Source of the DNA: a virus
Taxonomy: Duplodnaviria > Heunggongvirae > Uroviricota > Caudoviricetes
DNA length: 7,144 nucleotides
Direction: 5' to 3' (one strand)
IMG/VR virus record: IMGVR_UViG_2703718811_000004
Shown: one piece after another, positions 1 to 7,144 of the stretch
How positions within the stretch are numbered: the first letter of the stretch is position 1
How the letters are laid out: each line of letters begins with the position of its first letter
Translations under genes and position numbers: made by a program
The notes under the pieces: generated by a model
The model's input: the letters and a program-made list of their open reading frames with translations, nothing else
What the model was told of the DNA's origin: nothing
Database searches by the model: none

Positions 1-2179
1 TCATAGTGTGCTGCCGCCTTACCCTTAGCCCTTCACGTACCGGTGCTGTCGCGTTCTGCGCATCCGGTGACGGCAGACCACGACGAACCATTTCACCCTC
101 GAGTGTTTCCCCCTGGCGACCAGCGGCGTTTTCCGGTGCCGGAGCTTGTCCTTTCTGGAAACTCTGGCCCTTAACCTCACCGGTTGTGGTAAAACGACCA
201 CCACGTCCGGCCTGATTCTCATCCGGCGTACGCGCCACCTCTCCCGGTAACGGATATCCCTGTCCGGGATGAATATCGCCGGGAGCGGGCAGGCGTGGAC
301 GCTCAGTTAACTCCTGTGCTGTCGGACCGGCATCACCTTCAGCCATCTGTGAACGTACAAGCTCCTCCGCCGTCGGCGCATTGCCACGGGCAAGGCGGGC
401 CTGTACCTCCGTATCATCCCCCGTGAAACCACGGAATCGCGGGTCACGCATGAACGCGGGCTGCTCCATCGGGTCAGCATCAGCAATACGCTCTCCGTCA
501 GCCAGGGTGTTAATGGTTTCCGTTGCCACATCTTCAGAGAACGCAGGATTATCCATTTCAACGGCATACTGATTCTCGCCTTTCTTCACTACGGACGGTT
601 TCAGGCCGGTGGCGGCGGCATTACGGAAAACATCACTCCCCATGGCGCTTTTCTCATCCGTGAAATAACGGTTGTCCGGGCGCACCTTTTCAATGCGTTC
701 CGCTGGTCTGGACGCACCATTCCCGTTAATTTCAATGCGGACTTCATTCGGGTCCCGGAACCGCACCGTCGGGTAAATGCTCCCGTTACCATCCTCCGCA
801 TTTTCAGGCTGTGACTGTGCTTCCGGCGTCACTTCCTGTTGCGGGGCTGCGTCGTCCTGCTGCACGGTTTCAGCATCACGCATGGCGGTTTCTTCTGCGG
901 CCTGACGTCTGCCACGATATCCGGCAACCGCACCGGATGGAGCCCCCATCGCAGCACCAAAGGCTGCACCTTCGATCGTTGCGTCAGCCACGCCCTCCCA
1001 CGGTGACACATCCATTCCGGCGGTCTCACGCAATGCCGTGTTTTCCTGATAGCGTGAATAGCCGCCCTGCGCCGCATTAATCGCCCCCTGTTCCGTGGCA
1101 TTTCTGACAATGCCGCTTTTAACGGTCTTCGCTGTGCCTCGTGTCACCAGATTAAACAGTTGTGCGTCACCCAGTTTTGCCGCCATGGCATTCACAGCCA
1201 GCAATTCAGGATCGGTTGCCAGCTGCGCGCGCACCTCATCGGCAACACGCTCTTTTGCCAGATCCATTTTCTGGCGATCAGTAAGCTGTGCGTGCTGCGG
1301 GTCGGCGTCAATGGACAAAAACGTCTGCTGAAATTTCGGTGACTGCGCCAGCTCAGAGTAATCCGCATTAAGAACAGCATCTGCTGCCGCCATTGCACTC
1401 TGCCCCTGTGCACTGGCTGTGGAATGGGTGATCAGGCCCGCCTGGAATAAATCCGGCATTTTTTTATCGACAGCTTCTGCTGCCAGTGCCGTGGCTCTTT
1501 CCGGCTGCATCCCTGCCGCGATGTATTTTTTCTCCAGCCCGGCGGTCAGCATTTTTCGCAGTGTGACATCACCCACCTTTTTAGCCACACCGCCAACAAC
1601 CATATCAGGTACAAGCGCACCAATCAGGTTTACACCCTTCGCCACCCAGACCGCAGAATCATCATAGCCTTCGGTCATCGGCGTATTCAGCGCACGAACT
1701 GCACCCGGCGACATCTTACCGGTCAGCCATTCATCAGTGGCTTCAGCACCATCACTGACAGCCTTACCGGTTGCCTTCAGACCTTTACCGACAGTATCAG
1801 TAACCGCGTTTTTGCCATCAGGCAGGGTATCGATGACCTCATCAGCCCCCCTGCTGCCACCGGCAAAAATATCCTGCACAGTTGCGACACCCGGCAGCCC
1901 CATACGGCTGAACTCATTTAAAATACGCGCCCCTGTTTTTACCGGGCTCTGAATCATCGCATCACCGAGTCCACGGGCCATTTCCCCTGTTCCCCGGACG
2001 GACTGGGCGAAACCTTTACCCATTGTTGGCAATACATCGCCCAGGCTGAACGACGTACTGTTATCCTTCCAGCGATTCGGATCAGAGAAAAATGCTTCAT
2101 AGCTGTCAGTTTCGCCGGGTTGCTGAATGTTCAGGCTGTTACGATTCTGGTTGCGGGAATTTCTCACCACACGCTGCAT
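1..2179 (-). CDS. Large hypothetical protein, 5' portion only (over 725 codons in window; stop codon lies beyond position 1). Ala/Gly/Asp/Glu-rich with a polar Ser/Asn/Gln-rich N-terminus. Function unknown.
   Basis: Manual translation of the minus-strand frame whose codons are plus-strand triplets starting at positions congruent to 2 mod 3 (e.g. 2-4, 1079-1081, 2177-2179): no stop codon from 2314 down to 1. The ORF track omits it because it has no in-window stop. The five short minus-strand ORFs listed for 25-1413 are all one alternative frame broken by stops. Candidate starts: ATG 2177-2179 (no good SD) or in-frame GTG 2201-2203 preceded by GGTGAGAG. Start of translation: MQRVVRNSRNQNRNSLNIQQPGETDSYEAFFSDPNRWKDNSTSFSLGDVLPTMGKGFAQSV... 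No motif I can assign to a family. Confidence 0.75.
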   Translation of the reverse strand, partial: MQRVVRNSRNQNRNSLNIQQPGETDSYEAFFSDPNRWKDNSTSFSLGDVLPTMGKGFAQSVRGTGEMARGLGDAMIQSPVKTGARILNEFSRMGLPGVATVQDIFAGGSRGADEVIDTLPDGKNAVTDTVGKGLKATGKAVSDGAEATDEWLTGKMSPGAVRALNTPMTEGYDDSAVWVAKGVNLIGALVPDMVVGGVAKKVGDVTLRKMLTAGLEKKYIAAGMQPERATALAAEAVDKKMPDLFQAGLITHSTASAQGQSAMAAADAVLNADYSELAQSPKFQQTFLSIDADPQHAQLTDRQKMDLAKERVADEVRAQLATDPELLAVNAMAAKLGDAQLFNLVTRGTAKTVKSGIVRNATEQGAINAAQGGYSRYQENTALRETAGMDVSPWEGVADATIEGAAFGAAMGAPSGAVAGYRGRRQAAEETAMRDAETVQQDDAAPQQEVTPEAQSQPENAEDGNGSIYPTVRFRDPNEVRIEINGNGASRPAERIEKVRPDNRYFTDEKSAMGSDVFRNAAATGLKPSVVKKGENQYAVEMDNPAFSEDVATETINTLADGERIADADPMEQPAFMRDPRFRGFTGDDTEVQARLARGNAPTAEELVRSQMAEGDAGPTAQELTERPRLPAPGDIHPGQGYPLPGEVARTPDENQAGRGGRFTTTGEVKGQSFQKGQAPAPENAAGRQGETLEGEMVRRGLPSPDAQNATAPVREGLRVRRQHTM

Positions 2180-2314
2180 ATACCGGAGAATTTTTTCACT
2201 CACACTCTCACCACAAAAAAGAACAATGTGACTGTGCTGTGTCTTCAGCGACAGAAGGATGACGGAGAACGCTTCCGATAACCAACACGGCTGGCGTTCT
2301 CCGCAAAAAATAAA

Positions 2315-3517
2315 TTACCAGCCGACAGACATACCCGCAGCAACACCTGAACCGTTCTGGGTATCCCATGAAGCATTCAAACGTACAGCAGAATTTTCAG
2401 TGGTGCGGAAGTGCATACCTGCTGCGATAGCCTGCTCATCACGGTAGTTACTTGCAGCCATACCAAAGGAGTACGTTTTACCCTCAACAACAGGAATGGC
2501 AGTCATCGCCATTGCTCCTGCAATACCTGCATCTGCACGTTTACGGTTTTTCTCCACCTCATCACGTAACTGACGGAATTGCTGATTAGTACTACGCTCC
2601 AGGGTACTGACCCGGTTATCTGTGTAGGTATTAGCAGACTTCAGTGTCTGTGCATCACCCTGAATACGGGCATTCTCTTCTGCAATACGATAGCGCTCTA
2701 ACTGACCATAGGTTGCGGCATCCGCAGCCTGAACACCATCACGAAGCCCACCAATTACACGATTCCCCACATTAACTTCATCGGGGCGAGTGGTCTGAGA
2801 GTTAGCCCCTACAGCAACACTGTTCGTATGGTTTGCAATGGCGTTGTAACCGACAGCAGTGGCGTTTTCTCCGCCTGCCGTTGCCCCGCCACCAACCTGA
2901 GTTTTACCGGTGCCCAGAGATGACAGACGGGCGTGAATATCTGTTACATCTGCAGCAGAAAGACCAGTGTCAATAGTGGCTCCATATTGCACAGCCTTCA
3001 TTTTAATTTCATAAATATATTCACTGATTTCAGGAATATGTCTTGAATATGTTTTTCCATCAGCGCCTACAGTCGAGACAACTCCTTCGCCATCTGCACT
3101 AAACAGAATTTGCTTGGTTTTTGTGTTTACAAAATAAGCTGTCTCATTCGCGTAATCATAATAAGAGACGATGTCTCCCCTTGGAGCAGCTAACTCGGTA
3201 TCTGTCAGGCCAGCCTTACCATAATCAATTAAGGTATATTTCAAATATTTACCGGAAACAGCGTCTATATTTAATGAGGTTGGTGTATTCCCGTCAAGAG
3301 AAATAACCTTACCATTCTCAAGCTTAATTAATGGATATCCATCTTGTTTATATACACCGATACCTTTCAAGAAATCCGCATGCTTTATTGCATTACTATT
3401 CAGAGTTTCAGGTGTAACGGAATAACCACTGGCATACGCCCCGACAGAAAATACCGACAGGCTTAATGCCGGCATTAAAGCCAACAATAGCTTGCTTGCC
3501 TTTTTCATGATTTTCAT
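2315..3517 (-). CDS. Trimeric autotransporter adhesin (YadA/Eib family), 400 aa: signal peptide, atypical N-terminal domain, short YadA-like head/neck repeats, coiled-coil stalk, C-terminal YadA membrane anchor.
   Basis: ORF-track protein. N-terminus MKIMKKASKLLLALMPALSLSVFSVGAYA is a Sec-type signal peptide. Head-repeat-like motifs ATAVGYNAIANHTNSVAVGANSQTT and neck-like DEVNVGNRVIGGLRDGVQAADAATYGQLE. Charged heptad-like stalk (RYRIAEENARIQGDAQTLK...RQLRDEVEKNRKRADAG). C-terminus AGIAGAMAMTAIP...YSFGMAASNYRDEQAIAAGMHFR...GVAAGMSVGW matches the YadA anchor pattern ending in GxSVGW. SD-like AAGGG about 8 nt upstream of ATG 3517. Family assignment is from memory of YadA/Eib sequences. Confidence 0.9.
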   Translation of the reverse strand: MKIMKKASKLLLALMPALSLSVFSVGAYASGYSVTPETLNSNAIKHADFLKGIGVYKQDGYPLIKLENGKVISLDGNTPTSLNIDAVSGKYLKYTLIDYGKAGLTDTELAAPRGDIVSYYDYANETAYFVNTKTKQILFSADGEGVVSTVGADGKTYSRHIPEISEYIYEIKMKAVQYGATIDTGLSAADVTDIHARLSSLGTGKTQVGGGATAGGENATAVGYNAIANHTNSVAVGANSQTTRPDEVNVGNRVIGGLRDGVQAADAATYGQLERYRIAEENARIQGDAQTLKSANTYTDNRVSTLERSTNQQFRQLRDEVEKNRKRADAGIAGAMAMTAIPVVEGKTYSFGMAASNYRDEQAIAAGMHFRTTENSAVRLNASWDTQNGSGVAAGMSVGW

Positions 3518-3780
3518 GATGTGTACCCTTATGTTAAATCATGTTATAAATATGTTGACATTCGGAACGCAAATGTCTTCAGGGATACTACTCACAATAA
3601 CAAGGCAAATAAAATATTAAAATCAATGAGTTAAGAAAAATTAACAATTAAAATCACAAGGATGCAATACGCATCAAAAACTTCCCCTAAATAACACCAG
3701 TATTACTCAGAAAAAACAAAACATTTTCTGTAGTTATTATTTACCATTGATAAATATTACCTCTCTCTGTCAGCCTGCAT
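3518..3780 (-). promoter_or_regulatory. AT-rich upstream regulatory region of the adhesin gene (putative promoter and 5'UTR; plausible target for nucleoid-protein silencing).
   Basis: Very AT-rich non-coding stretch (e.g. caaggcaaataaaatattaaaatcaatgagttaagaaaaattaacaattaaaatcacaag) directly upstream of the adhesin start. Candidate sigma70-like elements on the minus strand are TTGCGT then about 19 nt then TATAAC, ending about 25 nt before the ATG. No ORF of 60 aa or more on either strand. Promoter position not verified. Confidence 0.3.
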
Positions 3781-3837
3781 TGTATAAAACATACTCTGCA
3801 AACAGGTGCCATATCGGCTGAACCTCAGCAACCAGTT

Positions 3838-3859
3838 GACGGGGACTTTCGTCCCCGTC
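3838..3859 (-). other. Perfect stem-loop (9-bp GC-rich stem; loop GAAA on the minus-strand transcript) 10 nt downstream of the Hok-like stop codon.
   Basis: Plus strand gacggggac-tttc-gtccccgtc (3838-3859). On the minus-strand RNA the loop is GAAA, a GNRA-type tetraloop. No U-tract follows on the minus strand, so it is more likely a structural or processing element than a canonical terminator. Confidence 0.5.
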
Positions 3860-3868
3860 GCGGTTTTC

Positions 3869-4009
3869 CTACTGCTTACACTGTAAGAACGCCGCAAACT
3901 CCGCTCCCCACAAATTCAGCCGGAACTCACACAGTGAACCGTGCAACATCCAGATAGTGAAGATAACCGTCATACAAATTGTGACGGTGATAAGCGATTT
4001 TTGCGACAT
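3869..4009 (-). CDS. Hok/Gef-family type I toxin-like small membrane peptide, 46 aa.
   Basis: Manual translation from ATG (plus 4007-4009) to TAG (plus 3869-3871): MSQKSLITVTICMTVIFTIWMLHGSLCEFRLNLWGAEFAAFLQCKQ. It has a single N-terminal hydrophobic helix followed by the family-typical SLCE motif and a C-terminal E-x-AAF-x-x-C-K pattern (compare Hok/HokA-type peptides recalled from memory). Strong SD AAGGAG (plus 4019-4024) 9 nt upstream of the ATG. Below the ORF track's 60-aa threshold. Confidence 0.7.
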   Translation of the reverse strand: MSQKSLITVTICMTVIFTIWMLHGSLCEFRLNLWGAEFAAFLQCKQ

Positions 4010-4048
4010 AGCGCTTGACTCCTTTTACAGAGAGGCGCTAATCTTCTA

Positions 4049-4108
4049 CTTGCTTAAGGTATGATGGTCAGGGCCTCGGGTTAACGTTAAGTTGACTCGG
4101 GGCCTTTC
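4049..4108 (+). ncRNA. Candidate Sok-like antisense RNA (about 60 nt), complementary to the leader of the hok-like mRNA.
   Basis: Plus-strand promoter-like elements: -35 TTGACT (4015-4020, overlapping the hok SD on the opposite strand), 16-nt spacer, -10 GCTAAT (4037-4042), predicted start near 4049. Imperfect hairpin ggcctcggg (4072-4080) / ctcggggcc (4096-4104) with two G-U pairs, followed by TTT (4105-4107). Entirely sequence-based inference. Confidence 0.3.
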
Positions 4109-4163
4109 CACATCAGGCCTTCAGGTTCTCCCTCCAGCCATCAGCCGAAAGGCACCCACGCAT

Positions 4164-4192
4164 AATTTACGGTTTTTGCCCTGTACGGGCAA
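4164..4192 (-). promoter_or_regulatory. Candidate promoter of the hok-like transcript.
   Basis: Minus strand: -35 TTGCCC (plus 4187-4192), 17-nt spacer, -10 TAAATT (plus 4164-4169). The predicted start near 4156 coincides with the 5' fold-back element. Weak match to consensus. Confidence 0.3.
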
Positions 4193-4217
4193 TAAAAAAC
4201 CCGCCATCACAGCGGGT
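4191..4217 (-). terminator. Rho-independent terminator downstream of the lom-family gene.
   Basis: Minus-strand RNA: stem ACCCGC / GCGGGU (plus 4199-4204 paired with 4212-4217), 7-nt loop, then UUUUUAUU (complement of plus 4191-4198). Begins 24 nt after the lom stop codon (4241-4243). Confidence 0.6.
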
Positions 4218-4240
4218 AGTAAACGGTTACCGGATACAGG

Positions 4241-4975
4241 TCAGAATTTCAGGCCAATGCCAGCAGTAACGCCACTCGTGCGCCAGTCGCCAGAGCCGGA
4301 ACCTTCGTAAGCCACATCCAGTGTAACACTCTCATTCAGGTTAAACTGTGCACCTGCAGCCCACGCAAGGGAGGTTTTTTTCGTGCTGTTGCTTTCAGAA
4401 AATCCGCCACTACTGTTAATATTGTCCTTAATTTTCAGGTCAGCGCTAACTTTAGCAACGCCCATCCCTGCCATCGCATATAAACTCATGTACTGATTAA
4501 CCCGCCATGAAGGCCCCGCTAACAGACTCCAGTAATTCGCCCTGATATCCGTTCTGGCAGAAGCTGCCGGATTCTTAATCTTCCTGGTATGATCGGCTGA
4601 CTGCACATCAATAAATGTCTGTGAGTTAGTGAGAGAACGCGTCCATGTAAAAGAGGTGATAACGCCAAAATCATCCGTTATCTCGTAGCGATACCTGATA
4701 TTAATGCCCTGTGGATTTTTATCCTTGCCTTCATATCCACTGACCCGACCATCTGTATATTCGCCCAATGAAGAAAAGTAGTTTCTGTTGACGAAATGAC
4801 TGAAAGTCTCCCTGTTATGAGCAGTCGCATCCTTTACAAAATCCTTCAGTCCCGGAAACTGAAAGTGCGCATACCCCAGAGAAATTGTATGGTTTCCTTC
4901 TGCTGCATGTGCAGATAAATTTACACAGGCAATCCCGGAGATTGCACACACAACCAGTGTTGCTATACTCTTCAT
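4241..4975 (-). CDS. lom: Lom/Ail/PagC (OmpX) family outer-membrane beta-barrel protein, 244 aa.
   Basis: ORF-track protein with signal peptide MKSIATLVVCAISGIACVNLSAHA. C-terminus VAYEGSGSGDWRTSGVTAGIGLKF closely matches lambda Lom's C-terminal AYEGSGSGDWRTDGFIVGVGYKF (from memory), with a terminal aromatic residue. SD AGGA about 6 nt upstream of the ATG. Longer than lambda Lom (about 206 aa), so probably has extended loops. Confidence 0.9.
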   Translation of the reverse strand: MKSIATLVVCAISGIACVNLSAHAAEGNHTISLGYAHFQFPGLKDFVKDATAHNRETFSHFVNRNYFSSLGEYTDGRVSGYEGKDKNPQGINIRYRYEITDDFGVITSFTWTRSLTNSQTFIDVQSADHTRKIKNPAASARTDIRANYWSLLAGPSWRVNQYMSLYAMAGMGVAKVSADLKIKDNINSSGGFSESNSTKKTSLAWAAGAQFNLNESVTLDVAYEGSGSGDWRTSGVTAGIGLKF

Positions 4976-5065
4976 TTAAGATATCCTGTATTCAGATAAC
5001 ACGCTAAACTTTTTAATAATACATCTTTTTAGACATTTTAAATGAATATTAAAGACTCGCTTCAA
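4976..5065 (-). promoter_or_regulatory. AT-rich intergenic region upstream of lom (putative independent promoter and RBS).
   Basis: A 90-bp AT-rich spacer between the upstream ORF stop (5066) and the lom start (4975), in contrast to the 5-14 nt gaps between the three genes upstream. Contains the lom SD. No hairpin seen. Confidence 0.3.
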
Positions 5066-5683
5066 CTAATCATATACTGATGTATTAATAACCAGGACCT
5101 TATCTATATACGGCTTTCGAATATCCCATGTTGCACCGCCGGAATAATGCTCACAGGAATATATTTTATTTCCTGTAGCACCAGTGGATGTGGTATAAAT
5201 CGGTCGATCATAAGGAGTTCTTTTCCAGTTATAATACCCGACCAGTGCAGGCATGATTGCGCATGGATATCCAAGGTCCTTTTCAAATTTGATATCAACA
5301 GGTATTAACTTCGCGTCAAGCAGCATCATTTCGCCATGATAAATCATCTCACCGTCCGGGTTATACATGGCGATACCATACTCAGAAGGTGGAGTAACCA
5401 TATTCGCGAAAGCATAAACCGTCGTAACACCAGGGTTCGTTCCCCTGACAATTACATGAAGCCTTAGTGCATGATATCCATCAATCTGTTCATGCGTGTA
5501 CATGACATCGGCCTTCTTCTCTGTTCTGATAAAGAAAAAACAACTTTTGCCTGACGGGATTGATGTTTTAAAAAAAGACTTTTCAGTCGCCGGTATGGTG
5601 CCTTTGTTGATCAGACACTGCGGCGTAAAACCTGGACTTATCCATACGCTGCCATCCGGCTTCATAATGCTCAAACCATACAT
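5066..5683 (-). CDS. Hypothetical protein, 205 aa, made of two tandem copies of a ~100-aa domain of unknown function (prophage accessory gene).
   Basis: ORF-track protein. Internal repeat: residues 1-100 begin MYGLSIMKPDGSVWISPGF and residues 101-205 begin EYGIAMYNPDGEMIYHGEM. SD-like GGGGA 8 nt upstream of the ATG, inside the end of the preceding ORF; only 5 nt separate the two genes. No signal peptide. Lower GC than flanking structural genes. Confidence 0.7.
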   Translation of the reverse strand: MYGLSIMKPDGSVWISPGFTPQCLINKGTIPATEKSFFKTSIPSGKSCFFFIRTEKKADVMYTHEQIDGYHALRLHVIVRGTNPGVTTVYAFANMVTPPSEYGIAMYNPDGEMIYHGEMMLLDAKLIPVDIKFEKDLGYPCAIMPALVGYYNWKRTPYDRPIYTTSTGATGNKIYSCEHYSGGATWDIRKPYIDKVLVINTSVYD

Positions 5684-5688
5684 GACAC

Positions 5689-7144: not shown

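Follow-up and report, generated by a model that had tools for sequence, protein, structure and literature searches.

The closest described relative of the gene considered here encodes gp47 of the Stx-converting phage phi24B. This protein has been detected by mass spectrometry in purified virions, it is not visible in the cryo-EM map, and the authors of that work propose that it is an ejection protein packaged in the capsid (preprint 10.64898/2026.04.10.717836). The gene family is already known, since it is annotated in RefSeq, where the product of the intact gene is named 'LPD5/LPD38 domain-containing protein', and since a role in the virion has been reported. LPD domains are a hallmark of the 'polyvalent proteins', whose effector-like domains do their work in the recipient cell (Iyer et al. 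2017, PMC5512222).

A second system of relevance is the virion RNA polymerase (vRNAP) of phage N4, gp50. Membrane-spanning helices are predicted in its N-terminal domain (NTD), and the isolated domain enters nanodiscs. The NTD has been proposed to keep the polymerase, once ejected, attached to the inner membrane and to the gp51 tunnel, and it is followed by a low-complexity linker of about 100 residues (PMC13434306, PMC13492108).

The DNA analysed here, the window, is the whole stretch of 7,144 nt in the IMG/VR record IMGVR_UViG_2703718811_000004. [quoted passage not shown] The reading favoured below, to which a probability of about 0.8 is assigned, is that the window contains an eroded copy of this giant gene, that the N-terminal module (N-module) would in the intact protein serve as a handle for delivery and anchoring, and that the copy in the window is a non-functional remnant.

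Identity of the long reading frame

On the minus strand, a frame free of stop codons runs from position 2314 to base 2, i.e., over 771 codons, and has not closed when the window ends. When the probability of a stop is 0.042 per codon, as given by the base composition, the probability of finding 771 open codons is about 4e-15. The GC content is 0.568 in positions 1 to 2179 and 0.45 in the remainder of the window. An earlier note on this DNA, made from the sequence alone, described the frame as GC-rich, running off the window and too long to be the work of chance, and in all three respects it was right. It was right also in likening the GC content to that of phage structural genes, in that the ORF belongs to a late-operon gene that encodes a virion protein. 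At 2203, where the note has the ORF begin, there is a GTG in frame; in RefSeq, the ATG at 2179 starts a small gene, the first nine codons of which are fused to the ORF. The polar N-terminus ascribed to the product (MQRVVRNSRNQNRNS...) is present, and the peptide WEGVADATIEGAAFGAAMGAPSGAVAGYRGRR that was quoted from it is found at ORF residues 394-425 (window 905-1000).

By megablast, the DNA of the ORF is 99-100% identical to a gene that occurs in 425 of the 5,426 complete E. coli genomes and in 186 phage records, nearly all of them Stx-converting (VT2-Sakai, relatives of 933W, Shigella phage 75/02 Stx). By BLASTP, its product is 94% identical to residues 28-476 and 99% identical to residues 569-841 of phi24B vb_24B_48 (gp47, ADN68472.1). 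In the E. coli and phage reference records the intact gene has a length of about 8.4 kb, encodes about 2,794 aa and closes the late operon, and a late-operon setting is seen also for a distant relative. With this degree of DNA identity the ORF, which had been regarded as one of unknown function, is the 5' part of a known late-operon gene of Stx phages. A match to a well-characterised phage protein, the outcome that the earlier note had itself named as speaking against its view, has thereby largely been found, with the qualification that gp47 is identified rather than well characterised. A 'virion structural protein' in PMC12502783 was considered as the same protein and dropped as independent support, the gene of phi346 being annotated as two hypothetical ORFs.

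In the intact reference protein, Pfam places LPD5 at residues 1051-1200, LPD1 at 1361-1440, MuF_C at 1750-1839 and LPD38 at 2477-2682. A CLCA_X-like region has a HEWFH (HExxH) motif at residue 1284, and near the C-terminus PHROGs gives a weak, DarB-like match. The intact protein thus has at least two LPD or effector domains (four by Pfam) and is encoded among the late or virion genes of a portal-terminase phage, which are two of the properties by which a polyvalent protein is recognized. Compared by sequence with the PDB it has no match, and searches of Pfam, NCBIfam and the PDB gave no RNA polymerase domain, so that it is not a vRNAP. The fragment in the window retains none of the four Pfam domains, and it is therefore a fragment of a member of the gp47 family, not an intact member. 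Since the enzymatic domains all lie beyond the retained part, neither a Walker motif nor a catalytic motif is present in the ORF, as had been observed already from the sequence. The 726-aa ORF has no family match in Pfam or NCBIfam, and in PHROGs it matches families of 'unknown function' only. No match to Rfam was found in the window, and the interval from the adhesin gene to the ORF has neither a promoter-like nor a terminator-like site.

Deletion junctions and the fate of this copy

The junctions were mapped base by base against the closest reference, E. coli strain ST866 (L001), to which the blocks of the window are about 100% identical, with short microhomologies between them. No genome collinear with the window was found among the 5,426 complete E. 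coli genomes. Followed along the minus strand, the copy begins with MQRVVRNSR (2153..2179), that is, the ATG and eight further codons of an upstream small late gene (phrog_610, WP_001380385.1) in frame with the giant gene; window position 2179 corresponds to position 5778 of L001, the annotated start of the small gene. Then comes J1 (2149..2152, minus strand; microhomology AACC), a deletion of 3,196 bp in relation to all references. J1 takes away five small late genes (phrog_610, 611, 596, 594 and 601) as well as codons 1 to 14 of the giant gene, and it joins the start of the phrog_610 gene in frame to codon 15 of the giant gene. Block A (846..2148, minus strand) contains reference residues 15-453, the conserved, all-helical N-module, and is 100% identical to the DNA of E. 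coli ST866 and 94% identical, as protein, to phi24B vb_24B_48.

The next junction, J2 (838..845, minus strand; microhomology CAAC), is an in-frame deletion of 315 bp, by which 105 residues (about 454-558 of the reference) are lost; these are conserved in Salmonella homologues and contain the best-predicted helices of the region. Block B (26..837, minus strand) contains reference residues 556-828, a charged linker, disordered for the most part, in which there is one small beta unit. At J3 (25/26, minus strand; microhomology TA) a further 1,285 bp are deleted, and block C (1..25, minus strand) resumes the giant gene at reference codon 1257, read in the +1 frame. Only 25 nt of the window lie beyond J3. 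If the sequence stays collinear after this junction, a stop codon follows eight codons past the window edge, and the predicted product, of about 734 aa, would consist of N-module and linker and be devoid of any cargo domain. The left flanks of J1 and J2 have CCCGCAACC in common.

A fourth junction, J0 (6765..6770, with the join at 6767/6768, minus strand), lies in the fibre genes. Here, a 225-nt fragment from near the start of a 2.2-kb tail-fibre gene runs out of frame into the tail-tip fibre gene at codon 161, with microhomology CAA. A BLAST match spans J0, which was therefore considered as an ordinary mosaic boundary; the comparison at the base level showed instead a deletion at the CAA microhomology. 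An ORF spanning J0 was sought in assemblies and was not found. The end of an IS3-family, IS1203-like element (7037..7144) is located at the window edge. The microhomology junctions are clustered, and it is conceivable, at low probability, that they record a single replication event with multiple template switches.

The ORF does lie next to the adhesin gene, as had been noticed, but it does so only by virtue of the 3.2 kb that are missing in comparison with every reference. What is missing there can be appreciated from a prophage with a giant protein of only about 33% identity in the N-module, where the same five small genes (phrog_610, 611, 596, 594 and 601) stand in unchanged order upstream of the giant gene. 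From this conserved gene order it follows that the giant gene and the five upstream genes form a conserved six-gene module, which points to partner proteins of the giant protein that are worth testing. In the window the cassette of five genes is gone through J1, so that the giant gene does not there come last in the operon after its cassette; the neighbouring fibre, lom and hok genes are kept.

Because of the three deletions at J1 to J3, the loss of the five partner genes, the fibre deletion at J0 and the adjoining IS element, the ORF is most likely a pseudogene, a non-functional remnant in what would be a decaying cryptic prophage. As a counterpoint to decay, it may be observed that the reading frame is preserved at J1 and at J2 alike, an outcome with a chance probability of about 1 in 9 and a possible hint of selection for the product.

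One may ask whether the junctions exist in the genome at all. The gene could be intact, with J1 to J3 arising from chimeric library molecules or from misassembly across similar prophages, and it is indeed unusual to find four junctions within 7 kb among blocks that are about 100% identical to one reference. The junction sequences of J1 and J2 are absent from the 5,426 complete E. coli genomes and from IMG/VR, and that of J2 also from JGI metagenome contigs; the scars are known only from the window and from one Logan contig (run SRR8097454). This contig contains J1, J2 and J3, shares 6,794 nt with the window at a single mismatch, and reaches from 27 nt before J0 to 28 nt beyond J3. At k = 31, such ends suggest that both flanks exist in another copy in that sample, and the fact that the window, too, stops within about a k-mer of J3 points in the same direction. 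Against an artefact stands that a de Bruijn assembler with k = 31 needs reads that span the junction in order to bridge a homology of 2-4 nt, and that the contig runs on without a break across J1 and J2, from which it follows that no competing wild-type path existed there. Furthermore, all junctions are common to two sequences that differ at one base, and the IS end and the fibre-gene deletion mark the element as degraded independently of J1 to J3. An assembly artefact is on these grounds an unlikely source of the junctions.

If the junctions are real, the truncated ORF could be expressed to the benefit of the host, with a protein made up of the N-module residing in the inner membrane and acting in superinfection exclusion, by interfering with ejection from incoming related phages, or in some other membrane role. 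J1 provides an in-frame start codon, J2 leaves the frame as it is, the N-module is intact over reference residues 15-453, and there is no terminator-like site between the ORF and the adhesin gene. The allele is, however, confined to one lineage, 105 conserved residues are gone at J2, a frameshift brings the ORF to its end, the upstream sequence shows no promoter-like site, and the two in-frame junctions are to be expected by chance about once in nine cases. A beneficial product of this kind is improbable. More specifically, the remnant of about 734 aa could be a decoy that inserts into the membrane and blocks genome delivery by Stx phages of the same type, in which case the frames at J1 and J2 would have been selected; this version is very improbable. 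The earlier note left the role of the ORF open between a structural-type gene and exchangeable prophage cargo, e.g., a secreted effector or toxin. The latter suggestion can hardly be upheld: the ORF follows fibre, lom and adhesin genes near the prophage end, and effector-like domains acting in the recipient cell do occur in polyvalent proteins, but the gene belongs to the late operon and is conserved there, with synteny kept even in a relative at 33% identity, its GC content of 0.54-0.57 matches that of structural genes, its product is 94-99% identical to a protein present in virions (phi24B gp47), the part in the window has neither an effector or toxin domain nor a promoter-like site, and the adjacency to the adhesin gene is a product of deletion. 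What was taken for cargo of unknown nature is a defective copy of a widespread virion gene of Stx phages, and it has for this reason no merit as a new effector.

The N-terminal module and its relation to N4 vRNAP

An exhaustive HMMER search with the N-module gave 97 clusters. In long clusters (2,000-4,700 aa) the match is always N-terminal, at 27-34% identity, and the module heads about 90 clusters, mostly of giant phage proteins. Six relatives of the module differ in the cargo that follows it, which includes ddrB-ParB, methyltransferases, an SNF2 helicase, LPD39, LPD5/LPD1, MuF_C and LPD38. The pattern that emerges is that of a constant N-terminus with swappable cargo. Its profile has no counterpart in Pfam or the PDB.

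The stretch WEGVADATIEGAAFGAAMGAPSGAVAGYRGRR, which had been put down as low-complexity sequence, is in fact the best-conserved motif of the N-module. It contains (within 905..1000, minus strand) a GxxxGxxxGxxxG glycine zipper, formed by G413, G417, G421 and G425 and followed by basic residues (arginine). Among 36 distant giant proteins the zipper glycines are conserved to 88-100%, and G264, A313, G342 and N385 are also among the best-conserved positions. The zipper peptide matches Gly-zipper_YMGG below threshold. Of all helices in the protein, VWVAKGVNLIGALVPDMVV (1595..1651, minus strand) is the most hydrophobic, with a Kyte-Doolittle value of 1.5, and W183 in this helix is conserved in 94% of distant homologues.

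When the native 904 residues were modelled with AlphaFold, the pLDDT was 43, which is too low for a fold search. With an alignment of 17 sequences, an all-helical N-module was predicted at moderate confidence (pLDDT 66, pTM 0.51). A Foldseek search of the PDB with the latter model gave no match; the best hits (E 0.08, TM about 0.1) were to membrane transporters, which as fold relatives were taken as noise. In BFVD, the same model matches by Foldseek the first segments of giant phage proteins, including fragments of N4-like 'RNA polymerase'.

The relation to N4 is seen also in the comparison of profiles. By hhalign, the core of the N-module aligns with residues 298-437 of N4 gp50 (about 140 residues) at a probability of 88.8% and an E value of 2.5e-6. 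The score is 55.1, as compared with 14.7 +/- 2.5 (maximum 25) for 60 shuffles, which corresponds to a z of about 16. Only the N-terminal chunk of gp50 matches the N-module, and the hydrophobic segments come in the same order in the two. The N-module is thus homologous, over about 140 residues and at 89% probability, to a part of the N-terminal domain of N4 vRNAP. The Stx phages encode, in addition, a capsid protein of the N4 gp56 type. Two small partner proteins of the Stx phages were compared by BLASTP, as possible counterparts, with gp51 and gp52 of N4, and no similarity was found.

To see what this may mean for an intact gene, consider the layout of the giant protein in the Stx phages: a helical module is followed by a charged and disordered linker to about residue 900, and thereafter by cargo. 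Because of the homology to the N4 NTD, the shared layout and the shared position at the end of the operon, gp50 being the last gene of the N4 virion operon, the N-module with its hydrophobic helix and glycine zipper may be seen as a handle for delivery and anchoring in the Stx phages. The intact protein is, as has been proposed, packed in the capsid and expelled into the cell at infection. Behind the N-module a long and flexible linker would follow, and the cargo domains (LPD5, an HExxH metallopeptidase-like region with LPD1, MuF-C/PBECR and LPD38) would act inside the host.

Modestly new are the wide distribution of the N-module, for which neither Pfam nor the PDB has an entry, and the homology to N4. 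The link to N4 offers a testable idea as to how Stx phages deliver a protein of 2,800 residues, a question that the phi24B authors leave open.

Comparison with known systems

The traits of lambdoid prophage cargo (morons, type III effectors, toxins) are not those of the ORF, which is conserved, syntenic, similar to structural genes in GC content and devoid of effector domains. The nearest relatives are phi24B gp47 and the orthologues in 933W, VT2-Sakai and Shigella phage 75/02 Stx, which are the same gene, with 94-99% protein identity over the retained blocks. These orthologues close the late operon and, like the copy in the window, come after the fibre, lom and hok genes. In comparison with the intact orthologues, the copy in the window is without the first 14 codons, 105 internal residues and all in-frame sequence past residue 828, and thereby without the four Pfam domains; the five upstream partner genes are missing as well.

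Polyvalent proteins such as DarB of phage P1 resemble the intact Stx-phage protein in being giant, multidomain, encoded among virion genes and equipped with LPD domains, which were defined by Iyer et al. (2017). There is also the weak DarB-like PHROG match at the C-terminus, and relatives of the N-module bear a DarB-type methyltransferase and an SNF2 helicase. The Stx-phage protein itself, in contrast, has neither methyltransferase nor helicase, and the fragment in the window has no cargo domain of any kind.

With N4 gp50 the overall identity is low, and where gp50 has its RNA polymerase domain, the Stx-phage protein has as cargo LPD5, HExxH/LPD1, MuF-C and LPD38. The likeness to the NTD of N4 vRNAP (gp50, residues 1 to about 919) resides in the core of about 140 residues, the order of the hydrophobic helices and a Gly-rich helix. 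It extends to the setting: in both cases the domain is the N-terminal part of a giant, virion-packaged protein, the gene is the last of the virion operon, and a long low-complexity linker comes next.

Microhomology junctions and the possible origin of the rearrangement

Four microhomology junctions occur within the 7 kb of the window, and the sequence that remains is ~100% identical. At junctions J1 and J2 (window 2149-2160 and 838-850; segments 5800-5808, 8997-9006 and 10307-10321 of the closest reference locus, L001), the left flanks have the 9-mer CCCGCAACC in common, and the wild-type 15-mer to the left of J2, CCCGCAACCAGAATC, is the same as the product of J1. Shared flank sequence, together with the clustering of four such junctions in otherwise ~100% identical DNA, makes the arrangement look like the outcome of a single event with multiple template switches, rather than of independent deletions.

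Window 6736-6971 includes junction J0 (microhomology CAA), an out-of-frame join. On one side stands a 225-nt piece of a 2.2-kb gene, the one for the lateral tail fibre in O104:H4-type Stx phages, derived from close to the start of that gene; on the other side, the tail-tip fibre gene continues from codon 161. From this follows that the 292-aa ORF at 5982-6860 is a chimera. The tail-fibre remnant adjoins the end of an IS1203-like element of the IS3 family (7037-7144), and the window probably stops there because the insertion sequence is a repeat.

A conserved gene order, and copies of the giant gene that seem broken

The order phrog_610-611-596-594-601-giant gene is kept in Stx phages (L001 5778-17343) and in a distant prophage (L010 4502-15821), where the giant protein has ~33% identity to that of the Stx phages, as measured in its conserved helical N-terminal part. 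Conservation of gene order at this level of N-terminal identity suggests that the five genes and the giant gene form a functional unit of six.

In vB_EcoP_phi346, an infectious, high-titre phage, the annotation divides the giant gene into two ORFs of ~1,000 and ~1,800 aa (L007 6920-9919 and 9946-15339), which reflects either a sequencing frameshift or a tolerated split. The Logan-derived copies P0010, P0012 and P0035 have frameshifted tails at their ends, and the P0035 frameshift lies at the GKG site (DNA GGTAAGGGTAAGG) where junction J3 re-enters the gene. Broken copies seem to be common, and this GKG site may be prone to slippage.

The adhesin gene and its neighbourhood

The adhesin gene (window 2315-3517, minus strand), with a GC content of 34-39% in its 5' half, encodes a trimeric autotransporter of the YadA type, with EibD and Hia as relatives (PDB matches, E ~1e-6). 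It is missing from phi24B and from phage 75/02 Stx, and therefore the adhesin is the inserted cargo, and not the big ORF. Between lom and the adhesin gene, the spacer is low in GC and contains a 46-codon ORF of the Hok/Gef toxin family (3869-4009, minus strand); Rfam gave no match to a Sok-like or hok mRNA family at the gathering threshold.

Comparison with the phi24B giant protein

The phi24B preprint (10.64898/2026.04.10.717836) assigns a metallopeptidase to 'MuF-C', whereas MuF-C is an RNase-like PBECR domain according to Iyer et al. (PMC5512222). In the L001 reference protein, the HExxH motif (HEWFH) occupies residues 1284-1288 in the CLCA_X/LPD1 region, and the MuF-C region residues 1750-1839. 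The peptidoglycan-degrading role that the preprint proposes may have been credited to the wrong domain.

Follow-up and report, generated by a model that had tools for sequence, protein, structure and literature searches.

LEE-negative STEC lack the intimin system and their attachment is only partly understood, with Saa among the few adhesins that have been assigned to them. Saa, the STEC autoagglutinating adhesin, was reportedly described by Paton et al. in 2001 on plasmid pO113. The protein has been associated with autoaggregation and with HEp-2 adherence that is blocked by antiserum, no role in serum resistance has been shown for it, and the copy number of its stalk repeat differs between saa strains (PMC7247748). 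EibG-like trimeric autotransporter adhesins (TAAs) have been surveyed in 13 STEC genomes (Kotaka et al., Nat Commun 2026; PMC13534694). There, JNEC-KY STEC genomes were queried by BLASTp with EibG, and two Saa-related clades, which group with Saa and not with Eib and in which the saddle is absent, were named Yal, for 'function unknown adhesin-like' (PMC13534694).

The gene described here lies on the minus strand of the window, by which we mean the whole 7,144-nucleotide stretch of DNA that was analysed; it corresponds to an entire draft contig, LOIL01000075.1 of assembly GCA_001607685.1. Positions 2315..3517 form a single unbroken open reading frame (ORF) of 400 codons that can be divided as follows.

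2315..3517, minus strand: complete TAA gene (ORF, Pfam anchor and head, full-length collinearity with Saa of pO113)
3431..3517, minus strand: putative Sec signal peptide, residues 1-29, MKIMKKASKLLLALMPALSLSVFSVGAYA followed by SGYS (direct reading of the sequence)
3257..3430, minus strand: hypervariable tip of the N-terminal domain (N-domain), residues 30-87, recognised by allele divergence; GC 0.36
2909..3256, minus strand: conserved core of the N-domain, residues 88-203, predicted beta-meander plus helices; GC 0.40
2783..2908, minus strand: minimal YadA-like head, residues 204-245, three 14-residue turns (Pfam YadA_head, alignment with EibD 2xqh)
2693..2782, minus strand: neck, residues 246-275, EVNVGNRVIGGLRDGVQAADAATYGQLER, aligning with the EibD neck GTRVLGGLSDGTRNSDAATVGQLNR and with the Saa neck
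2486..2692, minus strand: predicted coiled-coil stalk, residues 276-344, with one Saa 37-residue repeat, ARIQGDAQTLKSANTYTDNRVSTLERSTNQQ... (Saa comparison, AF2 helix)
2318..2485, minus strand: YadA-type membrane anchor, residues 345-400, four beta-strands per chain (Pfam PF03895)

PGAP places the start at 3508 (MKKASK, 397 aa, WP_062874162.1), three codons downstream of the ATG at 3517, to which the better Shine-Dalgarno sequence belongs (AAGGG, 8 nt upstream); the choice between the two leaves the mature protein unchanged. An identical protein is present in GCA_001607685.1 (contig LOIL01000075.1) and in GCA_020319715.1. The presumed signal peptide proceeds from MKIMKKASK through a hydrophobic core to AYA in front of a serine, an A-x-A type site at which, judged by eye, cleavage would fall after residue 29, and every allele compared keeps it. 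At the opposite end of the chain, PF03895 (YadA_anchor) matches residues 345-400 with an E-value of 1.2e-11 and a score of 45 against a cut-off of 22.7, and the top PDB sequence matches to the protein are likewise anchors (Hia 2gr7 and 3emo, YadA 2lme, AtaA). The YadA, BimA and Ata models of NCBIfam also match the C-terminal half, all of them below threshold. The Pfam YadA_head match covers residues 214-240 (E 6.8e-06), the head aligns with the final turns of the EibD head in 2xqh, and its turns read as a left-handed beta-roll. The stalk comprises 69 residues of Saa repeat. GC content varies along the gene, the N-domain having 0.36-0.40 and the head, stalk and anchor a higher 0.50-0.54. All three TAA hallmarks, namely a YadA-type anchor, a Sec signal peptide and a stalk with neck and head, are present, and we take the ORF, from its sequence, to be a real and intact trimeric autotransporter adhesin. 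The compact TAA with anchor, stalk and short head/neck that had been proposed in the original prediction is thus borne out by the Pfam and PDB matches. Matches to the stalk end and anchor are also found at the C-termini of 'tail' and 'adhesin' proteins from dozens of lytic phages that infect enterobacteria, Aeromonas or Erwinia, for example phiEco32 (NC_010324.1 69721-70017), Aeromonas phage D3 and Salmonella phage SKML-39.

Comparison with the saa gene of pO113 (NC_007365.1 143552-145153) places the protein within a described family. BLASTP of the translated saa gave 44% identity across residues 18-316 (8e-76) and 71% identity over 139 residues of the stalk end and anchor (1e-65). Searching plasmids with tblastn returned roughly 55% identity across residues 47-400 on many E. 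coli plasmids where the gene is annotated saa, and among named proteins the C-terminal half is matched most closely by partial entries annotated 'autoagglutinating adhesin Saa'. The N-domain, roughly 175 residues overall, is collinear with Saa residues ~25-200, and the two have the motifs YYDYA.E.AYFV, ILxSxDG.G.V and HIPEISEY in common at an identity of 20-45%, with 45% in the core. Full-length collinearity with Saa and the presence of one Saa stalk repeat argue for a short Saa-family protein, Saa-type and not Eib-type, and the N-terminal domain that had been called 'non-canonical' corresponds in this alignment to the N-domain of Saa.

Residues 30-200 gave zero Pfam matches even at E<=10 and nothing credible among PDB sequences, which upholds the proposal of an N-terminal module without the usual YadA head repeats. 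The further idea that the module is distinct survives in part: it is not made of YadA repeats, but it is not unique to this protein either, since it is common to Saa. It is to that extent a previously described head variant, the domain having been known in Saa since 2001 with its fold and ligand uncharacterised. When 1.84 billion representatives were searched with a profile of the N-domain, this E. coli family and one outside protein (P0012) were retrieved, and no genus besides that of E. coli had a detectable copy; Saa is missing from the result presumably because it falls into the same 50% cluster as the family. P0012 (1105 aa) is built from a unit of some 95 residues (VFDYAGTLATFTLVDDGGSGN...) that recurs about nine times almost unchanged and meets positions 38-87 of the profile (50 positions) nine times, weakly, with a summed E-value of 1.8e-10. 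We rejected it as an N-domain relative, judging the match to be a spurious likeness in composition or beta-strands to a Cna-B-like repeat. Within PHROGs the family is phrog_10464, of 'unknown function'.

Structure prediction with AF2 was performed on monomers only, without the trimer context. The model of residues 30-196 (pLDDT 67, pTM 0.67) features two short helices and a hairpin in the tip (residues 30-87), predicted with low to medium confidence, and a core in which a five-strand antiparallel meander (~116-160) would be followed by helices 162-175 and 188-195 (pLDDT 63-86). The full-length monomer was modelled poorly (pLDDT 44), yet it retained the same N-domain secondary structure and added a single long stalk helix (~267-334) and four anchor strands. 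Because AF2 confidence is modest and the models lack their trimer context, we grade a new fold for the N-domain as possible.

The Eib-type label attached to the protein in the original prediction, together with the immunoglobulin binding that it implied, is not supported. An Eib-type protein would be expected to capture IgG/IgA Fc with its stalk and to make its host serum-resistant. The gene is indeed prophage-borne, like eib genes, serum resistance seems widespread among STEC TAAs, and EibD (2xqh) appears among the PDB matches with an E-value of 1.2e-06, aligned from the last beta-roll turns through the neck to the first stalk turns. However, this alignment stops at residue 310 of our protein (chain residue 209), early in the stalk, the EibD stalk construct is not among the PDB matches at E<=1, and a stalk of one repeat leaves no room for a saddle. 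The saddle and the immunoglobulin-binding stalk segments of Eib proteins find no counterpart here, and EibD matches only the head and neck of a protein to which Saa is far closer over the whole length. Serum resistance is not a trait to which Saa has been shown to contribute (PMC7247748), and the Cla proteins, which are nearer to Eib than our protein is, already lack Fc binding. What speaks further for an Eib connection is a weak, collinear 39-column match of the N-domain to the NTDs of EibC/D type (hhalign E 0.013, probability 3.4%), for which an HMM scored 10-11.6 bits compared to a maximum of 6.7 in 300 shuffles. The same HMM scored nothing on the other Eib NTD types, and the N-domain profile found no Eib protein among the 1.84 billion representatives. 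We regard this 39-residue likeness as a hint of remote homology, and consider Fc binding by an Eib-type stalk quite improbable.

The genomic setting of the gene is best seen in the nearest complete genome, that of E. coli ST866, where it is annotated as a 'YadA-like family protein' in a 933W-like (Sepvirinae-type) prophage. Its neighbours there are Hok/Gef and Ail/Lom genes on one side and, on the other, small hypothetical genes followed by a giant LPD5 gene. The corresponding features of the window are the following.

2213..3804, minus strand: insertion cassette of 1.59 kb (ST866 prophage aligned to Stx phage 75/02, which is without the TAA gene)
3869..4009, minus strand: Hok/Gef (MokW-like) type I toxin, 46 aa (PGAP in ST866; PF01848; phrog_251)
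4241..4975, minus strand: Ail/Lom family outer-membrane protein, 244 aa (Pfam PF06316, E 1.6e-32)

Homology to Stx phage 75/02 ends cleanly at both edges of the cassette, which stands in place of 7 nt and by its insertion deprives a 133-aa ORF of its first 16 codons. The cassette contains 102 bp downstream of the ORF, the ORF itself and a 287-bp AT-rich upstream region (3518-3804), with a GC content of 0.43. In 933W-like Stx phages, the cassette with the TAA gene lies in the cargo region, to which lom and hok also belong.

Several observations concern the neighbouring genes. A GC-rich hairpin (3837-3860) lies directly past the stop codon of Hok/Gef, and Rfam at the gathering threshold found no RNA family in the window, hence no Sok-type antisense RNA beside hok. 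Residues 88-244 of the Ail/Lom protein match positions 48-199 of the Pfam Ail_Lom model and the first ~85 residues lie outside it; the protein may have a divergent or extended N-terminal half. Two further conserved minus-strand ORFs of the cargo region, 5066-5683 and 5689-5967, accompany lom in every related Stx phage examined. Neither has a Pfam or NCBIfam match, and PHROGs assigns the former to 'membrane associated protein' (phrog_425, moron category) and the latter to 'outer membrane protein' (phrog_557).

The gene product might also be considered a virion component. It would then be a tail fibre or a receptor-binding protein whose C-terminus resembles YadA, of the sort annotated in lytic phages such as the phiEco32-like ones. 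Tail-fibre genes are located nearby on the same strand, and many phage genes called 'tail protein' or 'adhesin' match the C-terminal 100-125 residues with 33-45% identity. Yet virions assemble in the cytoplasm, and this protein features a Sec signal peptide and a complete outer-membrane anchor. Furthermore, most of the closely related, viable Stx phages do without the gene, their site being empty, its immediate company consists of the cargo genes lom and hok, and the relative nearest to it is a bacterial adhesin encoded on plasmids. Its placement beside lom and hok, taken together with the signal peptide, argues for a lysogenic-conversion gene, and we see only the slightest chance that the protein is a part of the virion.

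With respect to the intact ST866 prophage, three segments are missing from the window contig.

Junction 838-845: in-frame deletion of 315 nt in the LPD5 gene
Junction 2149-2152: deletion of ~3.2 kb with five small genes and the LPD5 start
Junction 6747-6767: deletion of ~4.7 kb of tail genes

We rejected assembly artefacts as the source of these junctions, since identical ones are found in a second, independent assembly, GCA_020319715.1 (ABCZAI010000075.1), which points to a defective prophage lineage and not to misassembly. Despite the deletions elsewhere, the lom-hok-TAA block is 99.96% identical to that of the intact ST866 prophage. The 3.2-kb deletion produces an in-frame fusion (window 2-2179, minus strand) in which the first 10 codons (MQRVVRNSRN) of the small ORF downstream of the TAA gene join the interior frame of LPD5; the fused frame is open to the contig end, 771 codons in total.

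The gene was found in 20 of 5426 complete E. coli genomes, with 29 matching places, all of them chromosomal. It is intact in all 20, at nucleotide identities of 89-99.8%, and its position in the prophage is constant among the complete genomes examined. It is commoner in drafts, with 258 and 317 distinct sequences in its two 90% clusters and a single allele occurring on at least 1000 contigs. The members of these 90% clusters are all from E. coli and all generically named. The gene is present in the clinically common O128:H2 and O146:H21 lineages, and its tip exists in three or more variants. Only one of the 50,697 deposited phage genomes contains it, that of the Stx1c phage phiSTEC1589. In this record (PQ600364.1 45015-46226) the gene is mislabelled 'terminase large subunit', and lom appears as 'virulence determinant Bor', the 205-aa membrane-associated protein as 'endopeptidase Rz' and small ORFs as 'portal protein', labels that look like annotation errors.

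To compare alleles we used the window gene and the genes of five complete genomes, which together form at least three allele classes; the tip alleles are of the ST866, STEC1590 and FHI_NMBU_10 types. Between classes the stalk and anchor are identical (100% nucleotide identity), and the head and neck agree in 96-99% of nucleotides. Nucleotide identity is 76-84% in the N-domain core (dN/dS ~0.15; dS 0.6-1.1) and 41-45% in the tip, the first 58 mature residues, where amino-acid identity is 21-30% and dN/dS 0.6-0.95. The N-domain core is under purifying selection. Taken as a whole, the allele sequences point to recombination in which N-domain cassettes that are old and diverged were combined with a C-terminal half of recent common origin, and to a constrained core beneath a freely varying distal tip, as would be expected of an exposed binding or recognition surface.

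These data also bear on whether the gene is silent or decaying cargo, carried along with the prophage and either unexpressed or undisplayed. A promoter scan upstream of the gene revealed no convincing sigma-70 promoter, the AT-richness of the upstream region is what one typically sees in DNA silenced by H-NS, the prophage in the window contig is defective and no phenotype has been reported for the protein, all of which would suit such cargo. Set against this are an ORF that is intact in every complete genome examined, the low dN/dS of the N-domain core between alleles that have already diverged to a dS of 0.6-1.1, the allele present on so many contigs, and a cassette that stayed intact while adjacent structural genes were deleted. 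Selection on the core and intactness in 20 genomes argue for a functional gene and not a chance ORF, and we consider silent cargo unlikely.

The reading we prefer, with a probability of roughly 78%, is that of a surface-displayed, prophage-carried adhesin of the Saa family, encoded by a lysogenic-conversion gene of 933W-like Stx phages. It starts from what is seen directly, namely the gene, its domain order, the Saa homology, the cassette-like insertion and the allele mosaic. From there we infer export, trimerisation, fold and all function, largely along the lines of known TAAs. The 29-residue signal peptide would send the chain through Sec, after which three C-terminal four-strand segments would combine into a 12-strand YadA-type outer-membrane barrel. 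The passenger would then be threaded outwards and fold as a trimer, with a one-repeat stalk, the neck, a three-turn beta-roll and the distal Saa-type N-domain following one another from the membrane outwards. In the N-domain itself, a conserved beta-meander-plus-helix core would bear the hypervariable tip. By analogy with Saa, the protein would be displayed on the surface as a homotrimer whose distal head most likely mediates bacterium-to-bacterium aggregation and epithelial adherence, and the gene would act as a lysogenic-conversion ('moron') gene beside lom and hok. Two features might set its function apart from that of Saa. The stalk is ~150 residues shorter than in pO113 Saa, and the head may therefore not project past a long O-antigen or capsule. 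In addition, since identity between the two N-domains is just 20-45%, ligand specificity may differ from that of Saa.

A Saa relative inside Stx-type phages would link the acquisition of an adhesin to that of the toxin, and strain-specific aggregation or host tropism could be due to the hypervariable tip. As a more speculative extension, to which we give less than even odds, the Saa-type N-domain may be a TAA head module of new structure, common to Saa and the phage-borne family and perhaps distantly to Eib NTDs, the distal ~60 residues of which would be swapped as cassettes between alleles, and it would be spread by Stx phages together with toxin genes. Should this be true, a single transduction would supply a LEE-negative E. 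coli with the toxin and at once with an adhesin or self-recognition determinant that is strain-specific. We know of no solved structure and no family model for the shared N-domain, and solving it once would annotate Saa, the present family and several hundred generic 'hemagglutinin' or 'YadA-like' entries. The current understanding of TAAs is unchanged by this gene, and the main point of interest is the structure and ligand of the shared N-domain.

Among the known systems, YadA of Yersinia has the anchor, the neck and the 14-residue head repeats in common with our protein, but its head consists wholly of beta-roll repeats, whereas here three turns suffice and the head is mostly Saa-type N-domain. 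The Eib proteins (EibA, C-H; EibD 2XQH) are likewise prophage-borne, with a YadA-like head, neck and anchor and an extra N-terminal domain before the beta-roll. They differ in a long beta-roll and in a stalk where a right-handed coiled coil, the saddle and a left-handed coiled coil follow one another and where the Fc sites for IgA/IgG are located. Our protein has no detectable equivalent of any of these, and the eib genes occupy prophage contexts different from that of our gene. Four of the genomes surveyed by Kotaka et al. (KY171, KY174, KY176 and KY202, the last with locus tag AC0J0B_RS13300) have the TAA gene, which therefore probably belongs to the Yal clades; the gene would then already be catalogued not only under a generic name but probably also under the name Yal, in a survey that probably includes it and lists its function as unknown (PMC13534694). 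In the text of that survey, plasmid and chromosomal location is given only for YalA, and we found no statement of location in a Stx-phage cassette, of N-domain collinearity with Saa or of an allele mosaic (PMC13534694).

The closest system is Saa, which has the same order of N-domain, three-turn YadA head, neck, stalk of 37-residue repeats and anchor, and which, like our protein, is hosted by LEE-negative STEC. Saa of pO113 is 534 aa long compared to 400 aa here, and the stalk repeat (ARIEGDAQTLKSANTYT...) is present in five tandem copies in the former and in one in the latter. The signal peptide and N-terminal tip are unrelated to those of Saa (~20% identity), and Saa is not the name that PGAP gives to the protein. 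Saa is encoded on a large virulence plasmid, whereas the gene described here is chromosomal, in a Stx-type prophage, and direct comparison of the flanks of the two genes revealed no nucleotide homology. Since residence on a plasmid is customary for the Saa family without being part of its structural definition, we class the protein as a divergent family member, new or only just catalogued, that is distinct from Saa itself.

Follow-up and report, generated by a model that had tools for sequence, protein, structure and literature searches.

The window analysed here is a 7,144-nt stretch of a caudoviricete (IMG/VR record IMGVR_UViG_2703718811_000004), and its minus strand carries, from right to left, a tail-tip fibre gene, two small genes, an Ail/Lom outer-membrane gene, a spacer and a YadA-like adhesin gene, based on the list of open reading frames (ORFs) and Pfam (Table 1). 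The DNA matches the accessory region of Shiga-toxin (Stx)-converting short-tailed lambdoid phages (such as 933W, VT2-Sakai, Φ24B and Shigella phage 75/02), and over the spacer its identity to E. coli strain ST866 is 100%. An initial annotation had placed a hok/sok-like module at 3805-4192 and had described the spacer as free of ORFs of at least 60 aa. While none of that length lies wholly inside the spacer, a 72-aa ORF on the plus strand (4092-4310) overlaps it. The proposed span agrees with a unit conserved among relatives (3805-4177), and the hok/sok reading of the spacer is supported by a Hok-family toxin gene and a predicted antisense RNA on the opposite strand.

The conserved unit (about 375 nt) recurs as one block at 78–100% identity in 1,750 of 5,426 complete E. 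coli genomes, where a single genome can hold as many as nine copies, and is also found in 198 phage records. Copies of a close class adjoin lom in Stx phages, and those of a class at about 80% lie at the end of P2-like prophages, adjoining ogr. The 86 loci collected as relatives were reduced to 63 distinct units, and 46 distinct full-length units were used for structure. The hok frame is present in all 63 (45–47 aa, with the one exception of a copy cut by a contig end) and has been retained despite nucleotide divergence of 20–25%.

Table 1 Positions of the module's features and of the flanking genes in the window
Feature	Position	Strand	Basis
YadA-like adhesin gene	2315-3517	minus	
Inferred full-length hok mRNA, about 355 nt (4157 to 3803)	3803-4157	minus	Conservation limits
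3′ fold-back element (counterpart of R1 fbi), complementary to the 5′ end	3804-3821	minus	Folds
3′ stem-loop GACGGGGAC-GAAA-GUCCCCGUC, GNRA loop	3838-3859	minus	Sequence and helix 14
hok coding sequence, 46 aa (MSQKSLITVTICMTVIFTIWMLHGSLCEFRLNLWGAEFAAFLQCKQ)	3869-4009	minus	ORF list, Pfam, RefSeq
Predicted long-range helix: hok start region (4014-3992) with 3′ coding part (3878-3906)	3878-4014	minus	Consensus fold
Putative Sok-type promoter: -35 TTGACT (4015-4020), 18-nt spacer, -10 TAATCT (4039-4044)	4015-4044	plus	Conserved boxes
hok Shine–Dalgarno sequence AAGGAG	4019-4024	minus	Sequence; 9 nt before AUG
Predicted Sok target hairpin in leader	4032-4077	minus	Helix 6 of consensus structure, alignment
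Leader ORF, 21 codons, mok remnant (GUG 4111 to UAG 4048-4046)	4046-4111	minus	ORF comparison
Inferred Sok-like antisense RNA	4052-4113	plus	Fold, alignment, published primers
Sequence identical to 20-nt RNA 24B_1 (UAACGUUAAGUUGACUCGGG)	4082-4101	plus	Mapping, 0 mismatches
Alternative partner of the 5′ end without the 3′ element (GUGGAAAGGCCCC)	4099-4111	minus	Consensus fold of the alignment truncated ahead of the fold-back
5′ end-pairing element (counterpart of R1 tac); partner is the 3′ end or 4111-4099	4141-4157	minus	Folds
Candidate hok promoter: -35 TTGCCC (4192-4187), 17-nt spacer, -10 TAAATT (4169-4164)	4164-4192	minus	Positional conservation
Ail/Lom outer-membrane gene	4241-4975	minus	

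The spacer encodes a Hok-family peptide

The 46-aa peptide reported in the initial annotation is encoded where it was placed, and its translation is exactly as stated. In the profile search that had been proposed as a check, the peptide matched Pfam HOK_GEF (PF01848) with 33.2 bits against a gathering cutoff of 22 (E = 4e-8), residues 8-44 aligning with positions 6-42 of the 42-position profile. The layout is that of a Hok peptide of about 50 aa, with a single N-terminal hydrophobic helix containing Cys and Thr, followed by the (S/D)LCE motif and a short polar tail; both sequence hallmarks that had been noted, SLCE (residues 25-28) and an AAF-x-x-CK tail (AAFLQCKQ), are present. Alignment with nine Hok peptides (R1 Hok, HokA-C, HokE, PndA and two relatives) showed that C12, T14 and L26 are invariant and that C27 and E28 occur in nearly all of the sequences, and a second Cys lies near the C terminus, as in HokA.

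The description of this gene as cryptic and missed by standard annotation proved too strong. The peptide has a RefSeq entry (WP_000078907.1, 'Hok/Gef family protein') and is annotated as such both in ST866 and in the EDL933 prophage BP-933W, and several phage records name the gene 'small toxic polypeptide' or 'MokW-like host killing', while many older GenBank phage records leave it unannotated. The identical peptide was also cloned by Escalera-Maurer et al., in a preprint of 2025-26, as entry 72_1589 on plasmid LRP157 (Table S2, bioRxiv 10.1101/2025.08.07.668861). The toxicity screen in that preprint covered 45 homologs, the sole non-toxic ones being 19_179, 60_1482 and 69_1540, and 72_1589 is not among them (bioRxiv 10.1101/2025.08.07.668861).

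Candidate promoters and predicted boundaries of the hok transcript

The strong AAGGAG Shine–Dalgarno (SD) sequence claimed for hok is in place. Candidate promoters had been proposed on both strands, with the antisense one overlapping the toxin SD. The boxes of both are present: those of the sense promoter hold their position in relatives with otherwise unrelated upstream flanks, and those of the antisense promoter are conserved in relatives. However, each promoter matches only 8 of 12 consensus positions and neither was reported by a consensus promoter scan of both strands, so that the case for the two is made from conservation among relatives and from published data.

We placed the 5′ end of the hok mRNA by the start of conservation and by position 1 of an Rfam model, and its 3′ end by the end of conservation, just past the end-pairing element. 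Homology among relatives begins at the sense -10 box and stops directly after the 3′ fold-back element, which are the boundaries expected of a transcript.

A conserved fold of the hok mRNA

The 355-nt RNA has a predicted minimum free energy of -151.9 kcal/mol compared with -112.5 ± 5.8 kcal/mol for shuffled sequences (z = -6.8), none of 100 shuffles being as stable. A consensus structure of 86 pairs was derived from the 46 distinct full-length units, with standard pairing in 98.6% of cells versus 36–42% when partners were slid by 1–3 columns. Fifteen pairs were changed on both sides, compared with 3.8 ± 1.2 after shuffling, and that value was reached in 0 of 500 shuffles; this shuffle control ignores relatedness, so the slid-partner control is the fairer of the two.

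The 5′/3′ fold-back complementarity proposed earlier is borne out by the minimum-free-energy fold, in which the 5′ end-pairing element pairs with the 3′ fold-back element, and this pairing of the ends recurs in the minimum-free-energy folds of 45 of the 46 distinct relatives. The two helices concerned (helices 1-2) are 97.8–99.3% paired, but most of their columns hardly vary, so that this support is mostly conservation, with thin covariation. The strongest covariation lies instead in the 3′ GNRA hairpin, which the initial annotation had also identified: its GAAA loop stays GNRA in relatives, its closing pairs covary (AC/GU, GA/UC and AG/CU), and in helix 14 as a whole four of nine pairs are changed on both sides, with 99.8% paired. 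When the alignment is cut before the fold-back element, the 5′ end is predicted to pair with a nearly invariant segment of the leader (4099-4111). An alternative 5′-end pairing of this kind has been described for R1 hok mRNA. The predicted loop of the Sok target hairpin (about 4043-4066) is the stretch that varies most among relatives. A long-range pairing between the hok start region and the 3′ coding part (helices 7-8) comprises 21 pairs, 98.5–99.6% paired.

The translation start of hok is predicted to be closed. The SD core GGAG (4022-4019) pairs with CUCU (4032-4029) within a local hairpin (4040-4009) and is unpaired with a mean probability of 0.02 in the full-length RNAs of the 46 relatives, and the hok start codon is base-paired as well. 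For this copy, single-sequence folds shortened at the 3′ end gave no clear switch that would open the SD or the Sok target and had a competing local 5′ hairpin, and the SD core was paired in every predicted state. Blocking the Sok target, to see if a released CCUC segment would close the SD, had a small effect in the folds, with a drop of more than 0.1 in 15 of the 46 relatives, a rise in none and no change in this copy.

An Rfam search had likewise been proposed as a check. At gathering thresholds it returned nothing in the window; in a permissive search, RF01794 ('sok') matched the minus strand at 3996-4157 over its full model length with E = 7.8e-6, although at 33.9 bits, below the gathering threshold of 59. 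What this model represents is evidently the sense strand of the hok leader.

A predicted Sok-like antisense RNA

The predicted antisense RNA consists of a variable single-stranded 5′ tail (about 4052-4069), a 16-bp hairpin (4070-4106) and a short U tract. Downstream of the conserved promoter, relatives share this layout of tail, hairpin and U tract, in which the hairpin is conserved while the tail sequence differs from class to class, and tail and hairpin together are fully complementary to the hok leader. A variable tail on a conserved scaffold is what we would expect of paralogous modules that coexist in one genome without cross-talk.

Proposed mechanism and state of the mok frame

We consider it very likely that the module is a hok/sok-family type I toxin–antitoxin system, which sits as accessory DNA of an Stx-type short-tailed lambdoid phage between lom and further accessory genes downstream. 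As such it adds little: this kind of system is known, hok enrichment in prophages is known, and the gene is itself largely known already, having a RefSeq name and a peptide that has already been screened.

A mechanism can be proposed by analogy with the R1 hok/sok model, reportedly established by Gerdes and co-workers. The full-length hok mRNA would be stable and inert, until slow 3′ trimming back to the GNRA hairpin took off the fold-back element; the 5′ end would then re-pair with 4111-4099 and the leader would expose the Sok target. An unstable antisense RNA would bind this leader, and RNase III would cut the duplex. If antisense transcription stopped, Hok would be made and inserted into the inner membrane, with collapse of membrane potential and ATP. 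The module likely modulates the balance between lysogeny and lytic growth and helps to retain the prophage.

The step from leader to toxin may depart from the analogy. A conserved AUG/GUG at 4113/4111 opens a frame of 60–79 codons that overlaps hok in 19 of 61 relatives, while inspection of the reading frames of this copy found no mok-type frame that reaches into hok. Its leader ORF, opened by GUG 4111, stops after 21 codons, 36 nt before the hok AUG, just upstream of the SD-masking hairpin. The initial annotation did not remark on this interruption. Because the mok frame is interrupted here and in most relatives, translation of Hok from the native transcript is not assured: it would have to proceed directly from the masked SD or be aided by ribosomes finishing the leader ORF. 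Leader translation may still help to open the SD-masking hairpin, or Hok may be translated directly or hardly at all. The natural loss of mok within the family allows copies with and without an intact frame to be compared for the need for coupling.

The module might instead be a decaying hok/sok relic, whose native transcript has ceased to yield Hok and in which what persists and matters is the RNA pair, the antisense RNA perhaps having been co-opted for other regulation. Such decay would fit the broken mok frame, which is down to 21 codons here, and the SD core that is predicted to be paired in all states, as well as the report that chromosomal hok loci tested earlier gave no post-segregational killing (introduction of bioRxiv 10.1101/2025.08.07.668861). 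We judge it unlikely, because the hok frame, and not the mok frame, has been kept in every distinct relative through 20–25% nucleotide divergence, because a strong SD and all of the RNA elements have been maintained, in part through compensatory changes, and because the family is present in a third of E. coli genomes and in many functional Stx phages.

The published RNA 24B_1 maps to the predicted antisense RNA

The same DNA has been studied in phage Φ24B as the source of 24B_1, presented there as a microRNA-like regulator that acts in trans, and the hok gene on the opposite strand goes unmentioned (PMC4426718, PMC10732415). This RNA was described as 'microRNA-size', encoded between lom and vb_24B_43 (Φ24B 45711-45692) and cut from an 80-nt precursor (PMC4426718). 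We took the Φ24B region from HM208303 and mapped the published coordinates and primers onto the window. Within the Sok hairpin, the 20-nt sequence covers the loop together with the 4 nt that end the 5′ arm and with 11 nt of the 3′ arm. The published promoter p24B_1, with -35 TTGACT and -10 CGCTAACCT (PMC4426718), is the antisense promoter of the module, and the precursor primers map to 4053-4078 and 4132-4111, so that the '80-nt precursor' is bounded by 4053-4132. Hfq binds this precursor with a Kd of 25 nM, which is in keeping with the hok/sok reading. The 20-nt small-RNA reads, which do give a strand, are transcript evidence for the plus-strand RNA, whereas the RT-PCR for the '80-nt transcript' is, as far as consulted, not called strand-specific (PMC4426718). 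The hok ORF itself lies at Φ24B 45784-45924 and is unannotated in HM208303.

We hold with great confidence that the 24B_1 locus is this hok/sok module and that 24B_1 is evidently its cis-antisense antitoxin or a fragment of it; the 20-nt RNA may be an RNase III product of the duplex between Sok and the hok leader. No mention of hok, sok or toxin–antitoxin was found in the 24B_1 literature searched, and a link may have been drawn outside it. The value of the present analysis lies in joining two literatures without mutual citation, given a decade of '24B_1 microRNA' work done on this locus without recognition of the toxin gene.

The mapping also bears on the genetics. The arms of the published 189-nt Δ24B_1 deletion bound window positions 4021-4208, and the deletion takes out the hok promoter, the leader, part of the SD and Sok. 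The insert of the complementing ('overproduction') plasmid, according to the published primers, spans Φ24B 45473-46037 and is the complete module; a later 24B_1 paper gives the 189-nt region as the content of that plasmid. With the deletion, induction was faster and phage yield higher (PMC4426718), lysogeny was reduced and the burst was larger, and with the region on a multicopy plasmid ATP was lower and survivors and lysogens were more numerous. It is quite possible, with our own judgement leaning slightly the other way, that Hok accounts for these phenotypes, the whole hok/sok module having been removed or amplified: leaky Hok would lower membrane potential and ATP and in this way give the phenotypes of the 24B_1 region. 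This would offer a simpler and testable account of how the region tips Shiga-toxin phages between lysogeny and lytic growth, a matter of relevance to toxin release.

According to the published interpretation, the 20-nt RNA would be the functional product, with d_ant and sdhB as its targets in trans, and the small ORF on the other strand would be incidental. The effects of deleting the region and of supplying it on a plasmid were read in that sense, and small-RNA sequencing of Φ24B yielded 2,223 identical 20-nt reads from the plus strand, abundant after prophage induction (PMC4426718). Binding of the 20-mer to sdhB mRNA in gel shifts is in favour of this interpretation too, but is weak, with <10% bound at 100 nM. 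We regard this interpretation as very unlikely, since 24B_1 has perfect cis complementarity to the leader of a hok gene with a significant Pfam match, its promoter and hairpin accompany hok as a conserved set at every occurrence of the unit, P2-like prophages included, the deletion and the 'overproduction' insert both involve hok as well as the RNA, and the work behind it makes no mention found by us of hok/sok. Lastly, the possibility that the small ORF of this intergenic spacer arose by chance, for which its shortness and the lack of any ORF of at least 60 aa wholly inside the spacer might be cited, has virtually no probability and is refuted by the above-cutoff Pfam match (E = 4e-8), by conservation of the frame in all relatives and by the conserved RNA structure around it.

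Relation to known hok systems

The module shares with R1 hok/sok (parB) a helix with Cys and Thr followed by LCE, a long structured mRNA with 5′/3′ end pairing and a masked SD, and an antisense RNA that has a single-stranded 5′ tail, ends in a hairpin and is driven by a promoter overlapping the ribosome-binding site of hok. It differs in that the peptide is 26% identical to R1 Hok and has 46 aa rather than 52, that this copy has no intact overlapping mok frame, that the conserved start of its ancestral mok-type frame is found some 100 nt upstream of hok, where the stretch opposite the antisense RNA has its far end, and that it is phage-borne whereas the R1 locus is plasmid-borne.

Among chromosomal systems, HokA (hokA/sokA) is the best NCBIfam match, at 46% identity, and shares with the peptide the 'WM..(R/H)(D/G)SLCE' core and the 'AAFL.CK' tail. 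In both, the two cysteines are encoded directly, so that no RNA editing would be needed for a disulfide, a bond that has been reported for HokB (introduction of bioRxiv 10.1101/2025.08.07.668861). Assignment of the peptide as HokA itself was rejected: its score of 38.4 bits is far below the equivalog cutoff of 89 (NCBIfam NF007290), which makes it a relative and not an orthologue of HokA, and the two fall into different 60%-identity clusters in the preprint (72 for the peptide and 93 for HokA; bioRxiv 10.1101/2025.08.07.668861).

The hokW-sokW module of Sakai prophage 5 has been tested as a toxin–antitoxin system (Takada et al. 2021, PMC8621323) and is the only phage-borne hok/sok that we found in the literature as such. 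Like the present module it resides in an Stx2 phage and has an antisense RNA complementary to the 5′ leader, but HokW has 51 aa and is HokC/D-like. Identity of the two modules was rejected, since both their peptides and their positions in VT2-Sakai differ: hokW lies at 59818-59970, annotated together with mokW, and the present module, unannotated, at 46863-47164. These phages therefore carry two hok/sok loci, and in 933W, VT2-Sakai and Φ24B the second, apart from hokW-sokW, adjoins lom. Deletions at the two loci differ in effect, that of hokW-sokW delaying lysis and halving phage yield (PMC8621323), whereas Δ24B_1 speeds induction and raises yield (PMC4426718).

Gene content around the hok unit

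Judging from sequence comparison, the position immediately downstream of hok is a site of accessory-gene exchange, since the YadA-like trimeric autotransporter adhesin gene of the window sits where 933W and Φ24B carry a 402-nt hypothetical gene (vb_24B_43). An AT-rich stretch of 280 nt (3520-3800) precedes the adhesin gene, with a G+C content of ~37-40%. On the other side of the adhesin gene lies a long open reading frame that runs to the left end of the window, and window positions 26-2152 on the minus strand match the beginning of the giant LPD5-domain gene, which in Stx phages is 8.4 kb long. In phiSTEC1589-Stx1c, the closest phage, and in E. coli strain ST866, the adhesin and LPD5-domain genes are separated by five small genes (~3.3 kb). 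The window lacks these genes and so may represent a deletion variant or a defective prophage.

Features in the window and tandem hok-unit copies in two viral contigs
Feature	Coordinates	Strand	Description
Open ORF	2314 to left window end	minus	>771 codons; abuts adhesin stop codon
YadA-like trimeric autotransporter adhesin	2315-3517	minus	Head repeat and membrane anchor
lom terminator	4199-4217	minus	ACCCGCTGTGATGGCGGGT then TTTTTT
L053 tandem hok-unit copies	2358-2731 and 2818-3140		
L081 tandem hok-unit copies	2192-2560 and 2662-3032		

Some viral contigs (L053 and L081) carry two diverged hok-unit copies in tandem with ~100 nt between them, one copy encoding an MSQKSL-type peptide and the other an MPQKTI-type peptide, the latter corresponding to cluster 82 of Escalera-Maurer et al. 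(bioRxiv 10.1101/2025.08.07.668861). The leader loop sequences also differ between the two copies.

Transcription signals flanking hok

On the plus strand, the sequence of the GNRA hairpin from the 3' untranslated part of the inferred hok mRNA (3837-3860) is followed by CGGTTTTCCT and was scored as terminator-like; it might also block transcription from the adhesin side into the hok coding sequence. At the other end of the unit, the candidate hok promoter has its -35 box only a few nucleotides beyond the end of the lom terminator. The published Δ24B_1 deletion in Φ24B starts at the equivalent of position 4208, within this terminator, and so termination of the lom transcript may also be altered in the mutant.

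Annotation and host assignment of database records

The deposited annotation of phiSTEC1589-Stx1c (PQ600364.1) looks unreliable in the hok/adhesin region: the adhesin is labelled 'terminase large subunit', Lom 'virulence determinant Bor', small genes 'portal protein' and the hok gene 'hypothetical protein; ORF B85'. Near-identical hok units on short contigs (L002, L003 and L005) are filed under Xanthomonas pisi, a Planococcaceae MAG and a Collinsella MAG. The contigs are 0.9-4 kb long and the units share their identity with E. coli phage DNA, which makes these assignments look like contamination or mis-binning and not true hosts.

Follow-up and report, generated by a model that had tools for sequence, protein, structure and literature searches.

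In a 7,144-nt stretch of DNA from a Caudoviricetes record (IMG/VR IMGVR_UViG_2703718811_000004; the whole stretch that was analysed is referred to as the window), a small hok-like open reading frame (ORF) on the minus strand is bracketed by two sequence elements that are inverted copies of each other. This raises the question whether these elements are the two ends of a toxin mRNA that folds back on itself, in the manner of tac and fbi in R1 hok, or whether the repeat has another role or no role. A sequence-only reading had proposed hok-type fold-back, in which a full-length transcript is kept translationally inert until its 3' end is processed, and our computational follow-up supports the fold-back. 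Specifically, we consider it very likely that the two elements mark the ends of an approximately 354-nt hok-family type I toxin mRNA, one of them tac-like (5') and the other fbi-like (3'); by analogy with R1 hok, we infer that such an RNA would be inert until 3' processing.

The locus and its toxin gene

The genes around the locus comprise a tail tip fibre gene, two small genes and an Ail/Lom gene, followed by the hok-like locus and a YadA-like gene. The setting is the moron/tail region of a lambdoid prophage, with the hok-like locus positioned between lom and the YadA-like gene. The left 2.3 kb of the window, where no ORFs were listed and an anomaly had been suspected, corresponds to a large LPD5-domain gene that runs off the window edge and is absent from the ORF list.

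The ORF between the two elements had been called a Hok-like toxin from the letters alone, and database searches agree with this call. The predicted 46-aa protein scores 33.2 bits against Pfam HOK_GEF (PF01848; cut-off 22) and matches PHROG 251 with E = 2.8e-24, and in a 100%-identical E. coli genome its RefSeq label is 'Hok/Gef family protein' (WP_000078907.1). The best named NCBIfam match is HokA (NF007290) at 38.4 bits; the equivalog cut-off of that model is 89 and the toxin is not HokA, because its score falls far below this value. In phage records the 46-aa ORF carries 'MokW-like' labels, which reflect the family name of PHROG 251 only.

The leader also has a counterpart in Rfam. The covariance model RF01794 gives 33.9 bits (E = 7.6e-5), which is below its gathering score of 59, and model positions 1-157 align over their full length to minus-strand 4157..3996, position 1 coinciding with 4157. 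This model is named 'sok' and in practice represents the hok mRNA leader; its consensus has the orientation of hok. The features of the locus are compiled in Table 1.

Table 1. Features of the hok-like locus, in the order in which the predicted mRNA (minus strand) would be read, followed by the predicted antisense RNA gene
Feature	Position	Strand	Basis
Candidate hok-like mRNA promoter: -35 TTGCCC (4192-4187), 17-nt spacer, -10 TAAATT (4169-4164)	4164..4192	-	sequence reading
5' arm (tac-like), predicted transcript start G4157	4141..4157	-	RF01794 position 1, homology edge, pairing
Local 5'-arm partner, transient/metastable 5' hairpin with 4152-4143	4130..4139	-	fold of the 3'-shortened RNA
ucb-like box, alternative 5'-arm partner (GAAAGGCCCC with GGUGCCUUUC)	4099..4108	-	inverted repeat, RNAalifold
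GAGGC box, at the position of the R1 mok Shine-Dalgarno, no mok ORF behind it	4073..4077	-	conserved CGAGGCC
Second long-range helix, 5' strand; complementary to the predicted antisense RNA 5' tail	4046..4060	-	MFE, covariation
dcb-like GCCUC (4036-4032), overlapping anti-SD CUCU (4032-4029)	4029..4036	-	conservation, folds
hok Shine-Dalgarno GGAG, 9 nt before AUG	4019..4022	-	sequence
hok-like toxin ORF, 46 aa (MSQKSLITVTICMTVIFTIWMLHGSLCEFRLNLWGAEFAAFLQCKQ)	3869..4009	-	ORF list, Pfam, PHROG, RefSeq
Stable 3' stem-loop GACGGGGAC-GAAA-GUCCCCGUC, predicted processed mRNA 3' end	3838..3859	-	perfect 9-bp inverted repeat
Second long-range helix, 3' strand; part of the removable tail	3822..3835	-	MFE, covariation
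3' arm (fbi-like), predicted full-length 3' end near 3804	3804..3821	-	pairing, shuffles, homology edge
Predicted Sok-like antisense RNA gene: -35 TTGACT (4015-4020), -10 TAATCT (4039-4044)	4015..4112	+	sequence reading

Pairing between the ends of the predicted mRNA

Both strings are present where the sequence-only reading had placed them (cagccgaaaggcacc at plus 4142-4156 and ggtgccatatcggctg at plus 3805-3820). Their complementarity had been described as 6+6 bp. For the outer part this is correct (GGTGCC 3805-3810 / GGCACC 4151-4156), while the inner arm is a perfect repeat of 8 nt instead of 6 (TCGGCTGA 3814-3821 / TCAGCCGA 4141-4148), as determined by inverted-repeat search. In addition, on the minus-strand RNA the helix is closed by a wobble pair, G4157.U3804. 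The end helix as we define it, 4157-4141 with 3821-3804, consists of this G.U pair, 6 bp, a 2x3-nt internal loop and 8 bp, which gives 15 pairs in total.

Lone 6-mer inverted matches are frequent in this DNA (45 pairs in 561 nt). The complete arm behaves differently: the best duplex of the 5' 17-mer against the 441 nt downstream has an energy of -27.6 kcal/mol, a value that only 3/2000 dinucleotide-preserving shuffles of this downstream sequence attained. Within 4260..3700 every other long-range 17-mer duplex is weaker. When the minus-strand RNA 4157..3805 was folded, the check that the sequence-only reading had called for, the end pairing was present in both the MFE and the centroid structures (z = -6.1). 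The probability of the end-helix pairs remained at 0.87-1.0 with the assumed transcript ends shifted outward by up to approximately 100 nt.

The candidate -10 box, TAAATT, is situated 6 nt upstream of G4157, in keeping with the spacing noted earlier, and among homologs it is conserved as TAAATT, TAGATT, TACATT or TAGAAT. The candidate promoter matches 8/12 positions and is sub-threshold in the promoter scan, which returned no promoter at threshold on either strand. The promoters that we name on both strands are sub-threshold readings, backed by conservation and by analogy to R1.

Conservation of the end pairing among homologs

Homologs of the locus are present in 198 phage records, 34 plasmids and 1750/5426 complete E. 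coli genomes, and a single E. coli genome can have up to 9 copies of the element; in EHEC Sakai a match spans NC_002695.2 1292467-1292828. The approximately 354-bp module follows lom in some records, and elsewhere it sits between gpJ and a tail-fibre gene, follows ogr in P2-like phages, is carried by IncI1 plasmids or neighbours ykgM. For distant relatives (78-81% identity), BLAST and local alignments start at 4157 and end at 3805; therefore, the two arms constitute the edges of a conserved block. A protein-guided contig scan gave 5 loci only, three of them on contigs labelled non-enterobacterial, and among these loci only the copy from S. enterica subsp. diarizonae is really divergent.

Each of the 25 homologous transcripts was folded whole and all of them (25/25) keep the pairing of their own ends: the first 17 nt pair with the final 30 nt at a mean probability of 0.74-0.99. 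Sequence variation in this set amounts to at least 12 versions of the 3' arm and 5 of the 5' arm, every one of which pairs with its own partner. The arm variants comprise C-to-U and A-to-G changes that yield G.U pairs and versions in which the internal loop is closed to give a continuous helix of 15-18 bp. Moreover, the IncI1 plasmid copies have a double change from G16-C to A16-U in the end helix, and the gpJ-adjacent copies share with the copy from S. enterica subsp. diarizonae the presence of matched indels. When 23 distinct transcripts were aligned with MAFFT, 92.4% of the end-helix cells were paired, compared with 25-48% when the partner was slid.

Compensatory substitutions in homologous loci, which had been suggested as a further check, were detected in the second helix of the tail (see below). 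In the end helix, however, a double-sided change was seen at only one pair, no more than in shuffles. That the end helix is without significant covariation within the subfamily is attributable to the 5' arm, which is nearly invariant in the 23 homologs. The within-subfamily support for the end helix is conservation and wobble-compatible drift, not significant covariation, and we therefore rely on alignment-free folding of each sequence and on comparison across families. RNAalifold run without constraints recovered the outer 7 bp. The inner 8 bp were not recovered from the homolog alignment, because the MAFFT alignment is ragged in the indel-rich 3' arm and because the alternative ucb pairing is invariant.

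A second long-range helix and alternative partners of the 5' arm

The full-length fold contains another long-range helix that the sequence-only reading had missed: 3835-3822 pairs with 4060-4046 and is stacked directly on the end helix. Five of its pairs show double-sided changes among the homologs, e.g. A-U/G-C (12:11), G-C/A-U (14:7) and U-A/C-G (12:8). The number of compensatory cells is 30 compared with 12.8±3.6 in shuffles, and none of 500 shuffles reaches 30; related sequences can exceed shuffles without any structure, and here the slid control agrees with the helix, with 86% of the cells paired vs 17-56% when slid. In the fold, 4052-4041 become partly single-stranded once the 3' tail is removed. 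The tails of R1-type hok and hokW also pair with their leaders (nt 118-133 and nt 115-133, respectively), and the tail-leader helix is therefore a feature of the family.

The 5' arm has two additional partners, which were judged by complementarity and conservation. Pairing with the local partner, 4139-4130, is possible for 98.2% of the cells across 23 homologs (34-70% when slid), with one-sided changes only, and pairing with the ucb-like box for 88.5% of the cells (41-68% when slid). For the latter, RNAalifold also pairs columns 8-14 with columns 47-53, i.e. the 5' arm with the ucb-like box. The 5' arm thus has three conserved and mutually exclusive partners (the 3' arm, the ucb-like box and 4139-4130), to which we ascribe its invariance.

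In the full-length MFE structure the ucb-like box (4108-4099) pairs instead with the GAGGC box (4077-4073), which is sequestered with a probability of being unpaired of approximately 0. The hok Shine-Dalgarno (SD) sequence is likewise hidden, and its P(unpaired) is ≤0.05 in the full-length and 3'-shortened folds alike. It is held by the anti-SD CUCU, which pairs with it in the full-length fold, in the shortened fold and in folds where the tac/ucb pairing was forced. The heptamer GCGCCTC in this dcb-like/anti-SD region is invariant in 23/23 homologs. Finally, the stable 3' stem-loop covaries among homologs (columns 308-316 with 325-333, RNAalifold) and is placed 34 nt before the predicted full-length 3' end.

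A predicted Sok-like antisense RNA

On the plus strand, a candidate promoter with an 18-nt spacer inside the leader region would direct synthesis of a Sok-like antisense RNA. This RNA of approximately 60 nt is predicted to start at approximately 4050-4052 and to end near 4110, with a hairpin at approximately 4070-4107 (-30 kcal/mol) and a free 5' tail of 12 nt. The key hexamer positions of its promoter are invariant in homologs and the promoter is below threshold in the scan. The predicted 5' tail can base-pair with 4060-4050, which the 3' tail of the mRNA hides. The layout parallels that of the annotated sokW of phage 933W.

Alternative explanations for the paired ends

Could the end pairing serve mainly RNA stability and/or 3'-end formation, and not translational silencing? 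The paired ends would then be shielded from RNases, or the helix would act as a giant terminator stem ahead of a pyrimidine-rich stretch. A scan for intrinsic terminators on the minus strand found no canonical terminator after 3804, and the 3' arm is followed by U/C-rich sequence both here and in the homologs (UUUAU in R1-type hok). Moreover, local pairing masks the hok SD whether the tail is present or absent, so that in silico its concealment does not depend on the tail. Such a role is, however, compatible with a tac/fbi lock, because fold-back of R1 hok mRNA has both effects, stabilisation and silencing (PMC9841398). R1-type loci also have a terminator hairpin of their own past fbi, whereas none is present downstream of the 3' arm here. 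A switch, and not just a clamp, is indicated by the conserved alternative partners of the 5' arm and by the position of the second helix over the antisense-target/leader region. Overall, we regard stability or 3'-end formation as an improbable main function of the pairing.

That the repeats instead delimit a small mobile cassette as its terminal inverted repeats, i.e. recombination or transposition ends acting at the DNA level, is a much less likely explanation. It would fit with the occurrence of the module in many genomic contexts and with homology that is bounded by the arms in the most distant comparisons. The homology, however, mostly extends 20-43 nt upstream of the 5' arm and includes the promoter. 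Approximately 10% of the paired cells in both long-range helices are G.U, which preserves pairing only on the hok-sense RNA strand. On that strand 92% (end helix) and 86% (second helix) of the cells are paired vs 82% and 75% on the opposite strand, which points to constraint at the RNA level rather than at the DNA level. In addition, the 3' arm drifts freely, with its internal loop opening or closing, while pairing stays; it is therefore unlike a repeat that is recognised by a protein. The two further conserved RNA partners of the 5' arm also speak against DNA-level ends.

A chance inverted repeat without function, for which the abundance of 6-mer matches and the lack of significant end-helix covariation within the subfamily could be cited, is the least likely reading and is effectively refuted by the shuffled duplex energies, the pairing kept in all 25 homologs despite divergent 3' arms, the covariation of the partner tail helix and the identical geometry in R1 hok and hokW.

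Absence of mok and a possible route of activation

The predicted mRNA lacks a conserved mok frame. In the window, none of the frames has a canonical start codon ahead of the hok ATG, and among the 23 homologs no conserved mok ORF was found in any of the three frames. As a positive control, the same script detects mok of R1; mokW is annotated in 933W. In 23/23 homologs an in-frame stop is present ≤9 codons upstream of hok, the upstream starts that occur in the other frames are sporadic and non-homologous, and among the homologs no conserved start codon follows the GAGGC box. With no conserved mok frame, canonical translational coupling cannot apply to the hok-like locus, and activation must therefore work directly on the hok ribosome-binding site.

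In folds of the 3'-shortened RNA the hok SD remained hidden. When the GAGGC box was forced onto GCCUC (4036-4032), the accessibility of the SD rose to 0.15-0.6. The cost of this open conformer decreases from approximately 21 kcal/mol in the full-length RNA to approximately 6.5 kcal/mol without the tail, and for the shortened RNA the tac/ucb and GAGGC/dcb conformers are 4-6.5 kcal/mol above the ground state. In these models the drop in energy on removal of the tail agrees in direction with a switch triggered by 3' processing.

From the sequence, the folds, the conservation and covariation, and the homology to hok, we infer how transcript ends, processing, switching and translational control might be arranged. 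Transcription would proceed leftward on the minus strand, beginning close to G4157 and ending close to 3804. The 34-nt 3' tail of the full-length RNA would fold back over its entire length, with 3821-3804 on the 5' end and 3835-3822 on 4060-4046. In this closed form GAGGC would be held on the ucb-like box and the hok SD on the anti-SD, and the stretch that can base-pair with the 5' tail of the Sok-like RNA would be buried. If the R1 analogy holds, slow 3' trimming to the hairpin at 3859-3838, leaving approximately 320 nt, would remove both long-range helices, the 5' arm would then switch to 4108-4099 or 4139-4130, and the leader would open. As long as the antisense RNA is available it would capture the opened mRNA, leading to destruction; once it is gone, the membrane toxin would be translated.

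As to the opening of the hok ribosome-binding site, a likely route is that the freed GAGGC box pairs with GCCUC (4036-4032) and displaces the anti-SD. A wider and more tentative proposal is that the lom-adjacent subfamily represents a mok-independent hok design, in which the GAGGC box (4077-4073), a relic mok SD, has become a purely structural relay; we consider this possible but rather doubtful. Under this proposal, trimming of the tail would allow the 5' arm to take the ucb-like box and thereby free GAGGC, and pairing of GAGGC with GCCUC would release the hok ribosome-binding site from the anti-SD. The target of the Sok-like RNA would then be the GAGGC box, which it would sequester, and not mok translation.

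Comparison with known systems

For R1 hok it has been reported that tac has fbi, ucb and transient-hairpin partners (PMC9841398, PMC3851714). We compared the locus with an R1-type hok sequence that matches plasmid records at 100%. In this RNA nt 1-7, GGCGCUU, pair with AAGCGCC ending at +396 (P ≥0.98). Both loci encode a Hok/Gef toxin, have the same spacing of the -10 box, 6 nt and G(+1), and pair nt 1-7 with the 3' end. The ucb-, SD-box- and dcb-like elements occur in the same order, and both have a tail that is paired with the leader; the antisense promoter inside the leader and the transient 5' hairpin of R1 have a candidate and a predicted counterpart here, respectively. The stable 3' hairpin of R1 ends at +360 of 396-398, i.e. 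approximately 36-38 nt from the end vs 34 nt here. In contrast, the outer arm differs at 5/7 positions on both sides (GGGUGCC here vs GGCGCUU in R1), the end helix has 15 bp compared with approximately 9 bp, the mRNA is 354 nt instead of 398 and the toxin 46 aa instead of 52, and R1 has a mok ORF whereas this locus has none.

The second system for comparison is hokW-sokW of Stx phage 933W and of the Sakai prophage Sp5, which encodes a RelF-like toxin of 51 aa (PMC8621323, Takada et al. 2021). This is also a hok-family locus in the same kind of phage with pairing between its 5' and 3' ends (GCGGGUGCUUGAGG with CCUCAA-C-GCACCCGC, P ≥0.97), and the 5' ends share GGGUGC. Unlike the present locus, hokW has an in-frame mokW; tac/fbi is not discussed in the hokW paper (PMC8621323). 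Identity of the two loci was considered and rejected, since the primers in that paper and the 933W annotation point to another locus. Specifically, the primers give MKQQKAM... and the leader GCGGGTGCTTGAGGCTATC, and hokW of 933W is annotated at 58460-58615 (locus 58460-58786), away from lom and approximately 12 kb from the lom-adjacent copy.

Other type I toxin mRNAs, whose toxin families are unrelated to Hok, are likewise controlled by long-range or alternative pairing together with processing. For dinQ of E. coli, PMC5066626 describes a primary transcript that is inert because of its structure and is activated by 5' and not 3' processing, and for aapA3 of H. pylori, as cited in PMC9841398, an inert primary transcript is converted by nucleolytic processing to the active form.

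The end-pairing lock of tac and fbi is already well understood; here it is predicted for a lom-adjacent, mok-less relative of hok, and no such lom-adjacent locus turned up in the literature that we searched. The locus is unannotated in AF125520 and AP000422; the VT2-Sakai copy lies between lom and H0145 without annotation. The data suggest that this widespread element is a complete hok-type killer module and more than a small ORF, and its lack of mok offers a natural way to examine whether hok regulation requires mok. Moreover, a Stx-converting phage of the 933W/Sp5 type has two hok loci, only one of which has been studied, and deletions of hokW only may therefore be buffered by the second locus. 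Finally, the two arms provide precise boundaries for an RNA feature (4157 to 3804) that current records omit.

Genomic contexts of the hok module

The hok module of approximately 354 bp was found in at least five unrelated contexts (loci L007, L010, L012-L015, L022, L023, L025 and L026): it follows lom, lies in the interval from gpJ to a tail-fibre gene, follows ogr in P2-like phages, is carried by IncI1 plasmids and stands beside ykgM. Across these differing contexts homology stops at the 3' end of the RNA, and the module therefore appears to be mobile as one unit. This E. coli/Salmonella-type hok locus is also present on contigs labelled Xanthomonas pisi, a Planococcaceae MAG and Vagococcus sp. 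(L017, L018 and L020), where the hok protein identity is 76-100%; these copies probably represent assembly contamination.

Stx phages of the 933W/Sp5 type carry two distinct hok loci, the lom-adjacent locus and the studied hokW/mokW/sokW locus; the former is left unannotated in both AF125520 and AP000422.

Alignment of the window with the 100%-identical genome, E. coli ST866 (L032), gave three matching pieces across 10.2 kb. In L032 the LPD5-domain gene is separated from the YadA-like gene by approximately 3 kb, with five hypothetical genes, that the window lacks, and the right end of the window lies outside the match. The spacer separating the hok locus from the YadA-like gene is AT-rich (350 nt, GC ≈0.38).

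Coordinates of features in the window and of the compared hok loci
Feature	Coordinates	Strand	Remark
YadA-like trimeric autotransporter, 400 aa	window 2315-3517	minus	head repeat and membrane anchor; directly downstream of the hok locus
Terminator-like site	window 3837-3869	plus	at the hok mRNA 3' stem-loop
Rfam RF01794 match	window 3996-4157	hok-sense	
Rfam sX5 match	window 4196-4232	minus	
Intrinsic terminator hairpin	window 4217-4199		3' of lom
Segment outside the L032 match	window 6768-7144		
lom-adjacent hok locus (L001)	VT2-Sakai 46823-47224		homologous to the window's locus
hokW/mokW/sokW (L029)	933W 58460-58786		the studied locus

RNA elements of the hok locus

No conserved mok-type reading frame was detected in any of the three frames of the lom-adjacent hok subfamily (window 4077-4009, minus strand, and A3, the alignment of hok-locus homologs). 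In R1 the GAGGC box is the mok Shine-Dalgarno sequence, whereas in this subfamily the same box is kept without a conserved mok frame.

The consensus of RF01794, which is named 'sok antitoxin', opens with the hok mRNA 5' end (GGGUGCUUGAGG...); judged by this sequence, the model is that of the hok leader and not of the antisense RNA. For sX5, an sRNA of Xanthomonas, the match is weak, at 23.4 bits against a gathering score of 50; it coincides with the terminator hairpin downstream of lom and most likely represents merely this terminator.

The hok mRNA 3' stem-loop also resembles an intrinsic terminator on the plus strand (a hairpin followed by CGGTTTTCCT), which could halt transcription arriving from the left.

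Follow-up and report, generated by a model that had tools for sequence, protein, structure and literature searches.

The analyzed window, a stretch of 7,144 nucleotides, covers the late/tail end of a prophage of the Shiga-toxin type resembling 933W/Sp5, in which the listed genes are all located on the minus strand (Table 1). A small hok-like gene is present between lom and a gene for a YadA-like autotransporter, together with a leader and the predicted elements of a hok/sok-type cassette. The cassette lies directly after lom, in sense orientation and within the late operon. The stretch 3700-4260 matched 198 phage records, the majority of which were Stx-converting phages, including 933W and VT2-Sakai. 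In complete E. coli genomes the cassette was found in 1672 out of 5426 (approximately 31%), with up to 8 copies per genome, where the PGAP label of its gene is 'Hok/Gef family protein'; some phage records name the gene 'MokW-like host killing', which is the name of PHROG 251. An Rfam match to sX5 at 4196-4232 corresponds to the lom terminator and was rejected as a chance match.

Table 1. Genes and features, partly predicted, of the hok-like cassette and its surroundings (coordinates of the window).
Feature	Position	Strand	Details
Tail-tip protein gene	5982-6860	-	
Two small ORFs		-	
lom	4241-4975	-	Pfam Ail_Lom
Predicted hok promoter	4164-4192	-	-35 TTGCCC 4192-4187, 17-nt spacer, -10 TAAATT 4169-4164, 6 nt, +1 G4157
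mRNA 5' end (tac)	4141-4157	-	GGGUGCC 4157-4151 and CGGCUGA 4148-4141; pair with 3810-3804 and 3821-3814, respectively, in the minimum-energy fold
ucb box GGCCCC	4099-4104	-	Closed form: pairs with GAGGCC; open form: pairs with the 5' end (Rfam consensus structure)
Predicted Sok-like RNA	4052-4112	+	Single-stranded 5' tail, 16-bp hairpin at ~4070-4106, then UUUCC; ends predicted
GAGGC box	4073-4077	-	mok SD in classical loci; no start codon after it here
mok-start equivalent	4054-4065	-	AUC 4065-4063 (AUG in hokW), TAA 4056-4054 three codons on; hand alignment with hokW and R1-type leaders
TAA closing the third upstream frame	4056-4054	-	
dcb region	4032-4043	-	GAUUAGCGCCUC; can pair either with GAGGCCCUGAC on its upstream side, giving the open target hairpin, or with downstream sequence, forming the 5' arm of the SD hairpin
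Predicted antisense promoter	4015-4044	+	-35 TTGACT 4015-4020, 18-nt spacer, -10 TAATCT 4039-4044
Predicted SD hairpin	4009-4040	-	UAGCGC 4040-4035/GCGCUA 4014-4009 and CUCU 4032-4029/GGAG 4022-4019; encloses the SD
TAG closing the second upstream frame	4040-4038	-	
TAA in the hok frame	4025-4027	-	6 codons upstream of the ATG
hok SD AAGGAG	4024-4019	-	9-nt spacer to the ATG
Hok/Gef toxin gene, 46 codons	3869-4009	-	ATG 4009 to TAG 3871-3869; 46 aa, MSQKSLITVTICMTVIFTIWMLHGSLCEFRLNLWGAEFAAFLQCKQ; Pfam PF01848, PHROG 251
3' hairpin (helix 18)	3838-3859	-	CGACGGGGAC-GAAA-GUCCCCGUC, right past the stop codon
3' fold-back region	3804-3835	-	3835-3822 pairs with 4060-4046 (Sok target); 3821-3804 (fbi) pairs with the 5' end
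YadA-like autotransporter gene	2315-3517	-	

The toxin ORF matched the Pfam Hok/Gef family with an E-value of 4e-8 and a score of 33 bits against a cut-off of 22; its best NCBIfam match was NF007290 (hokA) with 38 bits, under the cut-off of 89. The encoded peptide is identical to 72_1589, a representative of the Hok 'cluster 72' (Escalera-Maurer et al., bioRxiv 10.1101/2025.08.07.668861). In the cited work, which lists cluster 72 as high-abundance, 42 out of 45 tested Hok representatives were toxic, and 72_1589 is counted here among those toxic on induction because it is absent from the three exceptions named as non-toxic. The same authors analyzed the Hok CDS alone, with a constant SD, and state that Mok was left out. 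Cluster-72 members were found in E. coli, Salmonella, E. albertii and Citrobacter or their prophages, with the 46-codon ORF being intact across copies from all four host groups, and the median dN/dS of 0.22 at a dS of about 0.4 indicated purifying selection. Damaged copies do exist: L026 is devoid of the promoter and the 5' end, and stop-codon read-through and truncated peptides occur elsewhere. The longer proteins of the cluster were also considered as a sign of an in-frame mok, which was rejected, since all of them turned out to be C-terminal read-throughs. Homology among the members stops just past GGCACC on the 3' side. The cassette occurs in two genomic contexts, lom-adjacent and P2-end, with sharp and identical boundaries, indicating that it has moved.

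In the first-pass annotation the gene was described as a hok-like toxin without an overlapping mok-type frame but with its own strong SD, and both observations hold. The three minus-strand frames upstream of the toxin are closed by stops, and neither reading of the sequence nor a script detected an ATG, GTG or TTG between any of these stops (4027, 4040 and 4056) and the hok ATG; therefore, no ORF started upstream can cross the hok start. The leader uORFs of the window (ATG 4141 to TGA 4123, ATG 4113 to TAA 4089 and GTG 4111 to TAG 4048) all terminate at least 39 nt short of the hok ATG. Among 2000 dinucleotide shuffles, 14% of the leaders had no crossing ORF of any kind and 55% had no ATG-initiated one, and the absence of a crossing ORF in a single leader is, on its own, no more than chance and becomes meaningful only against the family. 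The AAGGAG motif is indeed present at a good spacing. It fails, however, to distinguish the locus, because the mok-dependent R1-type hok and hokW carry the same SD with the same 9 nt to the ATG, and its interpretation as a sign of mok independence had to be abandoned.

Coupling through mok is taught as the principle that defines hok/sok control, and FASTBAC-Seq reportedly re-confirmed recently that it is mandatory in R1. In the classical loci, as read from their sequences, mok starts with an ATG 6-9 nt past GAGGC and approximately 57 nt upstream of hok, and reads over the hok start; in R1-type hok, hokW, hokC and intact hokA it shares the frame of hok, in hokB it does not, and the HokE relatives have in-frame N-terminal extensions of 17 codons. 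The comparative set for cluster 72 was drawn from IMG/VR, GTDB genomes and assemblies and included 84 loci, representing 48 distinct modules, and the hokW clade with 76 loci (43 modules) served as a control. The two sets differed sharply at the mok position: an ATG was present 5-13 nt after GAGG in 41 of the 42 hokW-clade leaders with a GAGG box, in contrast to none of the 47 cluster-72 leaders. An ATG-initiated ORF across the hok start was found in 38 out of 43 hokW-clade modules against 11 out of 48 in cluster 72, and a crossing ORF in frame with hok in 35 and 0 modules, respectively; no crossing ORF whatever was detected in 3 modules of the former and in 31 of the latter. The 11 crossing ORFs of cluster 72 are in another frame and started from ATGs at -103 or -130. 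Their proportion (approximately 23%) is about the chance level for some 34 consecutive codons without a stop, and close relatives differ in the leader by 1-nt indels. The site equivalent to the mok start varies among the members, with CCAUG of hokW being CCAUC in the window, and the GAGGC box is invariant in the whole cluster. The single locus of the sister cluster 73 was also without mok; contig scans of viruses gave no locus for cluster 42 and one locus for cluster 46.

Since the absence of mok is common to all 48 distinct cluster-72 modules, it is a subfamily trait and, judging from these leader comparisons, an ancestral one rather than damage to the window copy. Homologues with an intact mok that is mutated only here, proposed in the first-pass annotation as the finding that would indicate decay, were not encountered at the classical mok position, and about a quarter of the homologues have an accidental other-frame ORF from a different upstream ATG.

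The predicted promoters of hok and of the antisense RNA match the consensus at 8 out of 12 positions each; a consensus promoter scan of the region listed neither of them. The arrangement of a -10 box, 6 nt and GGGUGC was also observed in hokW, hokC, hokB, hokE and hokA, and is kept in both genomic contexts of cluster 72. The tac element aligns to position 1 of the Rfam family RF01794. The window leader scored 33.9 bits with this model (E 7.6e-5), under the gathering score of 59, the cluster-72 relatives 31-47 bits, and the classical loci 84-125 bits; the homology of the window leader to RF01794 is real, though below the curated threshold.

The full-length RNA (4157-3797) was predicted to fold at -151.9 kcal/mol (z -6.7). 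When this fold was applied to 26 relatives, 91% of the cells were paired, compared to 36-42% in slid controls, and compensatory changes were present in 24 pairs against 12.7 in shuffles (0/500 shuffles), including helix 2, which joins the 5' and 3' ends (3 pairs), helix 7 (3 pairs) and helix 18. The ucb, GAGGC and dcb boxes are all present and 94-99% pairable, but show no variation and, hence, no covariation signal. The same applies to the ucb pairs, which are 94% kept across the relatives yet invariant, and a fold forced to the tac-ucb pairing costs just 0.5 kcal/mol. The hairpin past the toxin stop codon consists of 9 bp and is 99.6% paired, with two pairs changed from AU to GC in half of cluster 72. 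It is likely the protective end of the processed mRNA; the layout with a hairpin after the stop codon is shared with R1, for which its role has been described (PMC9841398).

On the opposite strand, the -10 box of the predicted antisense promoter (TAACCT in relatives) and the TTG of its -35 are invariant in cluster 72, and its position is homologous to that of the sokW promoter. The antisense strand folds at -30 kcal/mol (z -6.1), the sense strand at only -15 kcal/mol (z -1.6), and 26 relatives retain the antisense hairpin, including G-U pairs that could form on the plus strand alone. The predicted geometry agrees with that of the annotated sokW and sokC: the +1 at ~4052 is located 27 nt upstream of the hok SD, and the -35 falls between the SD and the ATG. 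In silico, a cis-encoded Sok-type antisense gene directed against the leader is present.

The predicted hairpin enclosing the hok SD has an energy of -12.4 kcal/mol (z -3.7), and its basal stem is 99% paired in cluster 72, with changes solely from G-C to G-U. Across all folds of the window RNA, the probability of GGAG being unpaired was 0.01-0.04, and in the truncated whole molecule 0.02-0.04. The dcb region can pair either with GAGGCCCUGAC or within the SD hairpin, the two pairings being mutually exclusive. The RNAalifold consensus of cluster 72 selected the upstream GAGGC/GCCUC pairing unprompted, with 96% of the cells paired and no variation, and in local folds with GAGGC free the corresponding hairpin was adopted by 24 of the 25 cluster-72 sequences analyzed. 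The accessibility of the SD in such folds ranged from 0.15 to 0.5 in 24 members from E. coli, E. albertii and Citrobacter when GAGGC was included, and dropped to 0.00-0.02 when it was removed, a removal that imitates the Sok-bound state. The Salmonella locus L009, with ACGAG as its SD, formed the hairpin but did not switch (0.59 versus 0.63). The same GAGGC-dependent switch was sought in hokW and R1-type hok and was found in neither. A consistent SD switch appeared in local folds only: in the whole-molecule folds, SD opening was absent for the window RNA, partial in the 933W-type relatives and absent in the P2-type ones. The helices of the open form are invariant, so that covariation speaks neither for nor against them. 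The window copy has a private G-to-A change, A4042, which weakens the open ('on') hairpin.

These predictions can be combined into a relay, in which the full-length mRNA (from ~4157) would be inert, with the region 3835-3804 paired to the 5' end and to the antisense-target stretch, GAGGC held by GGCCCC, and the hok SD locked within the 4040-4009 hairpin. Trimming of the 3' end back to the 3859-3838 hairpin would allow the 5' end to capture GGCCCC. The GAGGC(CCUGAC) released in this way would pair with GAUUAGCGCCUC (4043-4032), whereby the SD hairpin would lose its 5' arm and AAGGAG would become exposed, and ribosomes could begin directly at hok with no need for a leader peptide. The Sok-like RNA (plus strand, ~4052-4110) would pair with the mRNA at 4052-4110 and capture GAGGC, upon which the SD hairpin would re-form, and the Sok-mRNA duplex would likely be a substrate for RNase III. 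The antisense RNA would, in other words, act at a distance via structure by resetting the relay.

The chances are, in our estimation, about even that the locus represents a complete hok/sok-type cassette of cluster 72, with mok ancestrally absent and the toxin gated by such a mok-independent structural relay with antisense reset. Its established part includes the toxin ORF and the stops in all upstream frames, the lack of a start codon after GAGG throughout the clade, and the covarying end-paired fold together with the conserved antisense hairpin. In the cluster-72 copies, activation of the toxin would then probably depend on nothing but the folding of the RNA.

A variant of this scheme, which we consider rather unlikely, leaves the SD hairpin closed: the 30S would preload on the single-stranded GAGG and the target loop (~4077-4045) and slide in when the hairpin breathes, and the Sok-like RNA would compete for this standby site, as IstR-1 does on tisB. 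It would fit the prediction of a paired SD by all whole-molecule folds of the window RNA, the approximately 12 nt unpaired directly 5' of the SD hairpin in the truncated fold, the invariance of an SD-like GAGG lacking a start codon, and the long distance from the RBS to the antisense site upstream of it, similar to tisB/istR-1 (PMC4147584). The conservation of GAGG, however, has an equally good explanation in its pairing partners and in the antisense hairpin, and the local folds do predict an opening of the SD in the relatives. The standby and relay models appear compatible, with the former being an equally legitimate sub-variant.

The first-pass annotation had offered either a variant regulatory logic or a decayed locus. 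In the latter case, which we judge improbable, the hok SD would be unusable without mok, and the locus would be a silent fossil hitch-hiking in successful prophages. In R1, the loss of mok translation, by a mutation of the mok start codon or by a premature mok stop, abolishes Hok production (PMC9841398), the folds predicted here do sequester the SD, some copies are damaged (L026, and those with read-through or truncated peptides), and the private A4042 of the window weakens the 'on' hairpin. Against this stand the lack of mok in all 48 modules (84 loci), the intact ORF in four host groups under a median dN/dS of 0.22, and the toxicity of the identical peptide. Furthermore, the long-range helices are maintained by compensatory changes, the antisense hairpin and both promoters are conserved, and the cassette has moved, being found with the same sharp boundaries both next to lom and at P2 ends; nor would an antitoxin gene be kept for an untranslatable toxin. 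A variant logic acting through structure is favored over decay.

It is also very unlikely that a cryptic leader ORF replaces mok by opening the hok start region, starting either at AUG 4113, which is preceded by GAAGG at a distance of 4 nt, or at some non-AUG codon, for example AUC 4065. The AUG within GAUGUGGAAAGGCCCC is conserved among the E. coli members, ATG-initiated ORFs from -103 or -130 cross the hok start in the 11 modules mentioned above, and hokE of K-12 has an in-frame ORF from the equivalent AUG. In the window, however, the ORF from AUG 4113 comprises only 8 codons, its stop at 4089 lying 80 nt short of hok, and from AUC 4065 a stop is reached after 3 codons. The open fraction in the cluster equals chance, with the frames shifted by 1-nt indels between near-identical relatives, and the AUG is missing from the Salmonella copies L172, L173 and L175. 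AUG 4113 is, moreover, base-paired in the predicted fold and located at the 3' margin of the antisense duplex, where Sok could not block initiation. As a conserved substitute for mok, this ORF was rejected on account of its varying frames, the approximately 23% of open leaders and the AUG lacking in the Salmonella copies.

Of the two forms of variant logic that had been suggested, structural occlusion of the SD agrees with the in silico results, but direct occlusion, in which the hok SD and start codon themselves would be masked by the antisense RNA, is hardly credible: although common in other type I systems and compatible with an antisense promoter near the SD, it is contradicted by the sole conserved plus-strand promoter-like element (-35 at 4015-4020) firing away from the SD/ATG, by the predicted +1 at ~4052, which would keep the duplex 27 nt away from the SD, and by the same geometry of the annotated SokW and SokC.

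The toxin and its family are already known, and no description of a mok-less hok was found in the searchable literature; neither a leader architecture lacking mok across a whole clade nor the SD relay predicted here turned up in the literature searched. If a very common subfamily indeed works without mok, the Hok family would hold at least two regulatory designs, and the GAGG box would be retained for RNA pairing and not merely as an SD. Annotation pipelines that seek mok or use the Rfam leader model would then under-call or mislabel such loci. More tentatively, and with more doubt than confidence, mok coupling may have been replaced by a pure RNA relay in cluster 72, and probably also in cluster 73, with Sok serving as a structural reset instead of blocking the initiation of translation; Q-antiterminated late transcription could raise the level of the hok mRNA and disturb the antisense promoter, and the locus would thereby become a second induction-coupled lysis helper beside hokW in Stx phages.

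Among the known systems, the cassette has most of its layout in common with hok/mok/sok of plasmid R1 (parB): a Hok/Gef peptide, a promoter followed by a GG(G/C)UGC 5' end, the tac/fbi pairing, the ucb, GAGGC and dcb boxes, a hairpin past the stop codon, and the hok SD AAGGAG with a 9-nt spacer, as well as a cis antisense RNA with a 5' tail and a hairpin, whose promoter is situated between GAGGC and the hok SD. In contrast to R1, the window locus is without mok, having no start after GAGGC and stops in all frames. The inner hairpin of 13-14 nt between dcb and the SD in R1 is also absent and, as a result, the anti-SD and the SD form one compact hairpin with its 5' arm overlapping dcb. Furthermore, the predicted SD accessibility switches with GAGGC availability in the window locus, unlike in the R1-type, and the RF01794 score is 34 bits against 87 bits for R1-type loci.

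The hokW-mokW-sokW system of 933W/Sp5 (Takada et al., 2021, PMC8621323) belongs to the same phage type, family and PHROG 251. Its antisense -10, TAACCT, is common to the other cluster-72 members, the window copy having TAATCT. HokW, however, is a peptide of 51 aa (MKQQKAM...) from cluster 35, in contrast to the 46-aa cluster-72 peptide of the window, and is annotated with an in-frame mokW. Identity of the window locus with the characterized hokW-sokW was rejected, since both the peptide and the phage position differ. 933W and VT2-Sakai carry both hokW and the lom-adjacent hok: in 933W, hokW is found at 58460-58734, annotated with mokW and sokW, and the lom-adjacent locus at ~45408-45872, approximately 13 kb away. 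The hokW-sokW locus has been tested experimentally, and the published deletion left the lom-adjacent locus intact (PMC8621323). With a cluster-72 locus present besides hokW-sokW in the 933W/Sp5-type Stx phages, single-locus deletions may understate the role of Hok in lysis timing and phage release.

The chromosomal hokA of E. coli, the nearest named Hok by NCBIfam, shares the pattern M.QK...TWM..SLCE...E.AAFL.CK with the window peptide, but in intact hokA the ATG of a classical in-frame mokA follows GAGGC at a distance of 7 nt, and the leader reaches 125 bits with RF01794. In its predicted mechanism, though not in membership, the locus resembles tisB/istR-1 (and zorO/orzO) in having the RBS locked in structure and the antisense site far upstream. 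Systems of the tisB/istR-1 type have no leader peptide, need mRNA processing for activity, and are controlled by an antisense RNA acting on the 5' UTR with subsequent RNase III cleavage (PMC4147584). Their toxins are unrelated to Hok, however, and they rely on 5' rather than 3' processing and on divergently encoded antitoxins of limited complementarity, whereas the antitoxin gene of the window overlaps the toxin leader in cis.

The hok cassette had sharp ends, lying at the -35 element of the hok promoter (approximately position 4192 of the window) on one side and just past the GGCACC of the 3' fold-back segment fbi (approximately 3800) on the other, and it was found in two unrelated settings: in the Stx phages it comes after lom, while in P2-like prophages (Salmonella and phage P88, including loci L172–L175) it follows ogr at the prophage end. 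In this respect the cassette behaves like a mobile "moron". The Salmonella loci L009 and L172 also carried the sRNA STnc540 (L009, 1809–1995; L172, 1808–1989; Rfam match, 178–186 bits), located at the P2-like prophage end approximately 170 nt from the hok cassette and downstream of it.

The neighboring features in the window are listed in the table. The autotransporter ORF is located downstream of hok at the point where the similarity to 933W ends, and the similarity to phage phiSTEC1589-Stx1c runs on to at least 3700, which was the end of the query. A match to the Xanthomonas sRNA sX5 (4196–4232, minus strand) fell on the lom terminator and was rejected as being at chance level.

Features flanking the hok cassette in the window
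Feature	Position	Strand	Remarks
lom intrinsic terminator	4196–4232 (stem 4217–4199 plus T run)	minus	Overlap with the hok promoter in its -35 region
YadA-like trimeric autotransporter ORF, 400 aa	2315–3517	minus	Pfam YadA_anchor and YadA_head; NCBIfam matches far under cut-offs

Stx phages of the 933W/Sp5 type contained two hok-family loci each: the annotated hokW/mokW/sokW and the lom-adjacent cassette (3797–4200 in the window; record AF125520.1 for 933W). The published Sp5 deletion took out hokW-sokW only (PMC8621323), so that the second, lom-adjacent toxin locus was still there in those experiments.

Position 4042 of the window (minus strand) was occupied by A, in contrast to G in all 25 other representatives. 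This base changes the antisense -10 from TAACCT to TAATCT and places a C-A mismatch within the predicted "on" hairpin. Among complete E. coli genomes, the sole 100% match was in E. coli ST866 (NZ_CP077646.1).

One member of the clade is a truly decayed copy: in the Stx-phage locus L026 (1351–1716) unrelated sequence took the place of the hok promoter and of the segment encoding the mRNA 5' end, and the leader ATG was changed to ATA. Near-identical enterobacterial prophage cassettes were present on contigs labeled Xanthomonas pisi (857 bp), Planococcaceae MAG and Vagococcus sp. (L003, L004 and L006); these taxon labels probably reflect assembly contamination. The deposited annotation of this region in PQ600364.1 (L002) looks unreliable, with lom named "virulence determinant Bor", "endopeptidase Rz" assigned to an ORF next to it and "terminase" to a small ORF.

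A mok-type ORF was likewise not found in the single cluster-73 Hok locus (MSQNLL...; L176, IMG/VR UViG_2648501177_000008), its leader scoring above the Rfam RF01794 threshold (79.6 bits) despite this absence. For K-12 hokE (NC_000913.3, 606500–609000; L178), RefSeq has sokE and hokE without mokE, and no start codon was found after the GGGGC box of the leader. The hokE start is nevertheless crossed by an in-frame ORF whose ATG lies 99 nt upstream, on the 5' side of the ucb box; the Klebsiella HokE relatives, in contrast, have an in-frame extension of 17 codons.

Follow-up and report, generated by a model that had tools for sequence, protein, structure and literature searches.

The window analyzed here is a 7,144-nucleotide stretch of viral DNA (IMGVR_UViG_2703718811_000004), numbered from its first letter. 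Between the coordinates listed in Table 1 it carries, on the minus strand, a short hok-like open reading frame with a predicted promoter and leader and, on the plus strand opposite that leader, a predicted Sok-like antisense RNA with a promoter of its own. The 46-amino-acid product of the open reading frame (ORF) matches the Hok family in Pfam (PF01848; 33.2 bits against a cut-off of 22) and in phrog_251 (E = 2.8e-24), and RefSeq annotates it as a Hok/Gef family protein. The closest K-12 toxin is HokA, with 45% identity, whereas identity to HokC is only 27%. HokA is also the best NCBIfam match (NF007290, an equivalog model), at 38.4 bits and below the cut-off of 89. By analogy with its family, the 46-residue HokA-like protein would be a membrane toxin.

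Table 1. Elements of the hok/sok-type locus in window coordinates, with the basis on which each was placed
Feature	Position	Strand	Details	Basis
Hok-like ORF	3869..4009	-	46 aa, MSQKSLITVTICMTVIFTIWMLHGSLCEFRLNLWGAEFAAFLQCKQ	Pfam, phrog and RefSeq Hok/Gef annotation
hok ATG	4009-4007	-		Sequence
hok Shine-Dalgarno (SD) AAGGAG	4019..4024	-	9 nt upstream of ATG	
Predicted hok mRNA	3800..4157	-	~358 nt	Folds, homolog conservation and span of the Rfam model
Predicted hok promoter	4164..4192	-	-35 TTGCCC 4192-4187, 17 nt, -10 TAAATT 4169-4164	
tac-like 5' element	4157-4141	-	Pairs with fbi-like element	Minimum free energy (MFE) fold; conserved in homologs
fbi-like 3' element	3821-3804	-	Pairs with tac-like element	MFE fold; conserved in homologs
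ucb-like box	4110-4100	-	GGAAAGGCCCC; pairs with 5' end	3'-truncated fold
3' stem-loop of hok mRNA	3860-3837	-		Predicted
-35 of Sok-like promoter	4015..4020	+	TTGACT; overlaps hok SD by 2 nt	Same box as published p24B_1 -35
Most likely -10 of Sok-like promoter	4039..4044	+	TAATCT; covered by published -10 box CGCTAACCT	Conservation
Predicted Sok-like antisense RNA	4052..4110	+	~56-62 nt; 5' end 4051-4054, 3' end 4107-4113	Fold and SokC alignment
Single-stranded 5' tail of Sok-like RNA	4052-4069	+		RNAfold
Hairpin	4070..4106	+	16 bp, four G·U pairs; terminator-like stem; complement of hok mRNA target hairpin	
24B_1	4082..4101	+	20 nt, TAACGTTAAGTTGACTCGGG	Exact match in window and at HM208303 45711-45692 (Φ24B)

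The position of the hok promoter is inferred from sequence. G4157, at the 5' end of the predicted mRNA, lies 7 nt downstream of the proposed -10; TTGCC and TA-ATT are conserved in homologs, and homology among cassettes begins at or just inside this promoter, whichever genes flank it. Immediately next to the predicted -35 (4187-4192) lies the intrinsic terminator of a lom-like gene, with its stem at 4217-4199 and a T-run to about 4193. In predicted folds, the full-length hok mRNA closes on itself, the MFE structure pairing 4157-4141 with 3804-3821, and the start of hok is buried: GGAG pairs with CUCU at 4032-4029 and GCGCUA (4014-4009, including the A of AUG) pairs with UAGCGC at 4040-4035, within a local hairpin spanning 4040-4009. 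This predicted combination of 5'/3' fold-back and buried start resembles the mRNAs of hokC and R1 hok. When the 3' end is truncated in silico, the 5' end switches to 4110-4100, opening the target hairpin.

For the antisense RNA, the original prediction had proposed a plus-strand promoter made up of TTGACT at 4015-4020, a 16-nt spacer and GCTAAT at 4037-4042, with the -35 lying over the SD of hok. All of these elements are present (a script on the window sequence returns the spacer as CCTTTTACAGAGAGGC), and TTGACT indeed overlaps AAGGAG (4024-4019 on the minus strand), just as the -35 of K-12 sokC, TTGACC, overlaps the hok SD. The -10, however, is better placed 2 nt rightward, at TAATCT, 18 nt from TTGACT. 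Among homologous sok-region variants, the block GAGGCGCTAACCT is present in 58 of 58 and fixes TAACCT, at window position 4039-4044, in every one; the homolog equivalent of GCTAAT is GCTAAC, without the key final T. We therefore assign the -10 to TAAYCT rather than to GCTAAT. Most homologs read TTGCTC, 17 nt and TAACCT, and the Stx-phage group reads TTGACT, 18 nt and TAACCT; the TTG of the -35 is retained in 58 of the 59 sok-region variants. The C-to-T change at window position 4042, which turns TAACCT into TAATCT and GCTAAC into GCTAAT, is unique to the window among these 59. Compared with curated sokC of K-12, TAATCT has in common with the CACTCT found upstream of sokC a T-A-n-n-n-T pattern, and the window -10 is offset from the sokC one by about 3 nt, counted from the GAGGC block. 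By consensus, each of the two candidate -10 hexamers is weak, which counts against a Sok promoter, and a simple consensus promoter scan listed neither hexamer pair; support for the promoter thus comes from conservation and not from a consensus score.

Conservation of these blocks could also be read without a functional plus-strand gene, as the outcome of constraints on the hok mRNA only, any plus-strand reads then being pervasive antisense or decay noise. The weak -10 is in keeping with such a reading, as is the double duty of two conserved stretches: GGTTAGCGCC supplies the 5' arm of the hairpin in which the hok start is buried, and GGAAAGGCCCC is also the ucb-like box. Yet TTG in the -35 and ACCT in the -10 are conserved even though both are unpaired in the predicted full-length hok mRNA fold, so mRNA structure does not explain their conservation.

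The transcript had been predicted to run to roughly 60 nt and to end at an imperfect hairpin followed by TTT, and the folds and the alignment to SokC reproduce this picture. RNAfold of 4050-4110 on the plus strand pairs 4070-4085 with 4091-4106, giving a 16-bp stem that runs into UUU at 4105-4107 and leaves the 5' tail unpaired. At -29.5 kcal/mol (z = -5.4), this fold was matched in stability by none of 200 shuffles. Transferring the SokC ends by alignment predicts a transcript from about 4054 to 4113, again roughly 60 nt, and the family covariance model scores positions 4053-4110 (+) at 74.5 bits. Across homologs, the upper stem varies in sequence while its shape is kept (GUUAAC/GUUGAC, AAACA/UGUUU and GUUGAAC/GUUUAAC). 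A structure-fitted covariance-model alignment, made at a stricter threshold that excludes reverse-strand matches and used in place of a plain MAFFT alignment, has 92.5% of its cells paired and four pairs changed on both sides, with a covariation score reached by none of 500 shuffles; this evidence is moderate, as the alignment is biased towards the structure and compares closely related sequences. Indels put the upper stem out of register in the plain MAFFT alignment, so that the RNAalifold consensus obtained from it was weak (-3.3 kcal/mol). Two observations count against a Sok-type RNA: the U-run after the hairpin is only 3 nt, and an ARNold search by the authors who described the Φ24B RNA 24B_1 (see below) found no intrinsic terminator.

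The strongest strand-specific signal is the difference in predicted hairpin energy between the two strands. Over the 59 variants, the mean is -23.1 kcal/mol in the sok sense against -13.7 kcal/mol in the hok sense; in 58 of them the hairpin is more stable when read as sok. The greater stability on the plus strand arises from conserved G·U pairs, which become A·C mismatches on the hok strand; a plus-strand advantage of about 9 kcal/mol speaks against conservation for the sake of the hok mRNA only. The single exception is a decayed copy on Escherichia albertii plasmid pEA5_1 (L020), in which the hok ORF is interrupted and both the Sok hairpin and the ucb-like box have degenerated. Such joint loss would be expected of a toxin and an antisense RNA that are retained or lost as a pair.

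The predicted RNA resembles SokC and the prototype Sok of plasmid R1 in being a cis-antisense RNA of about 60 nt, transcribed from a promoter with its -35 over the hok SD, with a 5' tail, one long hairpin and a short U-run. With SokC of K-12 it has in common the base of the hairpin, GGCCTCGGGTT...ACTCGGGGC-TTTC, also given as GCCUCGGGUU...ACUCGGGGC. An Rfam search for sok had been suggested. At gathering thresholds there was no match in the window; a permissive search found RF01794 at 4157-3996 on the minus strand, over the full model length and in the correct relative orientation (E = 7.4e-6), at 33.9 bits, below the gathering score of 59 and far from the 118.3 bits of the K-12 locus. The minus-strand match is no contradiction, because the sokC control gives the same opposite-strand relation: curated sokC lies on the plus strand (L262, 553-611) and its RF01794 match on the minus strand (654-502). 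The RF01794 model, named "sok antitoxin," is built in the sense of the hok mRNA and covers the whole 157-nt leader. Annotation based on it would place "sok" on the wrong strand and with the wrong length. Since the locus fails the Rfam gathering score and the HokA equivalog cut-off and has no mok (see below), we class it as a divergent hok/sok variant rather than a standard member of the kind. K-12 hokA, the locus of the closest toxin, has a mokA pseudogene and is separated from its leader by IS150, so it offers no sokA for comparison.

Stx2 prophages of this kind already have one described hok/sok-type locus, hokW-sokW of Sakai prophage 5. SokW has experimentally shown antitoxin activity, partly dependent on RNase III and Hfq, and is lost after mitomycin C; hokW-sokW affects the timing of lysis and has a role in lysis and phage release (PMC8621323, Takada et al. 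2021). We considered whether the window locus is hokW-sokW itself and rejected this: HokW is a different protein of 51 residues that starts MKQQKAM and is encoded at a separate locus, and the 30-nt probe YO-597 (PMC8621323) had no match in the window within 3 mismatches. Stx2 prophages would then hold a second Hok-type system besides hokW-sokW, which bears on the induction of Shiga-toxin phages.

A plus-strand small RNA from exactly the 4070-4106 hairpin has already been sequenced, in Φ24B lysogens, and published under a different interpretation as 24B_1. The 20-mer takes in the loop, the uppermost part of the 5' arm and the greater part of the 3' arm. A ligation-based small-RNA library prepared 80 min after mitomycin C yielded it as 2223 identical reads (PMC4426718); libraries of this type are strand-specific and capture RNAs with a 5' monophosphate. 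The published promoter p24B_1 (-35 TTGACT, -10 CGCTAACCT) is the Sok-like promoter of the window, and the precursor hairpin is identical. A single defined 20-mer with this many reads is atypical of noise, and the element is homologous to a curated Sok RNA; with the strand bias and the unpaired promoter motifs added, an origin of the conservation in hok mRNA constraints only appears very improbable. We conclude that the plus-strand RNA exists and is most plausibly the Sok-type antidote RNA belonging to an unannotated Hok toxin gene in Shiga-toxin phages. The Sok-type arrangement proposed for the locus is borne out by the Hok/Gef ORF on the opposite strand, the alignment to SokC, the hairpin favored on the plus strand and the small RNA of the lysogens.

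Taken as a whole, window positions 3800 to 4192 are likely (with a probability of roughly 80%) to form a hok/sok-type type I toxin-antitoxin (TA) cassette with a Sok-type antisense RNA of about 60 nt, the antitoxin role being assigned by analogy with the family. Of this, the present analysis or earlier publications establish the sequence elements and how they are conserved, the bias of the hairpin towards one strand, the homology to SokC, the in vivo plus-strand RNA and in vitro binding to Hfq. Lysogens should contain a Sok antitoxin, yet the reads of 24B_1 and its RT-PCR product were found only after induction and were absent in uninduced lysogens, which counts against the Sok reading.

The 24B_1 literature (PMC4426718, PMC10732415) describes a trans-acting analogue of a microRNA with an "80-nt precursor." None of four 24B_1 publications (2015, 2017, 2023, 2025) mentions hok/sok or a TA locus at this site, and full-text literature searches returned no paper linking 24B_1 to hok/sok or to an antitoxin. 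On that account, the plus-strand transcript would be mainly an ~80-nt precursor of 24B_1, which would repress d_ant and sdhB through limited complementarity, promote lysogeny and lower ATP, and the overlap with hok would be incidental. The 2223 identical 20-nt reads are compatible with it, and the mature 20-mer shifts an sdhB 5' fragment in vitro, although binding stays below 10% at 100 nM. The precursor length of 80 nt is an assumption, running from the predicted start at about 4053 to a C-rich stretch at about 4133, against a 3' end near 4107-4113 by SokC homology. The RT-PCR on which the 80-nt form rests is not strand-specific, because it was primed with random hexamers and the region lies fully under the hok mRNA leader. 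With eukaryotic or herpesvirus-type microRNAs, 24B_1 has only its size and its hairpin origin in common. Hfq binds the precursor made in vitro (Kd of 25 nM), a parallel to SokW, whose activity depends in part on Hfq and RNase III.

Genetic data form the other part of the case for trans action: the Δ24B_1 mutant shows less lysogeny, faster induction and lower survival and is complemented by plasmid, while pUC18_24B_1 gives opposite effects and a drop in ATP. From its homology arms, the Δ24B_1 deletion corresponds to window positions 4021-4208; it removes the Sok-like gene, the hok promoter, the whole leader and part of the hok SD and leaves the hok ORF. Half of the lom terminator is also lost, and transcription from lom may read into the remaining hok ORF in the mutant. 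By its 2015 primers, pUC18_24B1 carries 565 bp (L021, 507-1071), the whole cassette including the hok ORF, its promoter and fbi. The 2023 paper (PMC10732415) describes pUC18_24B_1 as "the 189-nt region," compared with the 565 bp given by the primers in PMC4426718. As both the deletion and the plasmid affect or carry hok, this genetics cannot separate the RNA from Hok, and the phenotypes, including the ATP drop, are not assignable to the 20-mer. Hok-type toxins depolarize the membrane and lower ATP. By analogy, the reported drop in ATP is what a leaky membrane toxin would cause. Complementation of Δ24B_1 in trans by pUC18_24B1 counts against the Sok reading, as it cannot reflect antisense pairing when the target leader is deleted. 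The element is moreover conserved together with hok in P2-like and lambda-like prophages and on plasmids, which may count against the microRNA account. We consider it unlikely that the transcript serves mainly as a trans-acting precursor. For a decade, 24B_1 has been promoted as the first functional microRNA-size RNA in bacteria, and its hok/sok context changes that reading.

The cassette differs from hokC/mokC in having no mok that overlaps hok: all three frames are closed in the window from the hairpin to the hok SD, and where mokC has its ATG the alignment shows ATA, followed by an early stop. The comparison covered 87 unique cassettes with 59 unique sok regions, collected from genomes of E. 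coli and one of Salmonella, from plasmids and from IMG/VR contigs. A conserved mok starting from ATG 4113 or GTG 4111 was rejected, as its frame and end are too variable; ORFs from these conserved start codons overlap hok in 27 of 87 cassettes, end 1 to 36 nt upstream of it in 40 and end earlier in 20. The leader ORF of the window has 21 codons, from GTG 4111 to TAG 4047-4045, stops 36 nt before the hok ATG and lies fully within the span of the Sok-like RNA. A ribosome terminating at this stop could melt the hairpin that hides the hok start, so that the leader ORF might substitute for mok; poorly conserved as the ORF is, we offer this as a hypothesis only.

A missing mok might also mean that the cassette is a decaying relic, in which, after the loss of mok, translation of Hok has ceased and the Sok-like RNA survives without a function. 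The ATA at the canonical mok start with its early stop, and leader ORFs conserved neither in frame nor in length, are what such decay could leave behind. Against this stands the toxin gene itself, which is intact at 46 amino acids in 83 of the 87 unique cassettes despite many amino acid differences and keeps the pattern C...W..H.S.CE.R...AAFL.C and the strong SD AAGGAG. The cassette is also spread over several prophage types and plasmids and occurs in tandem, and the one truly decayed copy, that of pEA5_1, looks quite unlike the others. It is therefore highly doubtful that the locus is a relic.

In the prototype from plasmid R1, hok translation is coupled to that of mok, which Sok blocks (PMC5488031). 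With no mok ORF, this canonical step cannot be assumed for the hok/sok-type cassette of the window, and we propose a mechanism that does without it. Full-length hok mRNA would be kept inert by tac/fbi pairing of its two ends together with the local hairpin over the hok SD and AUG. Trimming from the 3' end would move the 5' end to the ucb-like box and expose the target. The single-stranded 5' tail of the Sok-like RNA could then nucleate pairing with the leader, at hok mRNA positions +45 to +106, and the resulting duplex would block activation or translation and, by analogy with known systems, be cut by RNase III. Because no mok overlaps hok, repression would have to proceed through decay triggered by the duplex, through blocking of the leader ORF (GTG 4111) or through blocking of leader refolding. 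More broadly, a widespread mok-less hok/sok subfamily that escapes Rfam-based annotation raises the question of how Sok represses hok without mok.

24B_1 itself would most simply be a 5'-monophosphate cleavage product of the Sok-like RNA or of its duplex with hok mRNA. In the hairpin, the ends of the 20-mer (4081/4082 and 4101/4102) do not face each other, which argues against release by a single staggered cut; we infer that cutting of an intermolecular duplex fits better than Dicer-like processing. It is conceivable, if rather improbable, that the RNA has two functions, serving as a cis antitoxin from whose duplex with hok mRNA RNase III, during prophage induction, releases a stable 20-nt 24B_1 that acts in trans on phage or host mRNAs. 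In that case, a type I antitoxin would give rise to a bacterial small interfering-like RNA, and toxin release would be coupled through it to the lysis-lysogeny decision.

A prophage of E. coli ST866 matches the region at 100% identity, and the Stx-converting phages 933W, VT2-Sakai (Sp5) and Φ24B match it at 97.7 to 98.9%. The locus lies between lom and L0129/vb_24B_43, and hok/sok is unannotated in the records of these three phages. In a sensitive search, the element was matched in 1,750 of 5,426 complete E. coli genomes, with homology typically covering window positions 3805-4177; extended to the predicted hok -35 at 4192, this makes a cassette of about 385 bp. Other copies lie beside ogr in P2-like prophages, in the gap between J and the tail-fiber gene of a lambda-like prophage, at further chromosomal sites and on plasmids. 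Given these varied flanks, the cassette acts as a mobile module complete in itself, a moron of Stx-converting and other prophages.

A two-block pattern on viral contigs was used to find further cassettes. Some single viral contigs hold two complete, non-identical cassettes in tandem (at about 4282 and 5002 in L160 and about 5509 and 5962 in L245), and L018 has a partial second copy at its left end. A scan of genome contigs with the 17-mer GATGTRRAAAGGCCCCG proved unspecific, giving chance matches in unrelated phyla; the real loci among the matches listed were those of Salmonella (L085) and of an 857-bp contig labelled Xanthomonas pisi DSM 18956 (L042). The latter does contain the enterobacterial cassette (nhmmer E = 4e-99) and is probably an assembly contaminant.

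Directly downstream of the hok cassette, a stretch of about 1.6 kb (window positions 2213-3795) is absent from 933W and Φ24B and contains a gene for a YadA-like trimeric autotransporter of 400 amino acids (2315-3517, minus strand). In 933W and Φ24B, L0129/vb_24B_43 directly adjoins the cassette, and window positions 2149-2212 are a remnant matching the start of vb_24B_43. At the junction 2149-2152, the window is without positions 1258-4449 of the near-identical ST866 prophage (L001). That segment holds five small hypothetical ORFs that correspond by position and length to L0129-L0133 of 933W. Identity to the ST866 prophage also stops after window position 6767.
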